DNA of 32,000 bases. Source: Cylindrospermopsis raciborskii Cr2010. GTDB taxonomy: Bacteria; Cyanobacteriota; Cyanobacteriia; Cyanobacteriales; Nostocaceae. Under the pieces are notes generated by a model, which saw only the letters and a program-made list of their open reading frames with translations, was not told the origin of the DNA and ran no database searches. The position numbers and the translations under genes are program-made. Numbering within the stretch: the first letter of the stretch is position 1; each line of letters opens with the position of its first letter. The stretch spans positions 2,550,001 through 2,582,000 of the forward strand of contig NZ_CP065936.1 of NCBI RefSeq assembly GCF_003367075.2. The letters are read 5' to 3'. Positions 1 through 32,000 of the stretch are shown here, in pieces.

Positions 1-1385
1 TCAAAACTAACCAAGGACAAACAATCAGGATTTTCTATCATTTCCTGAGACAATAAATATCCCGCAATAGTCCAAGTTTGGTACTTTCGCGCTTGTTTGC
101 CAATTAATCTACCCTTTTTACCATCATAATACTCTGGCCACTGATCCTCACTTAGTCTGGATTGGGCAATTTCTATCGCCTCTTGGGCCATACTCACTCT
201 TCCTGTTTTCACCGCTGCTGCAGCTAACATCCACATTAAAACCGGCCAATTTCCAGCATTGTGATAAGACCAAGGTATATTTTTAGGGTCACATCCTGTT
301 ACCACTCTGTACTCTTCATTTTCCAAAGCAGGGAAGCAAATCTTAATTGGCATATCCCCTACCAAATCTTCCCATCTTTTTTCAATTAAATTCATAACCG
401 CTTGTGCTTGTGTTTTTGTGGCTAAGTCACAAATCACTGCCATTAAATTACCCAGGGTAAAAAACCGGGTATCCAATTGAGAAGGTCCCACATTACCCGC
501 AAAGTAACCCCCCTTTCTTGGTAACCATTTATCTAAATTATAATAGGGTAGGGAATCAGCATATATATTGAAAAGGTTTACCGCAGTTTTTCCGTACTCT
601 TCACTCTTGAAGCGATAAATGTCACTGAGGCGATTAATATCTATCCAATAGTGTTCCCGAATATGTCCACCCAACAATGGTAATCTGTGGTCTATTGCTT
701 CTACTATATCCTCGTTACCTTCACAAACCAACAACTCCCTTGCTGCACGTAATGCAGCAAAAAACAACACTTGTATTTCCAGTGGATGTCCGTAAATACC
801 CATGCGCCTATCTATCATACAAGCACCATCTGGTACTAATATAGTAGGGTACATATCAAAGCGATTTGCTAAACAAATATCCATAATTAATCGAATACCT
901 GTTTGGAAATCGGGTCGGTAGGCTAAATCATAATCATTCGTACTTACCACATAAGCCCGTAATAAGATTAACCACCAAAAACAAGAGTCTACTGGGGTCA
1001 CCCTAGCTATGGCGTGTTCTCCAAAATCAGCCTCTAAATGCTCTTCACCATGGTTAGTGACAACTTTAAAGCTGGCTGGAATTAATCCTCTACCTGGTTT
1101 GTAGGGATTCAAGTCCTTTTGTTTAGGCTGTAACTTTAATGTGGCCTCTAGAAAATTTTTAACAATGTCCGTTCTTCCCTTAATCAAAAATACCAATGCT
1201 GAAGAAACAAAATCTCTGACGAAACACTGATCATAGTTTAAAGCTTCTACAGACTGGTCAACAGCTGCTAATGTGCCTACTGGTTGTTTCTGATAGTAAA
1301 GAATTGACTGTTCTAAGGAATGCCATGCTTCTGCTTCTATATTTGCCTTCACATTAGCATTTGTGCGTGACTCATTCACTTGCAT
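1..1385 (-). CDS. Alkaline/neutral invertase (glycoside hydrolase family 100), C-terminal end runs off the window
   Basis: Absent from the ORF track because it is open at the window edge. My reverse-strand translation from the ATG at 1385 gives [43 protein letters not shown]...[11 protein letters not shown]...[12 protein letters not shown]...[21 protein letters not shown]...[18 protein letters not shown]...[11 protein letters not shown]. These are typical cyanobacterial/plant neutral invertase motifs. The frame stays open for 461 codons to position 1. Confidence 0.85.
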
Positions 1386-1898
1386 GGTTAGAATAACTCC
1401 AAGATGGGAAATTTTTGCCGAAACTACCTGAGATCTTCCTTACTATTTCCAGGTCAATGATTTTGTCCATGGTAAACAGCACCGTCGACACAAAATGTCA
1501 AGAAAAAGCATTTATAACTCTTACACGCTAAATAAATATCAAAACTAATTCCAGCACTCTTAATCACCCCTCTCGGCAAATACGCAGAAAATAAGTAAGT
1601 TAATTTACACTGAACTTTAAGTAATTAGGAGACTTAGTACCTTGGCTATCTTAATAAATTTGGAATTATTTTCCTGTAACTTATCTCCTATAATTGAATA
1701 ATCTATGATCTTTGACCTAAAAATGCAATATAGGTCACCCAAAACTTAGCATGTTAAATTTGCAGAAACTACATAATTTAAGATACATGTGAATTGAATT
1801 TAGCGCGACTTGTCGATTCAACTCCCCCCAACTTTAGTTGCGGGAGGCTAAAAAACAACGGTAGAATGGTAGTTGGCAAAAAAAAATCACCAACAATT

Positions 1899-2906
1899 AT
1901 GGGTAAGCAACGCGTTTTGTCTGGAGTTCAACCAACTGGTAACTTACACTTAGGGAACTATTTAGGTGCTATTCGCAACTGGGTAGAGATGCAAGACCAG
2001 TATGATAATTTCTTTTGCGTGGTAGATTTACATGCTATCACTGTACCACATAACCCTGCCACTTTAGCAGCTGATACCTACACTATTGCAGCTTTATACT
2101 TAGCTTGTGGTATTGATTTACAGCACTCACATATTTTTGTACAGTCCCATGTACCTGCCCATAGTGAACTTTGTTGGTTACTAAACTGTATTACTCCTTT
2201 GAACTGGCTACAGGATATGATCCAGTTTAAGGAGAAGGCGGTTAAACAGGGAGAAAATGTTGGCACAGGTTTATTGATTTATCCGGTTTTAATGGCTGCT
2301 GATATTTTGCTGTATCAAGCAGATAAGGTACCAGTAGGTGAAGATCAAAAGCAACATTTAGAACTAGCCAGAGATATTGTTAATAGGTTTAATTACTTGT
2401 TTGCCCAAGAGAATCCCGTATTGAAGTTGCCTGCTCCTTTAATTAGGAAAGAGGGCGCCAGGGTAATGAGTTTAGCTGATGGTACTAAGAAAATGTCTAA
2501 GTCTGACCCTTCTGAATTGAGCAGAATTAATGTTTTGGATCCACCAGATCAAATTGCCAATAAAATTAAACGGTGTAAAACCGATCCAGTTCGGGGTTTG
2601 AGTTTTGATGACCCAGCACGTCCTGAATGTAATAATTTATTGACCTTGTATATGCTATTATCTGGCAAAACTAAGGAAGCAGTAGCTGGGGAGTGTGCTG
2701 ATATGGGATGGGGTAAGTTTAAACCTTTACTTACAGAAACAACTATTAACGCTCTAGAACCAATTCAAAACAAGTACAAAGAGATAAGAACAGAAAAGGG
2801 TTACTTAGAGTCTGTACTTAAAGCAGGTAGGGAAAAAGCTCAAGCTATAGCCAGTCAAACTTTAGCGGATGTTAAGAGGGCTTTGGGCTATACAGCACCA
2901 TTATAA
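1899..2906 (+). CDS. trpS: Tryptophanyl-tRNA synthetase
   Basis: The ORF 1794..2906 contains a class I aaRS HIGH-type motif (TGNLHLGNYLG) and KMSKS. I place the start at the ATG at 1899 (MGKQRVLSGVQPTG), giving about 335 aa, the normal TrpRS length. The upstream 35 codons look like a spurious extension. Confidence 0.93.
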   Translation: MGKQRVLSGVQPTGNLHLGNYLGAIRNWVEMQDQYDNFFCVVDLHAITVPHNPATLAADTYTIAALYLACGIDLQHSHIFVQSHVPAHSELCWLLNCITPLNWLQDMIQFKEKAVKQGENVGTGLLIYPVLMAADILLYQADKVPVGEDQKQHLELARDIVNRFNYLFAQENPVLKLPAPLIRKEGARVMSLADGTKKMSKSDPSELSRINVLDPPDQIANKIKRCKTDPVRGLSFDDPARPECNNLLTLYMLLSGKTKEAVAGECADMGWGKFKPLLTETTINALEPIQNKYKEIRTEKGYLESVLKAGREKAQAIASQTLADVKRALGYTAPL

Positions 2907-2944
2907 GCCTGAAAATAAAACCTTTCAAGTATAAAACTTTTACC

Positions 2945-3865
2945 ATGCAGGAAAATCACACCACTATCCATACTAGCAATTCTCTCACTAGCTTCCGTGA
3001 AGCGGTACAAGCAGGAGAATTTTTAATCACTGCAGAAGTTGCACCCCCAAAGGGAGGGGACATCAGCCATACTATTGCCATGTCAGCGACTCTTAAGGGG
3101 AGAGTTCATGCTGTTAATATTACTGATGGTAGTCGTGCTGTTTTGGGTATGTCACCTTTGGCAGTATGCGCCATTTTATGCCAACATGGAATTGAACCAA
3201 TCTGTCAGTTAGCTTGTCGCGATCGCAATAGAATTGGACTGCAAGCTGACTTGATGGGGGCCCATGCTCTGGGTATTAGGAATATTTTAGCTTTGACGGG
3301 TGATCCAGTCAAAGCTGGTGATCATCCGGATGCTAGAGCTGTTTTTGACCTGGAATCTGTCCGGTTATTACAATTAATTACTAATATGAACCAAGGACTA
3401 GATTTTAATCATAGGACCTTAGTTGATGGAGGTTTGGATTTGTTTGCTGGAGCAGCAGTGGATCCTCAATCTAAAAGTTGGTCTGGGTTACAGAGTAGAT
3501 TTGAAAGGAAAGTGCAAGCAGGGGCACAATTTTTTCAAAGTCAGCTAATTACTGATTTTGAAAAATTAGAGAAGTTTATGGATAAAATTGCTTCTAGTTA
3601 TAATAAACCCGTGTTAGCAGGTATTTTTCTGTTAAAATCAGCGAAAAATGCTCAGTTTATTAATAAGATGGTTCCTGGCGTTAATATACCCGACCATATT
3701 ATCCAGCGCCTAGCCAAAGCCAAATATCCTTTGGAAGAAGGTATGAAAATTGCCTCAGAACAGGTAAGAATGGCAAAAGATTTGTGTCAGGGTGTACATA
3801 TTATGGCAGTTAAAAAAGAAGAAGCGATCGCACCGATTTTAGACCTAGCTGGTGTTAGCAGGTAG
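2945..3865 (+). CDS. metF: 5,10-methylenetetrahydrofolate reductase
   Basis: 306 aa. It shows the MTHFR-family pattern (FLITAEVAPPKGGD, NITDG, LALTGDP, AGAQFFQSQ). Confidence 0.8.
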   Translation: MQENHTTIHTSNSLTSFREAVQAGEFLITAEVAPPKGGDISHTIAMSATLKGRVHAVNITDGSRAVLGMSPLAVCAILCQHGIEPICQLACRDRNRIGLQADLMGAHALGIRNILALTGDPVKAGDHPDARAVFDLESVRLLQLITNMNQGLDFNHRTLVDGGLDLFAGAAVDPQSKSWSGLQSRFERKVQAGAQFFQSQLITDFEKLEKFMDKIASSYNKPVLAGIFLLKSAKNAQFINKMVPGVNIPDHIIQRLAKAKYPLEEGMKIASEQVRMAKDLCQGVHIMAVKKEEAIAPILDLAGVSR

Positions 3866-3869
3866 TTAC

Positions 3870-4520
3870 TTATTCCTTTGGACTACTCTGTTTTCGGTTT
3901 TCCCCTCCTAGTTGTAGTCTTCCATTAGTGACAATTCGCAACATTTCTTGTAGATCCTCCTCGATATTTTGCAACACCCGATCTGCATATTCATCCGCGC
4001 CATTTTCGATTTCCCTAGCATGGGCGATCGCATTTTGGCGTGTCTCTTCCATTTCGTGGTCACAATCGCGTCGTTTACGTTCAATTTCTGCCAGAGTGTC
4101 TTGCATTATGGCATCACACTCCTGTTGTGCTTCACGACGGAGTTGAACAGTTTCCCGTTCTACTTGGCGAATAATATCGTTATCAGCCAAGATTTGAGAC
4201 CTTTTGACTTGTGCTGCTTCTATAACCTGTTGTGCATATTCTTCCGCTGACAATATAATCTCCTCCTTTTCTTGGAGAATTTCCGCTGCTTCCTGAAATA
4301 CAGAGGGTAAAGAAACCCGAATAAAATCTAACTGCTCTAGGAACTTATCCTCATCAATAAGGGTACGACTGATAAAGGGTATTTGCATCCCAGAGAGGAT
4401 AATATCTTCCAGACGGTTAAGCTCCTGGAGAATGTCTACTACTCTCTGGGGGTGGGAATATTCGGGAACTGGGAGATCCTGGTCATTGGGTTTTCGGATA
4501 GAGGGATTTGGCTGTAGCAT
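3870..4520 (-). CDS. DivIVA-like coiled-coil protein (function uncertain)
   Basis: 216 aa. A long heptad-rich E/Q/R helical region follows an N-terminal segment ([16 protein letters not shown]...[13 protein letters not shown]) that resembles DivIVA N-domains. The first ATG overlaps the coaD 3' end by 82 nt, and the next in-frame ATG is at 4388. Confidence 0.5.
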
Positions 4521-4981
4521 TGGTATATATCCATAGCAATGTGCGGGGGAACAAGATGGTCGACAGATCCACCGAACCTGGCAATTTCTTTCACCACACT
4601 ACTACTTAAAAAGCTATGCTCATTAGAGGTGGCGAGAAAAACAGTTTCGACCTGAGTTGAAAGGGTTTTATTAGTATGGGCCATTTGTAACTCTATCTCA
4701 AAATCAGAAACAGCTCGCAAACCACGTAATAAAACCCCCGCTTGTCGCATTTGGGCATAGTTAACCGTTAATCCATCAAAACTATCCACCTCTACGCTGG
4801 GTAAATGGCTAGTAGCTGAACTAATCTGCTTCAGACGCTGCTCCACAGTAAACAATGGAGTTTTGTTAGGATTGCGCAGAACAGCAACAATGACCCGACT
4901 AAATAGCCGAGTAGCTCGTTCAATAAGATCAAGGTGTCCCAAGGTAATAGGGTCAAAGCTGCCAGGATAAATAGCAATCAT
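4439..4981 (-). CDS. coaD: Phosphopantetheine adenylyltransferase
   Basis: [23 protein letters not shown] (nucleotidyltransferase T/HxGH motif), followed by [13 protein letters not shown]. At 180 aa it has a C-terminal tail about 20 aa longer than E. coli CoaD. Confidence 0.93.
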
Positions 4982-5159
4982 GTTGAATAGAAATTAGAAA
5001 GATTTCAGGTTCGCGTACACTGTTTAATACCCTTAGAGGAACAGGCTTTTTAAGTGAATGATGGAATTTATTGATTAATATGTCGTGATATTGTACATTA
5101 GTTACATAAATTTTGCAATTGTTTCCTGTGAAGTAGAAACATATTGTTTGGTAACTTGC

Positions 5160-6029
5160 ATGGTAGTAGATTTCTCCGCCTTACTGTTAGGGTTCGAGTT
5201 CACCTCCCCAGGTCCCGTAGTACCTGGATTAGAATTTGGACCATTTGTTATTCGTTGGTATGGATTGCTAATTGCATCAGCCGTATTAATTGGCGTTAGT
5301 CTTGCCCAGCATCTGGCCAAACGTCGTCATTTACATCCCGATATCATCAGTGATTTATCCGTTTGGCTGGTAGTGGGAGCTATTCCAGCTGCGAGATTAT
5401 ATTATGTCCTATTTCAATGGTCAGAATATTCCCGTTCTCCCGGGAGAATCCTAGCCATTTGGCAAGGTGGTATAGCCATTCATGGAGCCATTCTTGGCGG
5501 TATTATAGCCGCTTTAATCTTTGCCAGACTTAAAAGAATATCTTTTTGGCAATTGGCAGATTTAGTCGCGCCTTCTCTGATTTTAGGTCAAGCTATTGGA
5601 CGTTGGGGGAATTTCTTTAATTCTGAAGCTTTTGGTGATCCTACAGATTTGCCTTGGAAACTATATATTCCACCAGAACATCGTCCTCCTGCTTTGGTAA
5701 ATTTTGAGTATTTCCACCCCACCTTTTTATATGAATCCCTGTGGAATTTGATGGTATTTGCTCTATTACTAACTTTATTTTTTCGGAGTTTATCTGGCAA
5801 ACCAGAATTAAAAACCGGAACCTTATTTTTGGTTTACTGGGTAGCCTATAGTATAGGAAGATTTGCTATTGAAGGTTTACGTACGGATAGTCTCATGTTA
5901 GGTTCTCTAAGAATTGCCCAATTGGTTAGCTTAACGGGAATAGTAGTGGGTTTAGCCGGTTTAGTCTGGCTTTATGTATACAAACGCTCCCTACCTGATG
6001 TAGTATCTCCTAGTTATAACCACCAATAA
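5160..6029 (+). CDS. lgt: Prolipoprotein diacylglyceryl transferase
   Basis: Polytopic membrane protein with the Lgt signatures [22 protein letters not shown] and [12 protein letters not shown] prefer the ATG at 5160 over the track start at 5085. Confidence 0.88.
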
Positions 6030-6179
6030 AAAATGCCCCAGAGTGTTCTCCAGGGCTTAACCAGGGTGCATCTACCATATCTTTCTACCACTCGCAAGCG
6101 GTGAATCCGGAAAACCATGGCGGAAATATTGAGAAATTTCATGGGAAAATTGGCAGAAGTTTCCTATTTTGGATGCAAC

Positions 6180-6953
6180 ATGATTAACTCCTTAAAACCA
6201 GCAGTGTATATTGTGGGTGCAGGACCTGGAGACCCAGATTTATTGACAGTGAAAGCACAAAGGCTATTAGCTGCTGCTGATTTGGTACTTTTCGCTGACT
6301 CTTTGGTTCCCCAACAGATCCTGGATATTTGTCGTCCAGATGCACAAGTTATCGGTACCGCCACCAAAACTTTAGAGGAGATTGTAGGCACAATTATAGC
6401 AGCAGTTCAATCTAATAAGTTTGTTGTACGTCTTCACTCAGGAGATGTTAGTTTATATAGTGCTATTCACGAACAAATTGAATTACTTAACGCTTCGAAT
6501 ATACCTTTTGAAATAGTACCTGGAGTTAGTGCCTTTCAAGCTGCTGCGGCAAAATTAAAAGTAGAGTTGACAGTTCCTGATTTGGTGCAAAGTATTATTC
6601 TCACTCGGGTGAGTGGAAGAACAAAAGTACCAGATCAGGAACAATTGGCCAGTTTAGCAGCACATCAAGCTAGTCTGTGTTTATATTTGAGTGCACGTCA
6701 TGTAGCTAGTGCCCAAAACCAACTTTTACAACATTATCCTCCACAAACTCCCGTAGCTATTTGTTTTCGCGTAGGATGGCCCGACGAAAAGATCTTTATT
6801 GTCCCCCTAGAGAAAATGGCAGAGTCCACCGATGAACAAAAACTGCTGCGCACCACTTTGTATATAATCAGCCCCGCACTGTCTACCGTAAGTGGGCGAT
6901 CGCATCTATATGATGCCAAATATAATCATTTATTTCGTGTTTCTACACAATAG
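6180..6953 (+). CDS. cobM: Precorrin-4 C11-methyltransferase (CobM/CbiF)
   Basis: VYIVGAGPGDPDLLTVKA tetrapyrrole methylase motif with CobM/CbiF-like length. I prefer the start at 6180 (MINSLKP). Confidence 0.8.
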   Translation: MINSLKPAVYIVGAGPGDPDLLTVKAQRLLAAADLVLFADSLVPQQILDICRPDAQVIGTATKTLEEIVGTIIAAVQSNKFVVRLHSGDVSLYSAIHEQIELLNASNIPFEIVPGVSAFQAAAAKLKVELTVPDLVQSIILTRVSGRTKVPDQEQLASLAAHQASLCLYLSARHVASAQNQLLQHYPPQTPVAICFRVGWPDEKIFIVPLEKMAESTDEQKLLRTTLYIISPALSTVSGRSHLYDAKYNHLFRVSTQ

Positions 6954-6960
6954 ATTTCCA

Positions 6961-7371
6961 ATGGAAAAGAGTCATATCCAACTTCCAGGCTATAAAATAC
7001 TTGAGGTAATTCACGTTAGCAGCAGAACCAGTGTATATCGAGGTGAACAAGAAACAACTAAAAGATCGGTAATTATAAAAACTGCTAACGCCCAATATCC
7101 CCCATTAAATGAATTGATAGCCTTAAAAAATCAATTTGCCATTACTCAAAAAATTGACCATCCCCATATTATTAAATCCTATACTTTAGAACCTTATGGT
7201 AATAGTTACGCCCTAATTGGTGAGGATATAGGTGGTATATCAGTTTACAACTATGCCCAATCTCAACCACTGGCACTAAATATGTTTTTAAAAATTGCCA
7301 TTGCAGTGGTGAAAGCACTGGAGTATTTGTATAATTACAAAATTATCCATAAAGATATTAAACCAAAAAAC
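6961..7371 (+). pseudogene. 5' fragment (137 codons) of an HstK-type Ser/Thr-kinase/histidine-kinase gene, truncated by the IS insertion
   Basis: The fragment carries protein kinase subdomains I-VIb (LPGYKILEVIH, VIIKT, HKDIKPKN). The reading frame then enters the IS left end and stops after GVA. Confidence 0.8.
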
Positions 7372-8127
7372 GGCGTTGCATAATAGAGGTATGAATTGAG
7401 GTAATCTACTGTGCATTGTCCAAACTGCGGGTCTTCCAAAATCAGAAAGAATGGCAAACGTCGAGGTAAACAAAATCACATTTGTGTTGATTGTGGTCGT
7501 CAATTTATCGATGTCTATAGTCCACCTAAAGGCTATTCAGAAGAAGTTAAACAAAGTTGCCTGCGCTCTTATGTTAACGGTATGGGATTTAGAGCAATTG
7601 AACGCGATAAAGGCGTTCATCATACAACTATTATTTACTGGCTAAAACAAATTGGTTCCATACTTCCAGATGCTCCACCAGTTGAGGAAACACCCTTGGT
7701 AGGTGAGCTTGATGAGTTGGAGACCTTTGTGGGATCAAAAAAAAACAAAATATGGTTGTGGACAGCAGTAAATCACTTCCGTAAAAATATCCTGGCTTGG
7801 GTTGTGGGAGACCACAGCTCACAAGCATTTCAACCTTTGTGGGACATCGTTAAACTCTGGCAATGCTTTTTTTATGTTACTGATGGGTGGAGGGTTTATC
7901 CGAGTTTTATTCAGCCAGAGGATCATATTGTGAGCAAAACATATATGACTAGGGTAGAGGGTGAAAATACACGTTTACGTCACTACTTAGCGCGACTACA
8001 TAGAAAAACGCTATGCTATTCAAAATCTGTAGATATGCTTAGGTATTCAATTAAATTATTACTTCACTATTTAAAGTATGAAGTAATACCCGCGTTTAGT
8101 TGATTCATCCCGCAAATATGCAACGCC
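7372..8127 (+). mobile_element. IS1-family insertion sequence, 756 bp
   Basis: The terminal inverted repeats are imperfect. The left end is GGCGTTGCATAATAGAGGTATGAATTGAGG (from 7372). The reverse complement of the right end is GGCGTTGCATATTTGCGGGATGAATCAACT (ending at 8127). There is a single transposase ORF inside and no flanking direct repeat. Confidence 0.85.
7411..8103 (+). CDS. IS1-family transposase (fused InsAB-type, single ORF)
   Basis: 230 aa with a GTG start. It has an N-terminal zinc finger (CPNCGS...CVDCG), an HTH region (HHTTIIYWLKQ) and DDE-type motifs (DELETFVG, VTDGWRVY, EGENTRLRHYLARLHRKT). Confidence 0.9.
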   Translation: MHCPNCGSSKIRKNGKRRGKQNHICVDCGRQFIDVYSPPKGYSEEVKQSCLRSYVNGMGFRAIERDKGVHHTTIIYWLKQIGSILPDAPPVEETPLVGELDELETFVGSKKNKIWLWTAVNHFRKNILAWVVGDHSSQAFQPLWDIVKLWQCFFYVTDGWRVYPSFIQPEDHIVSKTYMTRVEGENTRLRHYLARLHRKTLCYSKSVDMLRYSIKLLLHYLKYEVIPAFS

Positions 8128-11100
8128 TTAGCAACACAAATCCACAAATTACCCGTTGCTACACAGGAAGTGCTAAAGATCGCTGCTTGCATTGGTAATG
8201 AGTTTGATTTATTAACCCTAGCCATTACTTGTGAGAAGTCCCAGCTGGAAATAGCATCCAACTTGCAGAATGCTTTGACCGCAGAACTGATTATTCCTCA
8301 AGACGAAAAACACAATTTATTATATCCTGAAACCTATCAAAATGATTACATCAAAAAATACAAATTCTTCCATGATCGAGTACAGCAAGCAGCCTATTTA
8401 TTAATTCCAGATAACGAGAAAGAATCAACCCATTGGCATCTTGGTCAATTAATTTATGAATACTCTAAAAATAGAGATAAAAAGGAACTAGAAGAAAAAA
8501 TATTTATTATAGCTAATCAATTAAATGTGGCCAGAACAATAATTGACACAGCAAGGGAAGTAGAAAAATATCAATTGGCTGAACTGAACTTAATAGCAGG
8601 TCATAAAGCCAAACTATCAACAGCGTACGAAGCTGCTATTAATTACTTAAGATTTGCCTTAGAAATTTTACCAGCAAATAGCTGGGAAACTCATTATTAT
8701 CTAACTTTAAACTTGTACTTAGAAGCAGTAGAAGTAGAATTTCTCAACATCAATTTTGACCGGGCAGAAATCTATATTGAATTGGTCCAACAAAAGGCAG
8801 TTACCCTCCTTGATCAAGTACCTGTATATGAGATACAAATTCAAATATATATGGCAAAAGTCCAAATAAAATTGGCAATTGAAACAGGTATACATATTAT
8901 CAATATGTTGGGAATTCAATTGGTAGAAGAATCACCTAAAATTCTCAAGAATCAGAATCAAAACTATGTGGATGAACTAATTAATTTACCTGTCATGACT
9001 GCACCTGATAAAATAGCAGCCATGCGAATACTAGGAAATATTACCACCGCTACCTATTGTTTTGACCTAAAACTATTTGACAGAATAGTTTTTACGATGA
9101 TCCATTTATCATTACAATATGGTAATTGTTCAACTTCTGCTTCTGGTTATGCCCATTATGGTCTGTTATTATGTAGAGTTGCTGGCAATATTGACAATGG
9201 ATACCGTTATGGTCAATTGGCATTGAATTTAGCCAACAGGTTTAATACTCAGGAAGTTAAATGTGTGGTTCTCTTAACTTGTAACTCAAACATTAATTTC
9301 TGGAAAAATCACTTACAACAAACCATAACTAGTTTATCAGAATGCATGAATTATGGCATGGAAACTGGCGATTTAGAGCATGTCGGTTACGCATCTGCTA
9401 TCTATAATCAAAATAAATTTTTAATTGGTGAAAATTTAACCTTTCTTTTACAGGAATTGGAAACCCATATAAATTTAATGTATAGATTTAAACAACAGGG
9501 CGCAGTTCTAGTACATTTAATTTGGAAGCAATTAGTTTTAGAGTTGTTAAATTATGATCCCAGTTCTGGTTCTTTTCATAATTCATTTGATAATACTGAA
9601 TTGTTATCAATCTTAATCCAATCCAAAGCTTCTACTCTAATATTCACATTCTACTTGGCTAAAACTATATTTTTCTACCTATTCCATAACCATCAAAAAT
9701 CTTTAGAAGCTGTTCTTCAAATGACTGAACATTTGAACTACGTCTTCACTCAGATTGGTTGTAGCCAATATAATTTTTATTATTCTTTGGTTCTGTTGGG
9801 TGAATGCTCCCAAAAATCACATGCAAATCAAGAAAATTTAGAAAAATATCTAGGAACGGTTAAAGTCAATCAAGAATCTATGGCAATATGGGCCAGTCAA
9901 TGTCCAGAAAATTATCAACATAAGTATGATCTAATAGCAGCAGAAATGGCAAGAGTTCTCAGCAATTATTGGCAAGCAGGTGAACTTTATGACCAGGCTA
10001 TTATGGGTGCTAGAAAAAATAGATACATTCAGGAAGAAGCTCTGGCAAATGAGTTGGCTGCTAGATTCTATCTTAGTTGTGGTAGGAACAAAATTGCTCA
10101 AACTTACTTAATTGATGCTTATTATTGTTATGTGAATTGGGGAGCTAAATCAAAAGTAATCGATCTGGAAATATCTTATCCTGAATTACTTGCTCCTGTC
10201 CTCAAACCCAGAACAATAATTGCAGAAGAAACGAATTTTATGACTAAAATTATGGATAGCAACAAAAATGTATCAGCTATTCTAGATTTGGAAACAGTTA
10301 CAAAAGCATCCTTAGCCATTTCATCAGAAATAAAAATAGATAAATTGCTGGGTACTCTATTGAATGTAATTATTGAAAATACAGGAGCAAAAAAAGCCAC
10401 GTTAATTCTTAAAAAAGACTCCAACTTGTTTACTGTAGTACAAGAAAATCAAAATACCGGTTGGGAACTTATACCAATTAAGGATAGTCAGGATATCCCA
10501 ATCAATATAATCAATTATGTCAACAACACTCAAAATGAGATACTTATTGATAGTAATAGTATAGATAAAAAATTTGCTATAGATCCTTATATTATCAAAT
10601 ATCAGCCCAAGTCTATACTGTGTAATCCTATATTAAAGCATGGACAACTTATGGGTATAATTTATCTGGAAAATCGCTTGACTACAGGTGCATTTACTCC
10701 CGACAGACTGAAAGTTTTAAAACTACTATCTTCCCAAGCAGCTATTTCTTTAGAGAATGCTGAACTATATGAAAGGTTGGAAGAAAAAGTCGCCATTAGA
10801 ACTAAGGAGTTAAATGATAATAATCTCCATCTGGAAAAAACTTTACAGGAGTTAAAATCTACCCAAATGCAGTTGATTCACACGGAAAAAATGTCCAGTC
10901 TAGGGCAAATGGTAGCTAGTATCGCTCATGAAATCAACAATCCTGTCAATTTTATATATGCTAATGTTGATCACGCCATTGACTACATTCAATACCTACT
11001 AGATTTACTCAATATCTATCAACAAGAATATCCCACTCCCCACCAGATAATTGTAGAAAAAATTAAGTCTATAAATGTTGATTTTTTAGTAGCTGATTTA

Positions 11101-11709
11101 CCAAAGGTATTAAATTCTATGTCCGTAGGTGCGGAAAGAATTCGAGATTTAGTTGTGAGTTTACGTAATTTTTCTCGTGTCGATGAATCAGAAATTAAAC
11201 CTTTAGATATTCACCAGAGTATTGACAGTACCTTAATCCTCTTACAACCTCAATTTAAGGAAAAGTTAGGATCTGCCAAAAATCTTATTGTCAAAAACTA
11301 TAGCGATCTGCCGTTAATTACTTGTTATGCTTCTCAGTTAAATCAAGTATTTATGAATATAATTGGTAATGCAATTGATGCTGTATATGAACACCGACTA
11401 ACTTTATCAGCAGCAGCAAAGGAGATTTTTACGGGAAAAATAATCATCTCCACATCAGTGATTAGTCGTGATTGGGTGAGAATTTGTGTTAAAGATAATG
11501 GCAAGGGGATGACTACCGAAATGAAAAACCGAATTTTTGAGCCCTTTTTCACGACCAAACCCGTGGGTGAAGGTACTGGTTTAGGATTATCTATTAGTTA
11601 TCAAATTATAGTCAATCAACATCGGGGAAAAATTCATTGTCTATCCCAACCGGGAATGGGAACAGAATTTGTCATCCAAATCCCCACGGATTGTTCTCAA
11701 TATGATTAG
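8128..11709 (+). pseudogene. 3' part of the same HstK-type gene: helical/TPR-like region, GAF domain, HisKA and HATPase_c
   Basis: The frame is open from the IS right end (LATQIHKLPVATQEVLKIAACIGNEFDL...). It includes a GAF-like block (ILCNPILKHGQLMGIIYLEN), a coiled-coil linker, an H-box (SLGQMVASIAHEINNP), an N-box (NIIGNAIDA) and G-boxes (DNGKGM, GTGLGLSIS). Within the remnant, the track's only candidate start is a GTG at 8170. Confidence 0.8.
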
Positions 11710-11819
11710 AATTCTATTGGAGCGTAAAAGCCCATGAAACTAAATACTATTCATGAGCAGGTAAGTGCGATTAAACTTGTTGCAATTATTTAAAGTTATC
11801 TAATTTTTCATAACTTCTA

Positions 11820-12335
11820 TTAGTCTTCATCTTCCTCCTCATCTTCATATTCTTCATCAAAAATCTCATCTATTAACTCTTCAGCACGATCATCAGGAAT
11901 CTTTAATGCTTCCTGTAGTGCAAGTAGATAGTCTTGGTCAGCTTCAGATAATTCTTCATCAATATCCATGATGAGTAGGGCCAGGACGTATGCGATTTCA
12001 CAATAAATACCTTCATCCTCTAATTTTAACAGAGATGAAATAGCACTGGGGATGAGATCCTCAAGTCGGTTCTTGTTTTCATCAATATAGGAATCCACTG
12101 TAGATGATAAAGCATTAAATTCTTCTTCAGTGTATTCATCAAAAATTTGTAACCCATCAAACAGGTCAGGTATGGGGTAATCTTTAGTGTAAATAATACC
12201 TTCTTGCTCATTAGCAGCGGAAAAAAGTCCGAGGATGGAGATAGCTACCTCCGGTTTGAGGTCAAGAGGATTTTGACTGGTGCCCTTAACGAGCTGACTT
12301 TTAGACTGTGTTTTGGACATAGGGATCCTTGTCAT
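11820..12335 (-). CDS. Hypothetical acidic protein with a poly-Glu/Asp C-terminal tail
   Basis: 171 aa ORF of non-repetitive sequence, ending EEYEDEEEDED. I recognise no family with confidence. Confidence 0.6.
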   Translation of the reverse strand: MTRIPMSKTQSKSQLVKGTSQNPLDLKPEVAISILGLFSAANEQEGIIYTKDYPIPDLFDGLQIFDEYTEEEFNALSSTVDSYIDENKNRLEDLIPSAISSLLKLEDEGIYCEIAYVLALLIMDIDEELSEADQDYLLALQEALKIPDDRAEELIDEIFDEEYEDEEEDED

Positions 12336-12438
12336 TTAATCAATACTATCCTACCTTTATATTCCCCAATCCACTGGAAATCAGTGATATGATATTTTAT
12401 TATCATGACCACCACAAGACCAATTACAAAATAGACCC

Positions 12439-13392
12439 ATGACAATGGGAAAAAGAACACAGGCCAAAGATCTGGAAGTTAGACTACTGCGAGAAGGTAT
12501 TATCGAATCTCGACACGTAGTGCAAGCTGCAGTTAGTGATGACAGAGGAAGGGTTTTATCTGTAGCTGGTAACGCTGAAACAGCCACATTTGCCCGTTCC
12601 GCATTGAAACCATTTCAAGCTCTAGCCGTGACCAGCACGGGCACCATAGAACGCTATGGTTTGAGCGATCGCGATCTAGCGATTATCACTAGTTCTCACC
12701 AAGGTAGCATTGAACAAGTCAGACAAGTATTTAATATTATCTGGCGGGTTGATCTAGAAACAACCATGTTACAATGCCCCATTCCTTCCGGTAAGCGCAG
12801 TCCACTGGAATATAATTGTTCTGGTAAACATGCGGGTATGTTAGCCGTTTGTCAGCAAAGGCACTGGCCTTTAAACAATTATTTAGACAAAAAACATCCT
12901 GTCCAACAGTTGATTCTAAGCAAAGTAGCGGAACTACTAAGAATGCCAGCGGCAGAATTTATAGGTGTTCGAGATGACTGTGGTGCACCGACATATCTCA
13001 TGCAACTGGGTCAAATGGCTTTCTTATATGCTCTTTTGGGGTCTAGCAATAATCTAGATATGGAAAGGATTGTGCGAGCGATGAATCACCATCCAGTGAT
13101 GGTAGCTGGAGAAGGAGAATTTGATACGGAAATAATGCGATTGGCTCCCGGAGAACTAATTAGTAAGTCTGGAGCTGAGGGAGTGCAGTGTATTAGCAGA
13201 CTAGGGGAAGGAATGGGATTAACCATTAAAGTGGCTGATGGGAGCAAACGAGCTAAGTACGCAGCAGCTATTCATCTCCTACAACAAATGGGATGGATTA
13301 GTCCTAGCGTGGCCCAAAGTTTAGGAGATAAATTCATGAACCTCAGCAAATACAAACGTTTGGAGGTAATTGGAGAATTATCATTTTTATAG
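12439..13392 (+). CDS. Asparaginase-II family protein
   Basis: 317 aa with a pattern typical of the Rhizobium-type L-asparaginase II family: RSALKPFQA, SSHQGS, NCSGKHAGML, KSGAEGV. Confidence 0.7.
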   Translation: MTMGKRTQAKDLEVRLLREGIIESRHVVQAAVSDDRGRVLSVAGNAETATFARSALKPFQALAVTSTGTIERYGLSDRDLAIITSSHQGSIEQVRQVFNIIWRVDLETTMLQCPIPSGKRSPLEYNCSGKHAGMLAVCQQRHWPLNNYLDKKHPVQQLILSKVAELLRMPAAEFIGVRDDCGAPTYLMQLGQMAFLYALLGSSNNLDMERIVRAMNHHPVMVAGEGEFDTEIMRLAPGELISKSGAEGVQCISRLGEGMGLTIKVADGSKRAKYAAAIHLLQQMGWISPSVAQSLGDKFMNLSKYKRLEVIGELSFL

Positions 13393-13421
13393 TTGACAAA
13401 TTCTAGATTTGGAGTTATGTT
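13393..13421 (+). promoter_or_regulatory. Sigma-70-type promoter candidate for the initiator tRNA
   Basis: TTGACA (13393-13398), a 17 nt spacer, then TATGTT (13416-13421). The element lies about 24 nt upstream of the tRNA 5' end. Confidence 0.45.
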
Positions 13422-13444
13422 AGATGGGTAAGGAAAAAAAGCAA

Positions 13445-13518
<74 letters not shown>

Positions 13519-13526
13519 CTTGTATC

Positions 13527-13562
13527 AAAAAAAGCCCGTCTGGTAGTTCCGATGGGCTTTTT
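13527..13562. terminator. Bidirectional rho-independent terminator between tRNA-fMet (+) and ribF (-)
   Basis: An A-run is followed by a GCCCGTC / GATGGGC hairpin (7 bp including one G:U, 10 nt loop) and then a T-run. Confidence 0.6.
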
Positions 13563-13564
13563 GA

Positions 13565-14575
13565 CTAACTAGCGGCAAAAACATGCTTAGCAGTGACACA
13601 GTCTAGTTCAATTTGCTGCTTAAGAGCCTCCAGATTGGGAAACTTTTGTTCAGGACGTAGGAATTCTACTAGCTCCAGAACTAATTGTCTGCCATATAAG
13701 TCCCCCTCCCAGTCAAACAAATGTACTTCTACAGATAAAGAATAGCCATTAACTGTAGGGCGATTGCCAATATTCATCACCCCAAGGATGACCTGGGGAC
13801 TGGTGTCTATTAAAGCCCTAACAGCATATACTCCTTGACGAGGTAAAAATTTATCCTGTGGTAGTTGCAGATTAGCTGTGGGAAAACCGATAGTTCTACC
13901 CAGTTTTTTTCCGGTGACTACTATACCAGATAGAGTATAAGGTCTTCCCAATAGACGGTTAGCCCTGGGGACATCACCTAGAGATAAAGATTCTCGGATT
14001 AGGGAAGTGCTAATACGATTCTCCTGACCATCTATTGTGTCATCATTTGCGGGTAAATTAATCATATCCATTTGAATAGGAACTATATTAACAGGTATAT
14101 TATACAAACCAGCTAAAATTTGCAAATCCCTAGCAGTGCCAAGACGTTTTTGACCAAAACAAAAGTCTTCACCCACACTAATTTTCCGACATTGGAGTTG
14201 TTGCACCAAGATTTTTTCCACAAAATCCCGGGGTGAAAGAGCGGATAATTCCCTATCAAAGGGTAATAATACCAATTGGTCTATACCTAGTCCTTGTAGA
14301 CATTCTATCTTTTCCACCAGTGGTGTTAACAGGGAGCGGGGTTGGCCGCTAAAAAATTCCTCAGGATGGGGATCAAAGGTCACAACAGTTGAGTGAATGG
14401 ACTTTATATTGTCTATATTGTCTTGGGTGTGGGAATTTCGAACCGGTTCAATAACTCGTTGATGACCAAGATGAACACCATCAAACTTACCAAGAGCAAC
14501 AGCAGTTGGTGTTAGTATCTGGTCTGTGGAAGCAGCAACCCAGATAGAAGACCTATTTTGAGTCAAATTTAGCAC
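13565..14575 (-). CDS. ribF: Bifunctional riboflavin kinase / FMN adenylyltransferase
   Basis: 336 aa with an N-terminal FAD synthetase motif (ALGKFDGVHLGHQ) and a C-terminal riboflavin kinase region (GFPTANL, NIGNRPT, EVHLFD). Confidence 0.9.
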   Translation of the reverse strand: MLNLTQNRSSIWVAASTDQILTPTAVALGKFDGVHLGHQRVIEPVRNSHTQDNIDNIKSIHSTVVTFDPHPEEFFSGQPRSLLTPLVEKIECLQGLGIDQLVLLPFDRELSALSPRDFVEKILVQQLQCRKISVGEDFCFGQKRLGTARDLQILAGLYNIPVNIVPIQMDMINLPANDDTIDGQENRISTSLIRESLSLGDVPRANRLLGRPYTLSGIVVTGKKLGRTIGFPTANLQLPQDKFLPRQGVYAVRALIDTSPQVILGVMNIGNRPTVNGYSLSVEVHLFDWEGDLYGRQLVLELVEFLRPEQKFPNLEALKQQIELDCVTAKHVFAAS

Positions 14576-14682
14576 TTAGATTTACTTTGTGGTATTAAGG
14601 GGATGGTCGATATGGTCAAATCTATTCAATGTATGAAATAATAACTGTATGAGTGACCATAAGAGATAAGGACAAAGTTAAG

Positions 14683-15051
14683 ATGTATACGGGCTTTGAT
14701 CAAGACAAACGCAAAATACTCTCCGCCCTGTGCCACGGTGCCATTTTCTTTAGCACTACGGTGATATCTGTGGGTTTACCTGTTGCCATACTAATTATTT
14801 CCGATGACCCAGTTGTTAAAGACAATGCCAAGGAGTCCATAAATTTCCATTTTAACGTTTGGTTTTATGGGGCCATTTTAGCAGGTTTGTTTTTTCTGTT
14901 GGGTTGGTTAGTCCTACCCCTAATAATATTACTTCCTCTAGCGGGTGTGGGATATTTAATTCACTGGGCGCTGACAATTTTTGCCATTGTCAAGGTCCTG
15001 GCAAATCCAGACCTGGCCTTTAGCTATCCTTTTATCTTTCGAGTTTTTTAA
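14683..15051 (+). CDS. Small membrane protein, DUF4870-like
   Basis: A D(Q)DKRKILSALCHGA.. motif is followed by hydrophobic helices. I prefer the ATG at 14683 over the GTG at 14653. Confidence 0.6.
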   Translation: MYTGFDQDKRKILSALCHGAIFFSTTVISVGLPVAILIISDDPVVKDNAKESINFHFNVWFYGAILAGLFFLLGWLVLPLIILLPLAGVGYLIHWALTIFAIVKVLANPDLAFSYPFIFRVF

Positions 15052-15252
15052 AGGTCAACATTAATTTTTAGTAAATTATTTCCGAGAAAGTATCAATCCA
15101 GCTGTAGAATATAAAATTGCCCCATAGCTTGATTAGCAGTGAGGCAAACACAGTTAAGCACTGTTTTCATTTTGGCTGAAAGTCCCAGACCCGATTATGG
15201 TGTTTGTGACTGTTTGTTGTATGTCCACTTGTCTAAGATCAAATTAGGTTTT

Positions 15253-16230
15253 ATGTTTCCCACCCATCGTCCCCGTCGTTTACGTACCCATCCTCAATTA
15301 CGTCGGATGGTGCGTGAAACTGTCTTAACTACAAGCGATTTAATCTATCCTTTGTTTGCTGTTCCTGGTGAAAGTATCGCTAATGAGGTAAAATCCATGC
15401 CAGGGGTTTATCAACTCTCCATAGACAAAATTGTGGAAGAAGCAAAGGAAGTCTATGATTTAGGAATTCCAGCAATTATTTTATTTGGTATACCTGAAGA
15501 CAAAGATATAGATGCTACTGGTGCGTGGCATGATTGTGGCATTGTGCAAAAGGCAACAACCGCAGTTAAACAGGCAATTCCAGATTTAATCGTGGTCACG
15601 GATACTTGTTTGTGTGAGTACACTAGTCATGGTCATTGTGGTTACTTACAAACAGGAGACTTAACGGGAAGAGTGTTAAATGATCCCACTTTAGAGTTGT
15701 TGAAAAAAACTGCAATTTCTCAAGCTCAAGCTGGTGCTGATATTATTGCTCCTTCTGGAATGATGGATGGTTTTGTCCAAGCTATTCGCGCTGGCTTAGA
15801 TGAAGCAGGTTTTGAAAATATTCCCATCATGTCCTATGCTGCCAAGTATGCTTCTGCCTATTATGGTCCATTTAGAGATGCCGCAGACTCCACACCACAA
15901 TTTGGTGACAGACGTACTTACCAAATGGATCCAGCTAATTCCCGGGAAGCTATCAAAGAAATAGAGTTGGATATTATTGAAGGTGCTGATATGCTGATGG
16001 TAAAACCTGCTTTGGCATACATGGATATTATTTGGCAGGTTAAAAAAGCTAGCAATTTACCCGTGGCAGCTTATAATGTATCCGGAGAGTATTCTATGGT
16101 AAAAGCAGCTGCTTTAAATGGCTGGATAGATGAGCAGCGAGTTGTAATGGAAACTCTAACAGGATTTAAACGTGCAGGTGCTGATATGATTCTAACCTAT
16201 CATGCTAAAGAAGCAGCTAAATGGTTGTAG
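15253..16230 (+). CDS. hemB: Porphobilinogen synthase (delta-aminolevulinate dehydratase)
   Basis: RPRRLR N-terminus, a cysteine-rich metal site ([14 protein letters not shown]), and the active-site lysine contexts (MVKPA and SGEY). I place the start at the ATG at 15253 ([11 protein letters not shown]). Confidence 0.93.
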
Positions 16231-16253
16231 ATAAGTATCTTGGTAGCTTGTAT

Positions 16254-17636
16254 TTATAATCGGCTAGGTTCAGTGCTTTTTGGTGATTTGGTGGTGATTT
16301 CAATTTGGTGTAACCTAGGACCATTAACGGAAACCACAGTAAATTGTAGATTATTATAGACATAAATTTCTCCTTTACTGGGTATTCTCTGTAACTGATA
16401 CAGTAAAAACCCACCTAGAGTTTGATATTCTCGTGCAAGCGGTAAGTCAATTTGTAGGAACCGATTGAGTTCTTCCAAATTTGTCTGTGCTTGTACTAGA
16501 AAACTTTGCCTTTCTAATCTTTGAATTGCTACCCCCTCATTTGCGGAAGAATTGCCCGCATGACCGATAATTTCCTCAATAACATCCCCAATGGTGATCA
16601 TACCTGCTGTAGCACCAAACTCATCAACTACAATTACCATGGTTGATTTTTCCCGTTGCATCATTGATAATAATTCGCTCACCAGGGTTTGTTCTGGGAC
16701 AAACCGAGGAGAACGCATCCAGGGGTAAATTTTTGTCTCTGGGTTCATTTTTCCCTGGGACAAGGGTGTGGCTAGGTCTTGAAAATAGATAATGCCACGA
16801 ATATCATCTAAAGATTCACCAATCACGGGATAACGAGAATATCCACTAGATGTTATTTCCTCCAGAAGTTTTTGAAAACTAGCGTCTACTGATAGAGAGA
16901 TAATATTTGTGCGGGGGATCATCACCGATTGGGTGGTGATTTCTCCAAATTCAAACACATTGTTTAAAAGTTCCCTTTCAGCTAATTCTAATCCAGTTGA
17001 TTCTCGCTCCGTCGAAATAATTAATTGCAATTCTTCCGGTGTTACCGGAGGTCTCCAACTTTGACCTGTGTACTCAACACCAAATAATTTTAGTAAGTGA
17101 CGGGTAGATTGGTTGAGAATCCAAATGACCGGACTAAAAAACCGAACTATAGCTTTAACCGAAGGGCCTAAAAGACGGGCAAATTTTTCCGAATACATCA
17201 TCGCAACTGATTTGGGAAATAATTCTCCCAGAACAATCTGCAAGTAGGCAATCAGAAAAAAGGTCAGGGGAATTGATAAGGAATGAGCCACTACCACATT
17301 ACTTAGATTCCCCAAATTGCCCGGTAAAGAAAGAGATTGTAGCCATGCTTCTATGAGGGGAACAATGCTACTTTCTCCAATCCAACCCAGAGCCAAGCTA
17401 GAAAGAGTAATACCTAATTGAGCGGTAGATAGCAACCTATCAATACTACGTTGTAACATTTCCACTGCGATCGCAGGTGCATCACCAGACTGAACCAGTT
17501 GATGAATGCGGGTTCGACGCACAGTTACCATAGCAAATTCTGCTGCTACAAAAAAGGCGTTAATTGTTATCAAAATTAGTATTGACAACAATTTTAATCC
17601 TATATCTGTCCAAATTAACTGGGGAAAAGTGATCAC
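16254..17636 (-). CDS. DUF21/CBS-pair/CorC_HlyC family membrane protein (hemolysin-TlyC/CNNM-like transporter)
   Basis: 460 aa. The N-terminus has four TM helices (DUF21), followed by tandem CBS-like regions and a C-terminal CorC-type domain. Confidence 0.85.
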   Translation of the reverse strand: MITFPQLIWTDIGLKLLSILILITINAFFVAAEFAMVTVRRTRIHQLVQSGDAPAIAVEMLQRSIDRLLSTAQLGITLSSLALGWIGESSIVPLIEAWLQSLSLPGNLGNLSNVVVAHSLSIPLTFFLIAYLQIVLGELFPKSVAMMYSEKFARLLGPSVKAIVRFFSPVIWILNQSTRHLLKLFGVEYTGQSWRPPVTPEELQLIISTERESTGLELAERELLNNVFEFGEITTQSVMIPRTNIISLSVDASFQKLLEEITSSGYSRYPVIGESLDDIRGIIYFQDLATPLSQGKMNPETKIYPWMRSPRFVPEQTLVSELLSMMQREKSTMVIVVDEFGATAGMITIGDVIEEIIGHAGNSSANEGVAIQRLERQSFLVQAQTNLEELNRFLQIDLPLAREYQTLGGFLLYQLQRIPSKGEIYVYNNLQFTVVSVNGPRLHQIEITTKSPKSTEPSRL

Positions 17637-17731
17637 CTCTCAAGCTCGTGTAGAATAATTTTTATGAGAATTTTAGACTGCTCCCAACTCCCTATTTTAG
17701 ATGAAATCCGGTGTTGATTTTTTATTTTTCC

Positions 17732-18436
17732 TTATTTTTCTACAGGAATATCAGACAGCTGTAATTTAAGTTTTTGAGCAGGGTAGTCTGTTAGAGACAA
17801 GGTTAAACTACTCACATCGTTAAGTAAAGCAGTGGGGATGCTAATCTTACCCGTAAATATGGGCCCGTTACCTGGTAGCTCGGCGGGTAAACCATCTGTA
17901 GTAGCAGTCAAAACTCTGCCTTTATCGTCTGTAACATCTAGAAAACTATATAAAAATCTCACAGATTCATCAGACTGATTGTGCATTTTGACCTTGAGTA
18001 TGAGTTGACCACCGGAATAACTAGCTGACCGTACGGACATGTTTACACCCTCACTTTCAGCCACCACGGGAAATCCTGGCTGTGGGGGTTCTTCTGGAAG
18101 TTCTTGTGCTTTTTGTTGAGATTTATCTTTTGTGGATACGGTTTCTTCCTCTTCTTCGACCTTCCTTGTTCGATTATTGTTAGTCTTGTTTTTTTCTATT
18201 CGTTTTTTCACCTGATTAATTATATCCTCTTCTTTTAAGAAAGATATAGGGACAGATTGCAAATCATTATTCTTACTACTAATTAACTTAGATGTGGGAC
18301 GACCATCCGGTGATGTTACCCCCTTGAGAGCAGAGCTTCCCATAGAAAAACCCAAAAAAGCACTAACTGAACCTGTCATCAGCATCAGGGCTACCAAAAT
18401 TAAAGTTAGAACCGCAGTGGAATTTGTTGTTATCAT
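17732..18436 (-). CDS. Hypothetical membrane-anchored protein
   Basis: 234 aa. An N-terminal TM/signal-anchor is followed by a K/E-rich low-complexity linker and a C-terminal domain that looks beta-rich. Function unknown. Confidence 0.55.
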   Translation of the reverse strand: MITTNSTAVLTLILVALMLMTGSVSAFLGFSMGSSALKGVTSPDGRPTSKLISSKNNDLQSVPISFLKEEDIINQVKKRIEKNKTNNNRTRKVEEEEETVSTKDKSQQKAQELPEEPPQPGFPVVAESEGVNMSVRSASYSGGQLILKVKMHNQSDESVRFLYSFLDVTDDKGRVLTATTDGLPAELPGNGPIFTGKISIPTALLNDVSSLTLSLTDYPAQKLKLQLSDIPVEK

Positions 18437-18588
18437 TGTCAGACCTTGTTTAATAGCGATTTCCAGCCTAAACTAAAAAATTTTTTTTGGGTTGGCGTAA
18501 AATTATAAAAACTATGCTATGTTAGTTTGAGTTGGTTTGAACTTCAAGCAACTAGCGCCTTTGGCCGATTGGGGAGGCAACGAACTCA

Positions 18589-20871
18589 GTGCGACAGTCT
18601 CAACTCCATCCATGAGGGTGAAAGTCCCTCCATCAAGTCAGATGGTGACTCCAGTGTACACCTCTTTATTCTGACCCAATAGAGGGGGGAAGCAAGTACA
18701 CAAATCCAACGCTAAGAAAGTCCGATCAAAGCAGAGGAGAGGGAGTTCATATGGCTAACGAAAGTGAACCTGCGTCAGAACTACGGCTAAATAAAGCAGT
18801 GAAATGGACTGACACACTGCGAACAAAAGTTCAATGTGGCAAAGTAACCCCTATGTTGAGTGATAGGAACTCTGACCTTACAGACCACACCGTAGAAAGT
18901 AGGAGCCTAAGTGAACATAACAATGGTTGGCGAATAAAGACTGGGAACTAACTGTCTTGTAAACCTTTATAAGGAGGCTAAGTCAAAGCCTAAGATAGTT
19001 GGGAAGGAACTTACCTCAAGCCAAAGTCTACCTGTAATGGGTAGAATATGCCAAAAGGTAAGTGGCTACATTTCAGGTGAATCAAAGATGAAAGCCGATG
19101 ACTAAAGCTCAAGAAGCAGTATGGACACGTTTGGATTGGAATAACATCCAGTACAAGGTGTCGCGGTTACAATCCAAGATTTATCAAGCATCTCTGACTG
19201 GTGATAAAAGTTCTGTTGTTAAATATCAGAAAATCCTAATAAATTCCTACAGCGCCAAACTATTGGCAATCAAAAAGGTCACACAGGATAACAAGGGTAA
19301 AAAAACAGCAGATGGCGACCAGATAATCGACCTAGCCAAAAACCTGGAACTAGACGGAAAGGCAATTCCATTAACGAGGATGGAAATCCCCAAATCCAAT
19401 GGAGAATCCAGAAATCTAGGAATTTCAAAGATGGAAGATAGAGCCAAACAAGCCTTGGCAAAAATGGCTCTAGAACCGGAATGGGAAGCAAAATTTGAAC
19501 CCAATAACTATGGGTTTAGACCAGGGAGAAGCTGTCACGATGCGATCAGCGCCATTGAGAGCCAAGTCCGTAGAAGAACTAGCTATGTCCTAAGTGTGGA
19601 TATTAGTGGTTGCTTTGACAAGGTAAAACATGAGGCAATAGTAGAAAAGTGTAACACCTTCCCCATAATGGAACGCCAAATCAGGGCTTGGCTGAAAAGC
19701 GGAGTAATGATAGGCGAGGTATTCCATCCAATGGAAAAAGGTGTGCCAGTGGGAGGGGTCATTTCGCCTCTTTTGGCAAATATTGCACTACACGGACTAG
19801 AAACTCACATTTCCCAGAAATTTCCATATCTAAGTGCCAATCAGGCTCAAGGTAGGGTCGAGGAGATAGGGGAAGCTAGACTCATAAAATACGCCCATGA
19901 CTTCCTGGTACTACACTGGGAAGAAGAAACCATCAAAGCAGTAAAGACTGAAGTAGAGACCTGGTTAGGAGAAATAGGGTTAAACCTAAATCAACAAAAG
20001 ATCAGGATGTGTCACACCATGGAGGAATACAACGGGGAAAAACCAGGACTAGACTTTCTTGGATTTAACATCAGAACCTATAAAATAGGCAAGTACAAAT
20101 CCAATGAAAAAGTCAATGGCGAATTTCCGGGAATGTTAACTAAAATCAAACCATCGGAGAAGTCCGTGGAAAGATTTGTGAATGACATCAAAGAAACTCT
20201 AAATCAGGGACACGACAAAAACCCCCCGATGATGATCAAGCGGTTGAGCTGGATAATCAGAAGCTGGGCAAACTACTTCAAGTCAGGTAGCCACTCCTGG
20301 GAAACCTTTGGGGAATTGGAAAACCACAGGCTAGATAAAGTGTATCTAAACTGGGGAAGAAAAAGATTTGCCAAAGACGGTCTCGGGTACATACGCAAGA
20401 AGATATTCCATAAAACACCAAGAAAGACTAGTACTTTCGGGTGGAAGGAAGGAAACACTCTCTTCACAGTACCCACATTATACGAGTTCCCATACGCCCA
20501 ACACATTAAAGTAGAGGGAATAAAAAGCCCCTATGACAGAGATTGGGTCTATTGGACGAAAAGAATGGCTGACCACCCGGAAACACCTCAAAACATCAAG
20601 TTCGGAATAACACAACAAGAGGGTAAATGCTACTTATGTGGTCAAAACCTAACAGTTGAGGACTACCTTAAAATCCACTATATAGACGGAAATAAGAACA
20701 ACAACAGAAAGGAAAACAAGGCAGTAGTACATAATCACTGTCATGAAAGTCACCAAGAGATGACGGTATCTCAAAAAGAGATATTGGGTGTAGCTTGAAG
20801 CCGTGTGCGGTGAAAGTCGCAAGCACGGTTTTGCAGCCGAGTTATCCGAGTAATTGGGTAATTTAGGTAAC
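18589..20871 (+). mobile_element. Group II intron (2283 nt) with an intron-encoded protein in domain IV
   Basis: The supporting elements are:
- **5' end:** GTGCGAC.
- **EBS1 candidate:** TGAGT at 18857..18861 lies in the 8 nt loop of hairpin CCTAT/ATAGG (18850..18867) and is complementary to the last 5 exon nt, ACTCA.
- **Domain V (20798..20831):** AAGCCGTGTGCGGTGAAAGTCGCAAGCACGGTTT, with the AGC triad, a 2 nt bulge and a GAAA tetraloop.
- **Domain VI (20837..20867):** an 11 bp helix with bulged A at 20865, 7 nt from the 3' end.
- **3' end:** the intron ends in AC. Confidence 0.9.
19098..20798 (+). CDS. Group II intron-encoded protein: reverse transcriptase / maturase (X) / HNH endonuclease domains
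   Basis: 566 aa with RT blocks (LEPEWEAKFEPNNYGFRPGRSCHDA, VDISGCFDKV, GGVISPLLANIALHG), an X-domain-like SWIIRSWANYF, and a C-terminal CxxC...HNHCH HNH motif. Two catalytic-core residues differ from consensus: YAHD instead of YADD (19890..19901) and GVPVGG instead of G(T)PQGG. Confidence 0.9.
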   Translation: MTKAQEAVWTRLDWNNIQYKVSRLQSKIYQASLTGDKSSVVKYQKILINSYSAKLLAIKKVTQDNKGKKTADGDQIIDLAKNLELDGKAIPLTRMEIPKSNGESRNLGISKMEDRAKQALAKMALEPEWEAKFEPNNYGFRPGRSCHDAISAIESQVRRRTSYVLSVDISGCFDKVKHEAIVEKCNTFPIMERQIRAWLKSGVMIGEVFHPMEKGVPVGGVISPLLANIALHGLETHISQKFPYLSANQAQGRVEEIGEARLIKYAHDFLVLHWEEETIKAVKTEVETWLGEIGLNLNQQKIRMCHTMEEYNGEKPGLDFLGFNIRTYKIGKYKSNEKVNGEFPGMLTKIKPSEKSVERFVNDIKETLNQGHDKNPPMMIKRLSWIIRSWANYFKSGSHSWETFGELENHRLDKVYLNWGRKRFAKDGLGYIRKKIFHKTPRKTSTFGWKEGNTLFTVPTLYEFPYAQHIKVEGIKSPYDRDWVYWTKRMADHPETPQNIKFGITQQEGKCYLCGQNLTVEDYLKIHYIDGNKNNNRKENKAVVHNHCHESHQEMTVSQKEILGVA

Positions 20872-20930
20872 TAATTCGTCTTCAGGCTGGTTCGATTCCA
20901 GCAGGGCGCACTTAATTACAACAAAATTAA

Positions 20931-21599
20931 CTACACACCTGGGTCCTTTAGACCCAATTCATGGAAAGCTGCCCAACGTAACTGACAGGAGTCACAGACA
21001 CCACAGGGGTGTTCCCCACCACTATAACAAGACCAAGTTAATTCCCAGGGTACACCTAAGCGGTTACCCAACTGGATAATTTGGGTCTTAGTCAGATTGA
21101 TCAGGGGTGCGATAATATCAATAGGTTTTCCTTCCCGACCCTGTTTAGTTCCAAGACGGAACACCTCCTGCATGGCGTGGATATAATCAGGACGACAGTC
21201 AGGATAGCCAGAATAATCTAAAGCGTTAACACCTATATATACCCGTTCAGCCCTAATTGCTTCAGCATAGGCGAGACCAAAGCTCAAAAAAATGGTATTC
21301 CGAGCGGGGACATAGGTTATGGGAATAGACTCCGACATTTGGTCTAGGGGACGATTATGAGGAACAGGGATGGAATTATCAGTTAAAGCTGATCCCCCCC
21401 AAGAACGTAAATCAAAAGTGACCAGTTGATGTTCAACCACTCCTAGGGATTGGGCGATAGACATAGCTGATTGTAACTCGCGCCGATGTCGCTGGTGATA
21501 ATCAAAAGAAATAGCATAGCATTCATAACCATCTGCACGAGCCTGATATAAGACCGTAGAGGAATCCAAACCTCCGGACAAAAGAATTACAGCCTTCAT
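20931..21599 (-). CDS. queC: 7-cyano-7-deazaguanine synthase
   Basis: 222 aa with a PP-loop (LLSGGLDSS) and a C-terminal zinc cysteine cluster (CYSGGEHPCGVCDSC). Confidence 0.9.
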   Translation of the reverse strand: MKAVILLSGGLDSSTVLYQARADGYECYAISFDYHQRHRRELQSAMSIAQSLGVVEHQLVTFDLRSWGGSALTDNSIPVPHNRPLDQMSESIPITYVPARNTIFLSFGLAYAEAIRAERVYIGVNALDYSGYPDCRPDYIHAMQEVFRLGTKQGREGKPIDIIAPLINLTKTQIIQLGNRLGVPWELTWSCYSGGEHPCGVCDSCQLRWAAFHELGLKDPGV

Positions 21600-21795
21600 A
21601 ATTGATTTTTGGTAAACTTCAAGGTAAATTGGGAATTGAACATAAAAAACATAAATTTAAAAAATTTTAAAATTCTTCACAAACTGGGCTACTATGTTAC
21701 CATTTGGATGGTTTTGCACGGATAATGTTTGACAGTTTAGTATAATTGCCAACAGCCGTAGCATTTTTTAATTTGGTGGTTGAGGAGAAAAAATA

Positions 21796-22875
21796 GTGCA
21801 CAACAATAGTATATCAGTTGCGGAACCGAACCTATACTCACAACGCACCCAACCGCGTGCAATTCGCATGGGGGTGATTGGGGTGGGTAACATGGGTCAA
21901 CATCATGCCCGGTTGCTCAGTTCTATGAAAGATGTGGAGCTAGTGGGGGTTTCTGATATTAACGTGGAGAGAGGAATAGAAACTGCCAGTAGATATAAAG
22001 TTAGATTTTTTGAAGAATACTGTGATTTATTACCCCATGTAGATGCTGTTTGTATTGTGGTTCCAACGAGACTCCATTATGCCGTAGGCATTAACTGCTT
22101 GCTTGCTGGAATACACGTACTAATTGAAAAACCTATTGCCGCGAGCATTCCTGAAGCAGAATCTCTAGTAAATGCTGCCGCCCAGTCCCAATGTATTTTA
22201 CAGGTAGGACACATTGAGCGATTTAACCCAGCTTTTAGAGAACTAAGCCAGGTGTTGAAGACCGAAGAGGTTTTAGCACTAGAGTCCCATAGGATGAGCC
22301 CCTATTCAAGTCGGGCTAATGATGTATCAGTGGTACTAGACCTAATGATACATGACATAGACTTGCTGTTGGAGTTAGCTGGTTCATCAGTGGTCAAATT
22401 AACAGCTAATGGCACACGTTCCCTAGATTCAGGATATTTAGATTACGTCACTGCTACCCTAGGGTTTGCCAATGGCATTGTGGCCACTCTCACAGCTAGT
22501 AAGGTCACCCACCGAAAAATTCGCCACATCGTCGCTCATTGCAAAAATTCATTTACAGAAGCTGATTTTCTCAACAATGAAATTTTTATTCATCGACAAA
22601 ATACCAATCCCCAGAACGACCGTCAGACTCTTTATAGACAAGATGGCATCATAGAAAAAGTCTATACTAGTAACATTCAACCCTTAAGTGCCGAGTTGGA
22701 ACATTTTGTCAACTGTGTACGTGGAGGTAATCAGCCCTCCGTGGGTGGTGAACAAGCTCTAAAAGCTTTGAGACTGGCCAGCTTAATTGAGCAAATGGCC
22801 CTGGAAGAAAGAGTTTGGAATCCGTTAGAATGGCAGACTGAATCTGTGTCCCAATCCCTAACCTCTAGCGTTTAG
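21796..22875 (+). CDS. Gfo/Idh/MocA-family NAD(P)-dependent oxidoreductase
   Basis: Rossmann motif MGVIGVGNMGQHH, an EKP motif (LIEKPIA) and a C-terminal alpha/beta domain. The start is uncertain: GTG at 21796 or ATG at 21868. Confidence 0.8.
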   Translation: MHNNSISVAEPNLYSQRTQPRAIRMGVIGVGNMGQHHARLLSSMKDVELVGVSDINVERGIETASRYKVRFFEEYCDLLPHVDAVCIVVPTRLHYAVGINCLLAGIHVLIEKPIAASIPEAESLVNAAAQSQCILQVGHIERFNPAFRELSQVLKTEEVLALESHRMSPYSSRANDVSVVLDLMIHDIDLLLELAGSSVVKLTANGTRSLDSGYLDYVTATLGFANGIVATLTASKVTHRKIRHIVAHCKNSFTEADFLNNEIFIHRQNTNPQNDRQTLYRQDGIIEKVYTSNIQPLSAELEHFVNCVRGGNQPSVGGEQALKALRLASLIEQMALEERVWNPLEWQTESVSQSLTSSV

Positions 22876-22965
22876 GAATGGCCATGGACTAAACTGTGGG
22901 GAATAGGAGACATATTAACCTAATTCCCCATCAACCACCAAGAACACACTTACAAACAATTCAGT

Positions 22966-23586
22966 ATGCTCGAATGGATTACTAACACAATTAACTCTCT
23001 AGGATATATAGGCGTTGCTATGCTGATGTTCCTAGAAAATCTGTTTCCTCCCATCCCCTCGGAACTGATTATGCCATTGGCCGGATTTACAGCCAGTCCC
23101 TATCAACCAGGAGGAGCAAAACTGAATATAATTGGTGTGTTTTTTTCAGGACTAGTGGGTTCAGCACTTGGTGCTCTAATCTGGTATTATCCAGGTAGGT
23201 TGTTACAAGAACAACAGTTGAAAAAACTGGCTAAAAAATATGGTAAGTGGTTGGCTATATCTAGCGATGATATTGACAAGGCTAAAACCTGGTTTAATAG
23301 ACAGGGTAGCAAAGCAGTTCTTATAGGTCGTTTAGTACCAGGAATTCGCACCTTGATTTCCATCCCTGCTGGAATGGCCAACATGCCCATGTTACCCTTT
23401 TTGCTATATACTACCCTTGGTAGTGCACTGTGGGTTGGCTTTTTGACATATTCTGGATACCTCTTGGGAACCCAGTATAAACTTGTGGAAAAATACATAG
23501 ACCCCATATCAAAAATTGTTTTGGTTGGTATATTGGTATTATTTTTCCTTTGGGTATTTAAGCGCAAAGGTCAACATACTCGATAA
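22966..23586 (+). CDS. DedA-family (SNARE-associated) membrane protein
   Basis: 206 aa with the DedA signatures LENLFPPIPSE and GRLVPGIRTLISIPAG. Confidence 0.85.
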   Translation: MLEWITNTINSLGYIGVAMLMFLENLFPPIPSELIMPLAGFTASPYQPGGAKLNIIGVFFSGLVGSALGALIWYYPGRLLQEQQLKKLAKKYGKWLAISSDDIDKAKTWFNRQGSKAVLIGRLVPGIRTLISIPAGMANMPMLPFLLYTTLGSALWVGFLTYSGYLLGTQYKLVEKYIDPISKIVLVGILVLFFLWVFKRKGQHTR

Positions 23587-23631
23587 TTATGTGAATATGC
23601 TATAGTCGTAGCCACCTGTAAGAGGGTGGAG

Positions 23632-23664
23632 GTGAGCCAGAACCTTTCTCTGGATCTCACTTTT
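23632..23664 (+). terminator. Rho-independent terminator candidate downstream of the DedA gene
   Basis: The hairpin GTGAGCCAGA-ACCTTTC-TCTGG(AT)CTCAC is followed by TTTT. Confidence 0.55.
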
Positions 23665-23749
23665 ATCCATCAACTCATGTCCTAAACTTTCTAGCTAAAG
23701 CTATAACCTCTTAAAATCAAGACAACTAAGTTAACAAACAGGAGCCTTC

Positions 23750-24901
23750 ATGACAGAACCAACCCCCGCAGCTAATCCAATTAATTTGGCCGCTGTGCCT
23801 ATGAATAGTGGTATCAGCAAACAAACTGTATCCAGCATCGGCCTTACTCACAAGCCAACCAGTAGTTCTGGGAAAAATATCCTCAGTGTTGATTTGGGTA
23901 GAACCTCTACTAAAACCTGTGTCAGTCGCGAACCTGGAACTGTAGCTTTTATTCCCGCCAATGTTAAGCACATGTCCACTGAAGAGATACGCAGTGGTGT
24001 ATTTGAAGGTAAAACTGCCGATCCCATAATAGATTTGTGGTTGGAATATCAAGGAAGTGGTTATGCAGTCGGTCAATTGGCAGCAGACTTTGGTGCCAAT
24101 CTAGGGGTTGGCAAATCCAAGGTGGAAGATGCTCTGGTAAAAGTGTTAGCTGCTGTTGGTTACTTCAAATTACAAGGCGAAATTTCCGTGGTTTTGGGTC
24201 TACCCTTCCTCTCCTTAGAACAATTTGAAAAAGAAAAAGCACAGTTAGTTAGCTTATTGACTGGTCCGCATACTGTTAAGTTTCGGGGTGAATCCTTACT
24301 TATTAGTATCACTAAGGTCTGGGTAATGCCAGAGGGTTATGGTAGTCTCCTGTGGACAGAATCTCAACCAAATAAGAGTCCATTAGTTCCAGATTTAACT
24401 ACAATTTCCGTGGGAATTGTGGATATTGGTCATCAAACCATTGACCTAATCATGGTTGATAACTTCCGTTTTGCCCGAGGTCTTTCCCAAAGTGAAGATT
24501 TTGCCATGAGTGAGTTCTATCAGAGAGTTGCAGGTGAAATCGAGGGTGCTGATAGTCAGTCCTTAGCACTTATTTCTGCTGTGAACAAACCAAAAGGTGA
24601 ACGTTTCTATCGTCCTAAAGGTGCTACTAAGCCAACTAACCTGGATGATTTCCTCCCCAACTTGACAGAGCAGTTTTCTAGAGAAATTTGCTCTCGTGTG
24701 TTAGCTTGGTTACCAGACCGGGTGACCGATGTAATTATCACCGGTGGTGGCGGCGAGTTCTTCTGGGCGGATATCCAAAGATTGCTCAAAGAGGCTAGAA
24801 TTAATGCTTATTTAGCCGCTCCCTCTCGTGAAGCTAATGCTTTGGGACAATATCTTTATGGTGAAGCCCAATTATCTACTAGTCGGGTTGCTAACCAATA
24901 A
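23750..24901 (+). CDS. Actin-like ATPase of the ParM/Alp (StbA-like) type
   Basis: 383 aa with AGGAG 8 nt upstream of the ATG. The actin-fold nucleotide motifs appear in order: phosphate-1 VDLGRTSTK, a ParM-like VWVMPEGYGS, phosphate-2 VDIGHQTIDL, and adenosine ITGGGGEFF. A low-complexity N-terminal extension of about 45 aa precedes phosphate-1. Confidence 0.7.
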   Translation: MTEPTPAANPINLAAVPMNSGISKQTVSSIGLTHKPTSSSGKNILSVDLGRTSTKTCVSREPGTVAFIPANVKHMSTEEIRSGVFEGKTADPIIDLWLEYQGSGYAVGQLAADFGANLGVGKSKVEDALVKVLAAVGYFKLQGEISVVLGLPFLSLEQFEKEKAQLVSLLTGPHTVKFRGESLLISITKVWVMPEGYGSLLWTESQPNKSPLVPDLTTISVGIVDIGHQTIDLIMVDNFRFARGLSQSEDFAMSEFYQRVAGEIEGADSQSLALISAVNKPKGERFYRPKGATKPTNLDDFLPNLTEQFSREICSRVLAWLPDRVTDVIITGGGGEFFWADIQRLLKEARINAYLAAPSREANALGQYLYGEAQLSTSRVANQ

Positions 24902-24906
24902 AAACA

Positions 24907-25356
24907 ATGTTCCAGTGGTCAAAAAAAACAGTTAAATCTGTAACTTTTAATCCTGGGATTAGCGATGAGAGTCTACTAGCACAGGTGGAAAGTTATTTGC
25001 AGGCAAACCCTAGCAAGACTTTTAGTGACCTCTGCAAGGAAACTCTTTGGCAGTACCTATGTGGGTTGGAATCTTCTCCACCCACCCGTGGTACAATCCC
25101 CGTGTCTCCAGATCAAAAAATCAGTGAGTTACAACGTCAAGTCGCAGAGCTTGAACGGCGTTTTTTGTCCAGGGAATCTCATATTCTGCAACTTAGTCAA
25201 CAGGTAGCCCAACTGGCTAACATGGTCAATCAGGGCCAATCTGTGGTTTCATCAGTAAGCTTGGGCGTTTTTAACCCATCTGTTTCCCAACCTGTTCCAG
25301 TGGAAAAAACTGATCCTGTAATTGATAGGTTAAGCAGTTTAATAGATGATTTTTAG
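24907..25356 (+). CDS. Small ribbon-helix-helix-like / coiled-coil protein, candidate ParR-type adaptor
   Basis: 149 aa, starting 5 nt after the ParM-like stop codon. The N-terminus fits a strand-helix-helix pattern (KSVTFNPGISDESLLAQVESYLQANPSKTFSDLCKETLWQYL). It also has a central heptad coiled coil (ISELQRQVAELERRFLSRESHILQLSQQVAQLANMV) and an amphipathic acidic tail (DPVIDRLSSLIDDF). Confidence 0.4.
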   Translation: MFQWSKKTVKSVTFNPGISDESLLAQVESYLQANPSKTFSDLCKETLWQYLCGLESSPPTRGTIPVSPDQKISELQRQVAELERRFLSRESHILQLSQQVAQLANMVNQGQSVVSSVSLGVFNPSVSQPVPVEKTDPVIDRLSSLIDDF

Positions 25357-25409
25357 CTGAATTCGCCGTTAGTACTCCCTTTGTGCTTTTCGGCGATTCC
25401 CTTCTACTA

Positions 25410-25997
25410 CTATGTTGCCATTTGCCATCTTTTCCACAAATAACTAGCCAACCAATTTGTGGAAGTGTGCGCCACAATGGGTAATAGTAAGTTACCACTC
25501 CATAGGGCACCATAGGATAAAACTATGCCGATAATTGTGGCCCACACCACGTAGGGCCACTGTTTGGCACCAGTGAGGTGCAGAACTCCAAAACAAAGAC
25601 TGGAAATTATCACGGCTACATTATCTGCTCCTAAAGCGGGTAGCATTACACCACGAAATAACAATTCTTCGCTTAAACCGGGCAGCAGTCCTAACCATAT
25701 TAAGTCAGGTAAAACTAAGGGTTTAAGTACCATACGAAGGTAATAATCAGCACTTTCACGATAATCGGAAGAAATTCGATAGGCTACACTACTGAAAATG
25801 GTGATGCTCAAACCCAATCCTAAACCCCAAACTAAGTGTGTAGGTTGCCAGTACAACCTAAACAGAATAACGTCTCCAAACCCTAACCACAGTTTGGCAA
25901 CTGTCCATAGGATAATGGCTGTTATTCCCATTGCTATTAGAACTTGGGTGCGTGAAAGCTCTGGAATATCTGGTTCTTGTTTTTGTTGCTCTACCAC
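25410..25997 (-). CDS. CPBP-family intramembrane glutamic endopeptidase (CAAX protease-like)
   Basis: 195 aa polytopic protein with the motifs SEELLFRG, FGVLH and the downstream HTSTN. Confidence 0.8.
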   Translation of the reverse strand: MVEQQKQEPDIPELSRTQVLIAMGITAIILWTVAKLWLGFGDVILFRLYWQPTHLVWGLGLGLSITIFSSVAYRISSDYRESADYYLRMVLKPLVLPDLIWLGLLPGLSEELLFRGVMLPALGADNVAVIISSLCFGVLHLTGAKQWPYVVWATIIGIVLSYGALWSGNLLLPIVAHTSTNWLASYLWKRWQMAT

Positions 25998-26061
25998 GGG
26001 TATTAATGGATGTTAATTAGTTATCGCAAACGGCTGGGAAAAATAAAAAAATGGGCGATAT

Positions 26062-27090
26062 TTATTCTCTTAATAATGCTTGAGGATCTACTCCCGCTTT
26101 ATGAGCCGCCAATACACCTATTGCCTCTAAGTAAGAGGATACTTGTGTAGATTTGATTCCTAAAGATGCAGCCGGTACGGTGATCAGTGTCTCATTGCCT
26201 GTAACCGTGACTATTTGACACTGTATTTGACTTAAGCTCATGAGCAGACTACTACCACAAGCACCCGCAGGTGATATGACAGCGTCAATCTCCTCTACCC
26301 AAATATCCCCAGGTAAACTTTTGTTTTTTTCACTGGTAATAAATTGGGGTGCACGACTCAGACCCACTAAAACAGATGGCATATAAGTATAACCTATTTC
26401 TTCAGCAGCTGCAAGAGGTGATAAATCCAATTCGGGTGGGGATGTTGCTAAAGCTGGAGCATGGGCGCAAGGAATTTTAAAGGTTCGCACCAATAAATGG
26501 CTAATTACAGCTTCAGCACCTGCTATTGGGTCTACCCCCTTTCCCTGACGATATTTTTCTTCCCCTTCCATAGTATCAGGAAATCTCCCCACTACTGCTA
26601 TGGCTTCTACTTTTTCTGTGGTTACCAATTTTGCCGCCGCCCGCAACAAACTATCTGGGTTAGATATAGTTCCCCAACTTATTCCAGAGGTTGATATACC
26701 TATTTCTACCCCTAGTGAAGTATCCGTAACTATACTGTCTACAATGTTTAAACCTAGGGTTGCTCTGGCCCCATCCACCGTTTGTAAGTGCCGCAGCATC
26801 AAATCCGGCTCTATGGCTTTGTCTAAAATTACCCCTATTCTATTACTACGCACTGGGCGCAGTCCCCACTCTCCAGAGGCAAACTTATCTAAACCGTATC
26901 CCTCTACATAGTAGGAATTAGATATATTCCAGTATAGACTTGCACCATTTAGTACGTTGGGATGGGTGATCAGGCGATCGCATACCTGTGACATGACCCT
27001 AGCTAAGGGTATGGCATCACCTGCATAACCACCAATAGTAGCGCCTATACCGGTTGGTATAATAAGAATTGCGGTGTATGGGCGTTGCAT
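26062..27090 (-). CDS. DUF3326-family protein (conserved in cyanobacteria and plants)
   Basis: 342 aa. The N-terminal IIPTGIGATIGGYAGDA motif is typical of this family, as far as I recall. Confidence 0.65.
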   Translation of the reverse strand: MQRPYTAILIIPTGIGATIGGYAGDAIPLARVMSQVCDRLITHPNVLNGASLYWNISNSYYVEGYGLDKFASGEWGLRPVRSNRIGVILDKAIEPDLMLRHLQTVDGARATLGLNIVDSIVTDTSLGVEIGISTSGISWGTISNPDSLLRAAAKLVTTEKVEAIAVVGRFPDTMEGEEKYRQGKGVDPIAGAEAVISHLLVRTFKIPCAHAPALATSPPELDLSPLAAAEEIGYTYMPSVLVGLSRAPQFITSEKNKSLPGDIWVEEIDAVISPAGACGSSLLMSLSQIQCQIVTVTGNETLITVPAASLGIKSTQVSSYLEAIGVLAAHKAGVDPQALLRE

Positions 27091-27107
27091 CAGACTAAGC
27101 CTATAGG

Positions 27108-27278
27108 TTAACGGGTGACCACCGCTTCCACAGTCGCCTTTTCTCTGGTAGTATCTACAGAGGTTACGGCCCAGCGGAGGGGTTGACCTTGTTTTTTGAT
27201 TTCTGCTTCAATAGTTTGCTGTAATTCTGCGGGAGTTTCTTGCAGATCTATTTCAGCGGTAATAAAATGGGTAGTCAT
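27108..27278 (-). CDS. Small unannotated ORF (56 aa), hypothetical
   Basis: It falls below the ORF-track length cutoff. The reverse-strand translation is MTTHFITAEIDLQETPAELQQTIEAEIKKQGQPLRWAVTSVDTTREKATVEAVVTR. It exactly fills the gap between the ferredoxin and DUF3326 genes on the same strand. Confidence 0.4.
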   Translation of the reverse strand: MTTHFITAEIDLQETPAELQQTIEAEIKKQGQPLRWAVTSVDTTREKATVEAVVTR

Positions 27279-27320
27279 GTTGGTAAAGGTATTGTAATTA
27301 TTAATATTAATTATCCGTTG

Positions 27321-27641
27321 TTAGTTGGCTGTACCAAATTGCTTTTGATAGACCACATCTTCCTTTTCGGTTTCAATTTTTAGGTTTGAAAGAGGTTTAG
27401 CGACACAAAGCAAAGCATAACCTTGTGCTTGAAGTTCCATTCCCACACCCATACCATCTGATTGATCAACAGTCCCTTCTGTAATTAAAGCCGCACAAGT
27501 GGTACATACTCCTGCGTGGCAGGAAGAAGGTAGGTCTAGTCTTGCTTGTTCAGCAGCAGATAGTATAGTTTCATCGCTAGGAACTTCTAAATTATACTTT
27601 TTCCCTTGATGGTTGATTTCTACGTGGAAGGTTTGGGTCAT
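27321..27641 (-). CDS. Plant-type [2Fe-2S] ferredoxin
   Basis: 106 aa with the cluster ligand pattern CHAGVCTTC...LLC. Confidence 0.9.
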   Translation of the reverse strand: MTQTFHVEINHQGKKYNLEVPSDETILSAAEQARLDLPSSCHAGVCTTCAALITEGTVDQSDGMGVGMELQAQGYALLCVAKPLSNLKIETEKEDVVYQKQFGTAN

Positions 27642-27713
27642 AAATTACCAATGCGTAAAAATATGGTCTTTAAAAAAAATGCGAGAAAACAAGAATCCGT
27701 AAACCATTATATC

Positions 27714-28691
27714 CTATGAAGTGGGAAATTGGAAGAAGAGCATTTTTGTCCCAATTACCGGACTTCTGGCAATTACTTGATTTCGAGCATTAACAAGTTT
27801 TACATGAATCAGGTCCATTTCTTGACAGCTCTTTAATATTTTTGCTGCCAACTTTTCCTGTTGTGAAGATTCTAATTTATACCAATCCTCATTTATTTTG
27901 ATCACTATCTCACTTATACGGAAATTAGTTTTAATTGATTGAACAAGTTCCAGCTCTATTCTTTGTTTATCTTTGGTTATTATACTTATTGCGGTGATTT
28001 CTTTTAGCTGCTTTTCTATAAATACAGTTACTTCCGGTTGTGGTATTAATTCCACTGGTTCTATTTCAGATTGTGATCGGAGGATAAAATCAGTTGCTGG
28101 TTGACTTAATTCAGGTTTAGACTTGCCCTCAACAATAGAATCAGCTGTTGGTTCACCTAATTGAGGTTCAGATTTGTCCTCAACAGTAGAATCAGATGTT
28201 GATTCGTCTAATTGAAGTTCAGACTTATCCTCGACAATAGAATCAGCTATTGATTCACCTAATTGGGGTTGAGATTTGTCCTCAACAATAGAATCAGCTA
28301 TTGATTCACCTAATTGGGGAACTGGTTGAGAATGGATTTGGGAAATCAAAGAAATTGCTGTAACACCAATTGCCAATAGTGCAGGAAAGACAAAAATCAG
28401 GGTTAAGAAACTATCGGATACATTATTAGCCACCTTAGAAGGTAAAAACAGACGAAAACCCCGTAAAAACCCATCCCATTTGCGAACAACCCATAGTAGG
28501 AGACCTCCTTTTTCTGAAGTCGTAGAAGAAGAAGTCTCCAACCTAGTTACCATTCTCTCGAGAATTCCTATTGTCCCACGCAGCACCTGAATAATTAAAA
28601 TTTTCCAAAATAGCGGTTTCTTATGGTATCCTCCTAAGGGGGGTGTGTCTGGCAATTGTGGTTTAGACCTAGGCTTTTTATCTTGGGACAT
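27714..28691 (-). CDS. Hypothetical membrane protein with an internal 17-residue tandem repeat
   Basis: I prefer the ATG at 28691 (MSQDKKPRSK) over the GTG at 28709. The protein has hydrophobic segments, then about 4.5 copies of (E/Q)PQLGESIADSIVEDKS, then a non-repetitive C-terminal domain. Confidence 0.6.
   Translation of the reverse strand: MSQDKKPRSKPQLPDTPPLGGYHKKPLFWKILIIQVLRGTIGILERMVTRLETSSSTTSEKGGLLLWVVRKWDGFLRGFRLFLPSKVANNVSDSFLTLIFVFPALLAIGVTAISLISQIHSQPVPQLGESIADSIVEDKSQPQLGESIADSIVEDKSELQLDESTSDSTVEDKSEPQLGEPTADSIVEGKSKPELSQPATDFILRSQSEIEPVELIPQPEVTVFIEKQLKEITAISIITKDKQRIELELVQSIKTNFRISEIVIKINEDWYKLESSQQEKLAAKILKSCQEMDLIHVKLVNARNQVIARSPVIGTKMLFFQFPTS
28090..28320. repeat. 51 bp tandem repeat, about 4.5 copies, in-frame inside the CDS 27714..28691
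   Basis: Units start at 28090, 28141, 28192, 28243 and 28294 (the last is partial). The consensus is TCAGCTATTGATTCACCTAATTGGGGTTGAGATTTGTCCTCAACAATAGAA. The two units at 28243 and 28294 are identical over the partial unit's first roughly 26 nt, and the outer units diverge. Confidence 0.9.
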
Positions 28692-28730
28692 AATTAAATG
28701 TGTGAACACTAACTAACATATACCGATATT

Positions 28731-29633
28731 ATGACTATGAAAAGACGAGAATTTTTTCTCCTATGCGGTTTAGGTACACTAGGACTAACTGTTGTAAGCA
28801 AAAACCTGATTAACAAAAACAGTCAAAATGCTACCTCCAAGACTGCTATAGCGGGGAATGTCCAACCCCAGGAACCATTACTGCGATTTGTTTCCGTAGC
28901 AGACACGGGGACAGGAGATAAAGGACAGTATGCAGTAGCAAAAGCGATGAATGAATATCATCGCAAAAAACCCTACAACCTGGTTATTTTGGCTGGAGAC
29001 AACATTTATAACAATGGGGAAATTGAGAAAGTAGAAGCAGTTTTTGAACGTCCCTATCAACCCTTACTGGAAAAAGGCGTGAAATTTCATGCTTGCTTGG
29101 GCAATCACGACATTAGAACCGATAATGGTGTGCCTCAAGTGAATTATCCCAAATTTAACATGTTAGGGAGATACTATACCTTCACCCGAGAAAACGTTCA
29201 GTTTTTCGCTTTAGATACCAATGGCAATGCGGACTGGAAAAATCAACTAATTTGGTTAGATAAAGAACTAAACTCCAGCAAAGCTGTTTGGAAGATTGTA
29301 TTTGGTCATCACCCAATTTATGCTTCTGGTGTTTATGGGAGCAATGCCAATTTCATCAAAACCTTCACCCCCATATTTCAAAAGTATGGAGTTCAACTTT
29401 ACATTAACGGTCACGAACATCATTATGAGCGAACTAAACCCATTAATGGCACAACCTATCTGATTTGCGGTGCAGGTGCGGGAAGTCGTCCCGTTGGTCG
29501 CTCCCCATGGACAGAATACTCTACTAGGGATTTGAGTTTTGCTGCTTATGATGTTTATGCAGATAGGATGGAAATTAACGCTATTGATACAAGTAACCGT
29601 GTTTTTGATAGAGCTGTTATTCAAAGTAACTAG
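28731..29633 (+). CDS. Secreted calcineurin-like metallophosphoesterase (purple-acid-phosphatase-like), Tat signal
   Basis: A twin-arginine leader (MKRREFFLLCGLG) is followed by the metallophosphatase motifs DTG, GDNIY, GNHD, GHHP and GHEHHYER. Confidence 0.85.
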   Translation: MTMKRREFFLLCGLGTLGLTVVSKNLINKNSQNATSKTAIAGNVQPQEPLLRFVSVADTGTGDKGQYAVAKAMNEYHRKKPYNLVILAGDNIYNNGEIEKVEAVFERPYQPLLEKGVKFHACLGNHDIRTDNGVPQVNYPKFNMLGRYYTFTRENVQFFALDTNGNADWKNQLIWLDKELNSSKAVWKIVFGHHPIYASGVYGSNANFIKTFTPIFQKYGVQLYINGHEHHYERTKPINGTTYLICGAGAGSRPVGRSPWTEYSTRDLSFAAYDVYADRMEINAIDTSNRVFDRAVIQSN

Positions 29634-30493
29634 GCAATCACTGATTGAAAAACAGTGCTGTTATCCACTCTGTACATAAACTCTTTAGCTAGCGCTATCA
29701 TTGTTTCATGGACATCACCATATTTTTGTTTATAGGTTAACTGCTGGTCAAAATCCAATCCTTCAGCTATTTTCGATCTTTCTGGAATTTTGATCGTAAA
29801 AGTGGGAGGTAATAGAGGATTAACAGTAATAAAATTCAAATTGTGTGTTTGAGAATTAGTACCATTATAGCGGGAGATGATGGTACCCATAGGAGTGATA
29901 TGATGGTCATATTCTTTTTTAAATAGTCTGAGTTTTTCCAGGAGTAATTCCAGACCATGAATTGACATGCGACTGGGTACACAGGGGATTAAACAAAAAT
30001 CGCTAGCGTAGAAGGCACTTTTGATCACATTGTTGATGCTAGGTGGACAATCAATGAGAACATAGTCATATTGTTCTTTTAAGGGTGTAAGAATGTTATG
30101 TAAAATAGCTACAGCATTAGCTGGTAAGTACTCTTGAACATCAAATAGTCTGGGACTACTAGGAATTAAATGCAGACAGTTAAAAGAGTTTTTATTTCTG
30201 ACATTAGAAACCTGGTCTTGAACAATGAACCTTGTACTATGGGGTTTCTCCAGGAAGTAATCGACATTTTTCAGTAAAAAAGGTAGAGTTAAACCCTTTT
30301 GGTCATATTCCCACTCCCATACATCTTCCGACATCATAGCACTAGTGAGATTAGTTTGAGGATCCAAGTCGATCAGAAGCACCCGTTTGTCATATATGGT
30401 GTCACCTGCTAAATATTCTGCTAAGGTCATTACTAGAGTGGTTTTACCCACCCCACCTTTGAGGTTACAGATACTAATTACTTTGGCAGTCAT
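29630..30493 (-). CDS. ParA/MinD-family P-loop ATPase (orphan)
   Basis: 287 aa with the deviant Walker A NLKGGVGKTT including the signature lysine, plus LIDLDPQ and a VLIDCPP Walker B. No ParB-like or small partner ORF is adjacent on its strand. Confidence 0.85.
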   Translation of the reverse strand: MTAKVISICNLKGGVGKTTLVMTLAEYLAGDTIYDKRVLLIDLDPQTNLTSAMMSEDVWEWEYDQKGLTLPFLLKNVDYFLEKPHSTRFIVQDQVSNVRNKNSFNCLHLIPSSPRLFDVQEYLPANAVAILHNILTPLKEQYDYVLIDCPPSINNVIKSAFYASDFCLIPCVPSRMSIHGLELLLEKLRLFKKEYDHHITPMGTIISRYNGTNSQTHNLNFITVNPLLPPTFTIKIPERSKIAEGLDFDQQLTYKQKYGDVHETMIALAKEFMYRVDNSTVFQSVIA

Positions 30494-30540
30494 AGTTTTT
30501 GGTAGATGGCTAGGTAGTCAATTATAGCGTTTCCTTACTT

Positions 30541-31380
30541 ATGGACAACCAGGAAAATAGTTGGCATGGAAAACTCGAGTTAGTCTATGCTCAACGTCAA
30601 AACTCCACCCAATTAATGTTCAGTCACAATCAAGCACCCTTAAAAGTACAACGCCCTTTTTACCCAGAAGGTGAAAAAATATGTCACAGTGTGATTTTAC
30701 ATACCGCTGGAGGTGTAGTAGCAGGCGATCGCCTGAGTTCAAAAATTCACTTACAATCGGAGACGGACGTACTAATAACCACAGCAGCTGCCAATAAAAT
30801 CTATCGGAGCAATGGGTTGTATGCGAAACAAAAAGTAAGCATCCAAATAGATAGAGGATCATGTTTAGAATACCTACCTCAAGAGACAATAGTATTTAAT
30901 GGTGGGAGATATAGACAAGACGTGCGCATAGAATTAGGAGAAGGGAGTAGTTTTATAGGGTGGGAAATCAGTAGACTGGGGAGAACAGCAAGAGGGGAAA
31001 AATTCCTGGAAGGAGAAATCCTATCCCACACAGAAATATGGCAAGGGGAAGTACCACTATGGATAGACAGACAACATATACCCGGTGGTGTAGAAGCATT
31101 TTACAACCCTCATAGTTTAAAAGGGAACCCGGTAATTGGCAGTTTTGTCTGTGTTGGTTTACCCATATCTGAGGAAAGGATAGAAAAGTCCCGTTCTGGG
31201 ATTGCTAATGGGTGGGATGCTGGTGTAACCAGGTTAGAACAGGGAATGTTGTGTAGATATCGTGGTAATTCTACATCCTGGGCAAAAAATTGGTTTACAA
31301 ATGTTTGGCAAGATTTGCGACAATCTTTGTTAAACCGTGGTAATTGTATTCCTAGAGTCTGGCAAATTACCAGGAACTAA
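30541..31380 (+). CDS. ureD: Urease accessory protein UreD
   Basis: 279 aa with UreD-like sequence ([19 protein letters not shown]), located immediately upstream of ureA and ureB. Confidence 0.85.
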
Positions 31381-31393
31381 CCAGGAGGTAAAA

Positions 31394-31696
31394 ATGCAAC
31401 TGACACCCCAGGAAAAAGACAAGTTATTAATATTCACAGCTGCTTTAGTAGCTGAAAGAAGAAAAAATCGAGGATTGAAGTTAAATTATCCCGAGTCCAT
31501 AGCCCTGATTTCCGCTTCCATTCTTGAAGGAGCAAGGGATGGACAAACAGTAGCACAACTAATGAGTTATGGAACAACTCTACTAACCCGAGAGGACGTA
31601 ATGGAGGGTGTAGCAGAAATGATTCACGAAGTGCAAGTAGAAGCTACATTTCCCGATGGCACAAAATTAGTAACCGTTCACAATCCCATTCGATAG
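31394..31696 (+). CDS. ureA: Urease gamma subunit
   Basis: [34 protein letters not shown] is nearly invariant UreA sequence. An AGGAGG RBS lies 7 nt upstream of the ATG at 31394, and the product is 100 aa. Confidence 0.95.
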
Positions 31697-31706
31697 AGGA
31701 ACCAGC

Positions 31707-32000
31707 ATGATTCCAGGAGAAATCATCACCTTACCAGGTGACATAGAACTAAACGCCAGTCGCAGCACCACTAACCTTATAGTAGCCAATACAGGAGATA
31801 GACCTATCCAAATTGGTTCACACTTTCACTTTTATGAAGTTAATAGCTCCCTGAAATTTGACAGGGAAAAAGCACGGGGAATGAGACTAGATATCCCCGC
31901 AGGAACAGCAGTCAGATTTGAACCTGGAGATGAGAAAGAAATTACCCTAGTTCCCCTAGTAGGGAGAAGAGAAATCTATGGGTTCAACGGTAAAATCAAC
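31707..32000 (+). CDS. ureB: Urease beta subunit, 3' end cut by the window
   Basis: My translation from the ATG at 31707 gives [46 protein letters not shown]...[11 protein letters not shown]. It is open to the window end (98 codons). Confidence 0.9.

Follow-up and report, generated by a model that had tools for sequence, protein, structure and literature searches.

A tRNA(CAU) gene of the cyanobacterium Cylindrospermopsis raciborskii is cut within its anticodon by a complete group II intron. The gene lies in a 32,000 nt stretch of the Cr2010 genome (the window, meaning the whole stretch of DNA analysed), and it is probably not a dead one: comparison with related sequences points to a needed tRNA-Ile2 gene whose intron is spliced, largely immobile and dependent on its maturase.

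A tRNA gene interrupted between anticodon nucleotides 35 and 36

The two exons of the tRNA-Ile2(CAU)-like gene flank the intron on the forward strand:

18555..18588, + strand: exon 1, 34 nt, tRNA nucleotides 1-35 in standard numbering, 3' end being anticodon C34 A35; its last 5 nt, ACUCA, are IBS1
20872..20910, + strand: exon 2, 39 nt, first nucleotide anticodon U36, last nucleotide discriminator A73

Joined, 18555-18588 and 20872-20910 give a 73 nt sequence that ARAGORN calls as tRNA(cat), with a 7 bp acceptor stem, a 5 bp anticodon stem, the loop CUCAUAA and the T loop UUCGAUU, while the same program reports no tRNA in the unspliced region. Exon 2 is without an encoded CCA, and its U36 is presumably IBS3. 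A sequence-only reading of this DNA had already proposed that the 34 and 39 nt flanks form a 73 nt cloverleaf with the splice point between anticodon nucleotides 35 and 36, and had suggested running a tRNA finder on the spliced 73-mer and looking for intronless alleles in relatives; the tRNA call reproduces its exact 73-mer, and the intronless alleles bear out its splice point. Among 120 other cyanobacterial loci, collected by their match to the 3' 26-mer, the spliced sequence occurs base for base as an uninterrupted tRNA gene in 56 genomes (exon 1 being the 5' part of these intact genes), and in another 60 loci the gene is intact but variant, chiefly through compensating changes within the anticodon stem, bringing the intact genes to 116 of the 120. 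The intact allele scores 51 bits on the Rfam tRNA model.

As the joined exons are identical to uninterrupted tRNA genes, the junction CA|U (nucleotides 35|36) is exact, and it cannot slide, since the first intron base (G) differs from the first base of exon 2 (T) and the last intron base (C) from the last base of exon 1 (A). The D loop and the 6 nt variable loop, which had seemed slightly atypical at first reading, are indeed present in that form, but they are conserved features of this tRNA family and not damage. A separate gene, at 13445-13519, encodes the initiator-type tRNA. A promoter/terminator scan of 18300-21100 found no sigma-70-like promoter upstream of exon 1, with no excess over shuffled sequences.

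Anatomy of the intron RNA

The following features were recognized between the two exons:

18589..20871, + strand: group IIB (chloroplast-like) intron, 2,283 nt
18589..18593, + strand: 5' splice-site consensus GUGCG
18750..18754, + strand: UAUGG, half of the 11-nt tetraloop receptor (zeta), by motif only
18850..18867, + strand: domain I hairpin with EBS1, stem CCUAU/AUAGG, loop GUUGAGUG
18906..18911, + strand: CCUAAG, half of the tetraloop receptor (zeta), a conserved alignment column, assigned by motif only
19098..20798, + strand: intron-encoded protein, 566 aa, domain order RT-X-D-En-like
20798..20831, + strand: domain V, catalytic hairpin with GAAA tetraloop and 2-nt bulge, by Rfam RF00029 and covariation
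20836..20868, + strand: domain VI with bulged branch-point A at 20865, compensatory changes in most stem pairs

The 5' end GUGCG is kept in eight of nine related introns (L217 has GUACG), and the intron ends in AC at 20870-20871. Domains V and VI match Rfam Intron_gpII (RF00029) with 47.5 bits against a gathering score of 40, which answers the earlier suggestion of a comparison with group II covariance models. Across the nine introns, compensatory double changes affect 5 of the 14 domain V pairs and none is broken; the two domains together have 28 pairs, 13 of them with compensatory double changes, and only 3 of 224 cells are unpaired. A 20865 is bulged in the alifold consensus of the nine introns, 7 nt from the 3' end. 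GUGCG, domain V, this bulged A and the terminal AC had all been picked out from the letters, and all are confirmed, positions included. A permissive Rfam scan of the intron matched only domain V/VI, a domain V model from plastids and the trnI-CAU family in antisense, with no match to the group II D1-D4 models at E <= 1. The UAUGG at 18750..18754 is proposed as a docking site for the GAAA loop of domain V.

EBS1 (UGAGU, 18857-18861) lies in a hairpin loop whose stem covaries among the nine introns, is complementary to IBS1 in eight of them and is the sole consistently complementary segment found. Its pairing with the last five exon nucleotides, also part of the first reading, stands, but it spans only 5 bp and no EBS2 accompanies it: nothing complementary to exon positions -6 to -19 was found with 6-7-mers in each intron or with 4-6-mers in each alignment column.

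Going by this anatomy and its conservation, the gene would be transcribed into a precursor of ~2.36 kb without an anticodon loop. The ribozyme would fold, EBS1 pairing with ACUCA (tRNA nucleotides 31-35), and the intron protein would bind through its X/thumb (maturase) domain and stabilize that fold. The bulged A 20865 would attack the 5' splice site, after which the freed exon 1 would attack the 3' splice site after AC, and the ligated 73 nt tRNA (loop CUCAUAA) would undergo end processing, CCA addition and modification by TilS, C34 becoming lysidine.

Identity of the host tRNA

The host tRNA forms a canonical cloverleaf with a CAU anticodon, differs from the initiator tRNA and, judged by similarity and published annotation, is most like tRNA-Ile2 (the lysidine-containing decoder of AUA), not tRNA-Met. 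It scores 44.6 bits against the antisense of RF04354, which served as a proxy for plastid trnI-CAU, compared with 39.5 for E. coli Ile2, 32.1 for E. coli elongator Met and 16.5 for the fMet of the window, the gap between the two E. coli elongator controls being only 7 bits. It is 63% identical to the plastid trnI-CAU consensus and 62.5% to E. coli ileX, as against 48.6% to metT, and carries the pairs C4:G69 and C5:G68. The Thermosynechococcus elongatus tRNA named tRNA-Ile(CAU) by Mohr et al. is 76-88% identical to the host tRNAs of the clade of introns described below. The antisense score, the ileX and trnI-CAU identities and this ortholog support the Ile2 identity that the sequence-only reading had hinted at; the other CAU tRNAs of the fetched loci included no elongator-Met reference.

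Were the host an elongator tRNA-Met, the intron would correspond, on the cyanobacterial side, to that of trnMe in florideophyte plastids, where a group II intron with an RT/maturase occupies the anticodon loop (PMC3607583). ARAGORN does label the gene tRNA-Met, though from the anticodon alone, and the 7-bit gap in the RF04354 controls is small. We nevertheless regard this identity as very unlikely, since the host tRNA is nearer to plastid trnI-CAU and ileX than to metT, shares its D arm (UGGCCGA...) and 6-nt variable loop with plastid trnI-CAU and is orthologous to the single tRNA-Ile(CAU) of T. elongatus (PMC2882425), and since the florideophyte intron is reported after nucleotide 36, not 35.

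Decay and selection in the intron-encoded protein

The 566-aa ORF contains the Pfam domains RVT_N, RVT_1 and GIIM, and its best PDB match, over the full length, is the IIB1 TeI4h protein (E = 4.6e-61). RT motif 5 reads YAHD in place of YADD and aligns with the YADD of the TeI4h protein; RT1 lacks 8 aa in TAGVDG..., PVGG stands in place of PQGG, and RT motifs 1 and 4 are eroded. In the HNH region the Cys pairs and the distal H-x-x-C-H are kept and 'HH' has changed to 'HY' ('YY' in the related protein P0005). Pfam makes no HNH call in the window protein, and nearly all of the proteins that share at least 51% identity with it likewise have no HNH among their precomputed domains. Given the YAHD active site, the eroded RT motifs 1 and 4 and the HH to HY change, the window copy has probably ceased to be a mobile element; residual reverse-transcriptase activity of the YAHD protein is possible. 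In TeI4h, YAGD holds mobility ~10^5-fold below that of the restored YADD (PMC2882425).

The protein has nonetheless been kept under selection. Its dN/dS of 0.19 for the whole protein falls to 0.08 in X/thumb and rises to 0.32 in the En-like tail, so that the strongest purifying selection falls on the maturase domain. The ORF dS of 0.31 is roughly double the 0.10-0.19 of the flanking genes, an excess that simple vertical descent does not explain.

A syntenic gene with an apparently fixed intron in Cylindrospermopsis

The tRNA adjoins the same DUF4352-like protein gene and CNNM gene in 109 loci, which makes the window copy a syntenic ortholog rather than a spare. Every C. raciborskii lineage sampled (UAM/DH-BiRr, CS-505, GCA_002321935, GCA_012583295 and several metagenome or SRA contigs) has the intron. 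A search of Cylindrospermopsis via QueC and the upstream protein found no intronless allele, all informative contigs having the intron; Sphaerospermopsis (L002), the nearest genus sampled, is intronless. One contig (L232) ends within exon 1 and is uninformative on intron presence. SRA contigs ending in the exons were considered as a sign of presence/absence polymorphism and rejected as such: the breaks appear to fall about one k-mer into the tRNA, where they are expected because the tRNA sequence is common to co-occurring species.

Between the window and another C. raciborskii lineage (L122/L123), identity is 93.6-97.3% in the flanking genes and 94% in the upstream spacer, and both the exons and domains V-VI are identical at 73 of 73 positions. 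AUA codons are present in all host genes checked, and the host's need for the tRNA appears to be what has kept the intron.

The sequence-only reading had left two options, a rare natural case or a tRNA gene killed by retrohoming. Under the second, AUA would be decoded by another tRNA-Ile2 copy or some other mechanism, and it could be said in its favour that bacterial group II introns mostly avoid essential genes (PMC4424553) and that searches of the intron and the alignment found no EBS2. We consider it very unlikely. The split gene occupies the syntenic location conserved for this tRNA, its exons and ribozyme core are invariant between lineages whose flanks have diverged by 3-6%, and the intron is fixed in the lineages sampled; five more host lineages, all with compensated cloverleaves, keep the same arrangement, and the ribozyme is far more conserved than the synonymous sites of its own ORF. 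Purifying selection on a protein whose reverse-transcriptase site is degenerate, strongest in its maturase domain, is sensible only if splicing matters. All this favours a living, spliced tRNA-Ile2 gene.

Related introns at the same site

Every intron with a protein that shares at least 51% identity with that of the window (51-77%) is inserted at CA|U, in five differing cyanobacterial tRNA(CAU) genes (L124; L128/L225/L227; L221; L222/L223/L130; L217-220). These host tRNAs have five different acceptor stems, each internally compensated, and the clade was found in cyanobacterial contexts only. None of the introns with proteins 39-45% identical (L131-L207) lies in a tRNA; a T-loop-like motif in L188 was examined and proved not to be one.

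Several proteins of the CA|U clade are without YADD (variants YAHD, YAND, YADK and YGDN). Close members that retain both YADD and HH (P0006, P0012, P0021, P0027 and P0034) look mobile from their sequences. The L124 intron resembles that of the window in its 5' ribozyme (94.3% identical) and in domains V/VI (96.5%), with an ORF dS of ~1.07; its host tRNA is only 85% identical to the window tRNA and lies outside the conserved synteny, a combination that suggests horizontal movement.

Such movement, the YADD and HH of the close relatives, the full-length ORF and intact ribozyme of the window copy, and the dS excess over the flanks, which could reflect replacement by a diverged copy, would all be compatible with an active selfish retroelement that homed recently into the tRNA gene and tolerates its RT and endonuclease substitutions. 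This seems unlikely, however, because YAHD, the RT1 deletion, PVGG and HY or YY are common to the window, P0005 and CS-505-type proteins, and the YAGD of TeI4h nearly abolishes mobility (PMC2882425). The intron is moreover fixed at one locus in the sampled C. raciborskii lineages, with divergence that broadly tracks the flanks; the window holds no other copy; and no close relatives were found on plasmids or phages (distant reverse-transcriptase similarity occurs on plasmids, nothing in phages). A largely immobile intron, retained through its splicing, remains the reading we prefer.

Comparison with known tRNA introns

Mohr et al. (2010, PMC2882425) have described a group II intron, TeI4h (T.el4h), in Thermosynechococcus elongatus BP-1, where it interrupts the only tRNA-Ile(CAU) gene; the sequence-only reading had been aware of no characterised bacterial tRNA gene split by such an intron. 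Since the basic phenomenon was reported in 2010, our finding extends rather than overturns what is known. Both are group IIB/CL introns with an RT-X-D-En protein in orthologous cyanobacterial tRNA-Ile(CAU) genes, YADD is degenerate in both (YAGD in TeI4h, YAHD in the window), EBS2 is not obvious in either (for TeI4h, from the structure model; PMC2882425), and it is the TeI4h protein (cryo-EM structure 6ME0) that the window protein matches best in the PDB. On inspection of its locus, however, TeI4h lies in the D loop, after tRNA nucleotide 17, and not at anticodon 35|36; the proteins are only 30% identical; the close relatives of TeI4h (60-66% identity) occur in proteobacteria and other phyla, unlike the window clade, which was found only in cyanobacterial contexts; and its first nucleotide is U where the window intron has the canonical G. 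The two are independent insertions of two different lineages, and one tRNA gene has been colonised twice, at two sites. The D-loop site agrees with the published G-13, G-14, A-15 and C-16 (PMC2882425).

Among plastid introns, the closest analogue by published description lies in trnMe of florideophyte red algae, a group II intron that carries an RT/maturase ORF (Janouskovec et al. 2013, PMC3607583). As is the case for the window, an RT/maturase group II intron occupies the anticodon loop of a CAU tRNA gene and is stably retained across a lineage, and its protein falls, according to the authors, within a cyanobacterial/plastid radiation (PMC3607583). It differs, again by published description, in being reported after the third anticodon nucleotide (36|37) rather than between the second and third, and in a host said to be elongator tRNA-Met, not Ile2, in a plastid genome. 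The connection made earlier to the origin of streptophyte plastid tRNA introns is unsupported, those introns being in other tRNAs and at other sites.

The trnK/MatK system of streptophyte plastids offers a functional parallel: an intron in an essential tRNA gene; a protein without reverse-transcriptase function (in the window, probably so) that keeps domain X and a maturase role (for MatK, PMC4424553); and a maturase whose translation would depend on the tRNA that it helps to mature. In contrast, the trnK intron is group IIA and at 37|38 of tRNA-Lys(UUU), and MatK is without RT motifs 0-4 and serves several introns in trans, whereas the window protein has only begun to decay, through point changes and a single short deletion, and only one intron is known to be served.

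Reviews list group I introns as the only bacterial tRNA introns (PMC4033280). Those of cyanobacterial tRNA-Leu(UAA) and tRNA-fMet resemble the present intron in being self-splicing, in lying in tRNA anticodon loops and in their patchy distribution, but they belong to another ribozyme class, use a guanosine cofactor, form no lariat, have no RT/maturase ORF and occupy position 37|38. A literature search on tRNA introns in Cylindrospermopsis, or in a trnI or lysidine context, found nothing.

Implications

Textbooks and reviews hold that tRNA introns of bacteria belong to group I and that their group II introns stay out of essential genes. The present case corrects that picture, for an entire lineage of cyanobacterial introns occupies the anticodon of a tRNA gene that is needed and apparently single-copy. 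Graded decay of the reverse transcriptase beside a kept maturase domain would represent the first steps of domestication toward MatK-like, splicing-only organellar introns, in free-living bacteria. With 16 AUA codons in the maturase ORF, making the maturase would need the very tRNA whose maturation needs the maturase.

We tentatively suggest that cyanobacteria may harbour a dedicated group II intron lineage in the tRNA-Ile2 anticodon that is repeatedly being domesticated. If so, the independent losses of YADD (YAHD, YAND, YADK, YGDN) with the maturase kept would be an early, free-living bacterial counterpart of trnK/matK, splicing could gate AUA decoding, and the trnMe-type intron of florideophyte plastids could derive from the CA|U lineage.

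On the practical side, intron-bearing genomes appear to lack tRNA-Ile2 because tRNA finders miss the split gene, an annotation gap that affects C. raciborskii, a bloom-forming toxin producer.

The split gene and its uninterrupted alleles

An earlier sequence-only reading of this region, according to which a tRNA(CAU) gene is split between the second and third anticodon nucleotides (CA/U) by a group II intron, proved correct in its anatomy, the sequence being exactly as described. The interruption is real. Exon 1 (18555-18588) ends in ...AACUCA and is followed by the intron start GUGCG; the intron ends in ...UUUAGGUAAC, after which exon 2 (20872-20910) begins UAAUUCGU... ARAGORN detected no tRNA at 18555-20910 in the unspliced window, the sole tRNA found being one of initiator type at 13445-13519. 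The joined 73-mer is called by the same program as a tRNA with anticodon CAU, as that reading had it, with a 7 bp acceptor stem, a 5 bp anticodon stem, the loop CUCAUAA, a variable loop of 6 nt and the T loop UUCGAUU; no CCA is encoded by the gene. The D and variable loops, previously remarked upon as slightly unusual, are indeed so, and this is explained as a trait of the tRNA family.

Uninterrupted alleles were sought in one genome per bacterial species, with the 26 nt at the 3' end of exon 2 as the pattern. At least 120 loci were recovered, every listed match being cyanobacterial (Nostoc, Anabaena, Dolichospermum, Sphaerospermopsis, Okeania, Trichodesmium, Lyngbya and other genera). In 56 of the 120 listed loci an uninterrupted gene equals the in-silico spliced sequence across all 73 nt, and a further 60 carry intact variants whose differences are mainly paired substitutions within the anticodon stem. 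Of the last four, two are genes truncated where the locus ends and two are partial duplicates of the 3' part. With the Rfam tRNA model, the intact allele reaches 51 bits. Because the spliced 73-mer matches these alleles, the CA/U junction is exact and no sliding is possible.

At L030 and L032 (Trichormus sp. NMC-1 scaffold4) and at L063 (a Nostocaceae MAG), a copy comprising just the final ~26 nt of the tRNA adjoins unrelated DNA, the Trichormus copy lying ~6.6 kb from the intact tRNA gene. Such a partial copy resembles the duplicated attachment site that an element leaves behind after integrating at the 3' end of the tRNA gene.

Identity of the interrupted tRNA

The Rfam family RF04354 ("Plastid-ycf2 5'UTR RNA") matches the antisense strand of the gene, both in the window (20833-20911, minus strand) and in comparison locus L001 (3437-3510, minus strand). 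The reverse complement of its consensus has a cloverleaf form with the loop CUCAUAA; we take it to be plastid trnI-CAU, a gene located just upstream of ycf2 in land-plant plastomes; the family thus appears to represent the antisense strand of that gene. The score of the intact cyanobacterial tRNA with this model is 44.6 bits, compared to 39.5 for E. coli ileX, 32.1 for the E. coli elongator metT and 16.5 for the initiator of the window. Pairwise identities are 63% with the plastid trnI-CAU consensus, 62.5% with E. coli Ile2, 48.6% with E. coli Met and 40% with fMet. Identity rises to 76-88% with the Thermosynechococcus elongatus tRNA-Ile(CAU), named "the single copy of tRNA-Ile(CAU)" by Mohr et al. 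(PMC2882425). From these comparisons we conclude that the split gene in all probability encodes tRNA-Ile2, the decoder of AUA, a codon present in every host gene of the window that was checked.

The initiator-type tRNA(CAU) at 13445-13519 (plus strand, 63.3 bits) has no intron, has three G-C pairs closing its anticodon stem and has position 1:72 unpaired (C with C). The initiator tRNA gene of some cyanobacteria carries a group I intron.

Conservation and context in C. raciborskii

The intron protein of the window is 99% identical to a C. raciborskii protein, and the flanks are 100% identical to those of strain UAM/DH-BiRr. The intron is present in all contigs encoding the QueC of the window, as well as in strain CS-505 and further C. 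raciborskii lineages found via the upstream protein, while in Sphaerospermopsis, the nearest genus sampled, the tRNA gene has no intron. Since the tRNA adjoins homologues of the 234-aa DUF4352-like protein and of the CNNM/CorC gene of the window in 109 fetched loci, the split gene holds the ancestral position of this tRNA.

Nucleotide identity between the window and a second C. raciborskii lineage (L122/L123)
Flanking genes: 93.6-97.3%
Upstream spacer: 94%
tRNA exons: 73/73 identical
Domains V-VI: 73/73 identical
5' ribozyme: 95.6%
Intron ORF: 90.5%

The ribozyme parts are conserved as much as the flanks or more, unlike the synonymous sites of the ORF: against L122 their dS is 0.31, roughly double the 0.10-0.19 of the four host genes on the flanks. 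This high value could possibly reflect weaker codon constraint, or a diverged intron copy may have replaced or converted the ORF in the past.

The genes immediately downstream of the tRNA in C. raciborskii (20931-22875 in the window) are queC and one for a GFO/IDH/MocA oxidoreductase; in most other Nostocales (L003, L006, L016 and others) they are found beyond the CNNM gene, which marks a local rearrangement beside the intron-bearing tRNA. The window also carries NsiR1 (nitrogen stress-induced RNA 1; 6027-6077, minus strand; 51.4 bits, over the gathering score), a heterocyst-related sRNA typical of Nostocales; a second copy was not detected within the 32 kb. Together with the protein matches, this sRNA assigns the window to Nostocales.

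Structure of the intron

The intron is 2,283 nt long, begins with GUGCG, and its domains V and VI match the Rfam Intron_gpII model at 47.5 bits (gathering score 40). The loop of domain V is GAAA. Other features are as follows.

18750, plus strand: UAUGG, half of the 11-nt tetraloop receptor motif
18906, plus strand: CCUAAG, other half of that motif
19098-20798, plus strand: intron ORF, 566 aa, its stop codon overlapping the start of domain V
20865: bulged A of domain VI, seven nt before the intron end

In an alignment of nine related introns, UGAGU is kept in the loop of the EBS1 hairpin, the stem of which covaries (CCUAU/AUAGG, CUCAU/AUGAG, CUGGG/CCCAG, CCAAGG/CCUUGG). No other intron segment shows consistent complementarity to the 5' exon, where UGAGU pairs with ACUCA (tRNA nt 31-35). 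Of the 28 consensus pairs in domains V and VI, 13 show compensatory double changes, and just 3 of the 224 cells lack pairing. No EBS2 was found by complementarity searches of single introns and of the nine-intron alignment.

A 66-aa ORF within domain I (18751-18951, plus strand), annotated as a gene in several public assemblies (L208, L210-L212, L214, L230), coincides with conserved helices of the ribozyme and is almost certainly not a real gene.

Related introns at the same site

Every inspected intron whose protein is at least 51% identical to that of the window is located at the CA/U site of a tRNA(CAU) gene. This holds for L124 (76-77% protein identity), for the Crocosphaera loci L128/L225/L227 (64%) and for L221, L222/L223/L130 and L217-220 (52-55%). 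Five different acceptor stems occur among the host tRNAs (GCGCCUU, GCUCCUU, CCAGGGU, GGGCGGU and CGGCAGU, each with a matching 3' strand), and the CNNM/DUF4352 neighbourhood recurs in L217, L221 and L222. Among the inspected loci whose proteins are 39-45% identical, none of the introns is in a tRNA.

The ribozyme of L124 is 94% identical to that of the window despite synonymously saturated ORFs (dS about 1.07), which shows that the ribozyme is strongly constrained. Its host tRNA(CAU) is only 85% identical to that of the window and lacks the conserved CNNM/DUF4352 neighbours, and this comparison suggests at least one horizontal transfer.

In L124-L126 (metagenome contig Ga0453949_0000014 and relatives), the CA/U intron encodes a protein with intact YADD/HH, and the host tRNA is set among TPR genes and a Phage_fiber_2-domain gene. 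This tRNA may be a second copy, carried by a mobile element and serving to spread the intron horizontally.

The intron 5' end is GUACG rather than GUGCG in L217-L220 (position 1999 in L217), and TeI4h, the group IIB1 intron of T. elongatus, begins with U; non-canonical 5' ends therefore recur among tRNA-Ile-resident introns.

The intron protein

The 566-aa ORF contains RVT_N, RVT_1 and group II maturase domains (Pfam), and its best solved-structure match, over its full length, is the TeI4h protein (6ME0, E = 4.6e-61). An alignment that also included other clade members, outgroups and TeI4h revealed four changes common to the window protein and those related to it in C. raciborskii: RT motif 1 (TAGVDG...) is shortened by an 8-aa deletion, the catalytic YADD reads YAHD, PQGG reads PVGG, and the "HH" of the HNH motif reads HY or YY. 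The catalytic motif is also altered in other clade members (YAND in P0014 and P0016, YADK in P0018, YGDN in P0023) and kept as YADD in P0006, P0012, P0021, P0027 and P0034. Judging from these motifs, the protein is apparently losing its reverse transcriptase. The two YADD aspartates are needed for polymerisation, not for maturase activity. Between the window and L122/L123 the ORF has an overall dN/dS of 0.19, with 0.08 in the X/thumb (maturase) domain, 0.20 in the RT and 0.32 in the En-like tail. As the polymerase site is broken and yet purifying selection persists, strongest in the maturase domain, selection for splicing is the best explanation, which would imply that the tRNA is needed. The native motif of TeI4h is YAGD, and when it was restored to YADD, retrohoming rose from 2.5x10^-5 % to 3.4% (PMC2882425).

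Proposed splicing pathway

Sequence and comparison show where the intron begins and ends, how EBS1 pairs with IBS1, the presence of domains V and VI including the branch A, and the domain structure of the protein. The precursor would be transcribed without an anticodon loop and its folding assisted by the maturase; a lariat would form at A20865 and exon ligation would yield CUCAUAA, after which the ends would be processed, CCA added and lysidine formed at C34. The split tRNA gene is very probably alive and spliced. The intron ORF contains 16 AUA codons, so synthesis of the maturase would depend on the tRNA that it helps make, the same circularity as that of matK and trnK.

Comparison with known introns

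The sequence-only reading knew of no characterised case of a group II intron splitting a tRNA gene in bacteria. General reviews name group I introns as the sole kind in bacterial tRNAs (PMC4033280) and describe the group II introns of bacteria as mostly absent from housekeeping genes, cyanobacteria providing exceptions (PMC4424553). TeI4h nevertheless already provides a precedent in a tRNA-Ile(CAU) gene (PMC2882425), so the window intron is not the first. At the TeI4h locus (L233), exon 1 is CCAGGGUUGGCCGAGCG, followed by an intron beginning UUGCGAC, and exon 2 is GAUGAGGCAGCGAACUCAUAAUUCGCC... These boundaries place TeI4h in the D loop after nt 17, in agreement with the G-13, G-14, A-15 and C-16 of the published description, where the structure model did not reveal EBS2 (PMC2882425).

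Both introns occupy the same tRNA gene, belong to IIB/CL and have a decayed YADD. They differ in their sites (D loop versus anticodon), their proteins are only 30% identical, and close relatives of TeI4h occur across proteobacteria and other phyla; two IIB/CL lineages have thus colonised the same tRNA gene independently, each at its own site. A group II intron in a bacterial tRNA gene was thus known before, and what is added here is a new insertion site, CA/U, and a new lineage that is faithful to it.

The suggested relevance to the origin of plastid tRNA introns found no support for streptophytes, whose introns lie in other tRNAs and are connected to the window intron by no evidence here. The florideophyte plastid trnMe intron, a further analogue with an RT/maturase ORF, also lies in the anticodon loop of a CAU tRNA (PMC3607583; PMC13578239); by its published description, it is inserted one nucleotide downstream of the window site and its host is the elongator Met tRNA.
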